A DNA stretch of 64,000 bases from positions 192,001 to 256,000 of the forward strand of contig CAXXIN010000007.1 in NCBI GenBank assembly GCA_963665275.2, read 5' to 3'. Positions 1 to 64,000 of this stretch are shown piece after piece; positions within the stretch are counted from its first letter, which is position 1, and each line of letters starts with the position of its first letter. The translations under genes and the position numbers were made by a program. The DNA is from Negativicutes bacterium. Lineage in GTDB: Bacteria; Bacillota; Negativicutes; UBA1444. The notes under the pieces are model-generated. The model was given only the letters and a program-made list of their open reading frames with translations. It searched no databases and was not told the origin of the DNA.

Positions 1-328
1 CCCGCGGGCCCTTGGTTCCCATCGCGTCCTTGACGATTTCGATCATGATATCGGCCCCTACGGTGAGGTTTTCCTCTTCGACGAGCCGTTGAAATGTTTT
101 GTGCGGAAAAATATCGCCGGCATAAAGAAAAGCGTTTTTGCCGATACCGATATTGATGAAGGCGGCTTGCATCCCCGGGAGGACGTTCTCCACCCGGCCT
201 TTGTAGATGTTTCCCACCATATAGTCGCTCTCCGTCCGTTCGACAGCCACTTCCAGCAGCCTGCCATCGTCAGACAGCGCCATACGGGTTTCCTCGGGAA
301 TCACATTGACGATAATCCTTTTCGCCAT
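1..328 (-). CDS. rng: Rne/Rng family ribonuclease, N-terminal part (runs off window start)
   Basis: Manual translation from ATG 328: MAKRIIVNVIPEETRMAL...VGNIYKGRVENVLPGMQAAFINIG...IVKDAMGTKGPR (S1 domain of RNase E/G); usual position after TIGR03936. Confidence 0.92.
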   Translation of the reverse strand, partial: MAKRIIVNVIPEETRMALSDDGRLLEVAVERTESDYMVGNIYKGRVENVLPGMQAAFINIGIGKNAFLYAGDIFPHKTFQRLVEEENLTVGADIMIEIVKDAMGTKGPR

Positions 329-346
329 GGAGTATCCCCCAATTTT

Positions 347-1039
347 TTAAATCTCAAATGGATCCTGAACTCCTGAACTCTGTTCCGCTTTCAAAGCGGT
401 GCGGAGAAAAGCGGCTTCGCCGGACGGAAACCTGAATTGACCGTTCAATACGCCGAGCACTTCCATAGGTTTCACCGCGCCAGTGGATGTCATCCGAAGC
501 CAAAACTCGAGGACTATGCAATCCCGCCCCTCAGCCATGGCAACTTCGCCAACCAAAAATTTCTTGACATCCATCGTTTTTTCACCCTTGGGAGTGCGGC
601 GGACATACAGGGCGACCTCAGCGGAGGCGAATGCCTCTAGGGCCATCCTTGCTGCAGCGAGGTTGCCCGGAGTCGGCGACACTGCCACTGTTACCTGATA
701 CGAAGCGAGATTCAAGGCCGCTGCCAGGGCTGCGGAAGTAAACACCGCGCGGGCTGCCACGAAGGCAAGCCCTGGCGGCAGCTGCGCCGACAGAGTCCGG
801 CCAAAATCGACTGCATCCATCGGCTCCGTCAACTCCACATCCACATATTCGGCATCACTCGCCACGCCGACACTCAGCGCCGGCCCAAAGGAAAGCTTCA
901 TATGCGGGTTAAAGCCCACACTGTAAGCTACCGGCAGTTTGGCACGGCGCAACGCCCGTTCGATTGCCCGTCCGAAATCAAGATGCCCGACATATTTGGT
1001 CTCGTCGGTTTTGGTCAGGGCCACTCTCATTTTATCCAT
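347..1039 (-). CDS. Radical SAM-associated protein (TIGR03936/DUF2344)
   Basis: KYVGHLD...RALRRAKLPVAYSVGFNPHMKLSFGPALSVG motif; overlaps the stop of the upstream radical SAM gene. Confidence 0.88.
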   Translation of the reverse strand: MDKMRVALTKTDETKYVGHLDFGRAIERALRRAKLPVAYSVGFNPHMKLSFGPALSVGVASDAEYVDVELTEPMDAVDFGRTLSAQLPPGLAFVAARAVFTSAALAAALNLASYQVTVAVSPTPGNLAAARMALEAFASAEVALYVRRTPKGEKTMDVKKFLVGEVAMAEGRDCIVLEFWLRMTSTGAVKPMEVLGVLNGQFRFPSGEAAFLRTALKAEQSSGVQDPFEI

Positions 1040-2825
1040 TGAGATTCGCCCTCCAGTCAATCACAGATACGCCCAGATCCTGACACACGCCGCAGCCGGT
1101 GCACTCTCCATGCCGACAGTCGGTCGTCAGCGCTCCGGCGAGGGCCTGCCGCCATTCCGCAGCCAGCCATTCCTGCGAGGCGCCGCAATGAATATGGCTC
1201 CACGGCAACGCCTCGCCCGGTGTACGCTCCCGCACCGTGTAAAAGTCGGGATCGACGCCTGTTGTCGCAAACGCCTCATCCCAGATCCCTGGCTTGAAGT
1301 GTTCGCTCCATCCGTCGAAACGTGCTCCCCGTCGCCAAGCTTCAGCCAGTGTTTTGCCGAGACGCCGGTCACCCCGGGCAAACACTCCCTCCAATCGGCT
1401 CGTCTGGGCATCATGCCAGTTGAAACTGATGCTGCGGTCACGAAACGCTGCCCGCAGTAGGTTCTGCCGCCGCTCCATCTCGGGAACGGAGAGTTGGGGA
1501 ACCCATTGGAAAGGGGTATGGGGTTTGGGGACAAACGTGGAAACGCTGACTGTGACCTTGCGGTTGCGGACATTGCGCGCCAGCGCCAGCACCTTGCGAG
1601 CCAGGTCGGCGATAGCCAGAACATCCTCGTCAGTTTCCGTAGGCAGGCCGATCATGAAGTACAGCTTGATATTGGACCAGCCGGAGCGGAACGCGGCGCC
1701 GGCGGCTTCGATCAGATCTGCCTCGGTTACGCCCTTGTTGATGACATCCCGCAGCCGCTGGGTTCCGGCCTCCGGCGCGAACGTCAGGCCTGAACGCCGG
1801 ACTTTTTGGATCTCGTTGGCCAATTCGATGGAAAAGCTATCGACGCGGAGAGAGGGCAGGGACAGACTGACGCGCTGCGGAGCAAAACGAGTCATCAAGT
1901 CCTGCGTCAGATTGCGCAGGCAGGAATAGTCGGCCGAACTCAGGGATACCAGTGAAATTTCATCATAGCCGGTATTGTCCGCGAGTTCCTGAGCCAACCG
2001 CAACAGGGTTTCCGGTTTGCGTTCCCGCACCGGGCGGTAAACCACACCAGCCTGACAAAACCGGCAGCCGCGCGAACAGCCGCGGAAGAGTTCCAGCATG
2101 ATCCGGTCGTGCACGGTTTCCAGATAAGGGACGATCGGACGAGTAGGAAACGGTGATGCATCGAGATCTGCAACGATCCGTTTGGTCACTCTCGCCGGAT
2201 CTGCTGCCTCTGTCGGCACATACACCCCATCGAGCTCTGATAGCGCTGACATCAGCGCCTCGCGCCCCCCGGACTTGCCGTTCTGTTTCCAGGCGGCGAG
2301 GGTTGCGGCAATTTCGCCGATGACGTCTTCGCCCTCTCCAATGACGAAGCAGTCAAAAAAATCGGCAAGCGGCTCCGGATTATAGGCGCACGGACCGCCG
2401 CCCACGATAAGAGGGTCGGCCACCGTGCGGGCTGTGCGCTCGAGCGGGATCCCACCCAAATCGAGCATCGTCAGGATATTCGAATAGATCATTTCATACT
2501 GCAGGGAGAACCCGACCGCATCGAATTCCCGCAGCGGCGTCTGCGTCTCCAGGCTGCACAGAGGCGCACCCGCCTCCCGCATGACTGCCTCCATATCGGG
2601 CCAGGGGCAGTAGACGCGTTCGGCATAGGTATCTTCCCGGTCGTTCAGGACCCCGTACAGAATCTTCAACCCCAGGTTGGACATCCCGACTTCATAAACG
2701 TCCGGCAAGGACAGGGCAAAGCGGACAGCCACTTCTGCAGGGTCTTTGCGGATCACGTTCCATTCTCCGCCTGTATAACGGGCCGGTTTGGCCACAGAGT
2801 GCAACAACGAATCATTTGATAGCAA
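1032..2825 (-). CDS. B12-binding radical SAM protein (TIGR03960 family)
   Basis: KPARYTGGE, PDVYEVGMSNLG, CSRGCRFC radical SAM motif, C-terminal Cys cluster. Confidence 0.9.
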   Translation of the reverse strand: MLSNDSLLHSVAKPARYTGGEWNVIRKDPAEVAVRFALSLPDVYEVGMSNLGLKILYGVLNDREDTYAERVYCPWPDMEAVMREAGAPLCSLETQTPLREFDAVGFSLQYEMIYSNILTMLDLGGIPLERTARTVADPLIVGGGPCAYNPEPLADFFDCFVIGEGEDVIGEIAATLAAWKQNGKSGGREALMSALSELDGVYVPTEAADPARVTKRIVADLDASPFPTRPIVPYLETVHDRIMLELFRGCSRGCRFCQAGVVYRPVRERKPETLLRLAQELADNTGYDEISLVSLSSADYSCLRNLTQDLMTRFAPQRVSLSLPSLRVDSFSIELANEIQKVRRSGLTFAPEAGTQRLRDVINKGVTEADLIEAAGAAFRSGWSNIKLYFMIGLPTETDEDVLAIADLARKVLALARNVRNRKVTVSVSTFVPKPHTPFQWVPQLSVPEMERRQNLLRAAFRDRSISFNWHDAQTSRLEGVFARGDRRLGKTLAEAWRRGARFDGWSEHFKPGIWDEAFATTGVDPDFYTVRERTPGEALPWSHIHCGASQEWLAAEWRQALAGALTTDCRHGECTGCGVCQDLGVSVIDWRANLNG

Positions 2826-2843
2826 TAAAACAATCCTCCGTTT

Positions 2844-3950
2844 TTAGAACATCAACTTTTGTTGGCGCGCCTGAATGTTGAGCAGAATACCGATACTCAC
2901 CAGATTAGTAGTCAGGGAGCTGACTCCGTAGCTCAAAAAAGGCAGGGGAATTCCTGTAACAGGCATGATACCGATCGTCATCCCCACATTGACCAGAACA
3001 TGAAACGCCATCATCGAAGTAATCCCGGCCGCCAGCAGACGCCCGAATTTATCTCTGGCGTTCTGCGCCGTTTTTACCCCGCGGTACAGCAGCAGCATAT
3101 ACAACAGGAGAATCGCCACCGATCCGACAAATCCGAGCTCTTCCCCCACCACCGCGAAAATAAAGTCCGTGTGGTTCTCCGGTAAAAAATTCAGCTGACT
3201 TTGCGTGCCGTTGAACAAGCCTTTGCCGAATAGCTGTCCAGAGCCGATGGCGATCTTGGATTGGATGATATGGTATCCGGCGCCGAGTGGATCAACATTG
3301 GGATCCAAAAAAACCGTCAGGCGGGATTTTTGATAGTCCTTCAAGAAAAACCAGAACACAGGCAGGCAAGCGGCGCCGGCGCCCAGGATTTTCAGCAGCA
3401 GTTTGCCGTCGATGCCGGCCACGAAAACCATCCCCAGCAAGATGGCCAAAAACACGAGAGAGGTGCCGAGGTCCGGCTGTTTCAAAACCAACAGAAACGG
3501 CACAACGACAAAGGCGGCTACCGGCAGCAAATCCCTGACGCTTTGCATCCGGTCTTCTTTGGTATCCAACAGATGCGCCAGCGAAATGATCATGATGAGT
3601 TTGGCGAATTCGGACGGTTGGAGGCTGATCGGCCCCAGTTGTATCCAACGCTGGGCGCCGAGAGCAGAGTGGCCGACGAACATCACCGCAATCAGCATCA
3701 GCAGATTGATGCCGTACAATACGTTCCCCAGCGGTCCCAGCACGCGATAGTCGAACTTCAGCATCACCAGGATGACAATGAAGTTCATCACCGCAAACAT
3801 GCCTTGCCGCTGGACAAACCAATATCGGTCATCACTGGGCGAGTTGATGTGGGTCGCGCTGCCGATGATCAGAATGCCGATCCCCACCAGCGAAATCGTG
3901 GCGAAAATCATCCAGAAATCAATATTACGAAAAAACCGACGGTCCATCAT
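2844..3950 (-). CDS. rodA: Rod shape-determining SEDS protein RodA
   Basis: GAQRWI, QPSEFAK, QPDLGT, HTDFIFAVVGEELG, PFLSYG; downstream of mrdA. Confidence 0.95.
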   Translation of the reverse strand: MMDRRFFRNIDFWMIFATISLVGIGILIIGSATHINSPSDDRYWFVQRQGMFAVMNFIVILVMLKFDYRVLGPLGNVLYGINLLMLIAVMFVGHSALGAQRWIQLGPISLQPSEFAKLIMIISLAHLLDTKEDRMQSVRDLLPVAAFVVVPFLLVLKQPDLGTSLVFLAILLGMVFVAGIDGKLLLKILGAGAACLPVFWFFLKDYQKSRLTVFLDPNVDPLGAGYHIIQSKIAIGSGQLFGKGLFNGTQSQLNFLPENHTDFIFAVVGEELGFVGSVAILLLYMLLLYRGVKTAQNARDKFGRLLAAGITSMMAFHVLVNVGMTIGIMPVTGIPLPFLSYGVSSLTTNLVSIGILLNIQARQQKLMF

Positions 3951-3952
3951 AT

Positions 3953-4699
3953 TTACAAAAAATCCTTTCCTGGCAGTCGGCGAGCCATGGCCGCGAGCAT
4001 CCTGGCTGCGGGTGAATCCGGCTGGCGGATGACTACGGGCACACCGCAGGCAGTAGCGGCTCCCACCGCTTCATCCTCAGGCACAGTTCCCAGTAGCGGC
4101 AATCCCAGCGAACAGGAAATATCCTGGGCGCTGGGGATAATCTGCTTCTGGAGAAACTCGCTTCGAAACCGATTGACCACCAGATAAGTTTCTGAAACTC
4201 CGGCTGCTGAAAATTCAGCGGCCATCCGGTCAGCATCACGCACCGACGCCGGATCTGTAGTTGTCACGACCAGACCGCGTCCAGCGGCCATGGCGGCACG
4301 AACTGGAATAGGCTCCAAGCCTGGCGGACAATCCAAAATAACCATGTCATATTCTTGGGACAGGTTCTTGCATAGAGAGCACAGGCGTTCTCCATCGAAA
4401 TCCGCCGTTGTGCGGTTCTGGGCCGCCGGCATCAAAAAGAGGTTCGGTATCGTTGAATGCGGCAAAATCGCATTAGCTGAACGGCATGCACCTTCCAGCA
4501 CATCCAGCACATCAAACAAAACCCGGTCATCAAGCCCCAGAAGCAGGTCAAGGCAACGCATACCGACATTCAGGTCTATCAACAGCACCCGATGCCCCTG
4601 TGCAGCCATTGCGGCTCCCAGATTGACAACCATCGTGCTTTTTCCTGTTCCGCCTTTGCCGGAACCCACCACCCAGACTTTTTCCATCACGATCCTCAT
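3953..4699 (-). CDS. minD: MinD-family ATPase (divergent, C-terminally shortened)
   Basis: Deviant Walker A SGKGGTGKST, GMRCLDLLLG, DCPPG, SVRDADR; lies between mrdA and rodA. Confidence 0.8.
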   Translation of the reverse strand: MRIVMEKVWVVGSGKGGTGKSTMVVNLGAAMAAQGHRVLLIDLNVGMRCLDLLLGLDDRVLFDVLDVLEGACRSANAILPHSTIPNLFLMPAAQNRTTADFDGERLCSLCKNLSQEYDMVILDCPPGLEPIPVRAAMAAGRGLVVTTTDPASVRDADRMAAEFSAAGVSETYLVVNRFRSEFLQKQIIPSAQDISCSLGLPLLGTVPEDEAVGAATACGVPVVIRQPDSPAARMLAAMARRLPGKDFL

Positions 4700-6534
4700 A
4701 GCGCCGTCCCCGGCGTCAACCTGCGAGTAGCTTCGACTGCCGCCGGCTTCAGGTTGAATGCCGTCTCGAGTATCTTGCGGGCAATCGGGCCGGCTGAAGT
4801 AGAACCATAACCGCCCTGTTCAATGATTACCGCCACTGTGATACGGGGATCGTCAAAAGGCCCGTACGCCACAAACCAGCCATGGTCATCCCCGTGCGGA
4901 TTTTCCGCCGTGCCGGTTTTGCCGGCTACCGGCACCGGAAAATTCGCGAATACTCCGGCTCCGGTCCCGCCGGCTTCCGACACGCCGCGAAGTCCATCGC
5001 GCACCAGTTTCAGAGTTTCAGGGCTGATGTCGATATGCCCGGTCTCCTCTATTGGAGCCTGCTTGAGCAATTCACCCTTCGAGGATAAAATTTTTCCCAC
5101 CACATGGGGCCGCCAGCGATGTCCCCCGTTGGCAACCTCACTCATCAGGACCGCCATCTGCAGCGGCGTCGCCAGCTGGAATCCCTGACCGATAGCGGCG
5201 TCGAACGTTTCCGCCAGATACCAGTCTTCCTTATAATTCAGTTCTTTATATTTGCGGTTGGCGACCAGCCCATCGGACTCGCCAGGCAGATCGATCCCCG
5301 TATAGGAACCGAGTCCGAACATTCTCGCATATTTTTCCAGCGCGTCGATGCCCAGCCGGTTTCCCATTTCGTAAAAATAAACATTGTCGGACATCGACAG
5401 CGCCTGATGAAAATTGATCCAACCCAGCGCTTCACCGGCTGCGTTGCCTTTGGGAACAAGCCAGTGCTGTCCAGAGTCAAAAATCTGTTCGTTAGCCGTC
5501 ACCTTTTTGAGTTCAAGGGCGGCGGAACCTGTCACGATTTTGAACGTCGATCCCGGTGGATACTCGCCGGCAATCGCGCGGTTATCCATCGGATGAAAAG
5601 GGTTATCGTTGATCGCCTTCCAGTTTTTGGTCGAGATGCCGCCAATAAACTGGTTGGGATCAAAAGCCGGACGGCTGACCATCGCCAACACTTCGCCATT
5701 CTTGGGGTTAAGCACTACCACAGCTCCGGCCTTAGCATTGCGTCTTCCACCCTGTTGCTGCAGAAACTTCAGTTGCTCATCGAGCGCTTCTTCAGCCGCT
5801 TTCTGCAGGCGATAATCTATCGTCAAGACGATATTGTTGCCTGGAATCGGCTCTTTCTTGGACAGGACCTGGACCATGCGTCCTGCGACATCGACTTCGA
5901 TGAGACTGCCGCCGTCGATTCCCTTGATGAAAGGGTCATACTTGTTTTCCAGCCCGGACTGGCCAATCAGATCGCCTGCCCGATACCCTTTGTCGCCCAT
6001 GGTCGCCAGCTCCGGTTCCGAGATCTCACTGACATACCCAAACACATGCACCCCCATCTGATTGTGCACATAGTTGCGGACAGGCAAAATTTCCACCACC
6101 ACGCCAGGCAGTTCGGACCGGCGTTCTTCAATCGCCGCCACGATGTTCTGCCCCACGTCGATCTTCAGCCTCACCGGTTCAAAACCGGTTTTACTCTTGC
6201 TCAATTTATCGATGATTTCCTGGGGATCCAGACCCAGGATCGCGGCCGTCTGGGTGATCACCGCCGGGGAAACCGGTTTGTTTCCCGGCACAATCGATAC
6301 AACGAAACCGGGACGGCTGGTGACCATCACCACTCCGTTCCGATCAAAAAAATCGCCTCGCGGCGCAACCACATTAACTTGCCGTGTGCGGTTCCCTTCC
6401 GCCAGTCTCTGATATTCAGGACCCCGCACCACCTGCAGATATGCCAGGCGGCTGACCAGCGCCACAAAAATCAGCACCAATACCACGGCCAAGATGTCCA
6501 GCCGCTGGCCGGCAGTCTTCAACCGCATGTGCAA
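4696..6534 (-). CDS. mrdA: Penicillin-binding protein 2
   Basis: N-terminal TM, APRGDFFDRNG, STFK, SDN and KTG transpeptidase motifs. Confidence 0.95.
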   Translation of the reverse strand: MHMRLKTAGQRLDILAVVLVLIFVALVSRLAYLQVVRGPEYQRLAEGNRTRQVNVVAPRGDFFDRNGVVMVTSRPGFVVSIVPGNKPVSPAVITQTAAILGLDPQEIIDKLSKSKTGFEPVRLKIDVGQNIVAAIEERRSELPGVVVEILPVRNYVHNQMGVHVFGYVSEISEPELATMGDKGYRAGDLIGQSGLENKYDPFIKGIDGGSLIEVDVAGRMVQVLSKKEPIPGNNIVLTIDYRLQKAAEEALDEQLKFLQQQGGRRNAKAGAVVVLNPKNGEVLAMVSRPAFDPNQFIGGISTKNWKAINDNPFHPMDNRAIAGEYPPGSTFKIVTGSAALELKKVTANEQIFDSGQHWLVPKGNAAGEALGWINFHQALSMSDNVYFYEMGNRLGIDALEKYARMFGLGSYTGIDLPGESDGLVANRKYKELNYKEDWYLAETFDAAIGQGFQLATPLQMAVLMSEVANGGHRWRPHVVGKILSSKGELLKQAPIEETGHIDISPETLKLVRDGLRGVSEAGGTGAGVFANFPVPVAGKTGTAENPHGDDHGWFVAYGPFDDPRITVAVIIEQGGYGSTSAGPIARKILETAFNLKPAAVEATRRLTPGTAL

Positions 6535-7029
6535 TCAGCCCCCCAAATTCGATGCATAACGGCGCTTCAGCCACAATAGTGCGGCATGGACAGGCGCCGC
6601 CAGTAAAATATGATACGCAGTCGTGGGAATCATCTGCAGCAACAGAGCCGGAACAGCTCCGGCAAAGCCATACGCCACCAGAAAAATCGCTGCCACAGCA
6701 GTGGAGCCTATGGTACCGGCAATTACCGCCACCATGGGCAGCAGTAGATTGCCTTGGTTAACCTTGCGTTCATAAAAACCGAAAACGAGTCCCAGCAGCA
6801 TCTTGGATAGCGTATTGAGTCCAAAGGGACCCGCCGACAAGAGATCCTGCAAAATCCCGCCGAACGCACCGCACAGCACCCCAGTTTCCCTGCCGCCGGT
6901 CAAGGCCGCCGAAATCACGACCACCAACACAAAATCCGGCCGAATCCCACCGATGGACAGCACGGGAATCACCGTCGACTGAAAGGATACCGATACCAGC
7001 ATGACAACAAACCAGATCAGCGTTCTCAT
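6535..7029 (-). CDS. mreD: Rod shape-determining protein MreD
   Basis: Hydrophobic, IRPDFVL and GILQDLL motifs; follows mreC. Confidence 0.9.
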   Translation of the reverse strand: MRTLIWFVVMLVSVSFQSTVIPVLSIGGIRPDFVLVVVISAALTGGRETGVLCGAFGGILQDLLSAGPFGLNTLSKMLLGLVFGFYERKVNQGNLLLPMVAVIAGTIGSTAVAAIFLVAYGFAGAVPALLLQMIPTTAYHILLAAPVHAALLWLKRRYASNLGG

Positions 7030-7865
7030 GGGCGGGCCGGAGCCCTTTCACCGACGATGACGAACACTTCTTCCAGTCGTGAAAAATCCAGCGCAGGCCG
7101 GATCAGAGCCGTTTTGAGCAAGCCGCCATCATCATCGACGACATCCGTCACTTCACCGATCAACAAGCCTTTGGGATAAATCCCTCCAAGTCCGGAAGTC
7201 ATGATCTTATCCCCTTTGATCACATCGCCGTCGCGCATGAGGTTTTTCATCCGCAAAACCGAAACCTGGGCAGGATTGCCCTCCACGATCCCCACTGCCC
7301 GCGACTGCGGCCGCTGAACCATCGAGGCAGCCGAAGAACCGGTGTCGACAAGCAGACGAACTTTGGCGGTACCGGCGAAAGTCTCCATCACATGACCAAC
7401 CAGACCCTGATGGGTCACTACAGGCATATTGACCTTCAGACCGTCGTTGGCCCCCTGATTGATCAATATACTGTAGTTCAATATGCCGGGATCCCTGCCG
7501 ATCACCGTCGCCGCTTTCATCTGGAACGCAACCGACTTGGTGCGAAACTCAAGCATAGCCTGCAACCGCTCGTTTTCGGCGGCTTTTTCCGTCAGCTGGA
7601 ATACCACATGCCTCAATTCTTGATTTTCCGCACGCAACGTCTGATTCTCGCGATACACGGTCGCTACATCCCGGGTGAAAACCGTTCCCTGCTGGATGCC
7701 ACCGGCAACGCCGGAAAAAACGTAGTCGAACGGCGCCATGACGGTGGCCGCTATACCGGCCATCAAGGGATAACGGTTTTGCAGACGGGCCGCGGACACA
7801 ACCAGCAAAAAGACGGTGACAAAGGCCACGCAAAGCACCACCGTCTTCTTGTCAAACCATCTCAC
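7026..7865 (-). CDS. mreC: Rod shape-determining protein MreC
   Basis: TM, coiled coil (ENERLQAML), TSGLGGIYPKG. Confidence 0.93.
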   Translation of the reverse strand: MRWFDKKTVVLCVAFVTVFLLVVSAARLQNRYPLMAGIAATVMAPFDYVFSGVAGGIQQGTVFTRDVATVYRENQTLRAENQELRHVVFQLTEKAAENERLQAMLEFRTKSVAFQMKAATVIGRDPGILNYSILINQGANDGLKVNMPVVTHQGLVGHVMETFAGTAKVRLLVDTGSSAASMVQRPQSRAVGIVEGNPAQVSVLRMKNLMRDGDVIKGDKIMTSGLGGIYPKGLLIGEVTDVVDDDGGLLKTALIRPALDFSRLEEVFVIVGERAPARP

Positions 7866-7883
7866 AACCTCGGTTCCCCTTCA

Positions 7884-8918
<1,035 letters not shown>

Positions 8919-8927
8919 TCAATCCTC

Positions 8928-9641
8928 CTACAGAATTCCCTTTTCTTTGAAACTGATATATTTTCCATCACCCAAAATAACGTGGTCCAATACCGGGATA
9001 TCCAGCAACTTTCCTGCTTCGACCAGTTTCCGGGTCAATTCGATATCTTCAGGGCTCGGCGCCGGATCTCCACTGGGATGATTGTGCGCCAAAATAACGG
9101 AGGCCGCGCTGGCGTTAATCGCTTCCCGGAACAATTCCCGGGGATGCACGATGGAGGCATTCAAACTGCCGACCGAGATAACGGGGGTTTTCAGCACGTG
9201 GTTCTTGGTGGACAGCAACACCGCGAGGAAAGATTCCTTGGTCTCGAAACGGAACCTGGGCATCAGCAAGGCAGCTACATCACCAGGAGCCCTGATCACG
9301 GGCCGTTCCACCGTTGCCAGCGAGGTCACCCGACGCCCGAGTTCAACCGCGGCCAATATCGCGATAGCCTTCGCCTCACCGATCCCCTTGACCTGCTCGA
9401 TTTCTTCCATGGTCACGTTACCGAACCCAGCTAGTCCGCCTTGCCGCTCCAGCAGATTTTCCGCCAGTCGCAATGCCGATTCGGCGGGGTTGCCGGTACG
9501 CAGCAAAATAGCGATCAGTTCGGAGTTCGCCATGGCAGCGGCGCCCCGATCCTTCATTTTTTCGCGCGGCCGCTCGTCTGCCGGAAGTTCTTTGATCATC
9601 AGCGGATGCGACGATCTCTCCACCAGCGCCCGAGCCGTCAC
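8928..9641 (-). CDS. radC: RadC family JAB-domain protein
   Basis: ERPREK, VHPRE, HNHPSGD, LDH. Confidence 0.95.
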   Translation of the reverse strand: MTARALVERSSHPLMIKELPADERPREKMKDRGAAAMANSELIAILLRTGNPAESALRLAENLLERQGGLAGFGNVTMEEIEQVKGIGEAKAIAILAAVELGRRVTSLATVERPVIRAPGDVAALLMPRFRFETKESFLAVLLSTKNHVLKTPVISVGSLNASIVHPRELFREAINASAASVILAHNHPSGDPAPSPEDIELTRKLVEAGKLLDIPVLDHVILGDGKYISFKEKGIL

Positions 9642-10213
9642 AATAAGTCCACGCCGACTTCAGACAGTAGTCGCGCCAAGGCATTGAGAGGCAATCCCAC
9701 AACATTGAAATAACAACCGTCTATCTTCTCCACGAACACCGCGCCAATTCCCTGCACGGCATAAGCGCCAGCCTTGTCCAGCGGTTCCCCTGTCGCCACA
9801 TAGCGCTCGATCTGAGCCTCGCTGAAAAGCCCCAGCGTCACCCGGGTTTCCACTGCCGCACAGAGACAGCGCCCTTCTGTGACGATGGCGATCCCCGACC
9901 ATACGCTGTGAGTCCGTCCGGATAGTTCCCGCAGCATTCGGCAGGCTTGTGCGGCGCTGCCTGGTTTGCCAAAAACTTTCCCGTCCAGCACGACCAATGT
10001 GTCAGCACCGATAACGACGTCGGCGGGAGCAACCTGTCGGGCCACGTCCCAGGCCTTGGCCCGCGCGTGCGTCTGAACAAGTTCATCTGGCGGCAACGCA
10101 GCTGAATTGTCTTCTTCCGCCAGGCTCGGCAGAACCTGAAATTCATATCCTACCTGCCGCAACAATTGTTCACGTCGCGGCGAGGCCGATGCCAGAATGA
10201 TTCCCGTAACCAA
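9638..10213 (-). CDS. maf: Maf family nucleoside triphosphate pyrophosphatase
   Basis: ILASASPRR, IGADT, DKAGAY, NVVGLP. Confidence 0.95.
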   Translation of the reverse strand: MVTGIILASASPRREQLLRQVGYEFQVLPSLAEEDNSAALPPDELVQTHARAKAWDVARQVAPADVVIGADTLVVLDGKVFGKPGSAAQACRMLRELSGRTHSVWSGIAIVTEGRCLCAAVETRVTLGLFSEAQIERYVATGEPLDKAGAYAVQGIGAVFVEKIDGCYFNVVGLPLNALARLLSEVGVDLL

Positions 10214-10219
10214 AACCTC

Positions 10220-10492
10220 CTAGAAGCGCTGGAACAGAATCATGGCGATCACTACGCCAATGACACTGATGAGATTAGGCTGCAGCGTGAAGCCGAATTT
10301 AATCTGCACGATAAACAGGTTAATACTGGCCGGCGCCATATCAAAGATGGCGTATTTTTTCGTCAAGTAAGGCGCCAAACCTGAAAGCGCAGGAGTGGCG
10401 GCAATCACTTCACCCAGTAGCCCGCCGATAATCGCCCCCGCCAAAAAGTAAAGCAACCAGACAAAAAAGCTCTTCGTTTTGCCTCCCCGCAA
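10220..10492 (-). CDS. Small membrane protein, DUF4321-like
   Basis: 90 aa hydrophobic ORF (GAIIGGLLGE...) in the usual position upstream of maf-radC. Confidence 0.75.
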   Translation of the reverse strand: MRGGKTKSFFVWLLYFLAGAIIGGLLGEVIAATPALSGLAPYLTKKYAIFDMAPASINLFIVQIKFGFTLQPNLISVIGVVIAMILFQRF

Positions 10493-10634
10493 CCTGTTTC
10501 CCCTCCTACTGTTTCCACCGCATCAATTTTTATATCATATTAACAGTACATTATTCGCTGCGCAACAGAAAAAGTCCTTGCCGCCACAAGGACCTGCTTT
10601 GTTATATTTTACACTATCGCTGGTATAAACAGCA

Positions 10635-10670
10635 AGGAAAAGGCCGGGAGATCTCTCCCGGCCTTTTCCT
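10635..10670 (-). terminator. Intrinsic terminator after transporter 1
   Basis: AGGAAAAGGCCGGGAGA-TC-TCTCCCGGCCTTTTCCT inverted repeat. Confidence 0.8.
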
Positions 10671-10709
10671 ATATGGATTCATGGAAAGCTGCGCAACGGA
10701 CTACTGAAA

Positions 10710-12065
10710 TTACAGACCGAGGATACCGAAGAACAGCCAGCAAACGAATGCGCCGACTACGGACATCGACAGGCCCCAGATCAGAAGCTGTCGGAACAGT
10801 TTCGACTTGTCTTCATGCTCACCGGCACAGGCGATGCAGAGCGCGCCGAGTGTCGATAGCGGCGAAGAGTCAACCAAATGGGCGCCGACGTTGATGGAAG
10901 AAATCAGGGCAACCGGATTGCCGCCGCCGATTTCTTTGATCAGACCAGGTACCATCGGCAGGAACATAGGCATAACCACGCCAGAGGAACTGGAATACGC
11001 CGAGATGACACCCGTAATCAATCCAAGCCAGGCATTAACCGTAACCGGGTTGGAAATTGAACCGATGATCTTGACCAGCGCGTTCAGTCCGCCGGCTTTG
11101 TCCATGACTTCAACCAGCACGGTAACACCGCAAACCATCATGATAACGCCCCAAGGCATGACTTTGATGGCTTTTTTGCTGTCGCCGGAGCCGGTCAGCA
11201 TCAGCACGCAGGAGAGCATGAAGGCGACCGAGCCAACATTGGAAAGCATGTTCAAAACCGGTTTGGGAATCGCCGCTTTCATCCCCGGCAAGCCAGGAAT
11301 AACGACGAGAGCGATCAGCAAGCCAACCATAGATAAAGTTAACAGTTGATGTTTGTCAAACGGTTCCGGTTTCGGCGCCAATTCTTCGATATCAATCGTC
11401 GCGCCGCGTTGTTTCTGAATCCAGGCCCAGCCGCCCAGTAAGAAGAAGCCGCCGATGTTGACGATGCCTTGCGCAACTTCCGAGTTGAAGTGAATCTTCC
11501 AGGCCAGTGCGTCCAGCGAGATCTGGCTAATCAGATCCGGCATTTGCGGCGCCATTTTGGCAATGATGCCATTGGAAATAATCCCGGTCGGGGCAAACGG
11601 CGAGAACGCCGCGCCATTAGCTGCGCCGACGACGACCAGCGTCATCAAAAATGCCGGCATGCCGACGCGAGTCGCGATCGCCATCGCTACCGGCGCCATC
11701 AGAGCAGTTCCTGCAATGTTGCCAGGTCCGATGGTGGTGACAAATGTTGTCAAAACAAAAATGATTAAGGGTACAATAGCGGTGTTCCCTTTGCAAATGC
11801 GAACCGAATAAGCGGTTAGTTTTTCCATGGTGCCGTTGGTCTGCGCCATGCCAAACAGGAATGTCACGCCAACCAGAATCATGAACAAACCTGTCGGGAA
11901 TAGCCCCATAACTCTGGCGCCGGTCATGCCGCCCCACATACCGCCAACGATGATTGCGAAGCCGACGGACAGGAAACCGACGTGCAGATCTTCATTTACG
12001 CAACTGATAATAACCACGATTGTCAAGGCTACAATAGACATAATTGCAGCAAGGGAAATATCCAT
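10710..12065 (-). CDS. SLC13/IT-superfamily carboxylate transporter, paralog 1 (451 aa)
   Basis: Multi-TM; FSPFAPTG and SPLSTLGA repeats; RBS GGAGG before ATG 12065. Confidence 0.82.
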   Translation of the reverse strand: MDISLAAIMSIVALTIVVIISCVNEDLHVGFLSVGFAIIVGGMWGGMTGARVMGLFPTGLFMILVGVTFLFGMAQTNGTMEKLTAYSVRICKGNTAIVPLIIFVLTTFVTTIGPGNIAGTALMAPVAMAIATRVGMPAFLMTLVVVGAANGAAFSPFAPTGIISNGIIAKMAPQMPDLISQISLDALAWKIHFNSEVAQGIVNIGGFFLLGGWAWIQKQRGATIDIEELAPKPEPFDKHQLLTLSMVGLLIALVVIPGLPGMKAAIPKPVLNMLSNVGSVAFMLSCVLMLTGSGDSKKAIKVMPWGVIMMVCGVTVLVEVMDKAGGLNALVKIIGSISNPVTVNAWLGLITGVISAYSSSSGVVMPMFLPMVPGLIKEIGGGNPVALISSINVGAHLVDSSPLSTLGALCIACAGEHEDKSKLFRQLLIWGLSMSVVGAFVCWLFFGILGL

Positions 12066-12348
12066 GTACAAAAGCCCTCCTATTTATTGCGCGTTCCGGT
12101 GGAATGAGACAGTTTAATGGGCCAACAAGAATAATACTACAGAAAAAATCGAATCTTTACCCATCCTATGCTGTCTTGACTGGCAGGCCTCCTTTCAATC
12201 ACAAATTAGAACAACAATAAATATACAATGTGGCATACCACACAGTTTAAATATTCTATTTATTTTGCTTAATTCCTTCTTTTCAGACTATTTTTAGCAA
12301 AAAAATCAGCTCCCCTGAAATCAGGAGAGCTTTACGCCAAACAACCCT

Positions 12349-12900
12349 CTATTTATCTTCCATTTCTTTGCCGAGTGCTGCAATCACAACTTGATGTTCC
12401 GGCACTTTCACTTTGCCAGGCAGCTTGGTCGAGAGGAATTCGAGCAGTTGTTCGCTCGGTTTGAAATAGACCCGTTCATTATGCTCCGTTTTGCCGCTGG
12501 GCGATACTTTATAGGCAATAACCCAGACGTCCCGGCCATCAAGCGCCGAGTTCATGCGGTGGGTACGGCGGAACTTCAACACGCTGACCAACGCTGCCTT
12601 GTAAGCATAAATACCAACAAGCTGTCGGTACTCCACTTCAATATTTTTATTGCCAAGTATACCGCGCTTTTTCAGCAGCAAGCGGCGATTATCGGCTTCA
12701 TATTCATAGCTGGGCTGCGCCCGTTCCAGCAGTACAAACAGAATGATCAGCAATGAGCCCATTTCAAACGGCGTTACCGGCATCCCGTGCATCCAGCGTA
12801 CCACGCTGGCAAACAGGAGAAAGAGAAATACCGCCACTGCAATTCCGATGACAATGATATTTTTACGGCTGACAATCGTCTTTTCGACAAATTTACTCAT
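12349..12900 (-). CDS. Hypothetical membrane protein (2 N-terminal TM plus soluble domain)
   Basis: 183 aa ORF filling the gap between the transporters; RBS-like GAGG; terminator-like hairpin near 12308-12332. Confidence 0.7.
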   Translation of the reverse strand: MSKFVEKTIVSRKNIIVIGIAVAVFLFLLFASVVRWMHGMPVTPFEMGSLLIILFVLLERAQPSYEYEADNRRLLLKKRGILGNKNIEVEYRQLVGIYAYKAALVSVLKFRRTHRMNSALDGRDVWVIAYKVSPSGKTEHNERVYFKPSEQLLEFLSTKLPGKVKVPEHQVVIAALGKEMEDK

Positions 12901-13010
12901 ATTGGCCTCTACACCACTTTCTTTGTGTCGAAGTAATGATACTTCGCATTCATAAATTGAATCATTATTTATTCTATCATTTTTTGTTGATGCGGGGCCA
13001 GAGGAAAAAT

Positions 13011-13039
13011 AAAAGCCGGGAGAAAATCTCCCGGCTTTT
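13011..13039 (-). terminator. Intrinsic terminator after transporter 2
   Basis: AAAAGCCGGGAGA-AAA-TCTCCCGGCTTTT. Confidence 0.8.
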
Positions 13040-13059
13040 GGCCTACTGTTGAAATACGA

Positions 13060-14415
13060 TTAGAAGCCGAGGATGCCGAAGAATACCCAGCAAACAAGAC
13101 CACCAACAACAGACATTGCCAAGCCCCACATCAGAAGCTTGCGGAACAGAACCGCTTTGTCTTCATGATCACCGGCGCAAGCGATACACAGTGCGCCGAG
13201 CGTCGACAACGGTGAGGTATCAACCAAGTGGGCGCCAACGTTGATCGAAGAGATCAGGGCGATCGGATTGCCGCCGCCAACTTCTTTGATCAGACCAGGA
13301 ACCATTGGCAGGAACATCGGCATAACTACGCCGGAAGAACTGGAGTAAGCCGAAATCAAACCAGTAATGAAACCAAGGGTTCCGTTAATGGTAACCGGGT
13401 TGGAAATAGCGCCGATCACTTTGACCAGTGCATTCAGTCCGCCGGCGCGGTCCATAACGTCAACAAGTACCGACACGCCGCAGACCATGATGATAACGGC
13501 CCATGGCTGCGATTTGATCGCTTTTTCGCTGTCGCCGGCGCCGGTCAGCATTAACCAACCGGACAGAATGAACGCAACAGTACCTACGTTGGATACCAGG
13601 TTCAGGAATTGCTTAGGCAAAGCGGCTTTCATTCCAGGCAGTCCGGGAATAACAATCGCCAGGATCAGGATTAAGACAGCTGCCAGCGTTTGCAGCTGAG
13701 CCGAATTAAAAGGTTCAGGTTTGGGAGCCAGTTCGTCGATATCGATTTTGACCTGTCCAGCTTTTTGCATCCAGGCCCAACCACCCATGATAAAGAAACC
13801 GCCGATATTAACAAAGCCTTGGGCAATTGTCGAGTTGAAGTGAATTTTCCAGGCCAGCGCATCGAGCGACATTTGTTTGGTAATTTCCGGTAAATTAGGC
13901 GCCATTTTGGCGATGATGCCGTTGGAAATGATACCGGTAGGAGCAAACGGCGAGAAGGCAGCGCCATTGGAAGCGCCAACAACGAGCAGGGTCATCAGGA
14001 ACGCCGGCATGCCGACGCGGGTCGCAATCGCCATGGCCACAGGCGCCATCAATGCAGTACCGGCAATATTGCCAGGTCCGATGGTGGTAATGAACGTGGT
14101 TAAAATGAACACGATGAACGGAATAACCTTGGTGTTCCCTTTGCACATACGAACGGAATAGGCGGTCAATTTCTCCATCGTCCCGTTAGTCCGTGCAATA
14201 CCAAACAGGAAAGTAACGCCGATCAAAATCATGAACAGGCTGAGCGGGAACGACGCCAAGACTTTGGCGCCGGTCATGCCACCCCAGACGCCGCCAACGA
14301 TGATGGCGAAGCCGATGGCCAGGTAACCAACGTTCAGGTCTTCGTTGACGCAACTGATGATAACGACAGCCAACAGGGCAACAATAGACATAATTGCAGC
14401 TATTGAAATATCCAT
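13060..14415 (-). CDS. SLC13/IT-superfamily carboxylate transporter, paralog 2 (451 aa)
   Basis: Colinear with and same length as paralog 1 when started at ATG 14415 (GGAGG RBS). Confidence 0.82.
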   Translation of the reverse strand: MDISIAAIMSIVALLAVVIISCVNEDLNVGYLAIGFAIIVGGVWGGMTGAKVLASFPLSLFMILIGVTFLFGIARTNGTMEKLTAYSVRMCKGNTKVIPFIVFILTTFITTIGPGNIAGTALMAPVAMAIATRVGMPAFLMTLLVVGASNGAAFSPFAPTGIISNGIIAKMAPNLPEITKQMSLDALAWKIHFNSTIAQGFVNIGGFFIMGGWAWMQKAGQVKIDIDELAPKPEPFNSAQLQTLAAVLILILAIVIPGLPGMKAALPKQFLNLVSNVGTVAFILSGWLMLTGAGDSEKAIKSQPWAVIIMVCGVSVLVDVMDRAGGLNALVKVIGAISNPVTINGTLGFITGLISAYSSSSGVVMPMFLPMVPGLIKEVGGGNPIALISSINVGAHLVDTSPLSTLGALCIACAGDHEDKAVLFRKLLMWGLAMSVVGGLVCWVFFGILGF

Positions 14416-14643
14416 GTAGTCAAATCCTCCTTGCAAATTGTTTTTTTTGGCTACCAATCCAATTTGCTGCAAGGGTCCGCCCAATCTCATTCTGTATGCT
14501 TCCGCAAAAAAAGCACTGCCAATTCCGCTTCGGTCACAGGATGTAAGATTGTCTTCTTCCTCGGTGTAAAACCAAATTATCATGGAATGGGCGGAGAGAC
14601 GACCTCTCCGCCGCTAATACTGTTACTAAGCGTACGTTAAATT

Positions 14644-14799
14644 TTAGTCGTCGTCTTCTTCGTCGTTTTCCTCTTCCGCAGGAGCGGGGAAGGTTTTGTG
14701 AAGGAGAGTTGTTGCTCCCATGAACACAAGAATAACAATGAACATTGTGGGCAACGCGATTGCCATCATGGTGAGGGCTTTAACTGTTGCTGGATTCAT
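14644..14799 (-). CDS. OadG-related small membrane subunit (51 aa, not in ORF track)
   Basis: Manual translation MNPATVKALTMMAIALPTMFIVILVFMGATTLLHKTFPAPAEEENDEEDDD; RBS GGAGG; directly after the beta subunit. Confidence 0.8.
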   Translation of the reverse strand: MNPATVKALTMMAIALPTMFIVILVFMGATTLLHKTFPAPAEEENDEEDDD

Positions 14800-14815
14800 A
14801 ATACATCCCTCCCCC

Positions 14816-15973
14816 TTACTTCGCCAGCGCCGGAATCAGGGCAAGGACCAGACCGCCGGCTACGACCGAAGCGACCTGACCGGCCACGTTGACGCCGATC
14901 GCATGTTGGATGATAAAGTTACCCGGATCTTCTTTAAGAGCCATTTTTGCGATAACCCGACCGGACATCGGGAATGCGGAAATACCGCAGGCGCCGATCA
15001 TCGGGTTGATCTTGGTGGAACTGAACATATTCATCAGTTTGGCGAACAACACTCCGCCGGCGGTGTCGAACACGAAGGCAACGGCGCCAAGGCACATGAT
15101 CAACAGCACCTGGATGTTCAGGAATCGTTCGGCTTCCATGGTGCCGCCGATGGTGATACCGAGAACCAAGGTAACCAGATTTGCCAGTTCATTTTCAGCG
15201 CAGGCCGACAGATTTTCGGTTACGCCGGATTCTTTAAGTAGGTTACCGAACATCAGACTGCCAATCAGAGCTACGGAAATCGGAGCCACGATACCGGCAA
15301 TCAGAACGATCATAATCGGGAACAGGAACTTGGTCGTCTGTGACACAGGCACGACGTTTTCGTAACCCATTCTGATTTGACGTTCAGCCTTGGTGGTGAT
15401 CGCATTAATAACTGGAGGCTGAATAACCGGTACCAGGGACATGTAGCAGTAAGCCGCTACCGACAGAGGTCCGAGCAGTTCGACCGCGAACCGGCTGGCC
15501 ACATAAATAGTGGTCGGGCCGTCGGCAGCACCGATGATGCCGATGGAGGCAGCATGCTCGAAACTGAAACCAAGGAACGTCGCGGCCACGGCAGTGGCGA
15601 AGATGCCAAACTGGGCGGCTGCCGCAAACAGCATGACTTTCGGGTTTCTGATCAACGGCGCAAAGTCGCACATCGCGCCGATAGCGATAAAGATAAGAAC
15701 AGGGAACAGTTCATTGCCGATACCGGCATTATAAAGAACAATGAGGAAACCTTCTTCGCCTTTAACCTGAGAAACAGCGGAAGAGTGCGGAATATTGGCA
15801 AGAACCGCGCCGAAACCGATAGGCAGGAGCAGGGCCGGTTCATAGTCTTTGGCTGCTGCCAAATAGATCAGCAGAGCACCGACGCCCCACATCACGACAT
15901 GTTTCCACGAAAGTCCGAGGAAACCCATCAGCAGTTCGTCCAACCAGGGATACTGTTGGATCAAAGCTTCCAT
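14816..15973 (-). CDS. mmdB: Na+-translocating decarboxylase beta subunit
   Basis: YEPALLLPIGFG, IGIIGAADGPT, SAFPMSGRV. Confidence 0.93.
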   Translation of the reverse strand: MEALIQQYPWLDELLMGFLGLSWKHVVMWGVGALLIYLAAAKDYEPALLLPIGFGAVLANIPHSSAVSQVKGEEGFLIVLYNAGIGNELFPVLIFIAIGAMCDFAPLIRNPKVMLFAAAAQFGIFATAVAATFLGFSFEHAASIGIIGAADGPTTIYVASRFAVELLGPLSVAAYCYMSLVPVIQPPVINAITTKAERQIRMGYENVVPVSQTTKFLFPIMIVLIAGIVAPISVALIGSLMFGNLLKESGVTENLSACAENELANLVTLVLGITIGGTMEAERFLNIQVLLIMCLGAVAFVFDTAGGVLFAKLMNMFSSTKINPMIGACGISAFPMSGRVIAKMALKEDPGNFIIQHAIGVNVAGQVASVVAGGLVLALIPALAK

Positions 15974-16099
15974 AGTCTGTATTTCCCTCCTATTATTATA
16001 CTATGTTGTTTCATGCGTCCGGATGTTCCAGACAGGTTTCGTCTGATCCGGCCTTAAGGAACTATTGCCAAAAAGCCGGACCAGAATCGGAACCATAAC

Positions 16100-16513
16100 T
16101 TAGTTGGCGATGACCGCCATGATTTGGCCAGGTTTCACGCCGTCGCCTTTGTTGACGTTGATGGATTTGATGGTACCGCTGACCGGTGCGCCAATTTCGT
16201 TCTGCATTTTCATAGCTTCGAGAGTCATGATGCATTCGCCTTTGGCGATTTTGTCGCCGGCTTTCTTCATGATCTTGCTGACTTTACCAGGCATCGGAGC
16301 AGCAATCGGTGTGTCGCCGGCGCCGACTTCAGCAGCGGCGGCAGCGGGTGCTGCGGCAGGGGCTGCAACAGGAGCTGCAACAGGAGCTGCAACAGGAGCT
16401 GCGACGGGAGCTGCAACAGGAGCTGCGACGGGAGCTGCCGAAACAACTACGCCTTCTTCTGCAACCTCAACGTTGTAACTGGTTCCATTGACATTGACTT
16501 TGAACTTTCTCAT
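16100..16513 (-). CDS. mmdC: Biotin carboxyl carrier subunit of methylmalonyl-CoA decarboxylase
   Basis: EAMKM biotinylation motif, Ala/Pro linker. Confidence 0.92.
   Translation of the reverse strand: MRKFKVNVNGTSYNVEVAEEGVVVSAAPVAAPVAAPVAAPVAAPVAAPVAAPAAAPAAAAAEVGAGDTPIAAPMPGKVSKIMKKAGDKIAKGECIMTLEAMKMQNEIGAPVSGTIKSINVNKGDGVKPGQIMAVIAN
16359..16438. repeat. Coding 12-bp tandem repeat (AAPV x6 linker)
   Basis: GGAGCTGCRACR units within mmdC. Confidence 0.9.
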
Positions 16514-16565
16514 AAAAACATACCTCCGTTAATTTATTATCGGCGTATAAACACCTGTAAAACCC

Positions 16566-16886
16566 TTATGCGGTTTGGCGGGAATCCATCAGTTTTTGAC
16601 GCCCGGATATGGCCCAGACATTGCTTGTGTGCTTAATTTTGACTGCGTGGGCTCCACCGGAGTGGTGAACCACAGCGGCAGTGATCGCAGCCAGCAACTC
16701 GGCACTGATACTGGTATCATCCATCATGTTAATACTGGCCGCAATCGCAGCCACGATTTCGGGATTAATCCCTGCCGACTCTGCGGCGCTGGCTACTGGT
16801 TGAATAACGGGAGCCGGTGCTGCTTGTCTCTTTGGGGCAGGTGCCGGTTTATCGCCACCGCCGAACAGACTATCGAACAAACCCAT
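16566..16886 (-). CDS. MmdD/MmdE-like decarboxylase subunit lacking a TM anchor
   Basis: Pro/Ala linker, two AAIxA motifs (EIVAAIAAS, ELLAAITAA), WAISGR; between mmdA and mmdC. Confidence 0.72.
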   Translation of the reverse strand: MGLFDSLFGGGDKPAPAPKRQAAPAPVIQPVASAAESAGINPEIVAAIAASINMMDDTSISAELLAAITAAVVHHSGGAHAVKIKHTSNVWAISGRQKLMDSRQTA

Positions 16887-16912
16887 TGGCTCATCTCCTT
16901 TTTGACAGCGGT

Positions 16913-18439
16913 TTACAGCGGAATGTTACCGTGTTTTTTAGCTGGACGTGATTCCCGCTTGGAAGCGAGCATATTGAGGGCCGTGATGATGCGGGGACGA
17001 GTTTCCTGCGGCTCAATAACGATGTCGACGAAACCGCGCTCAGCAGCTTTGTAAGGAGTTGCGAATTCTGCCACATACGCATCGGTTTTTTCTGAAACAT
17101 TGGGGTCGCCACGGAAGATAATGTTGGCCGCACCGGCCGGTCCCATAACGGCGATCTCGGCGGAAGGCCAGGCCAGAACTTGGTCAGCGCCAAGGTCCTG
17201 CGAACACATCGCGAGATACGATCCGCCGTAAGCTTTACGGGTGATGACGGTGATTTTGGGCACAGTCGCTTCCGAATAGGCATAAAGCATTTTGGCGCCG
17301 TGACGGATGATGCCGCCGAATTCCTGATCGGTTCCGGGCAGGAAGCCAGGGACGTCAACCAGGTTGACGATTGGAATGTTGAATGCGTCGCAGAAACGAA
17401 TAAAACGGGCGGATTTGTCCGAAGCATTGACGTCCAGGCAACCGGCCATAACGGCAGGCTGGTTGGCGATGATACCGACGGTCGAACCGTCGAATCGGGC
17501 AAAACCGGTGATGATGTTCATGGCAAAATGTTCCTGAACTTCGAGGAACTCTTCGCGGTCAACGATCATACGGATAACTTCCTTCATGCTGTACGGCATG
17601 TTGGGGTTTTCAGGCATGATGGTTTTCAGGCCTTCATCCATACGGTCAGGGCTGTCACCGGTATCAACCATCGGCGATTCTTCCATGTTGTTGGAAGGCA
17701 GGAAGCCGAGGAGTACACGGACTTTGGCCATGCAGTCTTCGTCAGATTCGGTAGCGAAATGCGCGACACCTGAAACACTGTTGTGACTCATGGCTCCGCC
17801 GAGAGCCTCAGCGGTGACTTCTTCGCCAGTAACCGACTTGATGACCTGCGGGCCAGTGATGAACATCTGGCTGGTTTTCTTCACCATGAAGATCCAGTCG
17901 GTCAGTGCCGGGGAATAAACCGCGCCACCTGCAGAGGGTCCCATGATACAAGAAATTTGGGGTACAACACCGGAAGCCAGGGTGTTCTTGAAGAAGATCT
18001 TGCCGTAGCCGGCCAGAGCATCAACAGCTTCCTGGATACGGGCTCCGCCGGAATCATTGAGTCCAACGAGAGGAGCTCCCATTTTCATGGAGAGATCCTG
18101 GACCTTGACGATTTTCGCTGCATGCATTTCGCCGAGCGAACCACCCTCGACCGTGAAGTCTTGAGCGAATACATAGACCAGACGGCCTTCAACAGTACCG
18201 TAACCGGTAACTACGCCTTCACCGGGAAGTTCTTTCGTTTCCATTCCAAAATTGGTGCAACGGTGTGTAACAAACTGATCCAGTTCTACGAAGGAACCTG
18301 GATCGAGCAGCAGCGCAATACGCTCACGGGCTGTTTTCTTGCCGCTTGCATGTTGTTTTTCAACGCGCTTTTCGCCACCGCCTGCCAGAACTTTCGCCCG
18401 CTTTTTATTAAGCAGATCGACTTTATCCTGCATCGACAT
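16913..18439 (-). CDS. mmdA: Methylmalonyl-CoA decarboxylase alpha (carboxyltransferase) subunit
   Basis: QDFTVEGGSLG, DSGGARIQE, DVPGFLPG, KKHGNIPL. Confidence 0.93.
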   Translation of the reverse strand: MSMQDKVDLLNKKRAKVLAGGGEKRVEKQHASGKKTARERIALLLDPGSFVELDQFVTHRCTNFGMETKELPGEGVVTGYGTVEGRLVYVFAQDFTVEGGSLGEMHAAKIVKVQDLSMKMGAPLVGLNDSGGARIQEAVDALAGYGKIFFKNTLASGVVPQISCIMGPSAGGAVYSPALTDWIFMVKKTSQMFITGPQVIKSVTGEEVTAEALGGAMSHNSVSGVAHFATESDEDCMAKVRVLLGFLPSNNMEESPMVDTGDSPDRMDEGLKTIMPENPNMPYSMKEVIRMIVDREEFLEVQEHFAMNIITGFARFDGSTVGIIANQPAVMAGCLDVNASDKSARFIRFCDAFNIPIVNLVDVPGFLPGTDQEFGGIIRHGAKMLYAYSEATVPKITVITRKAYGGSYLAMCSQDLGADQVLAWPSAEIAVMGPAGAANIIFRGDPNVSEKTDAYVAEFATPYKAAERGFVDIVIEPQETRPRIITALNMLASKRESRPAKKHGNIPL

Positions 18440-18495
18440 TAAAACACCTCCATCGTTGTCGGGCTGATATTCTTAAAACAGCCCCAGATTGCTTT

Positions 18496-18921
18496 TTAGT
18501 GGCGGTCGGGATGCTCGCAGATCTCGATGAGAATGCCGCCGGTTGCTTTGGGATGCAAGAAAGCGATTTTCGCTCCGCCAGCGCCATAACGAGGGGCTTT
18601 GTCGAGCATTTCGACGCCTTTGGCCTGCAGATCAGCGATCGCAGCTTCGACATTGTCGACGCGCAAGGCGATATGCTGGACCAGATTACGACCGCCATTT
18701 TTCTCGATGGCTTTGGCAATCGGGCCGTCCGGGGAGGTGGACTCGAGGAATTCGAGTTCGGCGTCGCCGCAGGGGAAGAAGCTGACTTTGACTTTTTGGG
18801 AATCGACGACTTCGTCTTCCGGTTGATGGAACATTCCGAGCTTATCAGCAAAGATGTCCTTGACGGAAGCCAGGTCGTTGACTCCAATTCCGATGTGGTC
18901 GATGTGAAGAATTTTGAACAT
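18496..18921 (-). CDS. mce: Methylmalonyl-CoA epimerase
   Basis: IDHIGIGV, QHIALRV, FLHPKATGGILIE (VOC fold). Confidence 0.93.
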   Translation of the reverse strand: MFKILHIDHIGIGVNDLASVKDIFADKLGMFHQPEDEVVDSQKVKVSFFPCGDAELEFLESTSPDGPIAKAIEKNGGRNLVQHIALRVDNVEAAIADLQAKGVEMLDKAPRYGAGGAKIAFLHPKATGGILIEICEHPDRH

Positions 18922-18973
18922 GATGGAACCTCCTTTTTTGATTGGAATAAAATCTAGAACAGAATAAGGATAA

Positions 18974-19909
18974 TTATTTCAGGACTTCTGCCAGAATGGC
19001 CTTTACTGCGGAATAGGGATCGGTTTTGCGCAAATTGACCTCTGTCGTCAATGACTCAAATTTACTTCCTGCAACCTTCTTCATCAGATAGACCTTGATG
19101 GCCTCATCCAACATGACCAGAATCTCATTGCGGGTGCGCTCGAAGCGATGCTTTTGCAGCGATCCTGATTGGATCAGAAAAGTTTTGTGCTCTTCGATCG
19201 TATCCACCAGTTCGGTGATGCCTTGATTCTGACTGGCAACGGTGCGTGTGATCTTGGGCCGCCATTCATTCTCGTTCTGGTCCAGATCGAGCATCATCTC
19301 GATTTCGAGATTGAGTCTTTCCACACCATCGCGGTCGGCCTTGTTGATGGCGAAAACATCGCCGATCTCCAGTATGCCGGCTTTGATTGCCTGAATGTCG
19401 TCGCCCAGACCGGGAACCAAAACAACGAGGGTCGTGTCGGCAGTTTTCACGATATCGACTTCCGACTGTCCGACGCCTACCGTTTCAATGATGACAATAT
19501 CTTTGCCTGCGGCATCCAGAATTTTTGCAACCTCGGCGGTTTTTCTGGACATTCCGCCCAAACTTCCCCTGGTCGCCATGCTCCGGATAAACACGCCGTC
19601 ATCCATGGTGAGTTCATTCATGCGGATACGGTCGCCTAAAATTGCTCCCCCTGAAAACGGACTGCTCGGATCAACAGCGATGATCCCGACGGTTTTTCCC
19701 CGGCTGCGATACTCTTTGGTCAATTTGTCCGTCAGAGTGCTTTTGCCAGCCCCGGGTGGTCCTGTGATACCGATGATATAGCTCTTTCCTGTATGCGGAT
19801 AAATCTTCTGCATGATGCCCGTAGCTTCATCATACTCATTCTCCACTGCAGTGATGGCTCTCGCTATGGCCAACTTGGAGCCGTTGAGCAACTCTGTGAC
19901 GATGTCCAT
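18974..19909 (-). CDS. meaB: Methylmalonyl-CoA mutase-associated GTPase MeaB
   Basis: GPPGAGKST, DPSSPFSGGAILGDRIRM, ETVGVGQSE, NKAD. Confidence 0.95.
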   Translation of the reverse strand: MDIVTELLNGSKLAIARAITAVENEYDEATGIMQKIYPHTGKSYIIGITGPPGAGKSTLTDKLTKEYRSRGKTVGIIAVDPSSPFSGGAILGDRIRMNELTMDDGVFIRSMATRGSLGGMSRKTAEVAKILDAAGKDIVIIETVGVGQSEVDIVKTADTTLVVLVPGLGDDIQAIKAGILEIGDVFAINKADRDGVERLNLEIEMMLDLDQNENEWRPKITRTVASQNQGITELVDTIEEHKTFLIQSGSLQKHRFERTRNEILVMLDEAIKVYLMKKVAGSKFESLTTEVNLRKTDPYSAVKAILAEVLK

Positions 19910-19986
19910 AAAGCACCACCTAAGGATAATTATCAGCGGGAACGGACAGTGAACCTGTCCGCCCCGCCGTCACATGTGATCGGTGA

Positions 19987-20379
19987 TTATTTCGCGTTGG
20001 CTTTGATGTACTCGATGATTTTCTCGGTCGGGGTTCCAGGCGTGAAGACTTCGGCGATGCCGGCAGCCTTGAGGCCTTCGATATCGGAGTCGGGAATGAC
20101 TCCGCCACCGATGGTCAGGACATCTGTCAGGCCTTTTTGTTTCATGATCTCAACAATGCGGGGGAAGAGTGTGTTGTGTGCGCCGGACAGAAGGCTGAGC
20201 GCCACTACGTTTACGTCTTCCTGCAGGGCTGCTTCGGCGATTTGTTCCGGCGTCAGGCGGATACCGGTGTAAATGACTTCGAAACCGGCATCGCGGAGAG
20301 CGCGGGCTACGACTTTAGCTCCGCGGTCATGTCCGTCGAGCCCTGGTTTGGCTACCAATACTCTAATACGTTTTTCCAT
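19987..20379 (-). CDS. Methylmalonyl-CoA mutase, cobalamin-binding subunit
   Basis: GLDGHDRG (DxHxxG), SLLSGAH. Confidence 0.93.
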
Positions 20380-20400
20380 CGTTGTCCCTCCTACTCTCGC

Positions 20401-22047
20401 TTATAAGCTGACGGTCGGCTGATATTCGCCGAACACTTTGCGCATTACGCCGCAAACTTCACCAAGGGTTGCATAGGCTTTGACCGCTTCCAGAATTACC
20501 GGCATGAGGTTGACGTGTTCGTCTTTGCAAGCGGCTTCCAATGCGGCCAATTTTTCAGCAACAGCGGCGTTGTCGCGTGCAGCTTTCATTTTCGCCAGTT
20601 TTCCTTTTTGGAACTCACCGACGGATGCGTCAACTCGCAGCAAGCCTTCGGGAGGTTTTTCTTTGATTTGGTACTTGTTGACACCAACAATGATGCGTTC
20701 TTTCTTTTCGACTTCCATCTGCCATTTGTAAGCGCTATCCTGAATTTCGCGTTGGATATAGCCTTTTTCAATAGCAACGACGGCGCCGCCGAGGTCATCG
20801 ATCTTTTTGATGTAATCCCAGCATTCAGCTTCGATCTGATTGGTGAGAGCTTCTACATAGTAGGAGCCGCCCAACGGATCGACGGTGTCAGCCAGACCGC
20901 TTTCTTCAGCAACGATCTGTTGGGTCCGCAGCGCTACGCGAACGGAAGCTTCCGTCGGCAGTGCCAGCGCTTCGTCCTTGGAGTTGGTGTGCAGGGACTG
21001 GGTTCCGCCCATAACGGCAGCGGCAGTCTGCAGTGCAACGCGGACGACGTTGTTGTCCGGTTGTTGGGCAGTCAGCATGGAACCGGCAGTCTGGGTGTGC
21101 ACGCGCAGCATCCAGGATTTAGGATTGGTAGCGCCGAAACGCTCTTTCATGACTTTCGCCCATACGCGACGGGAAGCGCGGAATTTCGCGACTTCTTCGA
21201 GTACGTTGTTGTGGGCGTTCCAGAAGAAGGACAGACGGCCGGCAAAGTCGTCAACATTCAGACCGGCTTTGATGGCGGCTTCGCAATAAGCGATGCCGTC
21301 AGCGATCGTGAACGCGATTTCCTGCGAAGCAGTCGAACCGGCTTCACGGATGTGGTAACCGGAAATCGAGATGGTGTTCCATTGGGGAACGTTCTGTGCG
21401 CAGTATGCGAAAATATTGGTGATCAGACGCATCGAAGGTTTCGGAGGGAAAATGTAGGTTCCGCGAGCGGAGTATTCCTTCAGGATGTCGTTCTGAATGG
21501 TGCCGTTGAGTTTGTCGGCGGTGATGCCTTTTTTCTCGGCTACTGCGATGTACATCGCCAGAAGAACGGAAGCCGGTGCGTTGATGGTCATCGAGGTCGA
21601 CACTTTTCCAAGGTCGATCTGGTCGAACAGGATTTCCATGTCCGCCAGGGAGTCGATGGCAACGCCGACTTTGCCGATTTCACCCTCTGCTTTGGGATCA
21701 TCGGAGTCAAGACCGATCTGGGTCGGCAGGTCAAATGCGCAGGACAGGCCCGTTCCGCCGGACTCCAGCAGGTAACGGTAACGTTTGTTGGATTCTTCGG
21801 CAGTCGAGAAGCCGGCATACATACGCATGGTCCAGAAGCGGCCACGGTACATGGTGGGCTGTACGCCACGGGTAAACGGGTATTCTCCAGGGAACCCTAG
21901 ATCTTTCTCGTAGTCGAAGCCCTCGATATCCAGCGGGGTTGCCAATCTCATCTTGGGCATATTGACCCGCTCGGGATTCTTCGCCAAAGCTTTGGCAACT
22001 TTGGCATCGTAGGCAGCTTTTTTAGCTATCAAAGATTCATTAGCCAT
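20401..22047 (-). CDS. Methylmalonyl-CoA mutase, substrate-binding subunit
   Basis: [14 protein letters not shown] (Tyr), EYSARGTY (Arg), [11 protein letters not shown]; the Tyr/Arg pair indicates methylmalonyl- rather than isobutyryl-CoA specificity. Confidence 0.93.
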
Positions 22048-22072
22048 TTGTGTTCCTCCTTTTCTTTTTTGT

Positions 22073-23578
22073 CTATTTCTTCATGGTGCCGGTTTTCAGG
22101 AACCGAGCATGCCACGAAAGAGCCTCTTCCATCAGATGCGGTGTGTGTGCGTTCTTGGTAGCTGCTTTGGCGCGATCGAAGTAGTCCTGCAGCATTGGTT
22201 TGTAATCAGGATGAACGCATTTATCGATGATGACCTGGGCGCGTTCTTTCGGGCACAGGCCGCGAATGTCGGCGACGCCAAGTTCGGTGACGAAAATGTC
22301 GACATCATGTTCGGTGTGGTCGACGTGCGAACACATCGGTACGATCGAAGAAATGTCGCCTTTTTTGGCTGTGGAGGTCGAGAAGAAGATGGTCAGCTTG
22401 CCGTTACGGGCGAAGTCGCCGGAACCGCCGATGCCGTTCATCATCTTGCTGCCCATGATATGGGTCGAATTGACGTGACCATAGATATCGAACTCAATCG
22501 CGGTGTTCATGGCAATGATGCCGAGGCGCCGGGCTGTTTCCGGGCTATTGGCGATTTCTTGCGGCCGCAGGATGATTTTTTTGCGATAGTCGGCGATATT
22601 CGCATAGAAACGCTTCAGTCCTTCAGGCGAAGGAGTGAGGGACGTTCCTGAAGCAAATTCCAGTTTGCCGGCGTCGATCAGATCGAACATGCCGTCCTGG
22701 ATGACTTCCGTGAAAACGGTGAGGTTGGAAAAAGGCGAATCAACCAGTCCGCAAACGACTGCATTGGCTACCGAGCCCACGCCGGATTGCAACGGCAGAA
22801 GATTCTGCGGCAGACGGCCAAGTTTGATTTCGCTCTGGAAGAATTCAATCAAATGAGCGCTCATGGCCTTGGCGTCATCATCGATCGCTGCCAGCGGACG
22901 TACGAAGTCAGGAATGTCGCAGGGAACAATCGCAACAATTTTTGCAGGATCGCATACAATGTAAGGAGTGCCGATCCGATCATCCACTTTGGTAATCGGC
23001 ACTGGCAGGCGATGGGGAGGATCAAGCGGCACATAAACGTCATGCATGCCTTCGAGTTCGAGCGGCTGCGTTACGTTGACTTCAATGATAACTTGTTTCG
23101 CGCTCTGTACGAAAGAGGCGGTATTTCCGAGCGAAGTGGTCGGAATGATGTGCCCTTCCTCAGTGATGGCGCAGGCTTCGATGATCGCGACATCCACGTC
23201 GCCGCCCAGATAACCATAACGTGACATTTGGGCCACATGGCTCAAATGAAGATCGGTGTAGCAAATGTCGCCGCTGTTGATCTGTTTGCGGACGCCATCA
23301 TTGGTCTGGTAAGGCAATCTTCTGGCAATCCCGCCAACTTCGGACAGAGCGCCATCCAATTCTTTGCCGACGGAAGCGCCGGTCCACAGATTAACTTTGA
23401 ACGGGTCCGCTTTCATTCGGGCCGCCAATGCCAGTGGCACTGCTTTCGGGTAGCCGGCGGGGGTAAATCCGCTGGCGCCGATGTTCATGCCCGGCTTGAT
23501 GAGGGCCGCTGCAGCTTCGGCAGTGGTGATTTTTGCCTGAAGTGCACTGTTACGTACGCGGTCTTTGATTTCGATCAT
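22073..23578 (-). CDS. Succinate CoA-transferase (acetyl-CoA hydrolase/transferase family)
   Basis: [42 protein letters not shown]. Confidence 0.9.
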
Positions 23579-24027
23579 GCAGTCTCTCCTCCTCGTATTC
23601 TATGAATTATGATGATTACAGGAGCCCGGCTCCAGGGTGGACAACCATTGTTCGTGAAAAAAGTCTCATGAACACGCAAAAAAAATACGCCAAAGAATGT
23701 CCTTGTGCGAACCGCACAATACAAACCTAGGCGTTGCTTACTGCTTATTTCCCGCTCAAGAAGTCTCTTGCACGAAAAACCATAAGCGACATCTGTTTGT
23801 TGCTGCATTTTCAAACTCGCGTATTCGCAAGGTTGTCCATACAATTCAATGTTCCGCTACGAGTCCTCTGATTCCCGATGGCTAATCCGAGCGCGCTCTC
23901 TCCCTTTCTAAAAAGGATTTTTCCGGAATTGCTGTTTCTACAGAATGATCGCTGTCTGTCCGAACAATATTGTATACCGCTTTGAACGAAAACTCAACAC
24001 TTATTTTACACACAATTTAAAATTTTT

Positions 24028-24669
24028 CTAACGACCCTGTCGGCGCAGGTGATAAGACAAAGTGGCAAGTCCTACAGACAGGTCTTCACTCACCAATTGG
24101 ACCGACTCCGGAACCTTGATCCGCACTGGCGCAAAGTTCCATATGCCATGCAACCCGGCAGCGACCATCCGGTCCGCTATCGGTTGTGCTTCCCCTGCCG
24201 GCACCGCCAGGACTCCAATCTGGATATTGCGGTCCGCAATTGTTTTTTCAAGATCCGCTACCGGCAGAACTTCCACCCCATTGATGCTTTGGCCGACGAT
24301 GGCCGGATTTTGATCAAACAGGGCCGACAGATGAAACCCCATCGAGGCGAAATTCCGATAGTTCGCCAGAGCCCACCCCAAATGCCCAACACCTACAATG
24401 GCAATGTTCCAGCGGCGGTCCAGACCCAGAATGGAACTGATATTATTCAACAGTTCTGTTACATGGTACCCGACACCTTTTTTACCGAAAGCACCGAACC
24501 CGGCCAGATCTTTCCTGATCTGTTCTGGAGTCACATCAATCCGGCGACCGAGTTCTTCGGATGACACAATATCCGAACCCTCCGACTTGATCAGTCGGAG
24601 GGTTCGGAAATATAGCGGCAAACGATCAATCGTCGCCCGGGAGATACTTCCGTTTTTGGCTTTTAGCAC
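24028..24669 (-). CDS. rex: Redox-sensing transcriptional repressor Rex
   Basis: RLPLYFR, QIRKDL, GKKGVGY, GVGHLG, WNFAP; likely GTG start at 24669 overlapping the hydA stop. Confidence 0.93.
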   Translation of the reverse strand: MLKAKNGSISRATIDRLPLYFRTLRLIKSEGSDIVSSEELGRRIDVTPEQIRKDLAGFGAFGKKGVGYHVTELLNNISSILGLDRRWNIAIVGVGHLGWALANYRNFASMGFHLSALFDQNPAIVGQSINGVEVLPVADLEKTIADRNIQIGVLAVPAGEAQPIADRMVAAGLHGIWNFAPVRIKVPESVQLVSEDLSVGLATLSYHLRRQGR

Positions 24670-26387
24670 CGTATCTGAGCCTTGTAATGTGTATGCAGCA
24701 AATGATGTGATTTCTCGCCGCATGGCTTGCCAAGCCAAGTATCATAGAGTTCCTTGATCGCCGGGTTTTCATGGGATTTGCGGATCTGAGAACTCCGGTC
24801 GCACTCATAGATAGCCGCGATTCGGTTCAGTCGGGTCTCCTCACATACCGGCACGGGCTGTCCGCCGCCGCCGATACAGCCGCCGGGGCAGGCCATGATT
24901 TCAATGAAGTGATAATCCGCCTCGCCGGACCGGATTTTTTCCATCATGATGCGGGCATTGGCGAGCGTATTGGCTACAGCAATTTTGACGGTCAAATCGC
25001 CGATCGGCACCGAGGCTTCTTTAATACCCGTCAAGCCACGAACTTCTTTGAAATCGATACATTCGAGTTCCTTGCCTGTAAGAACTTCGGCGACTGTGCG
25101 CAACGCAGCTTCCATAACGCCGCCCGAGGATCCGAAAATCACGCCTGCGCCGGTTGAAATGCCGAACGGAGCATCATAGTCTTCCTCCGTTATTGTGGCG
25201 AAGTCGATACCCGCCTCTTTGATCATCCGAGCCAATTCACGGGTAGTCAGGACGAAGTCCACGTCCTGCAGCCCATGGGTGGAAAACTCCGGCCGGACGG
25301 CTTCCGCTTTTTTGGCAGTACAGGGCATGATCGAAACCGATACGATATCCATTGGGTCGATGCCGGTTTTTTCGGCGTAATAAGTCTTGGACAACGCGCC
25401 GAACATCTGCTGCGGCGATTTCGCCGTCGACAGGTGCGGCAGCAGGTCTGGGTACATCAATTCGATGAAGTTGACCCAACCCGGGCTGCAGGAGGTAATC
25501 ATCGGCAATGTTCCGCCGTTTTGCAGCCGTCCGATCAGTTCAGTCCCTTCTTCGAGGATGGTGAGGTCGGCTGTGAAATCGGTGTCAAACACCTTGTTGA
25601 AGCCGATCCGGCGCAAGGACGCCACCATTTTCCCGGTGACGACGAAGCCGCTGTTCATGCCGAGCGCCTCGCCGAGCGCCACACGGGTCGCCGGCGCGGT
25701 CTGTACGATAACATGTTTGGTTGGATCGCTGATGGCATCCCAAACAGCCTGCGTATCGTCTTTTTCGACGATGGCTGCGGTAGGACAGACGCTGGCGCAT
25801 TGTCCGCAGAAAGTGCAGGGAGCGAGTTCCAGTCCCACGTTGAAAGCCGGAGTTACCGTAGTGTCAAAGCCCCGATTGGCAAAGCTGTATACGTCCACGC
25901 CCTGCCTGTCGCTACAAGCCTTGATGCAACGTCCGCACAGAATGCATTTGTTTTGATCCCGGACCAGAGCCGGGTTATTATTGTCCAAAGGTAGATTTTT
26001 CTTCACACCGTCGAAACGAACTTTGCGGATACCGAGATCCGCCGCCATGGTCTGCAGCTCACAATTCGTGTTGCGTTGACAGGACAGGCAGTCCTGCGGG
26101 TGATTGGCCAACAGCAGTTCCACGACTGTCTTGCGCGCTTCACGCACCGCCGGAGTATTCGTGCGAACGACCATTCCTTCATTCACAGGATAGACGCAGG
26201 AAGCCACCAAGGTTTTCGCGCCTTCCACCTCCACCACACAGACGCGGCACGCGCCTTCCGGGCGGAGTTCGGGGTGATAGCAAAGACTGGGCACTGTGAT
26301 GCCGCCTGCTTTTGCGGCAGTCAACACTGTGGCGCTTTTCGGCACCTGCAGTTTGCGCCCGTCGATTGTTACATTAACCATATCCAC
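24663..26387 (-). CDS. hydA: [FeFe]-hydrogenase catalytic subunit (bifurcating type)
   Basis: 2Fe-2S and 4Fe-4S N-terminus; H-cluster motifs TSCSPGW, MPCTAKKAE, EIMACPGGCIGGGGQP. Confidence 0.95.
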   Translation of the reverse strand: MDMVNVTIDGRKLQVPKSATVLTAAKAGGITVPSLCYHPELRPEGACRVCVVEVEGAKTLVASCVYPVNEGMVVRTNTPAVREARKTVVELLLANHPQDCLSCQRNTNCELQTMAADLGIRKVRFDGVKKNLPLDNNNPALVRDQNKCILCGRCIKACSDRQGVDVYSFANRGFDTTVTPAFNVGLELAPCTFCGQCASVCPTAAIVEKDDTQAVWDAISDPTKHVIVQTAPATRVALGEALGMNSGFVVTGKMVASLRRIGFNKVFDTDFTADLTILEEGTELIGRLQNGGTLPMITSCSPGWVNFIELMYPDLLPHLSTAKSPQQMFGALSKTYYAEKTGIDPMDIVSVSIMPCTAKKAEAVRPEFSTHGLQDVDFVLTTRELARMIKEAGIDFATITEEDYDAPFGISTGAGVIFGSSGGVMEAALRTVAEVLTGKELECIDFKEVRGLTGIKEASVPIGDLTVKIAVANTLANARIMMEKIRSGEADYHFIEIMACPGGCIGGGGQPVPVCEETRLNRIAAIYECDRSSQIRKSHENPAIKELYDTWLGKPCGEKSHHLLHTHYKAQIRC

Positions 26388-26412
26388 GGTATCATGCTCT
26401 CCTTTCGATGCC

Positions 26413-28203
26413 TTAGCCCTTAATAATTGCTTTGAACGGACATTTCGCCATACAGGCGCCGCATTTAATGCATTTTTCCTGATTGATTACATGCTGTCCC
26501 TTGATCTCACCAGTGATTGCTTCCACCGGGCAGGCTTTTTTGCAGAGTCCGCAGCCTTTGCACAGCTCGGTGATCTGGTAACCGGAGAGCTTGGTACAGG
26601 CGCCGGCGGGACATTTCTTGTCCCTGATGTGTGCTTCATATTCATGCCTGAAATATCGCAGCGTGCTGAGCACCGGATTGGGAGCCGTCTGACCCAGTCC
26701 GCACAAAGAAGCAGCCTTGATGTTTTTCGCCAGACTTTCGAGGAGCTCGATGTCGCCCTCACGTCCCTGACCTTCGGTAATGCGGGTCAAGATCTCCAGC
26801 ATGCGCATGGTGCCTTCACGGCACGGTGTACATTTACCGCAGGATTCCTTCTGCGTGAAATTCAGGAAGAAACGGGCCACATCCACCATGCAGGTGGTTT
26901 CATCCATGACCACCAGGCCGCCGGAACCCATCATGGCGCCGGCCGCAGTCAGGGATTCATAATCGATCTGCAGATCCAGCATGCTTTCAGGCAGACAACC
27001 GCCGGAAGGTCCGCCGATCTGAACCGCCTTGAATTTTTTGCCGTCCGGAATTCCGCCGCCGATTTCATAGATGATTTCGCGCATTGTGATTCCCATGGGC
27101 ACTTCGGCCAGGCCGGTATTGTTAATTTTTCCGGTCAGGGCGAACACTTTGGTTCCCTTGCTTTTAGCCGTTCCCACCGAAGCGTAGGCGTCGGCGCCAT
27201 CTACAATGATGAGGGGAACATTCGCAAAGGTTTCAACATTGTTGATATTCGTAGGCTTGCCCCACAGTCCGGATACCGCCGGGAATGGGGGACGGGGGCG
27301 CGGAGTGCCGCGTTTGCCTTCGATGGATGCGAGCAGGGCGGTTTCTTCGCCGCATACGAAAGCACCGGCGCCCTCCTTGACCTTAATGTGAAAATTGAAA
27401 CCGGAGCCGAAAATATCATCGCCCAAGAGTCCCATGTCCATCGCCTGTTTGATGGCGATGTGGAGACGCTTGATCGCCAAAGGATACTCAGCGCGGCAGT
27501 AAATATATCCTTCACTCGCGCCCATGGCGTAGCCGCAGATAGCCATCCCTTCGAGCACCCGATGCGGGTCACCCTCCAGTACGCTGCGGTCCATGAAAGC
27601 GCCGGGATCGCCTTCGTCTGCGTTACAGACGACATATTTCTGGGTTCCGGGTGCATTCCGGGCAAACTCCCATTTCAATCCCGTCGGGAAACCAGCGCCG
27701 CCACGGCCTCGCAGGCCCGACTTTTTCATCTCGGCCACGATTTCTTCCGGTTTCATTTCCGTTAATGCTTTACCCAGTCCCGCATATCCGCCGACCGCAA
27801 TATATTCCTCAATGATTTCGGGGTTGATATGGCCACAATTGGTCAGAATCCTGCGCATCTGCTTTTTGTAGAACTGCATGTGTTCGAAATTAGGGATCAT
27901 TTCATGGGAAATGGGTTCTTTGTACAACAGCCGGTTGACAATACGTCCTTTGTAGATGTGTACGTCCACGATCTCCGGCACGTCTTCCGGCTGAACCCTG
28001 CAATAGAATGTACCTTCGGGGTAAATGATCATTATGGGTCCCATTTCACAGAAACCGTGACAGCCCGTCTCCACGATCTTGACTTCAGATTCGAGTCCCT
28101 TCAGTTCCAGTTCCTGTTTCAGTGACTCCATTACTTTCTTGGAACCGGATGAAGCGCAACCCGTGCCGCTACAGACAAGCACATGTGATCTGATATGTTT
28201 CAT
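26413..28203 (-). CDS. hydB: NuoF-like NADH-binding hydrogenase subunit
   Basis: GRGGAGFPTG, NADEGDPG, CGEETAL, SCGKCTPCREG, C-terminal 2x4Fe-4S. Confidence 0.93.
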   Translation of the reverse strand: MKHIRSHVLVCSGTGCASSGSKKVMESLKQELELKGLESEVKIVETGCHGFCEMGPIMIIYPEGTFYCRVQPEDVPEIVDVHIYKGRIVNRLLYKEPISHEMIPNFEHMQFYKKQMRRILTNCGHINPEIIEEYIAVGGYAGLGKALTEMKPEEIVAEMKKSGLRGRGGAGFPTGLKWEFARNAPGTQKYVVCNADEGDPGAFMDRSVLEGDPHRVLEGMAICGYAMGASEGYIYCRAEYPLAIKRLHIAIKQAMDMGLLGDDIFGSGFNFHIKVKEGAGAFVCGEETALLASIEGKRGTPRPRPPFPAVSGLWGKPTNINNVETFANVPLIIVDGADAYASVGTAKSKGTKVFALTGKINNTGLAEVPMGITMREIIYEIGGGIPDGKKFKAVQIGGPSGGCLPESMLDLQIDYESLTAAGAMMGSGGLVVMDETTCMVDVARFFLNFTQKESCGKCTPCREGTMRMLEILTRITEGQGREGDIELLESLAKNIKAASLCGLGQTAPNPVLSTLRYFRHEYEAHIRDKKCPAGACTKLSGYQITELCKGCGLCKKACPVEAITGEIKGQHVINQEKCIKCGACMAKCPFKAIIKG

Positions 28204-28236
28204 TATCCTCAATTCCCTCCCGCAGTCTGATTTCGA

Positions 28237-28602
28237 CTACTTCGTAATCTTGCCTATGACACGCTCTTCAACTATCCGGTCATTGACCACATGCTCCGAA
28301 ATCAGCTTCGGAATGAAGTCCGGCGTCACTTTGCCATAGCTGATGCGAGGTCCTCCGGCTTTGACGATGTCCACGAGAACTTCCTGTTCGCACATTCCGA
28401 TACAGCCGGTCTGGGTCACATTGACATCCTGAATTTTCGCTTTGGCAATCTCATCGAGTATCGCCGACAGCACTTCACGCGCACCGGCCGCAATGCCGCA
28501 CGTTCCCATGCCGACAATGATCTGGGTTCCTGCCGCATGGCGGATCTGGTTGTCGGTCTGAAGCTTTTCGCGCAACCGTTTGAGGTCTTCCACCGTTTTC
28601 AT
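28237..28602 (-). CDS. Thioredoxin-like 2Fe-2S ferredoxin subunit (HydD/HndB-like)
   Basis: GMGTCGIAAGA, TGCIGMC. Confidence 0.88.
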   Translation of the reverse strand: MKTVEDLKRLREKLQTDNQIRHAAGTQIIVGMGTCGIAAGAREVLSAILDEIAKAKIQDVNVTQTGCIGMCEQEVLVDIVKAGGPRISYGKVTPDFIPKLISEHVVNDRIVEERVIGKITK

Positions 28603-28605
28603 GCT

Positions 28606-29154
28606 TTAATTCCCTCCGTATAAAATACTCAGATTTTCCTTGAGATACCCATCGATCCAGTCCAGCACCTCCGGCTGCGTCAGCGGCAAATCCCCCAATG
28701 CGGTTCGGATTTCTGCAGAGTCCAACGCAAAAGTTTTTTCGCCGACGGTGTGACGATATCGGAAATGAACCTGAGGGTTCATCACCAGGATGGTCTTTAA
28801 CGTTGCCGCCATATTCCCGAGCGGCGGACGGTCCAGGTGGTCGAGCCGCCAAAAGGCGTCCACAGTGGTTCCCTCACCCGGAGTCGATTCGATCTGCAAA
28901 GCGCCGTCACACATACGGGTTGTCATGTCCATTAACGGTATTCCCAGGCCGACCTTGCGCACCGTCCGGGTCGTTACGAACGGATCCCTGATTCTGGACA
29001 GCATCACTTGGTCCATGCCCCGTCCATTATCTTCGATGCGGATCCGCAATACATCCTGAACTGCATTTTCCTCCACTAGTACCGCGACCTTGTCGGCGCC
29101 AGCGCCAGTCGAATTTTCTACGAGATCCAGAACATGCAGCGAGAGTTCATGCAT
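28606..29154 (-). CDS. GHKL ATP-binding protein (HydE-like of hyd operons)
   Basis: ELSLHVLDLVENS, DNGRGM, DPFVTTRT.RKVGLG, HLDRPPLG. Confidence 0.85.
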   Translation of the reverse strand: MHELSLHVLDLVENSTGAGADKVAVLVEENAVQDVLRIRIEDNGRGMDQVMLSRIRDPFVTTRTVRKVGLGIPLMDMTTRMCDGALQIESTPGEGTTVDAFWRLDHLDRPPLGNMAATLKTILVMNPQVHFRYRHTVGEKTFALDSAEIRTALGDLPLTQPEVLDWIDGYLKENLSILYGGN

Positions 29155-29166
29155 GATACAACGGGT

Positions 29167-29664
29167 CTATTGATATCGGTCGAGAATTTGGCATACCGTC
29201 TCGGGGGTCAGGCGTCCGTGCGTATCATCATTCACCATCATTACAGGGGCCAATCCACAAGCGCCCAGACAAGCTACGGTTTCCAGAGTGAACTTTTCGT
29301 CCGGCGAGGTTTGACCCGGTATCAAGTGCAGTTGATCTTCCAACGCCTTGAGTACGTTTTTGGCGCCGCGCACGTGGCAGGCTGTGCCCTGGCACACTCG
29401 GATGATATTGCGTCCACGGGGGTTCATGTGAAACTGCGAATAAAAAGTCACGACTCCAAAAACTTGGCTGACAGGAATCTTGAGAATTTCCGCGATGCGC
29501 CCGATCACATCTTTGGGCAGGAATCCATACGCATGTTGAGCTTCCTGAAGAACCGGGATCAATGCGCCCTTCATTCCCTGGTATTTTTCCAGGATCGCAT
29601 CGACCTTGGCGAACCGGTCCTTGCTGCCACCACAGCAACAATCTTGGGTTTCTTTGGTTTCCAT
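29167..29664 (-). CDS. hydC: NuoE-like 2Fe-2S hydrogenase subunit
   Basis: VVTFYSQF, CQGTACHVRG, CLGACGLAP. Confidence 0.92.
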   Translation of the reverse strand: METKETQDCCCGGSKDRFAKVDAILEKYQGMKGALIPVLQEAQHAYGFLPKDVIGRIAEILKIPVSQVFGVVTFYSQFHMNPRGRNIIRVCQGTACHVRGAKNVLKALEDQLHLIPGQTSPDEKFTLETVACLGACGLAPVMMVNDDTHGRLTPETVCQILDRYQ

Positions 29665-29700
29665 TCTTCATCCTCCTTGGTTCTATGTTCCGGTTATTCT

Positions 29701-30444
29701 TTATCGATGGATTCGCCTACCCTCTTTGCCAACCAGTGCCTGCCGAATTTCAGAAAGGGTCGGAGACTCCATGAGGAACATCGTTTTGGGGCCTGTAAGA
29801 AAATCATCTATCGTATGGGCATCGGATGAGGCGACTACCGGCAGGGCGCCGATCGCTGGAAGCCTCATTTTTGCCTCAGCCCATTGCATGTTTCGCGATA
29901 CTTCCACTGCGTCCGGCGAAGCGCCCTCCGGAATGAATCCGAGTTGGGAGAGCACGCTGAACGCCGGCCGGTCAACGTGGGCCGCAATCGTGAGGCCTCC
30001 CATGGCGCGAACCTGCTCCACAGCTTCATCAAAGCCCAGATCCGTCGACGCCAGCAGCATGATCTCTTCTGTACGGACCAGTTCATCTTCCTCGTCGACG
30101 ACAAACTGAGCGCCGAATTTTTTTTCGTCATTTTGCCGTGGACTGCGGTGCAAGGCTACGAAATCACACCATTTTTTAAAATCGCGCATTTTGTCAAACA
30201 GGGTCAAGAGATGGACTTCTTCCCGTGTCTGGACCTCCATGCCCGCCAGAACAGTGACTGTGCTTCCCGCCGCAGCGCGGATCGCAGCCGCGACATTATC
30301 CCCGGCATTATGGTCCGTGATGGCTACGATATCGATTCCGGCGGTCTGCGCATTCCTGATGATGTTTCGGGGAGTCATTTCCACAGCGGCGCACGGCGAC
30401 AATAAGGTGTGCACATGCAAATCAGCCCGAAACCACCGTTTCAC
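29701..30444 (-). CDS. PHP-domain phosphoesterase
   Basis: DLHVH, ITDHN, AHVDR, SSDAH. Confidence 0.88.
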   Translation of the reverse strand: MKRWFRADLHVHTLLSPCAAVEMTPRNIIRNAQTAGIDIVAITDHNAGDNVAAAIRAAAGSTVTVLAGMEVQTREEVHLLTLFDKMRDFKKWCDFVALHRSPRQNDEKKFGAQFVVDEEDELVRTEEIMLLASTDLGFDEAVEQVRAMGGLTIAAHVDRPAFSVLSQLGFIPEGASPDAVEVSRNMQWAEAKMRLPAIGALPVVASSDAHTIDDFLTGPKTMFLMESPTLSEIRQALVGKEGRRIHR

Positions 30445-30782
30445 TTTCCCGGAATTCCGAGCCGATATAGGCGCCCGGCAACTTCGTAAGTTGACAGCTC
30501 GGTTTTACACAACACCACTTCCTGCTCATTAGCCTTGGCAATCGTCTGCTCTTCCGGTTCGATCCCACCGGCGACGATCACCGCCCCCAGTCCCACCAAG
30601 GACGCCACCGCAACGATGTTTTGGTGCCCCTGCATGGTCACCCATACTTCGCCCGCTTTCGCCTGCCCCATGACATGGCTGAGCAGATCCGACACATATC
30701 CACCGACCAAAGGGTCGTCCAAAACCCCGCCCTTTGATACCATCGTCAACCCCAATTCTTCGATCATTTCCCTCACCGTCAA
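30441..30782 (-). CDS. DRTGG-domain protein
   Basis: GGYVSDLLSHVM, HQNIVAVA. Confidence 0.82.
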   Translation of the reverse strand: MTVREMIEELGLTMVSKGGVLDDPLVGGYVSDLLSHVMGQAKAGEVWVTMQGHQNIVAVASLVGLGAVIVAGGIEPEEQTIAKANEQEVVLCKTELSTYEVAGRLYRLGIPGK

Positions 30783-30799
30783 GCTCCATCACCCCCGAT

Positions 30800-32224
30800 C
30801 TATTTTTTATCTTCGTCCATTGCGCGTTTTGCCGAAACAGATCCCACTGACTCCTTGTTCATTGACTCATGGGTAAGAGATGGAGGTAGTTTGGCCGACA
30901 AATTCACCATTTCTTCGGCCAGAGTGCGGACCATTTCACGAAGCCTGAAAACACAATCGGTTTCGCTTGCTGTCCCCTGCACTATATCCTCCGCCAGCGC
31001 CCGGCATGTCGGTGAACCACAGGAACCGCAGTCCAGGCCCGGCAGACGCTTCTGCATATCGTCGATCATCTCTATTTTTTGCATTGCCACCCGAATATCG
31101 TCATCAAGTTTCAAGGCAGGCCGAGGTTCGATCGGAGCTTTGGGGCGCAGCGCCTGGCTTACCTGGTCTTCATCGATGAGCTCAGCTGAGCCCTGCGCTT
31201 CGCTGGCGCGCATCTCCTTCAGTCGTTGTTTCAGTATGTTTTCAGCCACGAACCGATTGATGGCTGTCAACGGACCGCCGATACAGCCGCCGACGCATGA
31301 CAGGCATTCAATGAAATCGACATCGTTGAGTTTGCCGATAGCTACCTGTTCCAGGACATTGGAAACATTGTGGATCCCATGGGCCACCAGAACTTTGGTA
31401 TCGGAGAGTCCCGCCGCCTCACCGCCGGCCACGGCCCACCCGACCCCCTCCGAGGAGGCCAGATGCCCGGGGACTGCATTGGCAGTGGTTGAAACGGCTT
31501 TGAGCAATTCCCCGTAAATCGAGATCATGGAGATCGTCCCTGTCAGTTCTGATTTTTCAACGCCGATCGGTTCCAGGATCGCTGTCATCTTGGCCGGACA
31601 GGGAGTAATAAACCAGACGCCGATCTCACAAGGCGCGCGCCCCGTGTCACGGACCGCTTCCGTGCGAGCGATGCGGGCAGCGATTTCCACTGGCGCATCC
31701 ACTGGCGACAGGTATTCGATCAATTCAGGGAATTTGACCAGAATCAGCCGAACCGAGGCAGGGCAGGCGGAAGAAATCACCGGTCTTTTGATACCCCTAC
31801 GCTTCAGATATTCGTCCAATGCCGCCGACGCGATTTCCGCGCCCCGCGCCACTTCCACCACCTTGTCAAATCCCAGCTTCAGCAACCCGGCAAGAATCGA
31901 CGGCACGGCAATGTTTTTTTCAAACTGCGCATACAACGAAGGCGCCGCCAGTGCTATATTGTACTGATAGTTCTTCAGATCTTCCAGTGAATCCGTCACG
32001 GCGGTTTTGGCATGGTTGGGACAATAGCGGATGCACTCGCCGCAGTCGATGCAACGGGATTCAGTAATGCGGGCCTTGCCGCCACGGACACGGATGGCTT
32101 CCGTTGGGCAATGGCGGGCGCAGCTCACACAGCCGATGCAACGCTCCGGTAGCAATCGGACTGAATGAAAATATTTCTCCGCGGGAGCACACGCTTTTAA
32201 TAACGAACCATCATCTGAATCCAT
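30800..32224 (-). CDS. Putative sensory [FeFe]-hydrogenase-like Fe-S protein
   Basis: 2x4Fe-4S N-terminus; variant H-cluster motifs SSACPA, TPCPAK, ECLSCVGGCIGGP; C-terminal LPGLDCGSCGSPTC. Confidence 0.82.
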   Translation of the reverse strand: MDSDDGSLLKACAPAEKYFHSVRLLPERCIGCVSCARHCPTEAIRVRGGKARITESRCIDCGECIRYCPNHAKTAVTDSLEDLKNYQYNIALAAPSLYAQFEKNIAVPSILAGLLKLGFDKVVEVARGAEIASAALDEYLKRRGIKRPVISSACPASVRLILVKFPELIEYLSPVDAPVEIAARIARTEAVRDTGRAPCEIGVWFITPCPAKMTAILEPIGVEKSELTGTISMISIYGELLKAVSTTANAVPGHLASSEGVGWAVAGGEAAGLSDTKVLVAHGIHNVSNVLEQVAIGKLNDVDFIECLSCVGGCIGGPLTAINRFVAENILKQRLKEMRASEAQGSAELIDEDQVSQALRPKAPIEPRPALKLDDDIRVAMQKIEMIDDMQKRLPGLDCGSCGSPTCRALAEDIVQGTASETDCVFRLREMVRTLAEEMVNLSAKLPPSLTHESMNKESVGSVSAKRAMDEDKK

Positions 32225-32628
32225 GTTCCCTTTTCCTTCGACGATTTAATCTGAAACTCGTCAGCAGACCGCGCCATATTGGGCAGTCCCATTCCCGCGC
32301 CGAAGCCCATTTCCCGAATGTTGTCGGGCGCAGTCGAAAATCCTTCGCGCATCGCAGCGTCAATATCCGGTATCCCAGGGCCTTCATCTGTAACTTCCAG
32401 CTCAGTCCTGTCCGAAAACACCTTGACCCGCATGCGGCCGCCATAGGCATGGATGATGGCATTCAACTCAGCTTCATACGCACACACCGAAATACGCCGG
32501 GCAGTCTGCGCATTGACGCCCAATTGCCGAACGACCTGTTTTATTTTGCTGGACGCTTCGCCTGCGGTTTCAAACCGATAATGCTCCAGCGGGAACTCCA
32601 GTAATAGTCCCTGTTCCTCAGTTTCCAA
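32197..32628 (-). CDS. Anti-sigma-type Ser/Thr kinase (HATPase)
   Basis: YEAELNAIIHA, DEGPGI, MGFGAGMGLPNM. Confidence 0.85.
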   Translation of the reverse strand: METEEQGLLLEFPLEHYRFETAGEASSKIKQVVRQLGVNAQTARRISVCAYEAELNAIIHAYGGRMRVKVFSDRTELEVTDEGPGIPDIDAAMREGFSTAPDNIREMGFGAGMGLPNMARSADEFQIKSSKEKGTWIQMMVRY

Positions 32629-32989
32629 TCGCTTTTCCCACCAAAGGCGGACAGGGCTTCAGCCCGTTCGCGAATAATATCCCGCACGCTGCAAACAGGG
32701 TATGCGGTGTGCTGAAGAGGGGAATATCAAGTTCCTTCGCCATTTCCATCGCCTCTGGCGGCGGAATCTTTCCCCGGACAAAAATAATCGCGGAAAGACC
32801 TCCCACATCGGCCGTTCGAACAACCTGAGGATTCGTCAAGCCGGTCAAGAGCAACGCGCCTTCTTTGGTGAACGCGAGAACATCGCTCATGAGATCGGCC
32901 CCGCAAGCGGTCGACACTTCCCGTTCCAGGCAATGCTGTCCCCAAAGCTGCGAAGCACCAAGTACTTTTTGAACCTCATGCAGTTTCAA
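32618..32989 (-). CDS. DRTGG-domain protein
   Basis: ACGADLMSDVL, LLTGL, VRTA, FVRGK. Confidence 0.82.
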   Translation of the reverse strand: MKLHEVQKVLGASQLWGQHCLEREVSTACGADLMSDVLAFTKEGALLLTGLTNPQVVRTADVGGLSAIIFVRGKIPPPEAMEMAKELDIPLFSTPHTLFAACGILFANGLKPCPPLVGKAIGN

Positions 32990-33025
32990 GCCAGGCCCTC
33001 CCTAACGTTATTAATCCAGAAGACA

Positions 33026-33043
33026 TTGTGTACTATTTCACAT
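33026..33043. promoter_or_regulatory. Putative Rex operator upstream of the hydrogenase operon
   Basis: TTGTGTACTATTTCACAT versus consensus TTGTGAA-N4-TTCACAA (2 mismatches); rex ends the same operon. Confidence 0.6.
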
Positions 33044-33168
33044 ACATCGGCAAAAAAAGTTGGGCGGTTCGCCCGATTATTACAACCAATTAATAGTTCA
33101 ACATATCATATCATACTATGTTTTTCGTCAAAAAAACATCCCACCAAATTTGTATCTCTTTAATTATT

Positions 33169-34506
33169 CTAGCGTGAACGAAAAATTCCTGCCAATCCAC
33201 AAAACTTTTTATAAAACCAAGTGCGATTTCTCGCGTACGGACCTATGGCCGGCAGCGACGCCGTCAAAGCCAACAGAGTCCAGAATATCGCCGTGACCTG
33301 AATATTAAACAATACATGATCAGTCAGCGAAAAAGCAGCCATCCCCGACATTGCGAGTGCAATCCCCAAATTAAAGCCCTTGGATGAGCGCAGGGAATGT
33401 TTCATGGCCTTGAGCGACCGGACCACCGACATCCCCCAGGCGAGAGCAAAGCAAAGCGCTCCGGGAATTCCGATTTCGGCAGCCAGGCTTAGCAGTGTAT
33501 TGTGTCCATGATAGATGATGACGGCTTCATTCTGAACGAAAAAATCATACTCTGGATACACGAAACGGTAAGACCCCCACCCCAGTCCAATCCACGGGTG
33601 CTCACCGATCATCGCCAGCGTGCTTTCCCACAGCGCCCAGCGCAAAGCTACCGAAGAATCCGCCGAATTGAACATTTCTCTGATCGAAAGCAGCCGCGCC
33701 AGGAAAGCCTCATGCATCGCCGCCAATAAAATGACGAGTACGGCGGCAACCGCCAATAATACCCGCCAGTTCCAATGTCTCCATACGGCAGCCATCATCA
33801 GCGCCATTGCCCCGAGTGAGAGCCACGCGCCCCGTGAATAGGTCAACAGGATGCAAAGAACCGCCAGCGCCGAGACAAAAATCAAAGCGCCCTTACGTTT
33901 CCGTTCATGAGTATCCAGCGACCAGCCGGATGCCAGACCGACGACCATGACCAGGAATGCCGCCAGAACATTGGGGTTTCCCAGCGTTGAAAAAACACGT
34001 TTTTTCAGTTCTGGAAACTGGTCCCCGTCCACCCACCGTTCAGCCGTAACATCCATCCCGGCATGATACTGCAGAAGTCCCCAGATACAAACAACTGCCG
34101 ACGACGCCAATATGGCAATAACGATAAGTCGGCCTTCACGCTTGGTCCTCACGGTCTGTGTTATCAATAGATAGACCAGAATATAAAGCCCCATCAAGTG
34201 GGCATAGTTATAAAAGCCCTCGGCCACGTATGCGGATGTCCATACGGAAACCGCCGCCAGCAAGGCAAAACCGGCAACCCAAAGATCCATCGGGGTACGC
34301 CTCATATAGACCTCACCGGTCCACGCCATCCCCCCGACCAGCAACAGGCCGGCCGAAACCAGAAAGACTACGGCAGCAGTCAAGGAGATCGGCATACAAA
34401 AAATTCCGCCCAGTACGCCTACGCGCATGGCGTTCCTGTACCACGGCCCCAGCGCGGCGGTCTTGGCAAACGGTTTCGTTTTCAACCCTATCAAATCAGT
34501 TCTCAT
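33169..34506 (-). CDS. O-antigen ligase family (IctB/WaaL-like) membrane protein
   Basis: RVFSTLGNPN, TYSRGAW, PWIGLG, HGHN. Confidence 0.82.
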   Translation of the reverse strand: MRTDLIGLKTKPFAKTAALGPWYRNAMRVGVLGGIFCMPISLTAAVVFLVSAGLLLVGGMAWTGEVYMRRTPMDLWVAGFALLAAVSVWTSAYVAEGFYNYAHLMGLYILVYLLITQTVRTKREGRLIVIAILASSAVVCIWGLLQYHAGMDVTAERWVDGDQFPELKKRVFSTLGNPNVLAAFLVMVVGLASGWSLDTHERKRKGALIFVSALAVLCILLTYSRGAWLSLGAMALMMAAVWRHWNWRVLLAVAAVLVILLAAMHEAFLARLLSIREMFNSADSSVALRWALWESTLAMIGEHPWIGLGWGSYRFVYPEYDFFVQNEAVIIYHGHNTLLSLAAEIGIPGALCFALAWGMSVVRSLKAMKHSLRSSKGFNLGIALAMSGMAAFSLTDHVLFNIQVTAIFWTLLALTASLPAIGPYARNRTWFYKKFCGLAGIFRSR

Positions 34507-34562
34507 TTCTCACAAATATATCGGTCTGAAGCCTACAGTATCATTATAACCGAATAACCGAT

Positions 34563-35861
34563 TTACAGCATCAGCTCGCCAACAACCAACCGACGGACTT
34601 CACCGATCATGTACAGCGAGCCTGCCGCACAAACGATCTCCTCCGGGCCCGCCCAACTTTTTGCCCGCATCAGCCCTGTGGCAATACTGCCGGCTGTTTC
34701 AACCTCAGACACAAAGGCGGATATTTCCCTGGCAATATCTTCAACTGCGGCAGCCCGCCCGGAATTGGGACGAACCACTACCGCCCGGTCTGTTTTGCGA
34801 AATAAAATCCGGGCCATCTCCGCATGGTCTTTGTCAGAGAGCACACCAAACAGGAACACAACCGCCCGGCCCGGGAAAACTTCATCCAATGTTTGCCGCA
34901 GGGTTCTGATCCCAGCCGGATTGTGCGCACCATCGAGAACGAGGAGGGGAGATCCCGGAAAAACCTCGAACCGCCCCGGCCATTTCACCTTGGCCAGTCC
35001 TGCTCGGATCACTTCCGTGGACAGTCGCGGTTCCGACTGTCCCAGCAATTGGCATGTTCGAACCGCCAACGCCGCATTGTCGGCCTGATGACGGCCCAGC
35101 ATCCCCGTACAATACTTCTCTGGCGCCCCCCGACCGACAGCCAGCCGGAAAGATTGCCATCCATTCTCATAGCGGCTATCCGTAAGTTGAAAATCCCGGC
35201 CCAACACATTGCACTCAGCCATTGCCCGCTTCGCCGTCGCTTCGATCACCGAGAGCGCTGCCCCGGAGGCGCCTGTCACGACCGGGACTCCCGGCTTGAT
35301 GATGCCGGCCTTGTGATGAGCGATCGCTTCCACCGTATCCCCGCAGCGATCCATATGATCAAGGGTTACGTTAGTGATCACCGAAATCTCCGGCACAATG
35401 ACATTGGTGGAGTCCAGCAGGCCGCCGAGACCCACTTCCACCACGACCAACTCCGCCTGTTCCTGGGCAAACCACAGGAACGCCGCTGCCGTCAGCACTT
35501 CAAATTCAGTCGGGCTCTCCTGTCCGCCTGCGATCATCGCTTCCACCGCCAAGCGAGTCTGGCCGATCACCCCGGCGAAAGCTTCACGGCTGATGTCAAC
35601 TCCATTCAGCCGCATTCTTTCCGGGTAGTCAACCAAATGCGGTGAGGTGTACATGCCGGCGCGAAGCCCGGCCTCCGTCAGCGCGGATGCGATCATGGCC
35701 GTGGTGCTGCCTTTGCCGTTGGTCCCGGTGACATGCACCGACCGGAACCTCCGCTCCGGATGGTCCAGCTGGTCAAGCAGCGCTTCGATCCTTACCAGCC
35801 CGAGCTGAATGCCGAATTTCCCCAGTGATTCGAGATATGCCAGCGCCTCCGTGTAGTTCAT
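34563..35861 (-). CDS. folC: Folylpolyglutamate/dihydrofolate synthase
   Basis: GTNGKGST, TSPHL, EVGLGG.LDSTN, LDGAHN. Confidence 0.95.
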   Translation of the reverse strand: MNYTEALAYLESLGKFGIQLGLVRIEALLDQLDHPERRFRSVHVTGTNGKGSTTAMIASALTEAGLRAGMYTSPHLVDYPERMRLNGVDISREAFAGVIGQTRLAVEAMIAGGQESPTEFEVLTAAAFLWFAQEQAELVVVEVGLGGLLDSTNVIVPEISVITNVTLDHMDRCGDTVEAIAHHKAGIIKPGVPVVTGASGAALSVIEATAKRAMAECNVLGRDFQLTDSRYENGWQSFRLAVGRGAPEKYCTGMLGRHQADNAALAVRTCQLLGQSEPRLSTEVIRAGLAKVKWPGRFEVFPGSPLLVLDGAHNPAGIRTLRQTLDEVFPGRAVVFLFGVLSDKDHAEMARILFRKTDRAVVVRPNSGRAAAVEDIAREISAFVSEVETAGSIATGLMRAKSWAGPEEIVCAAGSLYMIGEVRRLVVGELML

Positions 35862-35883
35862 CTGATTTCTCTCCCGATGTATA

Positions 35884-38535
35884 TTATAGAGTCAAAAAAT
35901 ATTCGATCTGGCCGCGAATGGCCGTCATTTTGTCGGTCACTTCCGCGCGGCGTTCTTTCTGTTGTTCCAGTACTGCTGCCGGTGCTTTGGCAACGAAGCC
36001 GGCATTGGCCAGCTTGCCGTCAATCCGGGTAAGTTCATTTTCAAGAGCCAGCAATTCTTTGTTCATGCGAGCCACTTCTTTTGCCACATCAATCAGGCCT
36101 TTGAGCGGCAGATAGACTTCGATGCCGCTGATAACCCGCGAAACCGAGTTTTCGGGTTTCGCCGCACCCGCCGGAATAATTTCCACCGGGTCCGCCGTCG
36201 CCATCGTCTTGATGAATGGCGTATTTTCCGCCAGAACGGTTGCCAGCTCCTCTGTGGCAGGCTGAAGGATCACTTCGCCTTTGCGGCCTAGCGGCACGTT
36301 CATCTCCGCCCGCATGTTCCGAACCGCTTTGATGGTTTCCATCACGGCGCCCATCTGTGCTTCCGCGGTCTCATCGATTCGGTCCGGTTCCGCCTGCGGC
36401 CAGGCCGCACGCACGATGCTGCCTGCTTCATGCGGCAGATGTTCGCGGATTTCTTCACTGATAAATGGCATGAATGGATGCAGCAGCCGCATTGTCCGCT
36501 CCAGAATGTAAGCCAGGACATATTGGGCCGTATGGCGGCCAGTCGCGCCCTCTTTGTTGTAGAGCCGGGGTTTGGCCAGCTCGATGTACCAGTCGCAGAA
36601 CTCGCCCCAGATGAAATCATACAGCATCCGGGCCGCTTCGCCCAGCTCGAACTTCTCCATGTTCTCGGTCACGCCGGACACCGTCTGCGCATAGCGCGAC
36701 AGGATCCAACGGTCGATGAGGGTCAGTTCGCCGCAGGGCGTTTCAGGATCAAAATCCTCGAGGTTCATGAGCACGAACCGCGAAGCATTCCATATCTTAT
36801 TGGCAAAGTTGCGGCTCGACTCCACCCGCTCCCAGTAAAAACGCATATCGTTGCCGGGGGTGTTGCCTGTCACCAAGGTGAAGCGCAGTGTGTCCGCCCC
36901 GTTCTTTTCGATGACTTCCAGCGGATCAATGCCGTTGCCGAGCGATTTCGACATCTTGCGTCCCTGCGAATCGCGGACCAGTCCGTGGATGAACACGTGA
37001 CGGAACGGTACCTCGTGCATGAATTCCATCCCGGTGAACATCATCCGGGCCACCCAGAAGAAGATGATGTCATAGCCCGTCACCAGCACGCTGGTCGGAT
37101 AATAGCGGGCCAGTTCCTTCGTCTGATCCGGCCACCCCATAGTCGAAAACGGCCACAGAGCCGAACTGAACCAGGTATCCAGCACATCAGGGTCCTGTTC
37201 GATGGCCCCGCCGCAGTGCGGGCAAGAGGTAGGATCCTGACGCGATACGATTGTTTTGCCGCAATCCTGACAGTACCAGGCGGGAATCCTGTGTCCCCAC
37301 CAGATCTGCCTCGAGATACACCAGTCGCGGATGTTTTCCAGCCAGTTCATGTAAGTCTTCGTAAACCGTTCAGGCACGAACTCGGTCCGCCCTGCCCGGA
37401 CCACCTCCATCGCCGGTTCGGCCAGCGGCTGCATCCGCACGAACCACTGCTTGGACACAAGCGGCTCAACAACCGTGTTGCAGCGTTGGCAATGACCCAC
37501 GGCATGCGCATGCTCGTCGATCTTCACCAGATAACCGGCCGCGTCCAGGTCAGCGATGAGTTTTTTGCGGCACTCGTAGCGGTCCAGCCCGGCATAGGCT
37601 TCGCCCGCCTCGGCCGTCATCGCTCCATCATTGCCGATGACCCGGAGGGTAGGCAAATTGTGACGCTGACCCATTTCAAAGTCGTTCGGATCATGCGCCG
37701 GAGTCACTTTCACCGCACCGGTACCAAAGGCAGGGTCAACATAGTCGTCCGCGATAATCGGCAGAATGCGTCCCACTAGCGGCAAAACGAGATTTTTCCC
37801 CACTACCGCCGTGTAGCGTTCATCGGCAGGATTCACCGCCACGCCCGTATCTCCGAGAATCGTCTCCGGTCGGGTGGTAGCCACGGTTACGAATTGCGTC
37901 GGATCATCCTGCAGCGGATAACGCACATGATAGAGCTTGCCGGCGGAATCTTCGTGTTCCACTTCGATGTCCGACAGCGCCGTATTGCAACGAGGGCACC
38001 AGTTGGTGATCCGGTCGCCCTGATAGATCAGTCCTTTTTCGAACAGGCTTACGAATACCTCACGCACGGCCTTCGAACAGCCTTCATCCATCGTGAAGCG
38101 TTCCCTCTCCCAATCGCAGGATGCGCCCAAACGTTTCAGCTGGTTAGTGATGCGATCTCCATATTGGTTCTTCCATTCCCATACCCGTTCGATGAATTTA
38201 TCACGGCCGATATCATAACGGGAGATTCCCTCTTTGGCCAACACTTCTTCCACCTTGATCTGCGTGGCGATTCCAGCATGGTCGCAGCCAGGCATCCACA
38301 AGGTATCGTAGCCCTGCATCCGCCGCCAGCGAATCAGGATATCCTGCAGGGTATTGTCCAGAGCATGCCCCATGTGCAACTGACCTGTAACATTGGGCGG
38401 GGGAATGACGATGCTGTAGTGCTTTCCTTCTGCCGTCGGCTCCGCATGAAACACCCGGTCTTCTTCCCATTTTTTATACCATTTGGTTTCCACCGTCGCC
38501 GGATCATATACTGTTGGAATATTTTCGCGCGTCAT
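35884..38535 (-). CDS. valS: Valine--tRNA ligase
   Basis: PPPNVTG.LHMGH, KMSKS, C-terminal coiled coil. Confidence 0.97.
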   Translation of the reverse strand: MTRENIPTVYDPATVETKWYKKWEEDRVFHAEPTAEGKHYSIVIPPPNVTGQLHMGHALDNTLQDILIRWRRMQGYDTLWMPGCDHAGIATQIKVEEVLAKEGISRYDIGRDKFIERVWEWKNQYGDRITNQLKRLGASCDWERERFTMDEGCSKAVREVFVSLFEKGLIYQGDRITNWCPRCNTALSDIEVEHEDSAGKLYHVRYPLQDDPTQFVTVATTRPETILGDTGVAVNPADERYTAVVGKNLVLPLVGRILPIIADDYVDPAFGTGAVKVTPAHDPNDFEMGQRHNLPTLRVIGNDGAMTAEAGEAYAGLDRYECRKKLIADLDAAGYLVKIDEHAHAVGHCQRCNTVVEPLVSKQWFVRMQPLAEPAMEVVRAGRTEFVPERFTKTYMNWLENIRDWCISRQIWWGHRIPAWYCQDCGKTIVSRQDPTSCPHCGGAIEQDPDVLDTWFSSALWPFSTMGWPDQTKELARYYPTSVLVTGYDIIFFWVARMMFTGMEFMHEVPFRHVFIHGLVRDSQGRKMSKSLGNGIDPLEVIEKNGADTLRFTLVTGNTPGNDMRFYWERVESSRNFANKIWNASRFVLMNLEDFDPETPCGELTLIDRWILSRYAQTVSGVTENMEKFELGEAARMLYDFIWGEFCDWYIELAKPRLYNKEGATGRHTAQYVLAYILERTMRLLHPFMPFISEEIREHLPHEAGSIVRAAWPQAEPDRIDETAEAQMGAVMETIKAVRNMRAEMNVPLGRKGEVILQPATEELATVLAENTPFIKTMATADPVEIIPAGAAKPENSVSRVISGIEVYLPLKGLIDVAKEVARMNKELLALENELTRIDGKLANAGFVAKAPAAVLEQQKERRAEVTDKMTAIRGQIEYFLTL

Positions 38536-38574
38536 CTGTCATTTCCTCCCCATATCTTGAAGTATCTATTATGA

Positions 38575-38820
38575 ATAAAAAAAGCCCTTCCATCCCAAAT
38601 TGCTGGGACGAAAGGACATGCTTCCGCGGTACCACCCGATATTCCTGCCACTTCAGCAGGCTCTTTGCAGTCGTAACGGGACTAACCGGCAGGACTTACT
38701 CTAGATTTCAGTCTTGCAGCTCCAGGATGACTTTCACGTGACCACTCGCCATGGAACCTCACAGCCAAGGGTTCCTTCTCTGGTTGGCTATCGTCCGTTA
38801 CTCTTCCCTTCATCGCCAAT
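38575..38820 (-). promoter_or_regulatory. T-box riboswitch (Val, GUC specifier)
   Basis: AGTA, AGAGA and GCTG boxes; GAAA-GTC specifier at 38729-38731; T-box GGGTGGTACCGCG at 38625-38637; terminator with U tract. Confidence 0.9.
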
Positions 38821-38840
38821 GCTCATGAAGTTGTATTCCC

Positions 38841-38869
38841 AATATATCCATCCACCGCGTTTTTGTCAA
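38841..38869 (-). promoter_or_regulatory. SigA-type promoter for valS
   Basis: TTGACA-17 nt-TATATT. Confidence 0.7.
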
Positions 38870-38906
38870 GTTGCGCGGCGAATCGTGATAGGTTCTGTAG
38901 GTTTTT

Positions 38907-39632
38907 CTACTTGCGCAGCAGAATTCTGACCGCCCAAATGCTGGCTTCATACAGGATAATGATGGGAATCGCCATCATTATCTGAGAAAAAACATCCGGC
39001 GTCGGCGTAATGATTCCGCCCACGATGAAGGCGACCAGGATCATCATCCGGCGCTGTTTCGCGAGGAAAGCCGAGCTGATGATCCCCATTTTCGCCAGTA
39101 CCAATAGTCCTAGCGGCAGGTTGAATATAATGCCGAACGGCAGAATGAACGATAGCAAAAACGAAAGATACTGACCCAGCGACAGCATCGGCTGCAGCGA
39201 TTCACTGCCAAAACCGAGAAAAAACTTGACGGCGGGCGGCCACACCACCAGGTACGCAAAAGCAATGCCGATAAAAAAAAGAACCGCCGCACCGGGAACC
39301 ATAATGATCGCCCATCTTTTCTCACCGGAAGTTAATGCCGGAGCCACAAAAGCCCATATTTGCCACAAAATGATCGGCAGCGACAGCATGCCTCCTGCGA
39401 AAACCGCCAGTTTCAAAAAAGCGAAGAATCCCTCCGCCGGGCTCATGAAATACAGTTTTCCTGCCGGCGCCGTGACGAACCGCATCAACTCATCGATGTA
39501 AACATAAGCAATGATCGTGCCCACTACAATGGCAAGAACGGAAATGACGATGCGCCGGCGCAACTCGCCCAGATGGCCGACCAGCGTCATTTCACGCAGG
39601 GTTTTGGTTTCCTGCTCCGGATTTTTTTCCAT
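38907..39632 (-). CDS. tatC: Twin-arginine translocase TatC
   Basis: MTLVGHLGELRRR, QIWAFVAPAL, ITPTPD; start reassigned to ATG 39632. Confidence 0.93.
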   Translation of the reverse strand: MEKNPEQETKTLREMTLVGHLGELRRRIVISVLAIVVGTIIAYVYIDELMRFVTAPAGKLYFMSPAEGFFAFLKLAVFAGGMLSLPIILWQIWAFVAPALTSGEKRWAIIMVPGAAVLFFIGIAFAYLVVWPPAVKFFLGFGSESLQPMLSLGQYLSFLLSFILPFGIIFNLPLGLLVLAKMGIISSAFLAKQRRMMILVAFIVGGIITPTPDVFSQIMMAIPIIILYEASIWAVRILLRK

Positions 39633-39642
39633 GCTCAGGGCC

Positions 39643-39849
39643 TCACTTCTTATTTTCGCGGTCTTTTTCCGGCGCCGGGAGTTCTTTCTTGGCCGTGTCG
39701 GACTTTTCAGGATCGACATTGGTCGCGTTGCGGAACTCGTTGATCGTCTTGCCGAGAGCCTTGCCGATATCCGGCAGGTTCTTGGCGCCAAAAATCACCA
39801 GAGCGATGACCAAAATCAGAATCAGTTCAGGCATTCCCAGTCCAAACAT
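39643..39849 (-). CDS. tatA: Twin-arginine translocase TatA
   Basis: MFGLGMPEL...[15 protein letters not shown]. Confidence 0.92.
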
Positions 39850-39871
39850 TCGTGAGTCTCCTTTCGTTACC

Positions 39872-40783
39872 CTACTTATCCCGACCGCACAAGGATGCCA
39901 AGGCGATGGAGATCACCTTGCTCTCCGGCGTATCAGCCCGGGATGTGACCACTATGGGGCGTCGCGCGCCTACGATCAAGCCGGCGATGGTTCCGCCCGC
40001 CATAAATACCAGTGATTTGCCCAATACATTGCCGACTTCGATATTCGGTACGATCAGCAGATCGGCTTTGCCGGCAACCGGGCTCACTATTCCTTTATGC
40101 CGCGCCGCTTCCTCGTTGACCGCATTGTCGAGCGCCAAGGGGCCATCGACGATGACACCCTTGATCTGTCCCCTGTCGTTCATCTTCGCCAGGGCCGCCG
40201 CATCAATCGTACCCGGCATGTCGGCATTCACCGTTTCGACCGCAGCCAGTACCGCGACCCGGACCGGATCCACTCCCAGCTTGTGGAATACGCCTGCGGC
40301 GTTCTGGATGATATCGGCTTTTTGCTGCAATGTCGGCATGATGTTCATGCCACCGTCCGTGACGCCGATCAGGCGATTGAATTTACTCAGTTCAAACATA
40401 GCCAGATGGCTCAACACCCGGCCGGTACGCAACCCGATCGACTTGTCCAGTACTGCCCGCAGCAGATCGCCGGTATTAATGAGGCCCTTCATGACGATAT
40501 CGGCCTTGCCTGTCGAAACGCATTCGACAGCCTGCATGGCGGAGCGCATATCATCAGGCTCATTCACGATCTTCATCCCATCCAGACGGATTCCTTTTTT
40601 TTGCGCAGCTGCCTCAATCCGCGCCATGTCACCGAACAGGGTGAATGTAGCCAAACCCCGTTCGTAAGCATCCTGACAAGCCTGCAGCACTGCGTCATCC
40701 TGCGCCGCTGCCACTGCAACTCTGGCCGGTTCCATTTTCTGTACTTGTTCAATCAACTCTGAATAACGCGTAATCATGAGCAT
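39872..40783 (-). CDS. ptb: Phosphate butyryltransferase family acyltransferase
   Basis: [34 protein letters not shown]. Confidence 0.8.
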
Positions 40784-40789
40784 CTCTCC

Positions 40790-41272
40790 TTAGATTGTTT
40801 CGTGCAGCAGCAGCAATTGCGACCGCTTCCAGTTTTTGCGGCTGAACAGCACCCGGTACTCGGTTATGCCGATGTCCTGCGCCATCGCCTCCACCCGTTC
40901 CAGGCACTCTTCGCGTGTATGGCTGTGAAATACCGTATATAAATTATAAGGCCATTTTTCATGCGGCTGCCGCAAATACACATGGGAAATAAAAGTGCAG
41001 GAAGCCATCACAGTCGCTACAGCATTCACTCTTTCGACCGGAATCCTCCAACAGCAAAGAGCGTTCCCGTGAAATCCGGCCATGCGGTGCTGCAATACCG
41101 CCCCCATTTTCCGCAGCATGCCCGCCGCCTTCATCTGATGCAGTCTCGCCAATAATTCCTCTTGCGAAATTCCGATTTCGTCCGCCATGATACGATAAGG
41201 GTCCGGCGCCAGAGGGAACTCCCCCTGCACCCGCCGGATAATTTGCTGATCCACGGTATCCGTCACGCACAC
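40790..41272 (-). CDS. ahbB: Siroheme decarboxylase beta subunit (AsnC-like)
   Basis: LQHRMAGF, SHVYLR, WPYNLYTVFH. Confidence 0.78.
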   Translation of the reverse strand: MCVTDTVDQQIIRRVQGEFPLAPDPYRIMADEIGISQEELLARLHQMKAAGMLRKMGAVLQHRMAGFHGNALCCWRIPVERVNAVATVMASCTFISHVYLRQPHEKWPYNLYTVFHSHTREECLERVEAMAQDIGITEYRVLFSRKNWKRSQLLLLHETI

Positions 41273-41728
41273 CTACTCTATCTGAAATTCCACATTTACT
41301 TTGTAACGTTCGGTTGTCGGCATGGAAAACACCTCAAGCACTCCCGGCATGCGCTCCACTTCCAGCAACAAGGCCGACAAATCCGCCTCGTCCCTCACCT
41401 GAAGCGTAAACCAGAGGTTATACTCGTTGTCTCTTTCGTCGTTATGAGTAACCTGGGGCCAGGCATTCACAGCCCGGGCGATCTCCGGCAGAAATTCCGG
41501 CGTTACTTTGACAGCGACCAACCACCCTTTATACCCCAACGAGTCCGCGTCGAAAAAGGCGCCAAACCGCCTGATCACGCCCTGCGCCTTCATGGTGGAA
41601 ATTCTATCGATCACGGTTGCCTCATCAGTGCCGAGTTGCGCCGCAATATCGGCGAACGGGGATGGGGTCAGCGGCAATCCGGTTTGAATAACATTCAACA
41701 GCAGCTTGTCAAACGGCGTCAGTTGCAT
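41273..41728 (-). CDS. ahbA: Siroheme decarboxylase alpha subunit (AsnC-like)
   Basis: IQTGLPL..SPF, IRRFGAFFD, VTHNDER, YNLWFTL; start at ATG 41728. Confidence 0.8.
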   Translation of the reverse strand: MQLTPFDKLLLNVIQTGLPLTPSPFADIAAQLGTDEATVIDRISTMKAQGVIRRFGAFFDADSLGYKGWLVAVKVTPEFLPEIARAVNAWPQVTHNDERDNEYNLWFTLQVRDEADLSALLLEVERMPGVLEVFSMPTTERYKVNVEFQIE

Positions 41729-42344
41729 CGAATTCCACTGCCTCCACCAATCTTGCCAGCAGTTCCGTCCGTCCCGAAGGAGTAAGCGCGGAGTACCCCA
41801 GCATCCCGGATTCCGGCGGCAGTCCCAACTTGGCATGCAGCGTTCGCAGAGCGGCTCCGGCCGCTCCCCTGCTCAACTTATCCATTTTGGTAGCGACCGG
41901 TTGAACTTCCAGGCCTTCCTCACGGAGCCATTCGTTGACCTCGACATCAAGAGGCTGCAATTCACGGCGAATGTCCAGCAGCTGCACGACCAGACGCAAT
42001 CGGCTGGACTCGCGAAAATAATGCTGGGTCCATTCATGCAAATCCTGCCGTTCAGACTTACTGCGCTTCGCATAGCCATAGCCTGGCAGATCAACGAGGA
42101 AAAGCGAACGTCGAAGGCCGTCATCGCGTTTCAAAGACACCCGGTAAAAATTGATCGTCCGGGTTTTTCCCGGCGCGCCGCTCGTACGGGCTAGTCCGTT
42201 ATAACGGCAGAGAGAGTTGATCAACGTGGATTTCCCGACATTGGATCGACCGATAAAAGCCACTTCCGGCTCATCCCCGGGTGGAAACTGTGACGCCTTT
42301 ACCGCCGAAGTCACATACTCCGCCTTAATAATTTCCCAGATCAT
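41709..42344 (-). CDS. yihA: Ribosome biogenesis GTPase YihA/YsxC
   Basis: [22 protein letters not shown]. Confidence 0.93.
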
Positions 42345-44686
42345 TCAGAACCTCTTTCGTTCTTGATCAAGGCTTGTTTCAATACTTCATCCAGATGTTC
42401 CACCCAGATGAAGTCCAGATTTTGGCGAACATTTTCCGGTATTTCGATATAGTCCCGTTTATTTTCCTTCGGCAGCAGCAGAGTTTTGATACCGGCCCGA
42501 TGAGCGGCCAGCACTTTTTCCTTAATGCCGCCTACCGGCAGAACCCTTCCGCGCAGGGTAATCTCGCCGGTCATGGCCAGATCGTTACGCACCTTGAGCC
42601 CGGTCAGCGCCGAAATCATCGCCGTAGCCATCGCAATGCCCGCAGACGGTCCATCCTTGGGTATTGCTCCTTCCGGCAGATGCACGTGAATGTCCATTTT
42701 CTCGTAAAAATCATCCGGAATCCCCAATTCCGAAGCCTTGGAGCGGATATAGCTGAATCCGGCCTGCGCCGACTCCTTCATCACATCACCCAGTTGCCCC
42801 GTCAAGGTGAGATTCCCTTTGCCCTTCATCGTAGTTACTTCCACAGGCAGCACATCACCGCCCGCTTCCGTCCAGGCCAATCCTGTCGCAACACCGACCT
42901 GGCTGCTGCGTTCCGCTTCATTCCAATGATATTTGGGCGGCCCCAGGAAAAGCTCCACGTTGGCGGGCGTCATCCTGAGCGACTTTCTCTTTTTCTGCAC
43001 GATCTGCCGCGCCACTTTGCGGCACAGGGTCGCCACGTTGCGTTCGAGACTCCGAACGCCTGCCTCGCGGGTATAACTGCGAATAATTTTCTCGACCCCA
43101 TCCTCCGGAAAAGCGATGAGACGGCCTGTCAGTCCATGATCCTTCTGCTGCTTGGGAATCAGGAACTTCTTGGCTATTTGTATTTTTTCTTCCTGCGTAT
43201 AGCCGGAGATCGTGATCATCTCCATACGGTCGAGGAGCGGCCGCGGGATATTATGCATTGCATTGGCTGTCACCACCCAGAGCACATGGGACAGATCAAA
43301 GGGCAATTCGATATAGTGATCGCTGAACGTGTTGTTCTGCTCGGGGTCGAGAACCTCGAGCAGGGCGGCGCCAGGATCGCCTCGGAAGTCCGAGCTCATC
43401 TTGTCGATTTCATCCAACAGGAAAACAGGGTTCTTCGACCCGACGGTCTTCATCCCCTGGATAATGCGTCCAGGCAGCGCCCCCACATAAGTACGCCGAT
43501 GTCCCCGAATCTCCGCTTCATCGCGCACGCCACCGAGAGATACTCGGACAAACTTGCGTTCCATGGAACGGGCGATGGAGCGGGCCAGGGAAGTCTTGCC
43601 AACGCCAGGCGGCCCAACGAGGCACAGAATCGGTCCCTTCATCGTTTTCGTCAGCTTGCGGACAGACAAATATTCCAAAATGCGTTCTTTGACTTTTTCC
43701 AGCCCATAATGGTCTTCTTCCAAATACTGCTCAGCAATGTTGATGTCCAGTCGGTCCGCAGTTTCGTTGCTCCAGGGAAGTCCGAGCAGCCAGTCAAGAT
43801 AGGTGCGGATCACACCGCTTTCCGCCGACATCGGCGACATCTTTTCCAGTCGCTCGATCTCCTTGGCGACTTTCTCGGCAACCTCTTTCGGCAGTTCCTG
43901 GTCCTTCATCTTTTGCCGGTATTCCTCAACCTCGGAGGCTCGCTCGTCTTTCTCCCCCAGCTCCTGCTGGATCGCCTTCATCTGCTCGCGCAAAAAATAT
44001 TCTTTCTGCGTTTTTTCCATCTGTTTGCGCACACGACCGCTGATTTTCTTTTCTATTTCGAGAATTTCCATTTCGCGGTTGATGATTTCCATGAGAAGGT
44101 CCAGGCGCGTACGGATGTCGACGGCCGCCAACAATTCCTGCTTGTCTTCCAGTTTCAGCGGCAAATGGCCTAATACCAGATCACTGAGCCTGTCGGGGTC
44201 ATCTACAGCCACCACCGTGGCGACAGTTTCCGGGGGGATTTTCTTGCTCAGTTTCGCCCATTGCTCGAACTGATGCGCCAACATACGGGCTTGAGCTTCA
44301 AGTTCAGGGGTTTTGCGCACCGCAACATCCTTGAACTCCTCCACCTCGACCTCGAAAAACGGTTCTTCCTTCACATACCGGACGATCCGGGCACGGTGGA
44401 GACCTTCCACCAAAACACGCATGGTGCCGCCAGGCAGCTTCAGCAACTGTTTGACTTCGGCCACCGTCCCCGCCTCATAGATATCTTCCGGCGTCGGTGC
44501 GTCGTTCTGCGCATCCCGCTGCGTGGCAAGCATGATCAGACGATCCTGCATCATGACCTGCTCCAGCGCATTGATCGATTTTTCCCGGCCAACGTCCAGA
44601 TGGATGATCATGTAGGGAAATACCAATACGCCACGCAGAGGCAACATAATCATGGTCTTTGTATTTTCAACTCTATTTTCCGACAT
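42341..44686 (-). CDS. lon: Lon protease
   Basis: [24 protein letters not shown]. Confidence 0.97.
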
Positions 44687-44783
44687 TGTAAAAGCCTCCT
44701 CTTTCTGGCTGTGAGAATCATTTCATTATTCGCCTGTATTTAACTATGTTCTCACTCAACCCCTTAAATTCCTCTGAAAAAAA

Positions 44784-44813
44784 AATTTCCGGGAGAATAA
44801 TCTCCCGGAAATT
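44784..44813 (-). terminator. Intrinsic terminator after clpX
   Basis: AATTTCCGGGAGA-ATAA-TCTCCCGGAAATT followed by a T run on the minus strand. Confidence 0.78.
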
Positions 44814-44853
44814 ATCTAAATGCAGCTTCAAAATCAAAGCAGCTCCAGAAGGA

Positions 44854-46125
44854 TCAGGCCGATTCTTCCTTCTTCTTGGGTTTGCTCCGTTCCCCGCTCG
44901 TCACTAGAATGGGCTCGTCCTTGTTCACGACGCATTCCTTGGTGACAATGCATTTACTGACATCGGTGCGGGAAGGAACATCGTACATCACGTTGCACAT
45001 GACTTCCTCAATGATCGAACGCAGGCCCCGGGCGCCAGTCTTGCGTTGCAACGCAGCGTGGGCTACTGCCCGCAAGGCGTCCTCCTTGAATTCCAGCTGT
45101 ACGCCATCAAGCTCCAGCAGTTTCTGATACTGCTTCACCAGTGCGTTTTTGGGTTCCATCAGAATCCGGACCAACGCGTCTTCATCCAGGGAGTCGAGAG
45201 TCACCGTAACCGGCAAACGACCGACGAATTCCGGGATCAAGCCGAATTTCAGCAGATCTTCCGGCATCAGATGCCGCAATGTCTCACCGACATTCCGTTC
45301 TTCCTTGCCTTTGACTTCCGCGCCGAATCCCATGGTTTTTGTGCCGATGCGGTTTGCGATGATCTTTTCGATCCCATCAAACGCGCCGCCACAAATGAAC
45401 AGCACATTCGTTGTATCGATCTGGATGAATTCCTGATGCGGGTGCTTGCGTCCACCCTGTGGCGGCACACTGGCAACAGTTCCTTCGAGGATTTTCAGCA
45501 GAGCCTGCTGAACGCCTTCACCGGAAACATCGCGGGTGATCGACGGGTTTTCGGATTTGCGGGCGATCTTATCGATCTCATCGATATACACGATCCCGCG
45601 CTCCGCTTTTTCCACGTCATAATCCGCAGCCTGGATCAGTTTGAGTAAAATGTTTTCAACATCTTCCCCGACATAACCGGCTTCCGTCAGCGAAGTGGCG
45701 TCCGCCATCGCGAACGGCACATTCAAAATGCGCGCCAGGGTCTGGGCCAACAGAGTCTTGCCGCAACCCGTGGGGCCCAGCATGATAATGTTGGATTTTT
45801 GCAGTTCAACGTCGGCTGCCTTATTTCCCATTTCGATACGCTTATAATGATTATATACAGCAACCGAAAGGATTTTTTTCGCCTTGGCCTGCCCAATGAC
45901 ATAATCATCAAGGATTCGGTTGATCTCTTTCGGTTTGGGCAGTTCTTTGCCGCCTACCGTAATCTCTTCGCCCAACTCTTCCTCAATAATTTCATTGCAC
46001 AGGTCGATGCATTCGTCGCAAATATAGACACCGGGACCGGCAACGAGTTTTTTGACCTGCTCCTGCAATTTTCCGCAAAAAGAGCATTTGAGTTGAACTT
46101 TATCTTCGCTGAATTTCAAAGTCAT
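44854..46125 (-). CDS. clpX: Clp protease ATP-binding subunit ClpX
   Basis: CSFCGK zinc finger, [20 protein letters not shown]. Confidence 0.97.
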
Positions 46126-46130
46126 ACCCC

Positions 46131-46745
46131 CTATCGGGCTTGTTCTCCGCCGGTCACCCTGCGGGACATAATTGAGTCGATGATGCCATATTCTTTCGCC
46201 TGCAAACTCGACATGAAATTATCCCGTTCAGTATCCTGCTGGATGCGTTCCATGGTCTGTCCGGTATTGGCAGCCAAAATTTCATTGAGCAATTCACGCA
46301 TCCGCAATATTTCGCGTGCATGAATTTCGATATCGGTAGCTTGCCCTTGGGTTCCACCCAACGGTTGGTGCACCATGATGCGGGAATACGGCAAAGAATA
46401 CCGTTTTCCTTTGGCGCCGGAGGATAGCAACATGGCGCCCATACTGGCGGCTGACCCCAGACAAATCGTCGCCACATCCGGTTTAATATACTGCATGGTG
46501 TCGTAAATCGCCAAGCCTGCAGTCACTGACCCGCCGGGTGAATTGATATACATCTGGACATCCTTGTCCGGGTCCTCGGACTCCAGGAACAACAGTTGCG
46601 CGATAATAAGGTTCGCAACGGTATCATCGATGGGTCCACCCAAAAAGATAATGCGGTCCTTGAGCAGGCGCGACCAGATATCATAGGCGCGCTCGCCCCG
46701 GTTGGACTGTTCCACTACAATCGGCACAAAGTTCAAGGTATTCAC
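46131..46745 (-). CDS. clpP: Clp protease proteolytic subunit
   Basis: [27 protein letters not shown]. Confidence 0.97.
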
Positions 46746-46773
46746 CTCATATCTCTAAATTTTTAATAGTCGT

Positions 46774-48063
46774 TTAGGCTTTTACTGCCGAGTCCGTGAT
46801 GAACTGCGCCGCTTTACGGCGAAGAATGGTTTCTTTGACCGCTTCGGCATGGCGCTTGTCCGCGAGCATTTTCTTCAGCTCGGCATCAGGCATTTTATAA
46901 GCCTTCGCCATCTTGTCCACTTCTTCGGAATACTCTTCATCGGATACAGCCAGTTCTTCCGCTTTGACGATCGCTTCGAGCGTCAGTTCCGTACGAACTT
47001 CTTCCAGGGCGGCCGGGCGATAGCGATCGCGCAGACCAGCCAGATCGGTGTTCATGTAACCCAGATACTTATCGAGAGATAGTCCTCGTTGACTCAAATT
47101 TGCATCCATATCCTGAATCATGTGTTCCACTTGATCATCGACCATGATTTCAGGCACTTCAATCGTAGCATTGGCGACCGCTTGTTTCAATGCCGCTTCG
47201 TGAAAAGCAGACTCATCTTTGTTTTTAGCCGCCTCAGCAAGCTTCGCCAGCGTCTTTTCCTTCATTTCGACCAAAGTGTCGGCATCGCCGGCTTCTTTGG
47301 CGAAGTCATCGTTCAACTCCGGCAGTTCTTTGCGTTTCACATCGTTGATCTTCGTAACGAAAACGGCTTCTTTGCCGGCCAATTCGGGCACAAAGTATTC
47401 CGAAGGGAACGTCACTTTGACTTCCCGTTCCTCACCGGCTTTGGCTCCGAGCAATTGCTCCTCGAATCCCGGAATGAAGCTGCCGGAACCAATTTCCAGC
47501 GGATAACCCTTCGATTGACCGCCGCTGAAAGGTTTACCATCAACCGTGCCGTCAAAATCGATGAGCGCAAAATCTCCCTGGCCCAGCGCCGCATCCTCAG
47601 CCACTACCATTTTGGCGTGCCGTTCACGCAGCGACTCCAGCTGTTTGTCGACTTCTTCCGAGGTGACTTCGGTCACTGGGGCATTCACTGTCAAACCCTT
47701 GTATTCGCCCAAAACCACTTCCGGACGGGTAACAACGCTGACCGTGAAAACGCAGGGTTCGCCGGCGTTCAGTGTAACATCGGTCACTTCCGGGCGACCT
47801 ACCGGATCGATCGTATTTTCTTCGACCGCCCGTCGATAAGCATCGGGAATGACGAAATCAAATGCTTCAGAACGCATCCCATCGGCGCCGACTCGCGCCT
47901 CGATCATTTTGCGTGGGGCTTTTCCTTTGCGGAATCCTGGAATATTTACCTGTTGCGCCAGCTTTTGGTATGCCTTCTCATAAGCCTTGGCAACGTCTTC
48001 CACCGGTAGTTCGATGACCAGTTCGGTGATATTGTGTTCTTTTTTTGATACTGTAACTTTCAC
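46774..48063 (-). CDS. tig: Trigger factor
   Basis: IPGFRKGKAP, FIPGFEEQL; GTG start at 48063 with GGAGG RBS. Confidence 0.96.
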   Translation of the reverse strand: MKVTVSKKEHNITELVIELPVEDVAKAYEKAYQKLAQQVNIPGFRKGKAPRKMIEARVGADGMRSEAFDFVIPDAYRRAVEENTIDPVGRPEVTDVTLNAGEPCVFTVSVVTRPEVVLGEYKGLTVNAPVTEVTSEEVDKQLESLRERHAKMVVAEDAALGQGDFALIDFDGTVDGKPFSGGQSKGYPLEIGSGSFIPGFEEQLLGAKAGEEREVKVTFPSEYFVPELAGKEAVFVTKINDVKRKELPELNDDFAKEAGDADTLVEMKEKTLAKLAEAAKNKDESAFHEAALKQAVANATIEVPEIMVDDQVEHMIQDMDANLSQRGLSLDKYLGYMNTDLAGLRDRYRPAALEEVRTELTLEAIVKAEELAVSDEEYSEEVDKMAKAYKMPDAELKKMLADKRHAEAVKETILRRKAAQFITDSAVKA

Positions 48064-48209
48064 GTATTGTCCTCCTTTGAATCCTGCTGGAAGCTTTTCG
48101 GCAAGGAGCCGAAAACAGCCCTTTGCATTGACTTTTATTGTAACATTCTTGCCTAAAAAAAACAATCGACAAAGAAAAAACCGGCAGAAAACTGCCGGGA
48201 TTCCGTCGA

Positions 48210-48284
48210 TGGAGCGGAAAACGAGATTCGAACTCGCGACCCTCGCCTTGGCAAGGCGATGCTCTACCGCTGAGCTACTTCCGC
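48210..48284 (-). tRNA. tRNA-Gly(GCC)
   Basis: 75-nt cloverleaf GCGGAAG...TTGCCAA...TTCGAAT...TTTCCGCTCCA. Confidence 0.97.
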
Positions 48285-48299
48285 ATAGTAACAGAAATT

Positions 48300-48329
48300 A
48301 TTTTACTCTCTGAATGTTTCGTTTGTCAA
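48300..48329 (-). promoter_or_regulatory. Putative promoter for tRNA-Gly/tig
   Basis: TTGACA-18 nt-TAAAAT. Confidence 0.55.
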
Positions 48330-48336
48330 GACTTCT

Positions 48337-48447
48337 TTATTGGTGCGCCAACAGCCACTGTACCAAAACTGCGAGTCCTACCAGGACCCATACCAGCATT
48401 CAGGGACGGCAATAATTCTTCACGAACTCACCGATGCGAGCAAACAT
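48337..48447 (-). CDS. Candidate 36-aa CxxU membrane selenoprotein (in-frame UGA at 48400-48402)
   Basis: GAGGAG RBS; MFARIGEFVKNYCRP(UGA)MLVWVLVGLAVLVQWLLAHQ-TAA; hairpin GGGTCCT-GGT-AGGACTC starting 10 nt after the UGA. Confidence 0.62.
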
Positions 48448-48672
48448 GGCGTCCAACTCCTCTTTTGATTTGCAAAATTTCATACAGCTTCTTTCAAATT
48501 ATATATGAGGTAGTCAGGGATCACAATAGAGCCTCACGTTAAATTTAAGAGGCTGTTTTATGCTGGCGTTGACTCTTTTCATAATAAATTGGAAGGAATT
48601 AGAGCAAAGTGAGGCGAAGAATATTCTATTATCGAATATCAAAATAAATCAAACAGATGGGAAGGTGGAAAA

Positions 48673-49794
48673 ATGTCCCTGCGCGGAAAAATTCAGTGGC
48701 TATCATTTGTCTTGGTTCTCTTACTAGCAACCACAGTGCCTATGCAATCGACTGCAAATGCCTGCTCTTTCATCCAAGTCGTCGCCCAAGACGGAACCCG
48801 GATTACCGGTCGAACCATGGAGTTCGGCGTTGATATGAAACCGGCATGGGTGGTGACGCCCGCGGGAAAGGAGTTTACCAGCCCTGCGCCGGAAGGATAC
48901 CGGGGACTAGCCTGGAAAACCAAATACGGTTCTGTGGCAGCTCATAACTTTGGTGAGCAAACCATGGCGCTGGACGGAATGAATGAAAAAGGCCTGGTCG
49001 TCAGTGGACTCTGGTATGAAAACGACATGAAGTGGAATGATCCGGCCGATTCCAGCGGCAAGCCGGTTCTATCCCATGCCTTATTGATATCCTGGCTGTT
49101 GGGGAATTTCGAAACGACGGCCGAAGTCGCGAAAGCCGTCAAATCAGTCACCGTTTATGGGCAGCCTATCGCTTCGATGGGAGGAGCAATCCCCCCTCTG
49201 CACTTCGCCGCGCAAGACGCTTCAGGCGGCTCTATCGTCATTGAATGGGATCGTGGCGCCGTCAACGTTTATGATAACCCTCTGGGTATCATGACCAACG
49301 CGCCTAACTTTCCTTATATGATGACGAATCTGCGAAACTATGCCGGCCTCAATGCGGAGCAATGGAGTGCAACTCAATTCAATGGGGTCAAGGTTGTTCC
49401 AACGGGTCATGGAGCCGGCATGTTCGGCTTGCCCGGCGATATCACCCCACCCAGTCGATTCGTTCGGCTTGCCGTTCTGCGGCAATTTGCCGACCCGGCT
49501 CCCGATGCGGCCAATGCGCTGAAACTCGCGCGCCATCTGCTGAACTCCGTCTATATCACGCGGGGAACCATCGTGGACAGGAATGCAACCGGTGCGGTAA
49601 CGGCAGCGGAAAGCACCCAGTGGACGGCCTATTACGACCTGACCAACCGGGCGCTCTACTTTCAAACCTATGACAATTCGACCTTGCGAAAAATCGACCT
49701 GAAAGCGATTGATTTCAAAAGCGCCAATCATCAATCCATCAATTTGTCCTATGAAAACGAAACGATCATTGATGTTACAGGCCAAATCAAGTAA
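48673..49794 (+). CDS. Exported choloylglycine hydrolase/penicillin V acylase family Ntn-hydrolase
   Basis: Signal peptide ending ANA, then catalytic Cys (CS...GRTMEF); DGMNEKGL, MTNAP, LPGDITPPSRFVR, TQW. Confidence 0.9.
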   Translation: MSLRGKIQWLSFVLVLLLATTVPMQSTANACSFIQVVAQDGTRITGRTMEFGVDMKPAWVVTPAGKEFTSPAPEGYRGLAWKTKYGSVAAHNFGEQTMALDGMNEKGLVVSGLWYENDMKWNDPADSSGKPVLSHALLISWLLGNFETTAEVAKAVKSVTVYGQPIASMGGAIPPLHFAAQDASGGSIVIEWDRGAVNVYDNPLGIMTNAPNFPYMMTNLRNYAGLNAEQWSATQFNGVKVVPTGHGAGMFGLPGDITPPSRFVRLAVLRQFADPAPDAANALKLARHLLNSVYITRGTIVDRNATGAVTAAESTQWTAYYDLTNRALYFQTYDNSTLRKIDLKAIDFKSANHQSINLSYENETIIDVTGQIK

Positions 49795-49829
49795 TAGCTC
49801 CTGCGTGTAGAAATGGAAACAGATAAAGA

Positions 49830-49852
49830 AAAGCGGGGCAAAACCCCGCTTT
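49830..49852. terminator. Bidirectional terminator
   Basis: AAAGCGGGG-CAAAA-CCCCGCTTT between the convergent hydrolase and tRNA-Leu. Confidence 0.78.
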
Positions 49853-49971
49853 TGTCATACTATTTTCCATATAATCATTAGGTTAGGTTGTTGGCAAAAT
49901 TGTTAGCAATTGGCGCAAGACATTTATTAGCGACAGGAATTTCCAGCTTCTCAAGTGCTGGTTGTATTGAT

Positions 49972-50055
49972 TGGTGCGGGCGAGAGGACTTGAACCTCCA
50001 CGAGTTGCCCCGCCAGATCCTAAGTCTGGTGCGTCTGCCGTTCCGCCACGCCCGC
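49972..50055 (-). tRNA. tRNA-Leu(TAG)
   Basis: 84-nt cloverleaf with long variable arm, anticodon loop CTTAGGA, encoded CCA. Confidence 0.96.
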
Positions 50056-50225
50056 ACGGTTTCCTGTTGAATTATAGCAGAAATCAGACAAAATGCAAGA
50101 TCTAAAAATCATCGAGGGACCGAGTCGACGCCTTTTCCCGCTAGAAAGCTGATACAATATTAGCATCGATAATACATTGAATCTCCTACTCATATATTGG
50201 AGCATAGCATGAAAGGAAACTTATT

Positions 50226-51164
50226 TTGAAAAAAAGCGCACACCCATTACCTCTGACCGTACTGGTCGCACTTTTCTCCGTCTATGTATTTTGGGGCGGC
50301 ACCTATCTGGCAATGAGATTTGCCATCGAAACCTTGCCGCCCTTTTTCATGGCCGGTACGCGATTTTTGATCGCCGGACTCATCTTGTTCCTTATTGACC
50401 ATTTTCGCGGAACTCCGCTTCCCACTCTGCGTCAATGGAAAACCGCCGGTATCACTGGTGCACTGCTTTTGCTCGGTGGCAATGGGAGCGTTGTTTGGGC
50501 GCAACAATTCGTCCCCTCAGGACTAACTGCCATCATTGTCGCGGCAGTTCCGCTTTGGATGGCTCTGTTTGCCTGGATAGCCCCCGGCGGCAGAAGGCCG
50601 TCGTCGCTCGCTGCCCTGGGGCTTCTATTGGGCTTCGGCGGAATTGTTCTTTTGATCGTCGGTAATTCTAACGCCAAAATATCGACCGATGCGGTACCCT
50701 GGTTCGGTTATGCAACGCTGGCCCTCGGCTCCGTGTCTTGGTCGCTTGGTTCGCTCTATTCTCGCCGCGCCGCCATGCCTGTTTCGCCCTGGACATCGAT
50801 CGCCATGCAAATGATAGCGGGCGGAGCTTTACTCTGGTTTGCCGGACTCGGCGCCGGCGAGTGGGTTGCTCTTGACCTCAGTCACGTTTCCGTACGGTCA
50901 CTCCTTGCGTTCGCCTACCTGATTTTTTTCGGATCCCTTGTCGGATTCAGCGCTTATGTCTGGCTGTTGCAGGCAACTACTCCCGCTCTGGCCTCGACTT
51001 ACGCCTATGTCAACCCGATTATCGCCGTGTTTCTCGGTTGGGCGTTCGCAAATGAAAAATTCACCTTTGTGGACGCGATCGCTTCCGGCCTTATCGTTTG
51101 CTCAGTTGCCATCATCACTTTTGCCAACACCAGGCCGTCCGCGTGCGATGAAAGAAAACAATGA
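50226..51164 (+). CDS. EamA/DMT transporter (YedA-like)
   Basis: WGGTYLAMR, RFLIAG, GSLVGFSAY, YAYVNP. Confidence 0.9.
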   Translation: MKKSAHPLPLTVLVALFSVYVFWGGTYLAMRFAIETLPPFFMAGTRFLIAGLILFLIDHFRGTPLPTLRQWKTAGITGALLLLGGNGSVVWAQQFVPSGLTAIIVAAVPLWMALFAWIAPGGRRPSSLAALGLLLGFGGIVLLIVGNSNAKISTDAVPWFGYATLALGSVSWSLGSLYSRRAAMPVSPWTSIAMQMIAGGALLWFAGLGAGEWVALDLSHVSVRSLLAFAYLIFFGSLVGFSAYVWLLQATTPALASTYAYVNPIIAVFLGWAFANEKFTFVDAIASGLIVCSVAIITFANTRPSACDERKQ

Positions 51165-51181
51165 CCTGCTAATCGATTTTC

Positions 51182-52192
51182 TTATTTGTCGGGCGTTATC
51201 GAGCCATGCGGCACCGCCAGGAAAATCAACGAACAATTGGCATAATCGCCGGATTGCAGCAGCGCAACCAAATCGTAGGCGACTCCTTGTACCACGCCAA
51301 CGCCGGATACGCTGGAAAAATTCGGGTACATCAAGGCTGCAGTATTCAGATAGGCCGGAGTCGCAGTTGAACCTGCCGTAATCGAAGTCGGCGCCCAGGC
51401 GGTTTGCGCACCGGCTGCCTGAATTGTGAGAAACTGCGTCACGTTTAATGTGCTGGTATACGGCGGTTTGCCATCAATTGCCCCAATAGCGGTATTGGTT
51501 GTGCTCCAGCCGTAATTATTGGTTCCATCGCCGAAACTGAGTGCTGCGGCCGGCGAGAAAGACCACTTGAACCCAGAACTATAGGCGGGCGTAGCAAATC
51601 CTTCTGATCCGGTCACCATGAAATTCAGGTCAGCTGTTTTGGAATTCAGTTGGCCATTTGTACTGTTGATGACTATCGGCACTGAAAAATATGCCGTATG
51701 AGCGGCATACGATTGATATGGGGTTTGAGTGCTATTGTTGGCTTTATTAGTCAAGTCAATACTGTTGGGATTGTAATTCTTATTGTTCTTGTCACTGGAT
51801 TGAACCCAGGAGTTGTTCGGGTTGTTCAAGCCGATTTGCACGGAATGAAAAGCAAAGCCGCTGCTGCCGGTCGCTTTCCCTCCGCCACCGCTGCTGTCAT
51901 TAGAACCAGTGATCCCCTTCAGCCAAAACGATTCGACGGCAGTGGGCGTGTTAGGAATTTGCGACCCGGAAAAGCCTTTCATGATGTCGTTCTTTTTTGC
52001 GGGATCGCCGATATAAATCTCCCATGGGGTCATGTTGATAATATTTAGCACATTCAGCATATTCATCGTCGGTTTATTATACTGTACCTGGGTATAAGCC
52101 ATGATGCTGGCGTAGGGAGCATTGGCCGAGACCAGGCTGCTAAAAGCAAACACAAATGCCATCAGGCAATAGGCCACCGTTCTTTTAAGCAT
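51182..52192 (-). CDS. Secreted hypothetical protein (336 aa, S/T/N/G-rich)
   Basis: Signal peptide (MLKRTVAYCLM...VSA), GAGGAG RBS; no recognisable family. Confidence 0.75.
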   Translation of the reverse strand: MLKRTVAYCLMAFVFAFSSLVSANAPYASIMAYTQVQYNKPTMNMLNVLNIINMTPWEIYIGDPAKKNDIMKGFSGSQIPNTPTAVESFWLKGITGSNDSSGGGGKATGSSGFAFHSVQIGLNNPNNSWVQSSDKNNKNYNPNSIDLTNKANNSTQTPYQSYAAHTAYFSVPIVINSTNGQLNSKTADLNFMVTGSEGFATPAYSSGFKWSFSPAAALSFGDGTNNYGWSTTNTAIGAIDGKPPYTSTLNVTQFLTIQAAGAQTAWAPTSITAGSTATPAYLNTAALMYPNFSSVSGVGVVQGVAYDLVALLQSGDYANCSLIFLAVPHGSITPDK

Positions 52193-52226
52193 TGCAAACT
52201 CCTCGCTTTATCGCTTATTTCCGCTA

Positions 52227-53672
52227 TCAGTGCGCCAGTTTCGCCAGATAGGAATGAATCGCTGGAATCTCCGCCTTGTGTTTTTCGAAGATCTCTTTCG
52301 CTTTCATCCTTATGCTCGCCACGCCATTGGGGTCGTGTTTTGCCTTGCCATATTGACCATTCATCCCGAATAAATCAAGCATCTTTTGTGCATCTTGCGG
52401 GTTTTTCTTGGAGATAGTCGTAATAATTTCCAATAATTTGAACGTATCTTGCGACTCCTCACGGCGCGGCTTGTATTGACGCTTCGCCGTGGAAACCATT
52501 GCATTGGACGGACTGTTCAGGCATGTCTGCATTTGCGCAGCGGCATAAACGCCATTGTTGACCAAAATAACAACCAGCGTGTCGGCTGCGTTTCGTTCAG
52601 GGCTCGAGGTATTTAGCGGACTGGTTCGCCAGGTATATACAATCAGCGAATTTTGTTGTTCCAACGGCAGCGTTGTCGTTGAATTCGCCGCAGTCGTATT
52701 ATATACGAGGTAGCTGCTGTTGCCGCTTTGCATCGGCAAGGCAAGTCCCGTGCTACCATTTGCCGGCAATGCTGCCGTAACATTGATTCCCTTGTAGGTT
52801 GCCGGATAGGGTGCGTTGGTATATACCTCCGACCCCGAATCAAGCATTTCCTTAACCGATGTATATATGCCGTAAACCATATCGGCCACGGTCAGCGGAT
52901 TCGGCTCCAGGATCGTGTCGATATCGATCAGCAGCGTAAGTATATCCTCCACCCAATCTTGTTTAGGTGGAAAAGTGCTTTGCCCAGATTGATAGGCACT
53001 CGTGGCGCCACCCAGGCTGTTGATATTGATGGCATAGCCCGGCAGCGTCGCTCCGGTGCTGGAAACCAGTTTCAGATTGATCGAGCTTATCGACGGATTG
53101 GCCATACTTTGCCCAAACGCCTGTTGTTGCGGCGTAACCGAGTGATATGTATTGGCTGGTCCGGGTGTTGCCCCCATGCTGGCGCCGCCCGGAGACTGAT
53201 AGGTTGTATATGAAGTATTGGGAAAACTAACCGTGCCGCTCCAAGACGGAAACAAAGCAAACGCATTGACAAAGCCGAAGTTCGTGTTGGCGGCGGCGCC
53301 GGAAGATAAAACCACCGGCTGCAAGGAGGCATTCGTTGCGCCACTTGGTGTAATGGCGGGCGTAGTCGGATTGCTGAAAAACGGAGTTGTTCCCCCTTGC
53401 GCATAAGCTACCCCAGACAACCCCATGGCGATGGGGGTGTTCGCTTTTGCATATGCCGAGGCCTGGTTGGTGGAAACGTTCATATTGATCGCCGACTGGG
53501 TCAGGTTCATCAGCATTACAGGTAAAACACCATAGGTCTGAATCTGAACCGCCGTTCCTGCTGGCGGCGGCGATACCGGCGCGTCTGCCTGCACGACATT
53601 GTTGGACATGACTACAAAAACAAAAAACAAGGGCAAGGCCAATTTACGAAAGCCACATTTAGCACCACACAT
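52227..53672 (-). CDS. Secreted hypothetical protein (481 aa)
   Basis: Signal peptide ending VQA, GGAGG RBS; no recognisable family. Confidence 0.75.
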   Translation of the reverse strand: MCGAKCGFRKLALPLFFVFVVMSNNVVQADAPVSPPPAGTAVQIQTYGVLPVMLMNLTQSAINMNVSTNQASAYAKANTPIAMGLSGVAYAQGGTTPFFSNPTTPAITPSGATNASLQPVVLSSGAAANTNFGFVNAFALFPSWSGTVSFPNTSYTTYQSPGGASMGATPGPANTYHSVTPQQQAFGQSMANPSISSINLKLVSSTGATLPGYAININSLGGATSAYQSGQSTFPPKQDWVEDILTLLIDIDTILEPNPLTVADMVYGIYTSVKEMLDSGSEVYTNAPYPATYKGINVTAALPANGSTGLALPMQSGNSSYLVYNTTAANSTTTLPLEQQNSLIVYTWRTSPLNTSSPERNAADTLVVILVNNGVYAAAQMQTCLNSPSNAMVSTAKRQYKPRREESQDTFKLLEIITTISKKNPQDAQKMLDLFGMNGQYGKAKHDPNGVASIRMKAKEIFEKHKAEIPAIHSYLAKLAH

Positions 53673-53915
53673 TCCCGTGTCCTCCCTTCCTTTTGACCAC
53701 TGATGAAATTCCAGCTCCGGTCTCTACGGTTTGTCCCCTCCATTGCCAATTTATTCGATTCCTCGATATTGGTTTACCGTTCGACAGCCTTCCCTTTTTT
53801 ACCTTTTTTTAGGTAATTATATTTCATAATTCGATTTTCGGCGATGACACCCTACGCAACGTATGGAACAAAGCAACGTGCGTAAGTTGCACCGTTCTTT
53901 ATCTTGTTCCCCGCG

Positions 53916-55571
53916 TCACGGCTTGATTTCAGCACTTTCCAGAGGGCACTTCAGGTTGTAGGCGCTCACCACCCGGTTACGTCCGGAGTTTTTCGCCTGA
54001 TACATGGCTTTGTCCGCCAGAGCGATGAGTGAAGATGGCGACTCTCCCCTGGATGGCACCATCGAAGCTACCCCAAGGCTGATCGTAACACACCGGCTTG
54101 GCGCCTCGACGTTTGCGATCTGCATGCCTTCCACTCGTTTCCTGATTTTTTCGGCGACAATCATGGCGCCGGCCAAATCCGTATCCGGCAATACAACGGT
54201 AAACTCCTCGCCGCCATATCGGGCAGCAAGGTCCGTGACCCGTTTGATGCTTTTATCCAACACGCCGGCAACATCCCTCAAGCAGTCATCACCGCTCTGA
54301 TGCCCGTAAGTGTCATTATACAGCTTGAAAAAATCGATGTCGGCCATGATAAGGGATAGCGACTTTTGTTGCCGCAACCCTATCCGCCATTCCCTTTCAA
54401 GGGATTCATCAAAATAACGGCGGTTTGCAATGCCTGTCAGACCGTCTACCAAGGTAAGTCGGTGAAGTTCTTCATTTAGGGCTTCGAGTTCTCCGTTCAT
54501 GGCTTCCAGTTCCGCATTCTGCACAGTCAGCTTTTCATTGGCGCTATCCAGCTCCTTGGTACGCTCTTCCACCTTACGATCCAAATTTTCATTGCCTTCC
54601 CGCAACCTTTTCTCCAGTAAAATCAGCAGCCAGCACGCTCCGAGCAAAAATAGGCTCTCCACGGTTGCAGACCCATAGTATTCACTTCGGCGTTGATAAA
54701 AGGGTTTCAACACCTCTGTTTCTTGTTCAGAGATTACCAGGACTATGGGGTATTCCGGCATCCGAAAATAGCTGATGAAACGACGGACATTGTCAATGGC
54801 CGAAGCAGCAGTATAAAATCCCCGTTCAGATTGTTGTAAATGCTTGTATAAGCTGGCCCCGGCAATATTCATCCCCGCAGAGAATTCATCACCCATCTGC
54901 CTCGCCAGCACGTTGCCGTCCATGTCTTGTATGGCAATTGTTGCGCCCTTTCCCAAGTTCATTTGGCGAAATATTTTCGTGAAATACAATGGATCGACGG
55001 CGGCAACTACAACTCCGCCAAAGCTTCCATCCGGCTTATTCAAACGATAACTGAGATGAAAGGCCCAAACCATACTTCCCTGGAATACTTGTTCTGGAAC
55101 AGCTCTCGATATAAGCAACAATTGAAGGTCACGTTCCCGGTGTTTCAGAAAATATTCCCGATAATTCCCATTTTCGTTTAATTGTTCGGGGTTGGAACTG
55201 ACAAAGATTTCTCCCTTTTCATCCATAACGGAAATATGCAACACCGGAAGAGATTTCGTAGAATAAATACGCGTTATTGATTCAGGCCTGATCAACCCAT
55301 TTTTTTCATACTCCTGCTTCAGCGAACCCAAAACGTCATCAATGTTTTCAAAATTGCGCCGGATATTTTCATCGTAGGCTAACAGCAGGTTGGCTGAGGC
55401 TTCATTGGTTTTCTGAATGTCCTGCTGGTATTCGTGATCAATAAGCGTCAAAAAATGAAACCAAACACCGCTGACAGCTATAAGCGTCGTGACAGCAATA
55501 ATAGCGCTTATTCTCCCATATCCAAACAAGGTCCTTTTATTATTGTATGGCGCCTTTCGCGCATCTTGCAT
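53916..55571 (-). CDS. Sensor diguanylate cyclase (TM-Cache-TM-coiled coil-GGDEF)
   Basis: DGLTGIANRR, DIDFFK.YND.YGH..GD, RVTD I-site, RYGGEEF; start could be 55595. Confidence 0.92.
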   Translation of the reverse strand: MQDARKAPYNNKRTLFGYGRISAIIAVTTLIAVSGVWFHFLTLIDHEYQQDIQKTNEASANLLLAYDENIRRNFENIDDVLGSLKQEYEKNGLIRPESITRIYSTKSLPVLHISVMDEKGEIFVSSNPEQLNENGNYREYFLKHRERDLQLLLISRAVPEQVFQGSMVWAFHLSYRLNKPDGSFGGVVVAAVDPLYFTKIFRQMNLGKGATIAIQDMDGNVLARQMGDEFSAGMNIAGASLYKHLQQSERGFYTAASAIDNVRRFISYFRMPEYPIVLVISEQETEVLKPFYQRRSEYYGSATVESLFLLGACWLLILLEKRLREGNENLDRKVEERTKELDSANEKLTVQNAELEAMNGELEALNEELHRLTLVDGLTGIANRRYFDESLEREWRIGLRQQKSLSLIMADIDFFKLYNDTYGHQSGDDCLRDVAGVLDKSIKRVTDLAARYGGEEFTVVLPDTDLAGAMIVAEKIRKRVEGMQIANVEAPSRCVTISLGVASMVPSRGESPSSLIALADKAMYQAKNSGRNRVVSAYNLKCPLESAEIKP

Positions 55572-55712
55572 GGAGTCACCTCGATTATTTCTCATACTGT
55601 ATTTTATACTACTATTATCGTATTATGATCATTACTTCTGAACGCGACCTGTCGCAACTAAACCGATGCCATCCAGTAAAACCTTTGAAGCGCAAACGCG
55701 TAACAGCATAGA

Positions 55713-55748
55713 AAAATGACCTACCGCATTTATTATAGTAGGTCATTT
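55713..55748. terminator. Terminator at the end of the phage-like leftward operon
   Basis: AAATGACCTAC...GTAGGTCATTT inverted repeat with T run on the minus strand. Confidence 0.7.
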
Positions 55749-55772
55749 CCCTTTTGCAAATTATATTCTTTT

Positions 55773-56129
55773 TTATACCTCTTCGTCTTCCTTCAGCTCG
55801 ATGGTCTCGCCCTCGAGCGTCCCGTCCCACGTCACCTCAGACAGCGGCTCGTCGTCGCCCCCTCCGGCGCCGGTTCCTCCCTCATCCTCCATCGCCAATA
55901 TCGCCGCCACCCGGTGGATGATGTCATGCGCCTCCTCAACGCGCCTCCTGGCCATTGTCTCGCCCTCGTCCGCCGCTTCCTCGTCCTCAGTCACATCATC
56001 CACCGCGCCGATCACTTCGCCGATCTGGCCGATCCGGCGCTGGGTAAGATCATCGCGGGAGGCGACCGCCCCTAATGCTCCGAGCAATACTTTCAATATC
56101 CTCGTTACCTCTGTCAACAACATCGTCAA
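55773..56129 (-). CDS. Acidic hypothetical protein with N-terminal amphipathic/hydrophobic helix
   Basis: 118 aa ORF, purine-rich RBS, followed by terminator. Confidence 0.7.
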   Translation of the reverse strand: MTMLLTEVTRILKVLLGALGAVASRDDLTQRRIGQIGEVIGAVDDVTEDEEAADEGETMARRRVEEAHDIIHRVAAILAMEDEGGTGAGGGDDEPLSEVTWDGTLEGETIELKEDEEV

Positions 56130-56246
56130 AACCCCTTTCCTTATCTATTTTTAACGGGTTAATGCAAAATCGCGGGACCGTCGCCTTTCCTTCGGCAGCG
56201 TGTCCCGCGTTTTGTTTGCTTTCTTGCCCGGATGGCCGGTCAGCGT

Positions 56247-58822
56247 TTATGCCTTCATTTTTTCATTTCGCGCTCGCCACTCCCGGCATTCGTTGCAACG
56301 GTTCATCTGGTCTTCCATCCGCTGGGCGATCGCCACGGCCGTCTTTTCAAACGCCCCCAGCCGATCGTGTTACCCTAAGCCAGCAAGTCGCCCTACTGAC
56401 TCGGCTTCAAAACCGGACTTGACAGTTTCCCGTCATCCGGCTCCTCAACTTTCCATACTTTCTGAAGAGCGGCTCCTATTTCGACAATGCTCATGTGCCA
56501 GTTGACTGATCTCCCGTTGTCTACCATTCTTACTTTTGCCGATTCGCTCCATGACGGCTACCGGTTCCGACATCCGGGTAAAGTACAAACCACATATCGC
56601 GCAGCATCCCTTTTGTTTCTTGAGAAGCCTTGCGACGTAATTGTCCAGTTCCGGATGCCGCCCCATCCGAGTGGCCCAGTACAACCAGTCCCCATCATAA
56701 GGACTGCGTTTTCTGTCCACTTTGATGTGACGACGAATCGGTGTTTCACCGTGCAGGTACAGGGTCGCCCCCTCCGAAGAACGGAATTGCCATCGCTTGC
56801 CGTTATGATGCCAATACTTTCGGTAGATCCATTGCTTCGCTTTGTTTGGGTGTCTGCGTTTCATCCAGGCCCACAGCTTTTCCCACAGAACGTGCTGCAA
56901 TTTGCTGAACATTCTAGATGAAGCCTGGGTGGAATAGTAGCGACACCAGCCCCGAATAATCGGGTTGAGTATGCGAATCAGTTTCTCCTGTGTACCGGCT
57001 TGGAGGCTGTCGATGACTTCTCCCATTCTATCTTGGTGGCGAAGGACACCATCCTTGCTGGGACGAATCAGTGGGAGAAACGTTAATCGCTCCTCACTGT
57101 TCGTATACCGTCGGGTATGGGTTTGCCCCGCTGGTACCTGTTGTATATGGAAGCCGAGGAAATCAAATCCCGGCGGCTGCCCGTTGATCGCTTCCAAGGT
57201 ATGGACGATGCGGGTTTTGGTCGGACTTAATTCCAGACCCATCGTTGCCAGCCATTTCTCCGTAACTTTGCGGAGATTATGGATGACTTCCAAGTCGCGA
57301 TGCATGATCACAAAGTCGTCCGCGTACCGGATGACCCGAGGCCACCACGTCACGTCTTCTCCTGCAATCATACGGCGATAAGGGATTTGACGCTTGATCT
57401 CCTCTTCCAACCCATGCAGCGCGATGTTTGCCAAGAGCGGAGAAATCACCCCTCCTTGCGGCGTCCCTCGCTCTGCCCGCTGGAAGACGTCTCCTTCCAT
57501 TACTCCAGCTTTTAACCACCTTCGCACGATGCGACGCACCCGTGGGGCTGCGTCCATCTTATTGAGTAGCGCGCGGTGGTCGATGCGGTCGAAACATTTT
57601 GCAATGTCCGCATCCAGTACATATTTCGGTTGATGAGCAATTTGTCCGAATATGTATTGAATCGCATCATGGCAGCCCCTGCCGGGACGGAAGCCGTAGC
57701 TGTTTGGTTCAAACCGGGCTTCCCATTCCGGCTCCAGAGCCTGCTTGACCATCGCCTGTGCCGCCCGGTCTTGAAGGACCGGGATTCCCAGCGCTCGTCG
57801 CTCCGTTTTCCCCGGTTTGGGGATGTATATACGGCGCACGGCCTGTGGCACAGGAATCTGCTTGAGCTGTTTGGCCAACTGGATTTTGTCTTCCTGGCTG
57901 ATGGAGGCTATCTTATCCACGCCGGGCGTTTTCTTCCCGGCGTTGTCTTGAGCCACGCGCCGCACGGCGAGTAACCGGGCGGGCCACGAGGCGATAAGCA
58001 GCCGCTGCAGCCGTTGAACATTTCGCTTGTCGCCCTTTAGAGTCGCTTGGTAGATTCGTTTTTGAAGCTTGAAAACCGCCCGCTCGACTTGCGGCCAGCA
58101 AATGGTCTTCCATTCATCCATCGGCAGTTGTGCCGTGTCCATGACATATCCACTCCTACTATCGAAATACCATTTGGAAAACCGGGGCCACGTCTGCTTA
58201 TCCGTCGGCTTTCCCGACGGCATTTGCTTCTTGGCCCATCCTGCCCTCCGTTGGCATACGGTTGACTGCCTGCTCCGAAAAGAATCCGGAGAGCCAGCGG
58301 AGAGTTACCCCGTTCCTGAATATCGTTTTGCGTAAAGGGTAGAACCGCACTATCCACCGGGTTTCTGTGAGTGTGGAACCGGTCGCAACTCGAGACGCCG
58401 GCCTCGTATCCTTGTCCGTTTTGGACCAAGCCCTTCGGTCCGCGTTGGGGGCTTGTTCTGGTTGACGGTGGTTCACGCATGCGTTCGCTTTCGCTGTTCT
58501 TGCTTTACCTGCTTGCGGGAGTTCCCGAGTCGGACTCCGGGTTACCCGCGTTTCGCCCATGCTGGCACCGTTCGGTTTGTCACTTCCGCACAGTGTGGGC
58601 GATGATGTTCCCTGTCCACCACAGGGGCTGGGAATTGAGTTTCCTCGCGCCCAGCTTCGATATTCAAGTTGTCGCTGAAGGCCTTCTGACCTTCACTGCC
58701 TCCCATCCCTTCAAACCCATGGCTTGAATTTCAGGAGAACGGGTCGCACCAAGTTTGATCAAGAGCCAAGCGGCCACTGCAATCGGGAATCCCACCTGGG
58801 ATATGAGCTGCGCCCAGTCCAT
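56247..58822 (-). CDS. yvrJ: YvrJ family protein, split by group II intron (exon 1 58750-58822, exon 2 56247-56368; 64 aa spliced)
   Basis: Spliced: MDWAQLISQVGFPIAVAAWLLIKL-DDRLGAFEKTAVAIAQRMEDQMNRCNECREWRARNEKMKA; VGFPI motif; follows DUF2922. Confidence 0.85.
56369..58749 (-). mobile_element. Group II intron (IIB, chloroplast-like class), 2381 nt
   Basis: 5' GTGCG at 58749; domain V GAGCCGGATGACGGGAAACTGTCAAGTCCGGTTT; domain VI ending GGGTAAC at 56369; EBS1 CGAGTT pairs with IBS1 AACTTG. Confidence 0.93.
56445..58142 (-). CDS. ltrA: Group II intron reverse transcriptase/maturase
   Basis: RVT_N (VFKLQKRIY), NAGKKTPGVD, SYGFRPGR, GTPQGGVISPLLANI, RYADD, maturase LNPIIRGWCRYY; start ATG 58142 with AGGAG RBS. 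Confidence 0.95.
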   Translation of the reverse strand: MDTAQLPMDEWKTICWPQVERAVFKLQKRIYQATLKGDKRNVQRLQRLLIASWPARLLAVRRVAQDNAGKKTPGVDKIASISQEDKIQLAKQLKQIPVPQAVRRIYIPKPGKTERRALGIPVLQDRAAQAMVKQALEPEWEARFEPNSYGFRPGRGCHDAIQYIFGQIAHQPKYVLDADIAKCFDRIDHRALLNKMDAAPRVRRIVRRWLKAGVMEGDVFQRAERGTPQGGVISPLLANIALHGLEEEIKRQIPYRRMIAGEDVTWWPRVIRYADDFVIMHRDLEVIHNLRKVTEKWLATMGLELSPTKTRIVHTLEAINGQPPGFDFLGFHIQQVPAGQTHTRRYTNSEERLTFLPLIRPSKDGVLRHQDRMGEVIDSLQAGTQEKLIRILNPIIRGWCRYYSTQASSRMFSKLQHVLWEKLWAWMKRRHPNKAKQWIYRKYWHHNGKRWQFRSSEGATLYLHGETPIRRHIKVDRKRSPYDGDWLYWATRMGRHPELDNYVARLLKKQKGCCAICGLYFTRMSEPVAVMERIGKSKNGRQREISQLAHEHCRNRSRSSESMES

Positions 58823-58826
58823 CGGA

Positions 58827-59039
58827 CTACGCCAGCACCGTGGTATCCTGAGTCAGGATGATCGGATCGACTGCCGAGACGAGATCTCCGCCGCTCGATG
58901 CGAACAGGTTCCGGGCGATGATCATGGTTTGTGTGGCAACGGCTTCCGCTTTGGTGAGGTTTTCTTTTGGATTGGCGATGAGGATGTTCACATCCTTGCC
59001 TGCCGCGTTCTTGAAGCCGAGTTTGGCTGTTCTAGTCAT
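58827..59039 (-). CDS. DUF2922 family protein
   Basis: LGFKNAAGK..I.I.NPKENLT...MII.RNLF...GGDL; AGGAGG RBS. Confidence 0.82.
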   Translation of the reverse strand: MTRTAKLGFKNAAGKDVNILIANPKENLTKAEAVATQTMIIARNLFASSGGDLVSAVDPIILTQDTTVLA

Positions 59040-59075
59040 CGGTTGCTCCTCCTTTCGCCAGATTTTTTACCGGCG

Positions 59076-59300
59076 TTACTCGCCGATCAGGTTGGCGCTG
59101 TCGGTGCGAACGATCGCAACGAGCGATTTCGCCTGCAGTCCCGCGAGACTGGCGCCGACATCATAGATGTCCTGGTCGGTGGCGGTCGGTTTCACGTTGG
59201 AAAAGCTCAGCGTCTTGAAGACGTTGGCCCCGGTGGCGCTGACGCCATTCACGACTTTGATGCCGATCCGGGATTCCTGGGGTGCTTTCGTAACAGCCAT
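59076..59300 (-). CDS. DUF1659 family protein
   Basis: GV...G..VFKTLSFSNVKPTATDQDIYDVG.SLAGLQ; AGGAGG RBS. Confidence 0.82.
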   Translation of the reverse strand: MAVTKAPQESRIGIKVVNGVSATGANVFKTLSFSNVKPTATDQDIYDVGASLAGLQAKSLVAIVRTDSANLIGE

Positions 59301-59713
59301 GAGGATCCCTCCTTCCTGGGTAACGCGGATTTCGCGCTCCCAAACATTCTATGAAAAACGGGACTCAGTGCCCCGATTTTCCGGTTGTGCCCACATCCCG
59401 CCTTTTTTTGCCGCCCGACGGTTCAGCAAGGTTCAGCTACAAGGCACGGCGAGGCTTGTACTGCGCCGCGTACAAATCGTACGCAAGCAGGACAAACACA
59501 GTCGTAACGCCGTAGATGGGCCTTGCTGGGCCGCCGGACATGAGAAAAGGACACGCCATGGCTGACGTGTCCCAAAAACGGGGATGGAGGTACTATATGG
59601 CAGCCGCAAGGTAATTAGTCCTGCGGGTGAGCCCGGTATCGTGCGCCCCATCCCCATAGAGCCTATGTAGTTTTCAAGGTTTGTTTTTGTCTACAGTCTT
59701 ATTATACGTCGGT

Positions 59714-60286
59714 TTATTCGTCCGTGAACGCCTCCGGCGGAAATCTTTTCAGTTCTTTTTCATAGTCATCCACTCCTACCGCGATGGCGGCTCCCATCCG
59801 CCATTGCTCCAGCGAATCGGTGAGCATTTCTCGATCCACCACATTGGAGATAAAGCCTCCTTCGACGAGCACCGCCGGACAGTCCGTCTCCCGCAGCACC
59901 TGGAAGCTCGCTTCCTTGACGCCCCGGTCGTCGGTGAGCATGGCATCGGTCATGCAGAACTGGATGCAGCGGGCCAGCTGACGCCCTTTGATACTACCGG
60001 GATAGTAGTACGTTTCTGTTCCGTCGGCATCGAGGTTCTCCGAGCTGTTGCAGTGAATACTGATGAACAGGTCGGCTCCCCACTGGTTGGCCCGTTCCGC
60101 CCGAAAAGCCAGTCCATCGCTTTCGATGTGCTTGGGTCGGGTCAGGATCACTGCGTGTCCGCGCAGCTTGAGCTCTGCTCTGGCAAAGCGGGCGATGTAC
60201 CAGTTGATATCGGCTTCATTGCAACCGCCGGCGCACGCCCCCGGCTCCACGGGGCCGCTATGCCCCGGATCAAGTACGATTTTCAT
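59714..60286 (-). CDS. N-acetylmuramoyl-L-alanine amidase (Amidase_3, catalytic domain only)
   Basis: LDPGH, E, SIHCN, GTETYY, VLVEGGFISN; no signal peptide or cell-wall-binding domain. Confidence 0.92.
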   Translation of the reverse strand: MKIVLDPGHSGPVEPGACAGGCNEADINWYIARFARAELKLRGHAVILTRPKHIESDGLAFRAERANQWGADLFISIHCNSSENLDADGTETYYYPGSIKGRQLARCIQFCMTDAMLTDDRGVKEASFQVLRETDCPAVLVEGGFISNVVDREMLTDSLEQWRMGAAIAVGVDDYEKELKRFPPEAFTDE

Positions 60287-60374
60287 AACACAACCTCCCT
60301 CGAATTATTTTATCGTCACTCGGCTCATCTTCACCAAAATAAGGTGCCATGAAGTCGGGATTATTTGCATCGTG

Positions 60375-60674
60375 TCAGCCATTTTTGAATGGCGCGATCT
60401 CGTCCGCTCGGACGAACCTGTGTTTCCCCGGCACTTCCGGGTCCGTTCCCTCACATGTATGGATCGCCCCATATACCATCACCTGCTGGCCGCGAACTGC
60501 GGCTTTTTTCAACACCTTCAAACATTCGTTAACGCCAACGACTTCCATGATCTCCGGCTTACCGCCCTTGCTGTCGTTGACTCTCAGGGAAAACCAGTAA
60601 CGAAATCTTCCAGACTTTGTCTTTACCTGTTGAGGTTCTCCGGTCAGCGTTCCCGTGATCATTACATGATTCAT
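60375..60674 (-). CDS. Single-stranded DNA-binding protein-like (OB fold, no acidic tail)
   Basis: MNHVMITGTLTGEP...FSLRVN...RGQQVMVYGAI...VRADEI. Confidence 0.68.
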   Translation of the reverse strand: MNHVMITGTLTGEPQQVKTKSGRFRYWFSLRVNDSKGGKPEIMEVVGVNECLKVLKKAAVRGQQVMVYGAIHTCEGTDPEVPGKHRFVRADEIAPFKNG

Positions 60675-60828
60675 CGTTATCATCCTCTCTTCTTTTTTTG
60701 ATTCTGATTTTCAACTTAGGTTATGCACATTTCCACCCCCTTTATTACTACGACGTTCTTAAATAGTTTATGTCTGGTTTGGTATAGGATCCGCACCAGA
60801 CCTGTATTTACGCGCTTCGCGGCTTGCG

Positions 60829-60888
60829 CTTGAACACATTCTTGAACACAACCTTAGACACATTCTTGAACACAATCGTGAACCTCAT
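60829..60888. repeat. Five 12-bp tandem iteron-like repeats
   Basis: CTTGAACACATT CTTGAACACAAC CTTAGACACATT CTTGAACACAAT CGTGAACCTCAT. Confidence 0.85.
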
Positions 60889-60903
60889 GGGTTCAAGCAG
60901 CTT

Positions 60904-60935
60904 TTATGCACAAACTTATCCACAGGTTATCCACA
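60904..60935 (+). promoter_or_regulatory. Three tandem DnaA boxes
   Basis: TTATGCACA (60904), TTATCCACA (60916), TTATCCACA (60927). Confidence 0.75.
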
Positions 60936-60948
60936 GATTTTGAGCTAA

Positions 60949-61356
60949 CTAGCGCACGATATGCAGATTGAGCCGATTCAGGCGATGCGGACTGTTGGCA
61001 GGCAACCGTTTTCGCTTCGGCGGCTTCTCCTCTTGCTGTGCGCCATAATTTCCAGCATCATTAGTGACTTTTGCTTCTTCAAATCCCAAGAGACAATATA
61101 TCGCCGGGCGTCCGCCTTTTTGCTGAAAGTGCAGAATCCGCCCTGCTTCGACCAATTCTTTGCGGCATCGGGTTAGCTGAGTCCGGCTTACACGCAGCAA
61201 CGAAGCTAGCGAGACCGTAGGCACGGCGAACTCTTCCGGCCACCCTGCTTTGTTATCTATCGACATCAACAGGTTCCAGAGCGCCTGAGCGTGCGGCGAT
61301 AGCGGATGTGTTGCCAGCCAGCTGTAAAAATGATTGATTTCAAACAGGTAGTTCAT
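60949..61356 (-). CDS. Phage replication initiator-like winged-helix protein (N-terminal domain only)
   Basis: MNY..EIN.FY.WL...LS..AQALW..LM.I.NKAGW.EEF.V resembles the N-terminus of Firmicute phage DnaD-domain initiators. Confidence 0.7.
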   Translation of the reverse strand: MNYLFEINHFYSWLATHPLSPHAQALWNLLMSIDNKAGWPEEFAVPTVSLASLLRVSRTQLTRCRKELVEAGRILHFQQKGGRPAIYCLLGFEEAKVTNDAGNYGAQQEEKPPKRKRLPANSPHRLNRLNLHIVR

Positions 61357-61540
61357 GACAAACGGACGCGCACGCCGCGCTGAAATTCAGAGATGCCCCG
61401 ATAGACATAGATAAGGCGGGTCTTTCACCCGCCTTCAATTTTCGTGGATCACACATAATATTCACAGGTTTCTCCGCCTTTGCGTCCGGTATATCGGGCG
61501 GCAGCTCTCCCTGTCGCATGATTGAATAGAGTTTTTTCAT
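61340..61540 (-). CDS. Small hypothetical protein in the Cro-like position
   Basis: RBS AAAGGGG before ATG 61540; overlaps the initiator start; no HTH recognisable. Confidence 0.5.
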   Translation of the reverse strand: MKKLYSIMRQGELPPDIPDAKAEKPVNIMCDPRKLKAGERPALSMSIGASLNFSAACASVCHELPV

Positions 61541-61569
61541 TACACGCATCCCCTTTCTTTTTTGTGCCA

Positions 61570-61689
61570 AATAATCACATGATTGTAATAATCACAAAAT
61601 TGATTATATTCCTGCTCACTCAGAATTGCAATAGCTTACGATTGCGTCATTTTTTGCACCTTGTTAAATCGTTATCGTATCGCTAAAAT
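61570..61689. promoter_or_regulatory. Back-to-back promoters with operator-like repeats
   Basis: Leftward TTGCAA-17-TATAAT (61631-61603); rightward TTGTTA-17-TAAAAT (61661-61689); AATAATCACA at 61570 and 61587. Confidence 0.62.
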
Positions 61690-61708
61690 AGAATTTGAGG
61701 TGATAACG

Positions 61709-62047
61709 TTGCTGGCAAGAAATATTCAGACCGCTCGAAAAAAATTAGGCCTAACCCAGGAGGAACTGGCCGATCAAATCGGCGTCAAGCGAGCCGCTCT
61801 CGCCTCTTGGGAAACGCGCCGCTCCAAACCGGACATCGACGACTTCATGAAATTGTGTAATACGCTGAAAATAAGGCCAGAAGATCTATCCGGTTTTTCG
61901 TTCGCGGGCGAACTTTCCAATTTCCAGCAGCCAGTGATCGATTTGGCAATCATTTTGGCCACTCTTCCTCCCTCTGTGTTTCCAATGGTCAGGAAAATGA
62001 TCCTGTCGCTATCGGATGAAGTCAACGGCGACAAGCCCGAGGAATAG
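61709..62047 (+). CDS. XRE family transcriptional repressor
   Basis: ARKKLGLTQEELADQIGVKRAALASWETRRSKP; TTG start at 61709 after GAGGTG. Confidence 0.9.
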   Translation: MLARNIQTARKKLGLTQEELADQIGVKRAALASWETRRSKPDIDDFMKLCNTLKIRPEDLSGFSFAGELSNFQQPVIDLAIILATLPPSVFPMVRKMILSLSDEVNGDKPEE

Positions 62048-62099
62048 CTAGGACTGGTATTAAAATACTGGCCGGATGCGGCAGAGGTGGGTATTAAGC

Positions 62100-62675
62100 A
62101 TGTACACCTGCGAAAAATGTGGCGAAAACTATCGTGGAAATTTCGGCAAATGCGCCAATTGTGGTGGAGAAATTGTCATTGCCCCGCCACGCCCGACGTG
62201 GAAACAGAGGTTCGCTGCTAAATCCATTCAAGCAAAAACCACTCCCAAAAAAACCACGCAGAAAATTCGACGAAGAAAAAAAGACTTTATCATTTTTTTT
62301 ATTGTCGCAGGAATAATCGCATTAGTATTTTTCACAACTAAAAGCACTCCGTCTACATCGGCTTTACCCGGTCCAACGAATAATGTCGTTGCCAATGAAG
62401 CCACTTCCGCCAAACGCCCAGGCGACATTACCGTCCTGAAGCATAATGCGCTCATCGCGGTTAATGACGACGCCTATGCCGCCTTCGGCAAGTTTTCATC
62501 TGCAAACAACAAAGACGAAATAGCCCGCATGATAACCAGCGGTCGCTTAGTTCTCGTTGGCATCGGCGCAAAAATCACGATTACCAAAGTTAACGGTGAC
62601 ATTTCTTTTGTTGAGGTAACAGACGGACCAACTACCGGGACAAAAGGCTGGCTATTAAATTCTTTGATGCGATAA
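62100..62675 (+). CDS. Zinc-ribbon, single-TM protein with exported C-terminal domain
   Basis: CEKC...CANC, basic linker, TM FIIFFIVAGIIALVFF, SH3-like ending GTKGWL. Confidence 0.7.
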   Translation: MYTCEKCGENYRGNFGKCANCGGEIVIAPPRPTWKQRFAAKSIQAKTTPKKTTQKIRRRKKDFIIFFIVAGIIALVFFTTKSTPSTSALPGPTNNVVANEATSAKRPGDITVLKHNALIAVNDDAYAAFGKFSSANNKDEIARMITSGRLVLVGIGAKITITKVNGDISFVEVTDGPTTGTKGWLLNSLMR

Positions 62676-62904
62676 TCGTCTGCAATTTACCAAAAACCAC
62701 TTTTATGACAAATACAGGTTCTACTACAGAAAGGATCTTTGAAACGAAAACCCTGATGATTATACTGATCATTGCGCTGCCGGCGCTCGTTGCCGGAGGG
62801 ATACTGGCTGACCTGATGGTTTGGCTTTTGTATTCCTGCTATTAAAAGCCTGGCTGGAATCGGCAGGGGTGATTGGCGAGAAACTTGAGGAAACGGGAGA
62901 AAAA

Positions 62905-63843
62905 ATGCTGGAACATTTATCAAGAAAAGGCTTGCTACATTTATTTGTTGTTTACACGGTATGGAGCACGACTTACCTGGCGATGAGAGTCGGAGTCACT
63001 CCAGCCAATGGATTTCCGCCCTTCGTGTTTGGCGCTGTCAGAATGGCTGCCGCCGCCCTCATTTTGTTCGGCCTCGCCCGAATACAGAGACAGCCATTGA
63101 AAGCTACCCGGGACGAGCTTTTTTCCTTGGCTTTAGTTGGAAACATGTTGTGGATGGGTGGAAATGGACTCGTGCTGTGGGCGGTGCAATACGCTGGCTC
63201 GGGTTTCGCTTCTCTCATCGTCGCATCGGCTCCGATCTGGGCAACAATGATCGAACTGGTGCTATTCAAGAAAAAGCCGTCAGTTACCCTTATCGTTTCG
63301 CTTTTTGTTGGGTTTATAGGAGTTGCGGTTCTCAGCCTGCCTTCTTTTAGCAAGGGGACTTCTCAGGACATGTTCGCCGTAATTGCCTTGGTAGCGTCCG
63401 CAGTATGTTGGTCGCTGGGTTCGGTGATCCAAACTCGACGGCCCGTAAATCTACCGCCGCAAGTAATGTCCGGGTATCATCAGTTGTTCGCCAGCGTTGG
63501 CTTTTTACTGATGTCTCTTGCATTGGGCGAACCGGCCCCGCACCCAACCTCTTCAGCTTGGCTGGCCTGGGGTTATTTGGTGGTTTTCGGTTCGGTTTTC
63601 GCTTTTACCTCTTACATTTTTGCCTTGAAGCTTTTGCCGATCAATATCGTGATGACCTACGCCTATGTCAACCCCGCAATTGCATTGTTTTTGGGCTGGC
63701 TCATCCTCAAGGAGCCCATCGGAACTTGGACCTTGTTAGGCGCAGCTTTGGTGGTAGTCAGCGTCTTTGGTATTTTCCGCGTTAAGCAACAGGTCAAACC
63801 GAGCCTGCCATTAAAACCCGAATGTGTCTCGGAGAACCCTTGA
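62905..63843 (+). CDS. EamA/DMT transporter (YedA-like)
   Basis: WSTTYLAMR, GSVFAFTSY, YAYVNP; start ATG 62905. Confidence 0.9.
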   Translation: MLEHLSRKGLLHLFVVYTVWSTTYLAMRVGVTPANGFPPFVFGAVRMAAAALILFGLARIQRQPLKATRDELFSLALVGNMLWMGGNGLVLWAVQYAGSGFASLIVASAPIWATMIELVLFKKKPSVTLIVSLFVGFIGVAVLSLPSFSKGTSQDMFAVIALVASAVCWSLGSVIQTRRPVNLPPQVMSGYHQLFASVGFLLMSLALGEPAPHPTSSAWLAWGYLVVFGSVFAFTSYIFALKLLPINIVMTYAYVNPAIALFLGWLILKEPIGTWTLLGAALVVVSVFGIFRVKQQVKPSLPLKPECVSENP

Positions 63844-64000
63844 TCCGATGATGGTGGGCCAGTTAAACGTGTTGGATATCCCCAGCATTTCCATCATCTT
63901 TTTATGATCCAGTTCATTTTCCGTACAAATTTTTTTCTATTATATATAGTCATGTCGGCCGCCTCCCAAGTTTAGGAATCGTTAACATTAAGTTGGTTCA

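Follow-up and report, generated by a model that had tools for sequence, protein, structure and literature searches.

On the minus strand of the window, by which we mean the whole stretch of 64,000 nucleotides of DNA from a Negativicutes bacterium that was analyzed in this work, a very short open reading frame (ORF) sits between tRNA genes and is interrupted by a single in-frame TGA. When this TGA is translated as selenocysteine (Sec, U), the product reads MFARIGEFVKNYCRP-UGA-MLVWVLVGLAVLVQWLLAHQ-UAA. The features of the locus, from a promoter-like site on its upstream side to the first gene that follows it, are collected in Table 1. An earlier inspection of the same DNA, to which we will refer as the sequence-only reading, had proposed that the ORF encodes a small membrane selenoprotein with a CxxU motif and a SECIS-like hairpin just 3' of the UGA. 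The sequence was read again, and all the coordinates of that proposal were found to be correct; the GAGGAG ribosome-binding site, the stretch CRP-UGA in frame, and the hairpin of 7 bp and 3 nt that begins 10 nt past the UGA are exactly as it had described them.

The promoter-like site upstream of the ORF is a consensus match only, and in most relatives its place is taken by the end of a tRNA-Leu gene, located 27-100 nt upstream of the ORF. On the 3' side, the minus strand carries a near-consensus promoter followed by the genes encoding tRNA-Gly(gcc), the trigger factor (tig), ClpP and ClpX. A search with Rfam detected no family over the ORF; it returned two tRNAs and chance-level matches only.

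Table 1. Features of the ORF with an in-frame TGA and of its surroundings (positions in the window)
Feature	Position	Strand	Description
Promoter-like site	48526-48498	minus	TTGTGA-17 nt-TATAAT; about 50 nt 5' of the start codon; 10/12 consensus matches
Shine-Dalgarno sequence	48462-48457	minus	GAGGAG; 9 nt 5' of the ATG; read directly from the sequence
Whole ORF	48447-48337	minus	15 codons starting with the ATG, in-frame TGA (codon 16), 20 codons, TAA
Cys13-Arg14-Pro15-Sec16 motif	48411-48400	minus	TGC CGT CCC TGA
In-frame TGA	48402-48400	minus	
Spacer between TGA and hairpin	48399-48390	minus	10 nt
Hydrophobic C-terminal segment	48399-48340	minus	residues 17-36; putative single transmembrane helix
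SECIS-like hairpin	48389-48373	minus	GGGUCCU-GGU-AGGACUC; encodes W-V-L-V-G-L of the helix
Stem arms	48389-48383 and 48379-48373	minus	GGGTCCT and AGGACTC; 7 pairs including one G-U
Hairpin loop	48382-48380	minus	GGT
tRNA-Gly(gcc) gene	48284-48210	minus	3' of the ORF

Distribution of the gene and pattern of variation around the UGA

The distribution of the gene was analyzed by comparing a protein profile with the six-frame translations of 401 genomes of the class, with the stops read through. The gene is present in the genus of the window, g1 (10 of 12 genomes, that of the window being counted), and in the genera g44 (five genomes) and g10 (one genome), which represent two other families of the class; each true match has exactly one in-frame TGA. 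Searches carried out order by order found it in 10 of the 13 genomes of the order of the window (10/12 for g1 and 0/1 for g2), in five of six g44 genomes and in none of the other 34 genomes of that order, and in one of the two g10 genomes. The g10 genome also has a diverged paralogue, split over two contig ends. When 400 further genomes sampled from the phylum were searched (278 genera including that of the window), no match was obtained at E ≤ 0.003.

At the DNA level, the region was recovered from eight genomes of the same genus, and all of them, as judged by eye, keep C-x-P-TGA-ATG in frame. A pattern scan that allowed TGA, TGC or TGT and used one genome per species produced 12 loci, all from uncultured Negativicutes MAGs and all of them true homologues with TGA (12/12). 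The pattern scan of metagenome contigs produced 13 loci, of which three are unrelated and 10 are true homologues, again with TGA in every case (10/10). In total, 24 distinct homologous sequences were considered, namely 23 unique sequences and the paralogue, coming from three Negativicutes genera and from metagenomes; this tally leaves out the matches L060 and L067-L070 of the class search. The sequence-only reading had pointed to homologues with either TGA or Cys at codon 16. The first part of this expectation held, with TGA in 24 of 24 distinct sequences and TGG in none, whereas the second did not: no Cys-containing homologue was found in the 401 genomes of the class, the phylum sample, the two pattern scans or 1.84 billion representative proteins. 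This absence is only weak evidence, given that tiny ORFs are under-represented in protein libraries.

Several other matches were inspected and rejected. The sole match among the 1.84 billion representatives (P0002, 168 residues) is neither a Trp nor a Cys homologue; it corresponds to a locus of the G005 type, that is, of the g1 type, and since both of its TGAs were translated as W we consider it a gene-calling artefact. The weak matches in genus g52 (L055 and L063-L066) fall, as judged by eye, in an alternate frame of a transporter-permease-like gene, and the weak stop-free matches L058, L059 and L061 either have no start, helix or SD architecture or overlap other ORFs. The unrelated metagenome loci are high-GC sequences in a long alternate frame (L095 and L103) or have their TGT within a long enzyme-like ORF (L104).

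The neighbours of the gene differ in every lineage; hence, it stands alone, and its surroundings indicate neither a partner nor a function. In g1 it is preceded by tRNA-Leu or by other genes and followed by tRNA-Gly and tig. In g44 the neighbours are aspS (assigned by eye), the 6S RNA, which precedes the gene, and a beta-eliminating lyase gene, before which the gene ends with a strong terminator of its own. The g10 copy is flanked by the genes for an M20 peptidase and for AhpC/TSA. The paralogue is situated between a polymerase IV-like gene and an unrelated pair of genes, and its neighbours include an ADP-ribosylglycohydrolase-like gene; this one and the polymerase IV-like gene were assigned by eye. 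In every lineage an SD sequence is located 6-13 nt 5' of the start codon, with sites of the GGAGG type in the three genera and in the paralogue.

A sequencing error, which the sequence-only reading had named as a possible source of the UGA, is excluded because independent contigs agree with the ORF, including its TGA. The ORF is covered by contigs from runs of three different studies with no differences, and the four variant sites that appear in contigs of relatives are all synonymous third positions, none of them inside the TGA.

The comparison of the homologues revealed that the regions before and after the UGA both carry a coding signature. All 24 distinct sequences have TGA as their internal stop, with C-x-P-UGA in frame, whereas the terminal stop of the 23 unique sequences is TGA in 10, TAA in nine and TAG in four, the paralogue ending in TAG. 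Cys, Pro and TGA are invariant in the 23 unique sequences and in the paralogue, and the codons of the motif vary synonymously: Cys13 is encoded by TGC in 12 sequences and TGT in 11, and Pro15 by CCC in 18, CCT in four and CCA in one. Pairwise differences at the first, second and third codon positions add up to 1056/735/1505 over the ten codons that precede the TGA and to 1101/690/1592 over the sixteen that follow it, with a pN/pS of 0.43 both upstream and downstream; the three codons that come straight after the UGA also follow a coding pattern (241/0/363). Frame 0 has only one TGA per sequence and stays open for 18-20 codons past it in all 23 sequences, whereas 41 stops interrupt one of the remaining sense frames and 15 the other. 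The antisense frames are open in only 10-15 of the 23 sequences, and a protein encoded on that strand was therefore discarded. Conservation beyond the UGA, the lack of which had been put forward as an argument against the selenoprotein, is present and has the signature of a coding region.

The hairpin downstream of the UGA and the selenocysteine machinery

The hairpin region of the 24 sequences, 20 of which are distinct, was aligned without gaps. In the distinct sequences, the seven stem pairs form standard pairs in 140 of 140 cells, while in controls in which the partner was slid only 46-54% of the cells pair, and the covariation score was reached by none of 500 shuffles. In two of the pairs both partners have been replaced, and three more vary through wobble. 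For pair 9-17, 12 sequences have C-G and eight have G-C; pair 5-21 is found as G-C, G-U and U-A, pair 6-20 as G-U and A-U, and two further pairs alternate between U-A and U-G. The swap from C-G to G-C affects two codons at once: GTC becomes GTG, which is synonymous, and GGA becomes GCA, which replaces Gly by Ala. In addition, synonymous sites are frozen within the stem, where Leu codon 6 is CTG in 23/23 sequences and Leu codon 9 is CTC in 22/23; Leu residues encoded outside the stem draw on four or five different codons. As a reading of the alignment rather than the outcome of a formal phylogenetic test, at least about six separate substitutions appear to have taken place with pairing preserved in all cases. 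The covariation that the sequence-only reading had asked for is visible in these sequences.

The bacterial SECIS model, as outlined in a 2026 review (PMC13188914), includes an upper stem of 4-16 bp that is capped by an apical loop of 3-9 nt, a G within the first two positions of the loop that is usually followed by G or U, a distance of 16-37 nt from the UGA to the apical loop, and a minimum free energy (MFE) of -7.5 kcal/mol or lower. As far as this outline goes, the candidate element is in agreement with all four bSECIS constraints, and the description of the hairpin as SECIS-like stands. It has a 3-nt loop and a 7-bp stem; the loop is GGU, GGC or GUU, with G in the first position and G or U in the next one in 20/20 distinct sequences, and together with its closing pair (U-GGU-A) it fits the consensus N1-G-[G/U]-N-N2. 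The distance from the UGA to the loop is 17 nt in 23 sequences (a 10-nt spacer and a 7-nt arm); the paralogue has 20 nt. In the 20 distinct sequences, segments of 25 nt fold with an MFE of -8.3 to -12.8 kcal/mol, and for the bare 7-bp hairpin the MFE is at or below -7.5 kcal/mol in 18 of 20; the hairpin of the window has a dG of -9.2 kcal/mol.

Thermodynamic support for the hairpin is weak. The folding z-score is -0.57 for the local 51 nt and -1.03 for g44, and the MFE fold of the g44 sequence does not contain the hairpin. Moreover, with loose criteria a comparable hairpin follows 1,149 of the 143,633 TGA triplets of the genome (0.8%), and one as strict as that of the candidate follows 145 of them (0.1%). 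Given that the hairpin alone is not rare and that the z-scores are weak, the case rests on the comparison with other sequences; the feature goes beyond chance because 24 distinct sequences share the whole arrangement, and their stems show compensatory changes.

Regarding the decoding machinery, whose presence the sequence-only reading had left to be confirmed, the genome encodes SelA, SelB, SelD and a tRNA-Sec with anticodon tca. An in-frame TGA is also found in the selD gene of this genome and in a formate-dehydrogenase-like gene. In selD, the TGA is followed by a 9-nt spacer and a 7-bp stem with the loop CGGGU; therefore, this gene and the candidate share the in-frame UGA, a stem of 7 bp that starts at 9-10 nt, and a small loop containing G. 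Of the 16 genomes in which the gene is present, 15 have SelA; in G196, which has the gene and is 87% complete, SelA, SelB and SelD were not found. The g44 genome without the gene (G132, 96% complete) shows a clean gap of approximately 200 bp at the syntenic site after the 6S RNA, and it yielded no SelA, SelB or SelD. Its tRNA-Sec gene is retained, and for this reason the apparent co-loss is ambiguous. The candidate is expected to depend on selA, selB, selC and selD.

Alternative readings of the in-frame UGA

From these results we consider it highly likely that the locus is a real Sec-decoding gene, genuinely protein-coding, whose product is a selenoprotein of 36 residues. A different reading is that the region contains two mini-genes, i.e. 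that a 15-residue peptide ends at the UGA and a hydrophobic peptide of approximately 20 residues is made by termination-reinitiation, the hairpin having some other role. Bacteria are known to make small hydrophobic peptides of about 20 residues, and, in line with this idea, an ATG lies directly after the UGA in genus g1 (15 of the 23 unique sequences) and an ATG, GTG or TTG occurs 1-6 codons past the UGA in every sequence. However, an Ile codon (ATA, ATT or ATC) takes this place in the other eight unique sequences, those of g44 and g10 among them, and in the paralogue; these nine sequences have therefore no start codon at the place where a coupled start would require one, and the first canonical start is five codons further on in a g44 sequence (G074) and six in the paralogue. 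The intervening codons keep the coding pattern, with no second-position differences, which in combination with the Ile codon argues strongly against two coupled mini-ORFs. Besides, the second part is not preceded by any SD-like sequence, the internal stop is always TGA when all three codons serve as terminal stops, and this reading leaves unexplained both the constant shared frame and a compensated hairpin located 10 nt past the supposed start, where it would hinder initiation. On balance, two mini-genes seem improbable. As for type I toxins, to our knowledge a conserved C-x-P-UGA and a SECIS are not among their features.

It could also be thought that the ORF encodes a leader peptide, in which Pro-UGA stalls the ribosome or is terminated slowly and the hairpin acts as an attenuator or terminator for tRNA-Gly, tig, clpP and clpX. 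It is known that Pro-stop contexts terminate slowly in arrest peptides; in the window a consensus scan flagged the hairpin as terminator-like, with the tail CAGTTTTGGT, and tRNA-Gly, trigger factor, ClpP and ClpX are indeed encoded directly downstream. This model encounters the difficulty that the three genera and the paralogue have different genes downstream, that the tRNA-Gly of g1 has its own promoter after the ORF (11/12 consensus), and that the T-rich tail is not conserved; furthermore, the region past the UGA evolves as a coding sequence and is open for 18-20 codons in 23/23 sequences. Of the readings weighed here, we assign to it the smallest chance of being correct. Selenium-free readthrough, in which a near-cognate tRNA (e.g. 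Trp or Cys) would decode the UGA under stimulation by the hairpin, or else a structured non-coding RNA with an incidental frame, is a further alternative, and the public entry mentioned above does carry W at both TGAs, in spite of being a gene-calling artefact. Nonetheless, TGA functions as an ordinary stop in these bacteria, as it ends this same gene in 10 of the 23 unique sequences, a dedicated Sec machinery coexists with other UGA-containing selenoprotein genes, and the geometry of the hairpin matches the SECIS model and the native element of selD. A non-coding RNA is further opposed by the codon-position pattern, by the conservative hydrophobic replacements and by the lack of an Rfam family. 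Readthrough or a non-coding RNA is thus very improbable.

The predicted product, its relation to known proteins and its significance

The probable Sec-decoding gene of the window would give rise to a product of 36 residues, and its homologues to products of 30-36 residues, with Sec at residue 12-16. In 16/16 homologues, the net charge of the N-terminal 11-15 residues lies between +1 and +3, and their helical hydrophobic moment (0.48-0.94) is within the top 1-14% of shuffles in 17/17 sequences. The first 18 residues of the hydrophobic segment show a mean Kyte-Doolittle value of 1.8-3.2 in the 16 homologues, and at the 16 positions that follow Sec, 347 of 368 residues are hydrophobic; past this stretch only 0-4 residues remain, with a charge of 0 to +1. 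The positive-inside rule is well established, and the charge of the N-terminus leads, by this rule, to the prediction of a tail-anchored peptide with a cytoplasmic N-terminus. This topology would place the C-x-P-U motif where the helix begins, at the interface between membrane and cytoplasm.

According to the model that we propose, the ribosome would start at the SD/ATG and translate 15 codons, yielding a short, positively charged amphipathic segment that ends in Cys-x-Pro. At the UGA, the 17-nt hairpin located 10 nt further on would act as a bacterial SECIS and recruit SelB with Sec-tRNA(Sec), so that the UGA would be read as selenocysteine. Translation would then run on through the hairpin, whose bases would encode the core (W-V-L-x-G/A-L) of a hydrophobic helix of 18-20 residues, and the product would be anchored by its tail, with the N-terminus in the cytoplasm and C-x-P-U at the cytoplasmic end of the helix. 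There, the motif would most likely form a membrane-bound selenenylsulfide redox centre, or a centre that binds a soft metal or metalloid, with the peptide acting by itself or as one of the small subunits of a complex in the membrane. From the sequence features described above we infer Sec insertion, membrane insertion, topology and chemistry alike, and a redox or metal function is proposed with much less confidence than the coding assignment.

The peptides do not resemble the families described so far. NCBIfam gave no family for the peptide of the window and only AzuC, at E = 0.12, for two of nine members; with Pfam nothing better than E = 0.022 was obtained, in one of 16 members. The 2026 review (PMC13188914) tabulates 119 families of prokaryotic selenoproteins, none of which is a comparable small membrane peptide. 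Likewise, no description was found in the literature on small or membrane bacterial selenoproteins, supplementary tables being outside the scope of this search. In comparison with the bacterial selenoproteins that have a SECIS in the coding region, the candidate has 30-36 residues and no globular fold, its Sec lies directly before a hydrophobic helix, and its SECIS takes up about one sixth of the ORF and encodes the core of the helix; it also differs from bacterial selenoproteins in that no Cys homologues and no match in Pfam or NCBIfam were found.

Some partial resemblances deserve to be considered. The eukaryotic proteins SELENOK and SELENOS have, like the candidate, one transmembrane helix and a Sec on the cytoplasmic side; in contrast, they are approximately three to six times longer, carry the Sec near the C-terminus, use a SECIS located in the 3'-UTR, and show no sequence relation. 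Small membrane-associated proteins of the AzuC type are similar to the candidate in having around 30 residues and an amphipathic/hydrophobic character, and in being missed by gene callers; the match to AzuC itself (E = 0.12, 2/9 members) is non-significant, and we know of no protein of this type that contains Sec. VhuU, of about 25 residues, is another very short Sec peptide that is separately encoded; unlike the candidate, it is archaeal, represents a split-off C-terminal piece of the large subunit of a [NiFeSe] hydrogenase, has a UxxC metal-binding motif and no membrane helix, and depends on a SECIS of the archaeal type. Among the neighbours of the candidate there is no hydrogenase gene. VhuU is treated as a selenoprotein subunit in the review (PMC13188914), which also lists a putative mercuric transport protein (MerT-like) with a C/SxxU motif and the domain PF02411. 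The MerT-like selenoprotein is, as the candidate, a membrane protein with a C/SxxU motif, and presumably binds a soft metal; however, it has several transmembrane helices and belongs to a defined Pfam family, and the candidate peptides have no match to PF02411. In the same source CxxU is presented as a common redox motif, present in families that include GrdA, SelW-like and AhpD-like proteins (PMC13188914), and it is this motif that the candidate has in common with them. The likeness between C-x-P-U and the CGPC of thioredoxin is limited to the motif and its position before a helix; 30-36 residues are too short for a thioredoxin fold, and Pfam gave no match.

Taken together, the evidence makes a strong case, in our opinion, for a real and new family of tail-anchored selenoproteins of 30-36 amino acids, apparently Sec-only, with the SECIS contained within the codons of the transmembrane helix. 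The more specific proposal of a new Sec-obligate family of tail-anchored mini-selenoproteins, the smallest selenoprotein of bacteria so far, which exposes C-x-P-U at the cytoplasmic face as a minimal redox or metal(loid) site or as a selenium gauge, we favor only slightly. The possibility of a gauge of the selenium status of the cell stems from the fact that synthesis of the full-length peptide would need Sec-tRNA. The mechanism of decoding would be the one already known for bacteria; what would be new is the protein family, which in an unusual way combines minute size with a membrane helix, has a SECIS that doubles as the core of this helix, and lacks Cys counterparts.

An ordinary gene caller takes the UGA as the end of the ORF and passes over ORFs of only 15 codons. 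The BSepDB paper mentions a minimum ORF length of 200 nt for its predicted ORFs, and for deep-Sep it is described that candidates are confirmed through Cys-containing homologues. A Sec-only gene of 93-111 nt would be hard to detect by approaches that are limited by ORF length or based on Cys homologues, and consequently more genes of this kind may exist. If our interpretation is correct, the locus would represent a minimal natural system for Sec insertion, in which the UGA is at codon 12-16 and a SECIS of 17 nt is at the same time the core of a transmembrane helix, and it would be a clear case of a dual constraint, on RNA and on protein, acting on the same bases. In the peptide, a selenol would be located at the surface of the membrane and have hardly any protein surrounding it, which would bear on membrane redox chemistry, on the handling of metals and metalloids in anaerobes, and on the design of small selenopeptides.

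Selenocysteine genes and a mistranslated database protein

In the genome from which the window was taken (G000), selA, selB and selD are carried by a single contig, at most ~14 kb apart, and both selD and a formate-dehydrogenase-like gene include an in-frame TGA that is followed by a hairpin. The single match to the small selenoprotein family in a public library of representative proteins, P0002 (168 residues), is a read-through of a locus of the type found in g1, the genus of the window, with W at both TGA codons; evidently, a code in which TGA is read as Trp was used by some pipeline on the organism of P0002.

A diverged second copy and a Ser-containing stretch

A second, diverged copy of the small gene within one genome was found in G020, of the Negativicutes genus g10, where it is split over the ends of contigs C6 and C30 (L092 and L093). 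It reads MRLWKTLRNFCSP-TGA-IIIYVVLLALLIIFYLMK, its hairpin is preceded by one additional codon, and the 7-bp stem is perfect (UAGUGCU/AGCACUA). The flanks of this copy are a polymerase IV-like gene on one side and an HTH/ADP-ribosylglycohydrolase-like pair on the other, all three named by eye. In genome G381 the matched stretch L057 (E-value 3.8e-4 per genome) is intergenic, lies immediately after a 465-aa gene and reads ...ENFIKNYCRPSMII..., with Ser occupying the Sec position; it has neither a start codon nor the hydrophobic helix, and could be a chance match or a relic of the family in decay.

Genomic neighbourhood of the small gene

In the window, a choloylglycine-hydrolase-family gene is placed between the small ORF and tRNA-Leu(tag), on the strand opposite to the small ORF. 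Five relatives have their tRNA-Leu gene at a distance of just ~27-100 nt upstream of the small ORF; the choloylglycine-hydrolase-family gene looks like an insertion particular to the genome of the window. Another ORF of the window, 336 aa long, starts with a signal-like N-terminal segment and is rich in Ser/Thr/Asn/Gly; no Pfam match was found for it at E <= 1e-5.

Features of the window and of the compared loci
Feature	Location	Strand	Remark
Choloylglycine-hydrolase-family gene	window 48673-49794	+	PF02275, E = 1.8e-60
tRNA-Leu(tag)	window 49972-50055
336-aa ORF	window 51182-52192	-
selD and formate-dehydrogenase-like gene	G000 C14:37646 and C7:469100		outside window; in-frame TGA and hairpin
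6S RNA/small-gene neighbourhood, g44	L076 2003-2182; L075 4067-4245		Rfam RF00013
Ser-containing stretch, G381	L057, around 1501-1545	-
Site without the small gene, G132	L118, about 1990-2040

In the Negativicutes genus g44, a 6S RNA gene (108 bits) is followed ~100 nt downstream by the small selenoprotein gene. One g44 genome, G132, is devoid of ~200 bp at the site where its relatives have the small gene, and there the end of the 6S RNA and its terminator run straight into the upstream region of the next gene. In g1, the small gene is flanked by tRNA genes. The family tends to occupy sites adjoining highly transcribed stable-RNA genes, with which the small selenoprotein gene may share a transcript.

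Follow-up and report, generated by a model that had tools for sequence, protein, structure and literature searches.

A locus with the repressor switch, early replication genes and lysis genes of a phage raises the question whether, with no recognisable virion genes, it is a functional element in its own right or what is left of a prophage, and what the protein families DUF1659, DUF2922 and YvrJ, all three of "unknown function", contribute to it. The locus proves to be a genuine element under selection rather than debris. The interpretation that we favour, with a little better than even confidence, is that it is a member, itself lacking an integrase, of a satellite-like family of integrative islands in Sporomusaceae-type Negativicutes that are small, derive from phages and carry no virion genes, with a gated holin-endolysin-type cassette as payload; this reading offers a testable role for the three families. 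Positions are those of the window, i.e. the whole stretch of 64,000 nucleotides that was analysed.

ORF calls together with Pfam, PHROGs and NCBIfam searches recovered every gene, the gene order and the intron that an earlier note had described from the sequence (Table 1). On the minus strand, a 76-aa ORF is followed by the genes for a winged-helix protein, an SSB-like protein and an Amidase_3 protein, a spacer, and the genes for DUF1659, DUF2922, YvrJ and an acidic protein (ACID), and this leftward unit is, as had been claimed, closed by a terminator (z = -4.55; 0/200 shuffles as good). Neither the 76-aa ORF nor ACID has a family match in Pfam, PHROGs or NCBIfam, and for the former no homolog was found among the other loci; the zinc-ribbon membrane protein has neither a Pfam match nor a homolog among the other loci. 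The intron interrupts yvrJ, which in its spliced reading is colinear with homologs that have no intron; the copy on contig C14 is intronless and aligns across the exon junction.

Table 1. Features of the locus, by position in the window
Feature	Position	Strand	Basis
Intrinsic terminator closing the leftward unit, 13-bp stem and U-run	about 55705-55752	-	fold
ACID, acidic helical protein, 118 aa; last core gene, conserved	55773-56129	-	ORF
Strong hairpin and U-run between yvrJ and ACID, attenuator-like	56165-56214	-	fold z = -4.30
yvrJ exon 2: coiled-coil tail, CxxC motif, stop codon	56247-56368	-	YvrJ HMM local match 56259-56366
Group II intron (5' end GTGCG at 58749)	56369-58749	-	Rfam Intron_gpII and D5 (domains V/VI) at 56369-56446; RT ORF
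Intron RT/maturase ORF	56445-58223	-	RVT_1 6.9e-41, RVT_N, GIIM
yvrJ exon 1: single transmembrane helix, holin-like	58750-58822	-	PF12841 8.1e-7, match spanning only profile positions 1-19
DUF2922 protein (SroB-type), 70 aa	58827-59039	-	PF11148 3.2e-16
DUF1659 protein (SroA-type), 74 aa	59076-59300	-	PF07872 1.2e-23
Second intrinsic terminator of leader, just upstream of DUF1659 ribosome-binding site	59359-59375	-	T-run conserved in alignment
Structured leader RNA: P1 (GGGGAUGG/CCAUCCCC), P2, P3 hairpin, first terminator (59548-59573)	59540-59671	-	11-copy alignment
Sigma70-type promoter TTCACG-16-TATAAT, directly after amidase stop; drives leader	59701-59728	-	conserved in 11 copies
Amidase_3, N-acetylmuramoyl-L-alanine amidase, endolysin type	59714-60286	-	PF01520 3.1e-43
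SSB-like short OB-fold protein, 102 aa	60375-60683	-	PF00436 9.6e-10
Origin-like region: four 12-bp-spaced repeats (60829-60887), two tandem TGTGGATAA DnaA-box motifs (60916-60935)	60829-60935	.	repeats and DnaA-box motifs, pattern level
Winged-helix N-terminal domain, DnaD-type or phage replication-initiator, 135 aa	60949-61356	-	phrog_19658 2.9e-7
76-aa ORF, first of leftward unit; gene status uncertain	61340-61570	-	weak coding score 4.3
Switch region: divergent promoter-like sites (leftward TTGCAA-17-TATAAT at 61631-61603; rightward candidates), two 16-nt direct repeats (61570-61602; candidate operators)	61570-61660	.	motifs, repeats
XRE/Cro-CI-type repressor, 128 aa	61661-62047	+	HTH_3 9e-15
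Zinc-ribbon membrane protein, 199 aa, co-transcribed with repressor	62076-62675	+	NCBIfam TcaA-like N-terminus, weak, 2.3e-4

The leftward unit is headed by a lambdoid-type switch, i.e. an XRE repressor, which also matches PHROG families of transcriptional repressors and regulators, with divergent promoters. The proposed origin is real as a pattern, and of the proposed initiator the winged-helix N-terminal domain was found but the C-terminal domain is lacking: the protein covers only positions 1-71 of the 283 of phrog_19658 (a phage replication-initiator family), with a second PHROG match to phrog_186 (1.7e-4) and no match in Pfam. Because the initiator consists of the N-terminal domain only, an autonomous replicon is doubtful. 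The early genes are mosaic between copies (SbcC-like ATPase, DnaD, G39P loader, IstB, Bro/ANT), and none of the other fetched loci has a homolog of the SSB-like protein.

What follows the early genes is kept in a conserved order, namely the amidase, a constitutive-looking promoter and leader with two terminators, and then DUF1659, DUF2922, YvrJ and ACID. The 413-nt spacer between the DUF1659 and amidase genes is strongly folded (z = -4.94), and its promoter, leader and terminators are conserved across 11 copies. RNAalifold of the leader in these copies yields 29 pairs, with 98.7% of cells paired; covariation is weak, for there are 3 compensatory pairs and 34 of 500 shuffles have at least as many. 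A covariance model of the leader gave 21 strong matches (78-145 bits), all of which are located either at a contig end or at, or next to, a copy of DUF1659, and a search of Rfam gave no credible match to it. The amidase gene precedes the leader and does not share the gating of YvrJ.

The proposal that amidase and YvrJ form an exit module gains support from both proteins. The amidase matches the endolysin family phrog_435 (1e-48); its Amidase_3 domain occupies residues 3-173 of 190, i.e. the protein is a catalytic domain only, and since the domain begins at residue 3 there is, by Pfam placement, neither a signal peptide nor a wall-binding domain. Its score against CwlD, 105.7 bits, is below the NCBIfam cut-off of 221.55. 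YvrJ is, judged by profile comparison, a homolog of a phage family annotated as holin: the island profile aligns with viral YvrJ-like ORFs (hhalign 98.8%, E 7.6e-17), 6/6 of which match phrog_4898, where 'holin' is the PHROG annotation label, and which directly adjoin endolysins in 2 viral contigs, while none of 2 cellular YvrJ proteins matched phrog_4898 at E <= 1e-3. Elsewhere, across Firmicutes and Caldisericota, five non-homologous peptidoglycan-hydrolase families occur as neighbours of YvrJ, which adjoins Peptidase_M15_4, Amidase_3, Amidase_2 and Amidase_5 in Bacillus, Cytobacillus, Caldisericota and Anaerococcus. The amidase shares a locus with the trio DUF1659-DUF2922-YvrJ in 19 of 35 surveyed loci. 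Of the 30 best loci in a phylum sample, 25 have an intact trio, and a Pfam peptidoglycan hydrolase, from four families, is adjacent in 11 of the 30; the other 19 have no recognisable hydrolase there. In 8 of 35 loci of the class the trio is located behind an ECF sigma gene, among housekeeping neighbours and with no amidase nearby. The trio can thus function without a hydrolase. At the studied locus, in a diderm host, no spanin was recognised.

The loci behind a sigma gene also speak for a rather unlikely alternative, namely that DUF1659-DUF2922-YvrJ(-hydrolase) is a cellular module of Firmicutes, ordinary and chromosomal, for stress or cell-wall remodelling under sigma or ComK-like control, which in this genus just stands beside prophage early remnants in an island without a life cycle. 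YvrJ was found in 127 of 301 sampled phylum genomes, mostly as one copy with housekeeping neighbours, and the consulted portions of two publications describe regulons that fit, i.e. sroAB driven by SigS in S. aureus (bioRxiv 10.1101/2022.10.19.512975) and yvrJ as a member of the SigO-RsoA regulon in B. subtilis (PMC8103513); the absence of an integrase and an att repeat from the studied copy fits as well. Nevertheless, every flanked genus copy that was examined (contig-end fragments apart) has a phage-type context of repressor, replication or antirepressor genes, the copies number 1-5 per genome at differing sites, many of them are flanked by defence genes, the C14 copy lies within an att-bounded integrase island, and the sigma factor found elsewhere is missing from the own genome.

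Copy number and gene order, which the earlier note had suggested comparing, bear on whether the locus is random prophage debris, a reading that the note had argued against. The core is present in 3 copies in this genome and in 19 of the 35 surveyed loci, which exceeds chance; DUF1659 occurs in 29 of 41 related genomes, at 1-5 copies in 7 of 11 genus relatives and mostly as a single copy in other families. The ordered core recurs across the genus loci, in which the phage-type switch and replication genes vary, and ACID occurs in 9 of them. Purifying selection acts on each of the five core genes (median dN/dS over 10-11 copies: amidase 0.26, DUF1659 0.20, DUF2922 0.24, YvrJ 0.08, ACID 0.13), which together with the recurrence in conserved order agrees with the note's judgement. 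The reported lack of terminase, portal and capsid genes extends to the other copies: integrase, terminase, portal and capsid families have no match among the island ORFs (Pfam, PHROGs), virion genes were found beside none of the copies, and the genome has no match to any of the four virion families that were searched for (PF05065, PF03354, PF04860, PF03237). The reported lack of an integrase holds for the studied copy but not for the family, as three members (G000:C14, G032 and G017) carry integrases at the repressor end. The one in G032 is broken; that of C14 (470 aa; phrog_1, 6e-72) belongs to an island with 38-nt tRNA-Lys direct repeats (att) 31.8 kb apart and with restriction-modification and CBASS-like cargo. 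The studied copy looks grounded, because it has neither integrase nor att repeat, its initiator is truncated and its yvrJ needs splicing.

Such losses might also be read as those of a decaying prophage remnant, i.e. a tailed prophage minus its structural block, in which the early region was joined to the lysis cassette and the genes are heading for loss and have no coordinated function. The layout is indeed that of a siphophage map minus the structural genes, and another copy (C13) is truncated exactly at the 3' end of the intron, lacking exon 2 and ACID. We nevertheless consider this reading improbable in view of the selection on the core, and of a virion-less architecture that at least 14 genus loci show, with early modules that differ; a virion-bearing intact relative was not found in the 41 genomes, nor a relative of DUF1659 in IMG/VR or among INPHARED phages, and the homologs of ACID in metagenomes form 1020 diverse, unnamed clusters.

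The AF2 models of DUF1659 (pLDDT 86, beta-beta-alpha-beta) and DUF2922 (pLDDT 78, beta-beta-alpha-beta-beta) bear on the boldest earlier proposal, a minimal virus or satellite with these two proteins as coat or filament subunits and amidase and YvrJ for exit, which is very improbable: the proteins are abundant-looking, of about 70 aa, with good ribosome-binding sites and next to the exit module, PHROG families exist for both and the replicon-like region has iterons, but no coat or filament fold was found (best VIA Z 4.9 and 5.3, to unrelated small alpha/beta proteins; nothing at E <= 1e-3 with Foldseek against PDB and BFVD), in most lineages each is encoded once, in the chromosome, behind a sigma factor gene (in Negativicutes, mostly as a trio behind an ECF sigma gene), and their S. 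aureus homologs are described, in the part of the preprint consulted, as an interacting regulatory pair, SroA-SroB, that affects mRNA stability and shows no self-interaction in a two-hybrid assay (10.1101/2022.10.19.512975).

In the favoured reading, that of a satellite-like island with a gated lysis cassette, relief of the repressor would lead to transcription of the early unit and to a build-up of amidase in the cytoplasm, where it would be harmless. The trio would be made only upon read-through of the leader terminators; YvrJ, as a single-pass holin homolog, might then open the membrane, by which the amidase would reach the wall and cause lysis or a local wall opening. DUF1659 and DUF2922 may act together in the cytoplasm as a pair controlling timing or feedback, possibly via RNA, by analogy with what the consulted part of the SroA/SroB preprint reports. 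For the element, the purpose could be helper-phage exit, abortive infection, or the release of DNA or vesicles. Against this reading count the trio loci that have no hydrolase, the cellular YvrJ proteins that missed phrog_4898, the lack of a recognised spanin, the amidase gene standing outside the gated unit, the weak covariation of the leader, the failure to find DUF1659 relatives in IMG/VR and INPHARED phages and, in the studied copy, the missing integrase and the shortened initiator.

Among known systems, PICI-type satellites, as far as covered by the consulted sections of PMC10085698, are likewise small, with a repressor divergent from the early genes, a replication module and defence cargo, and they share the integrase and att repeats of some members of the island family. 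Unlike them, the studied copy has no integrase. Pri-Rep primase, terS, capsid-size and packaging genes were not found in the island, and the island has a lysis-type cassette, which according to that paper PICIs typically lack. The S. aureus SigS-SroA/SroB circuit, in the excerpted text of 10.1101/2022.10.19.512975 DNA-damage-responsive and with a pair proposed to act on RNA, likewise encodes members of these two Pfam families, in an identical order, separated by a short gap and each with a Shine-Dalgarno sequence of its own; the island differs in adding YvrJ, ACID and the amidase, and in place of an ECF sigma factor, absent from island and genome, it has a sigma70-type promoter and a leader RNA. 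B. subtilis yvrJ, going by the passages seen of PMC8103513, shares PF12841, and a small sigma factor gene likewise precedes the trio in other Negativicutes; the island YvrJ has a longer C-terminus with the CxxC motif, and a control search of B. subtilis did not find DUF1659.

Phage holin-endolysin cassettes (lambda S/R; phi29-like viral contigs) also place a small single-pass membrane protein beside a signal-less muralytic enzyme. They include YvrJ homologs (the phrog_4898 ORFs flanking endolysins), and the hydrolase that partners YvrJ belongs to non-homologous families in different lineages. In the island, by contrast, the holin-like gene always comes after the genes for two additional small soluble proteins, the amidase gene stands ahead of the promoter-leader-terminator unit and not behind the holin, and neither a recognised spanin nor virion genes are present. 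Type 10 secretion in Yersinia (PMC10847048) and TcdR-TcdE-TcdL of C. difficile (PMC12485765) differ, in the parts of both sources that were available, in their protein families and in the large cargo gene that does not adjoin the island cassette. With them the island would have in common a phage-derived holin and muralytic enzyme that persist in the absence of a virion, answer to a dedicated regulator and serve regulated release or lysis.

The gene map proposed in the earlier note was borne out by the ORF list and by scans against Pfam, PHROGs and NCBIfam (see table); its observation thus stands, and its interpretation of the island (55773..62675) as a satellite, a small virus or a domesticated lysis/DNA-release system is supported in part. 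The reading that we tentatively put forward, as possible rather than probable, is that DUF1659 (SroA-type), DUF2922 (SroB-type) and YvrJ (hereafter the trio) form together with a peptidoglycan hydrolase a widespread, so far unrecognised device of the Firmicutes for regulated lysis or holin-dependent release, gated by an ECF sigma factor, a ComK-like factor or a leader RNA depending on the lineage, and that in the Sporomusaceae this device is carried as payload by islands of a new class, which are virion-less, mobilised by an integrase, satellite-like and defence-carrying and would serve helper-coupled exit or abortive infection.

Features of the window island (window positions) and of related loci (G000, the window's own genome; C-numbers, its contigs; L-numbers, surveyed loci)
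Feature	Location	Strand	Remarks
XRE repressor and zinc-ribbon membrane protein		+	
76-aa ORF	61340-61570	-	no family match, weak coding score
135-aa winged-helix protein	60949-61356	-	phrog_19658, 2.9e-7, only the first 71 of 283 profile positions
Origin-like stretch	60916-60935		two tandem TGTGGATAA motifs
Origin-like stretch	60829-60887		four repeats, 12-bp spacing
OB-fold SSB-like protein, 102 aa	leftward unit	-	5' of Amidase_3 in transcription order
Amidase_3 enzyme, 190 aa	leftward unit	-	domain at residues 3-173; endolysin phrog_435, 1e-48
Spacer, 413 nt	between Amidase_3 and DUF1659	-	
Sigma70-type promoter TTCACG-16-TATAAT	59728-59701	-	directly after amidase stop
Conserved leader, ~110 nt		-	9-bp closing helix and inner hairpin
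Intrinsic terminator 1	59573-59548	-	followed by long hairpin
Terminator 2	59375-59359	-	just before DUF1659 ribosome-binding site
DUF1659, DUF2922, YvrJ, acidic 118-aa protein	leftward unit	-	in transcription order
Terminator closing leftward unit	3' of acidic gene	-	fold z = -4.55
C14 island, 31.8 kb	G000:C14:51537-83379		at tRNA-Lys; loci L156, L068, L159
~200-aa family, phylum loci	L168-L170, L175, L177, L178, L180, L182, L183, L187-L189		
~200-aa family, two Bacillaceae loci	L141:8773-9294; L143:5413-5928		
~200-aa family, two Negativicutes loci	L040:2766-3323; L042:2496-3077		~5 kb from trio

The island is flanked by a GGDEF/dCache gene and an EamA transporter gene (Pfam) and has the layout of a switch, with the XRE gene on the plus strand, the leftward unit opposite, and divergent promoter-like sites with repeats. 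The family matched by the winged-helix protein (phrog_19658) comprises phage replication initiators, and the window protein represents its N-terminal part only. Two large ORFs (336 and 481 aa) at 51182-53672 on the minus strand, between the EamA and GGDEF genes, matched no Pfam or PHROG family. About 130 nt upstream of and into the start of the EamA gene (62710-62847) recur at ~80% identity at two sites in the same genome (G000:C7:257824-257962 and G000:C10:38842-38968), and may represent a leader that these sites share or the 5' portions of paralogs.

The genome holds three copies, i.e. those of the window and of contigs C13 and C14. In the case of C13 (G000:C13:227003-230946, locus L067) the sequence is 98.5% identical from the intron that interrupts yvrJ through the amidase gene; the similarity breaks off precisely at the 3' end of the intron, exon 2 of yvrJ and the acidic gene are missing, and a Bro-N fragment and a UPF0047 gene lie downstream of the break, an arrangement that suggests an intron-associated rearrangement which removed exon 2 and the acidic gene. 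The C14 copy is intronless (81-84% identity). Contigs from three sequencing runs break at the repeated core, and one raw-read run placed 0 reads. DUF1659 was recovered in 29 of 41 related genomes, mostly as a single copy in other families; of the 11 genus relatives, 7 contain 1-5 copies. For comparison, 34 fetched loci and the window (35 loci) were subjected to gene calling, clustering and annotation. The core, which consists of Amidase_3, promoter, leader RNA and terminators, the trio and the acidic protein, has a constant order or a cyclic variant of it (trio, acidic protein, amidase, with the small acidic gene overlapping the amidase start). The early genes vary from copy to copy, and those of the window that encode the SSB, the initiator, the 76-aa protein and the zinc-ribbon protein have no homolog in the other surveyed loci. 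For the acidic protein, 1020 clusters of unnamed homologs were obtained, nearly all of them derived from contigs of metagenomes; the ESM Atlas gave no usable match to it.

Two kinds of neighbourhood can be distinguished among the 35 loci. In eight of them the trio directly follows a ~190-aa sigma-70/ECF gene (TIGR02937), and these sigma-linked loci have conserved housekeeping neighbours (ABC-F, RecD2, ComF-like and FlgM). Amidase_3 occurs in the same locus as the trio in 19, and the 14 amidase-bearing loci that belong to the window's genus all have surroundings of phage type (XRE or LexA-like S24 repressor, HTH_17/excisionase-like genes, SbcC-like ATPase, DnaD/Lin1244 initiators, G39P loader, IstB, or Bro-N/ANT). 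It is unlikely that the trio is a purely cellular module that lies beside phage debris.

The earlier statement that an integrase is missing holds for the window copy, in which no family match was obtained, but not for the family, as the C14 copy and those of two relatives (G032 and G017) have one. In C14, a 470-aa tyrosine integrase (phrog_1, 6e-72) lies beside an S24 repressor and a tRNA-Lys gene, and 31.8 kb away, where ARAGORN finds no tRNA, the 3' part of this tRNA recurs as a direct repeat of 38 nt (repeats at C14:51577 and C14:83342). Apart from integrase, S24 repressor, Bro/ANT and the amidase-trio core, the island thus delimited contains a type I restriction system, to which FRG and Fic genes belong, a CBASS-like SMODS and S_4TM effector pair, a Schlafen/AlbA ATPase and further likely defence genes, besides AAA_23/AAA_21 genes and two ankyrin-repeat proteins. 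In G032 and G017 the integrase is likewise located at the repressor end; it is broken in the former and intact in the latter, where AbiE and Fic adjoin it. Defence-type genes flank many genus copies. A gene with a Tad2-like (anti-Thoeris) domain (cluster c58) lies upstream of two relatives' copies (L049:4935-5219; L056), which hints at phage-derived counter-defence cargo.

No terminase, portal or capsid gene was found in the window island by Pfam and PHROGs, in agreement with the earlier note, and terminase, portal, capsid and tail families were likewise not found within 8 kb on either side of the 14 genus loci, in a scan of cluster representatives, 99 further neighbours and 50 Pfam-less neighbours (the latter with PHROGs) that covered ORFs of at least 75 aa, or one representative per cluster. 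PF05065, PF03354, PF04860 and PF03237 had no match in the genome (92.6% complete). No direct repeat was found to flank the window island, and no empty site could be defined: the EamA flank is present in eight genus relatives but upstream synteny is not conserved. The window copy looks grounded, because it has no integrase or att repeat, retains only the N-terminal initiator domain and carries an intron in yvrJ. At the same time, median dN/dS values of 0.08-0.26 among 10-11 copies show that purifying selection acts on all five genes of the core. Given this state of the window copy on the one hand and the selection on the core on the other, we regard the view that the locus is the decaying end of a prophage as more doubtful still than that of a cellular module.

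The first two genes of the trio, DUF1659 (PF07872, 1.2e-23) and DUF2922 (PF11148, 3.2e-16), lie 36 nt apart, and their AlphaFold models (pLDDT 86 and 78, respectively) are small beta-beta-alpha-beta folds; despite this similar layout, hhalign gives a probability of homology between the two of 0.7%. That they might be structural subunits, as had been suggested, found no backing: Foldseek searches of the PDB and BFVD gave nothing significant for either protein, and the best VIA Z scores (4.9 and 5.3) were to unrelated small proteins, a null result that shows neither a new fold nor a difference from known folds. Relatives were also not found by tblastn of DUF1659 and DUF2922 against INPHARED phages, nor by scanning IMG/VR with DUF1659, whether the query was one protein or an alignment from the genus. 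That the locus is a minimal virus whose coat is made of the two small proteins is most improbable.

The one experimental source found for the pair, an S. aureus preprint (10.1101/2022.10.19.512975), describes a ~1000-fold induction of sroA (DUF1659) and sroB (DUF2922) by SigS, an interaction of SroA with SroB in a two-hybrid assay in which neither self-interacts, and stabilisation of sigS mRNA by SroA. According to a review (PMC8103513), SigO-RsoA drives yvrJ in B. subtilis. The island shares the domain content of the SroA/SroB pair but not its dedicated ECF-type sigma control, in place of which stand a sigma70-type promoter and a leader. The sigma factor found beside the trio elsewhere has no ortholog in the window's genome (best match 35.9 bits). 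The possibility that the spacer is a decayed sigma gene was rejected, as no good sigma match exists in the genome and promoter and leader explain the spacer.

The structured spacer perceived earlier could in fact be resolved into four elements, i.e. promoter, leader and two terminators (fold of the whole spacer, z = -4.94), and contains, as a riboswitch or transcription-attenuation leader would, a promoter, a conserved structure and an intrinsic terminator upstream of ORFs. In the alignment of 11 leader copies, 98.7% of the pair cells are standard pairs; the structure nevertheless rests more on conservation than on covariation, because compensatory change is seen in three pairs only, a count matched in 34 of 500 shuffles. 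A covariance model recovered 21 strong hits (78-145 bits) in the 41 genomes, all within the window's family-level group and at or beside a DUF1659 copy or a contig end, and Rfam contained no credible match to the leader (at the gathering threshold and at E <= 1; best 23.9 bits against a cut-off of 60). The leader RNA is a candidate new cis-regulatory element. Four further hits were weak, and one of these is a fragment of 31 nt at the end of a contig; another (G000:C8:39272-39380, minus strand; 31.8 bits, E 4.9e-6) is not near any trio copy, has an unannotated ORF on either side and may be the terminator part alone. A 40-aa hydrophobic ORF (59437-59559, minus strand) has its start in the loop of the first terminator of the leader. 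Confined to the longer leaders (window, C13, C14 and partly L048) and missing from the short ones, it was not taken as a gene, and may represent RNA structure only.

The third gene of the trio, yvrJ, is interrupted by a 2.4-kb group II intron, recognisable by an ORF with RT/maturase domains (Pfam), domains V/VI at 56369-56446 (Rfam), a 5' GTGCG (GUGCG in the RNA) and a precisely cut host gene. That the interruption is precise and in frame follows from the intronless C14 copy, which bridges the insertion point, and from the spliced reading, which is colinear with intronless homologs. In a relative (G010), another yvrJ (L052/L144, contig C51) is split at the same position by an insertion of ~2.4 kb with a homologous RT ORF, and in a third island (L050, G010:C9) an RT ORF directly follows the leader terminator; group II introns seem to home repeatedly into the trio cassette. 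The layout is also that of a holin-endolysin cassette, in which the gene for a small membrane protein, with a TM helix and a charged tail, neighbours that for a muralytic enzyme: the yvrJ exons lie on either side of the intron and Amidase_3 is found ~900 nt upstream. Scanning IMG/VR with a YvrJ alignment yielded ten viral loci. All six viral YvrJ-like ORFs tested matched phrog_4898, whose holin label is that of the PHROG annotation, and in two phi29-like viral contigs such ORFs directly adjoin endolysins and the packaging ATPase. The profile of the island YvrJ aligned with that of the viral phrog_4898-type ORFs at 98.8% probability (hhalign, E 7.6e-17); a direct PHROG scan of two cellular YvrJ proteins gave no match at 1e-3.

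The island amidase consists of the catalytic domain only and has no N-terminal extension; as read from the domain span, it would have no export signal of its own, as is the case in endolysins. Identity with the spore cortex amidase CwlD was rejected, as the score of 105.7 bits is well below the cut-off (221.55). YvrJ was present in 127 of 301 genomes sampled evenly across the phylum. Among the 30 phylum loci selected as best-scoring, which are not a random draw, 25 have the full trio and 11 have a Pfam peptidoglycan hydrolase directly adjacent (Amidase_2 in six, Peptidase_M15_3 in three, and Amidase_3 and Glucosaminidase in one each). A genome scan combined with Pfam revealed further hydrolases that adjoin the trio, or YvrJ by itself: Peptidase_M15_4 in Bacillus massilionigeriensis, Amidase_3 in Cytobacillus, Amidase_2 in a Caldisericota MAG and Amidase_5/SH3_5 in Anaerococcus degeneri. 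A holin-endolysin pair is classically recognised by a neighbouring hydrolase that is replaced by others from non-homologous families, and YvrJ with its interchangeable hydrolases appears, on genomic grounds, to show this mark. The host is diderm, and no spanin or outer-membrane equivalent was recognised in the window by Pfam and PHROG scans. In three loci from another genus (L059, L060 and L064; genomes G017 and G038) the amidase gene is followed by a signal-peptide coiled-coil ORF of 100-125 aa, to which two of the three add a 78-aa ORF with two hydrophobic stretches; these ORFs had no family match and could be a spanin-like and a second holin-like gene. A conserved family of ~200-aa proteins is associated with the trio: 12 of the 30 phylum loci and two Bacillaceae loci contain a member, and in two Negativicutes loci one lies ~5 kb away. 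Its Bacillaceae members match ComK (PF06338) weakly (4.1e-5 and 8.3e-3), and no member was found in the window's genome.

A course of events can be envisaged in which relief of the XRE repressor would switch on the leftward unit and let the amidase accumulate in the cytoplasm. The strong promoter after the amidase gene would then yield mainly a short leader RNA that stops at the terminators, until some factor permits readthrough, for which an antiterminator from a helper phage, a small molecule and the DUF1659/DUF2922 pair itself come into question. The trio and the acidic protein would be made, YvrJ would permeabilise the membrane and the amidase would reach the wall. The benefit to the element might lie in joint exit with a helper, in abortive infection, with which the defence cargo is consistent, or in releasing DNA or vesicles. 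For three common Pfam families of unassigned function, which in S. aureus and B. subtilis stand under unusual sigma factors, the link to a holin-like protein and to interchangeable wall hydrolases provides a concrete, testable hypothesis. In diderm Firmicutes, for which none of the literature matches listed describes a satellite, the island family is in turn a candidate for a new type of phage satellite or of vehicle for defence islands.

With PICI-type satellites the window island has the divergent repressor/early-gene switch in common. Integrase and att repeats are absent from the window copy, whereas both are present in its C14 sister, and instead of Pri-Rep the window has a DnaD-type N-terminal domain, an SSB-like protein and iterons. 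The PICI genes for packaging and capsid hijack (terS, cpm and ppi) had no Pfam or PHROG match in the window island or the genus loci, where small unassigned ORFs remain. Membership of the PICIs fails because the integrase (in the window copy), Pri-Rep and packaging genes are lacking. According to a satellite survey (PMC10085698), PICIs are typically without lysis genes, and phages alone consistently possess holins. From a temperate tailed prophage the window island differs by the absence of terminase, portal, capsid and tail genes. The late promoter of phage lambda gives rise to a short terminated transcript ahead of the lysis genes, and the promoter-leader-terminator design of the island recalls this arrangement. 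In sum, the element would seem to work like a holin-endolysin cassette under lambdoid control, and it looks like a satellite.
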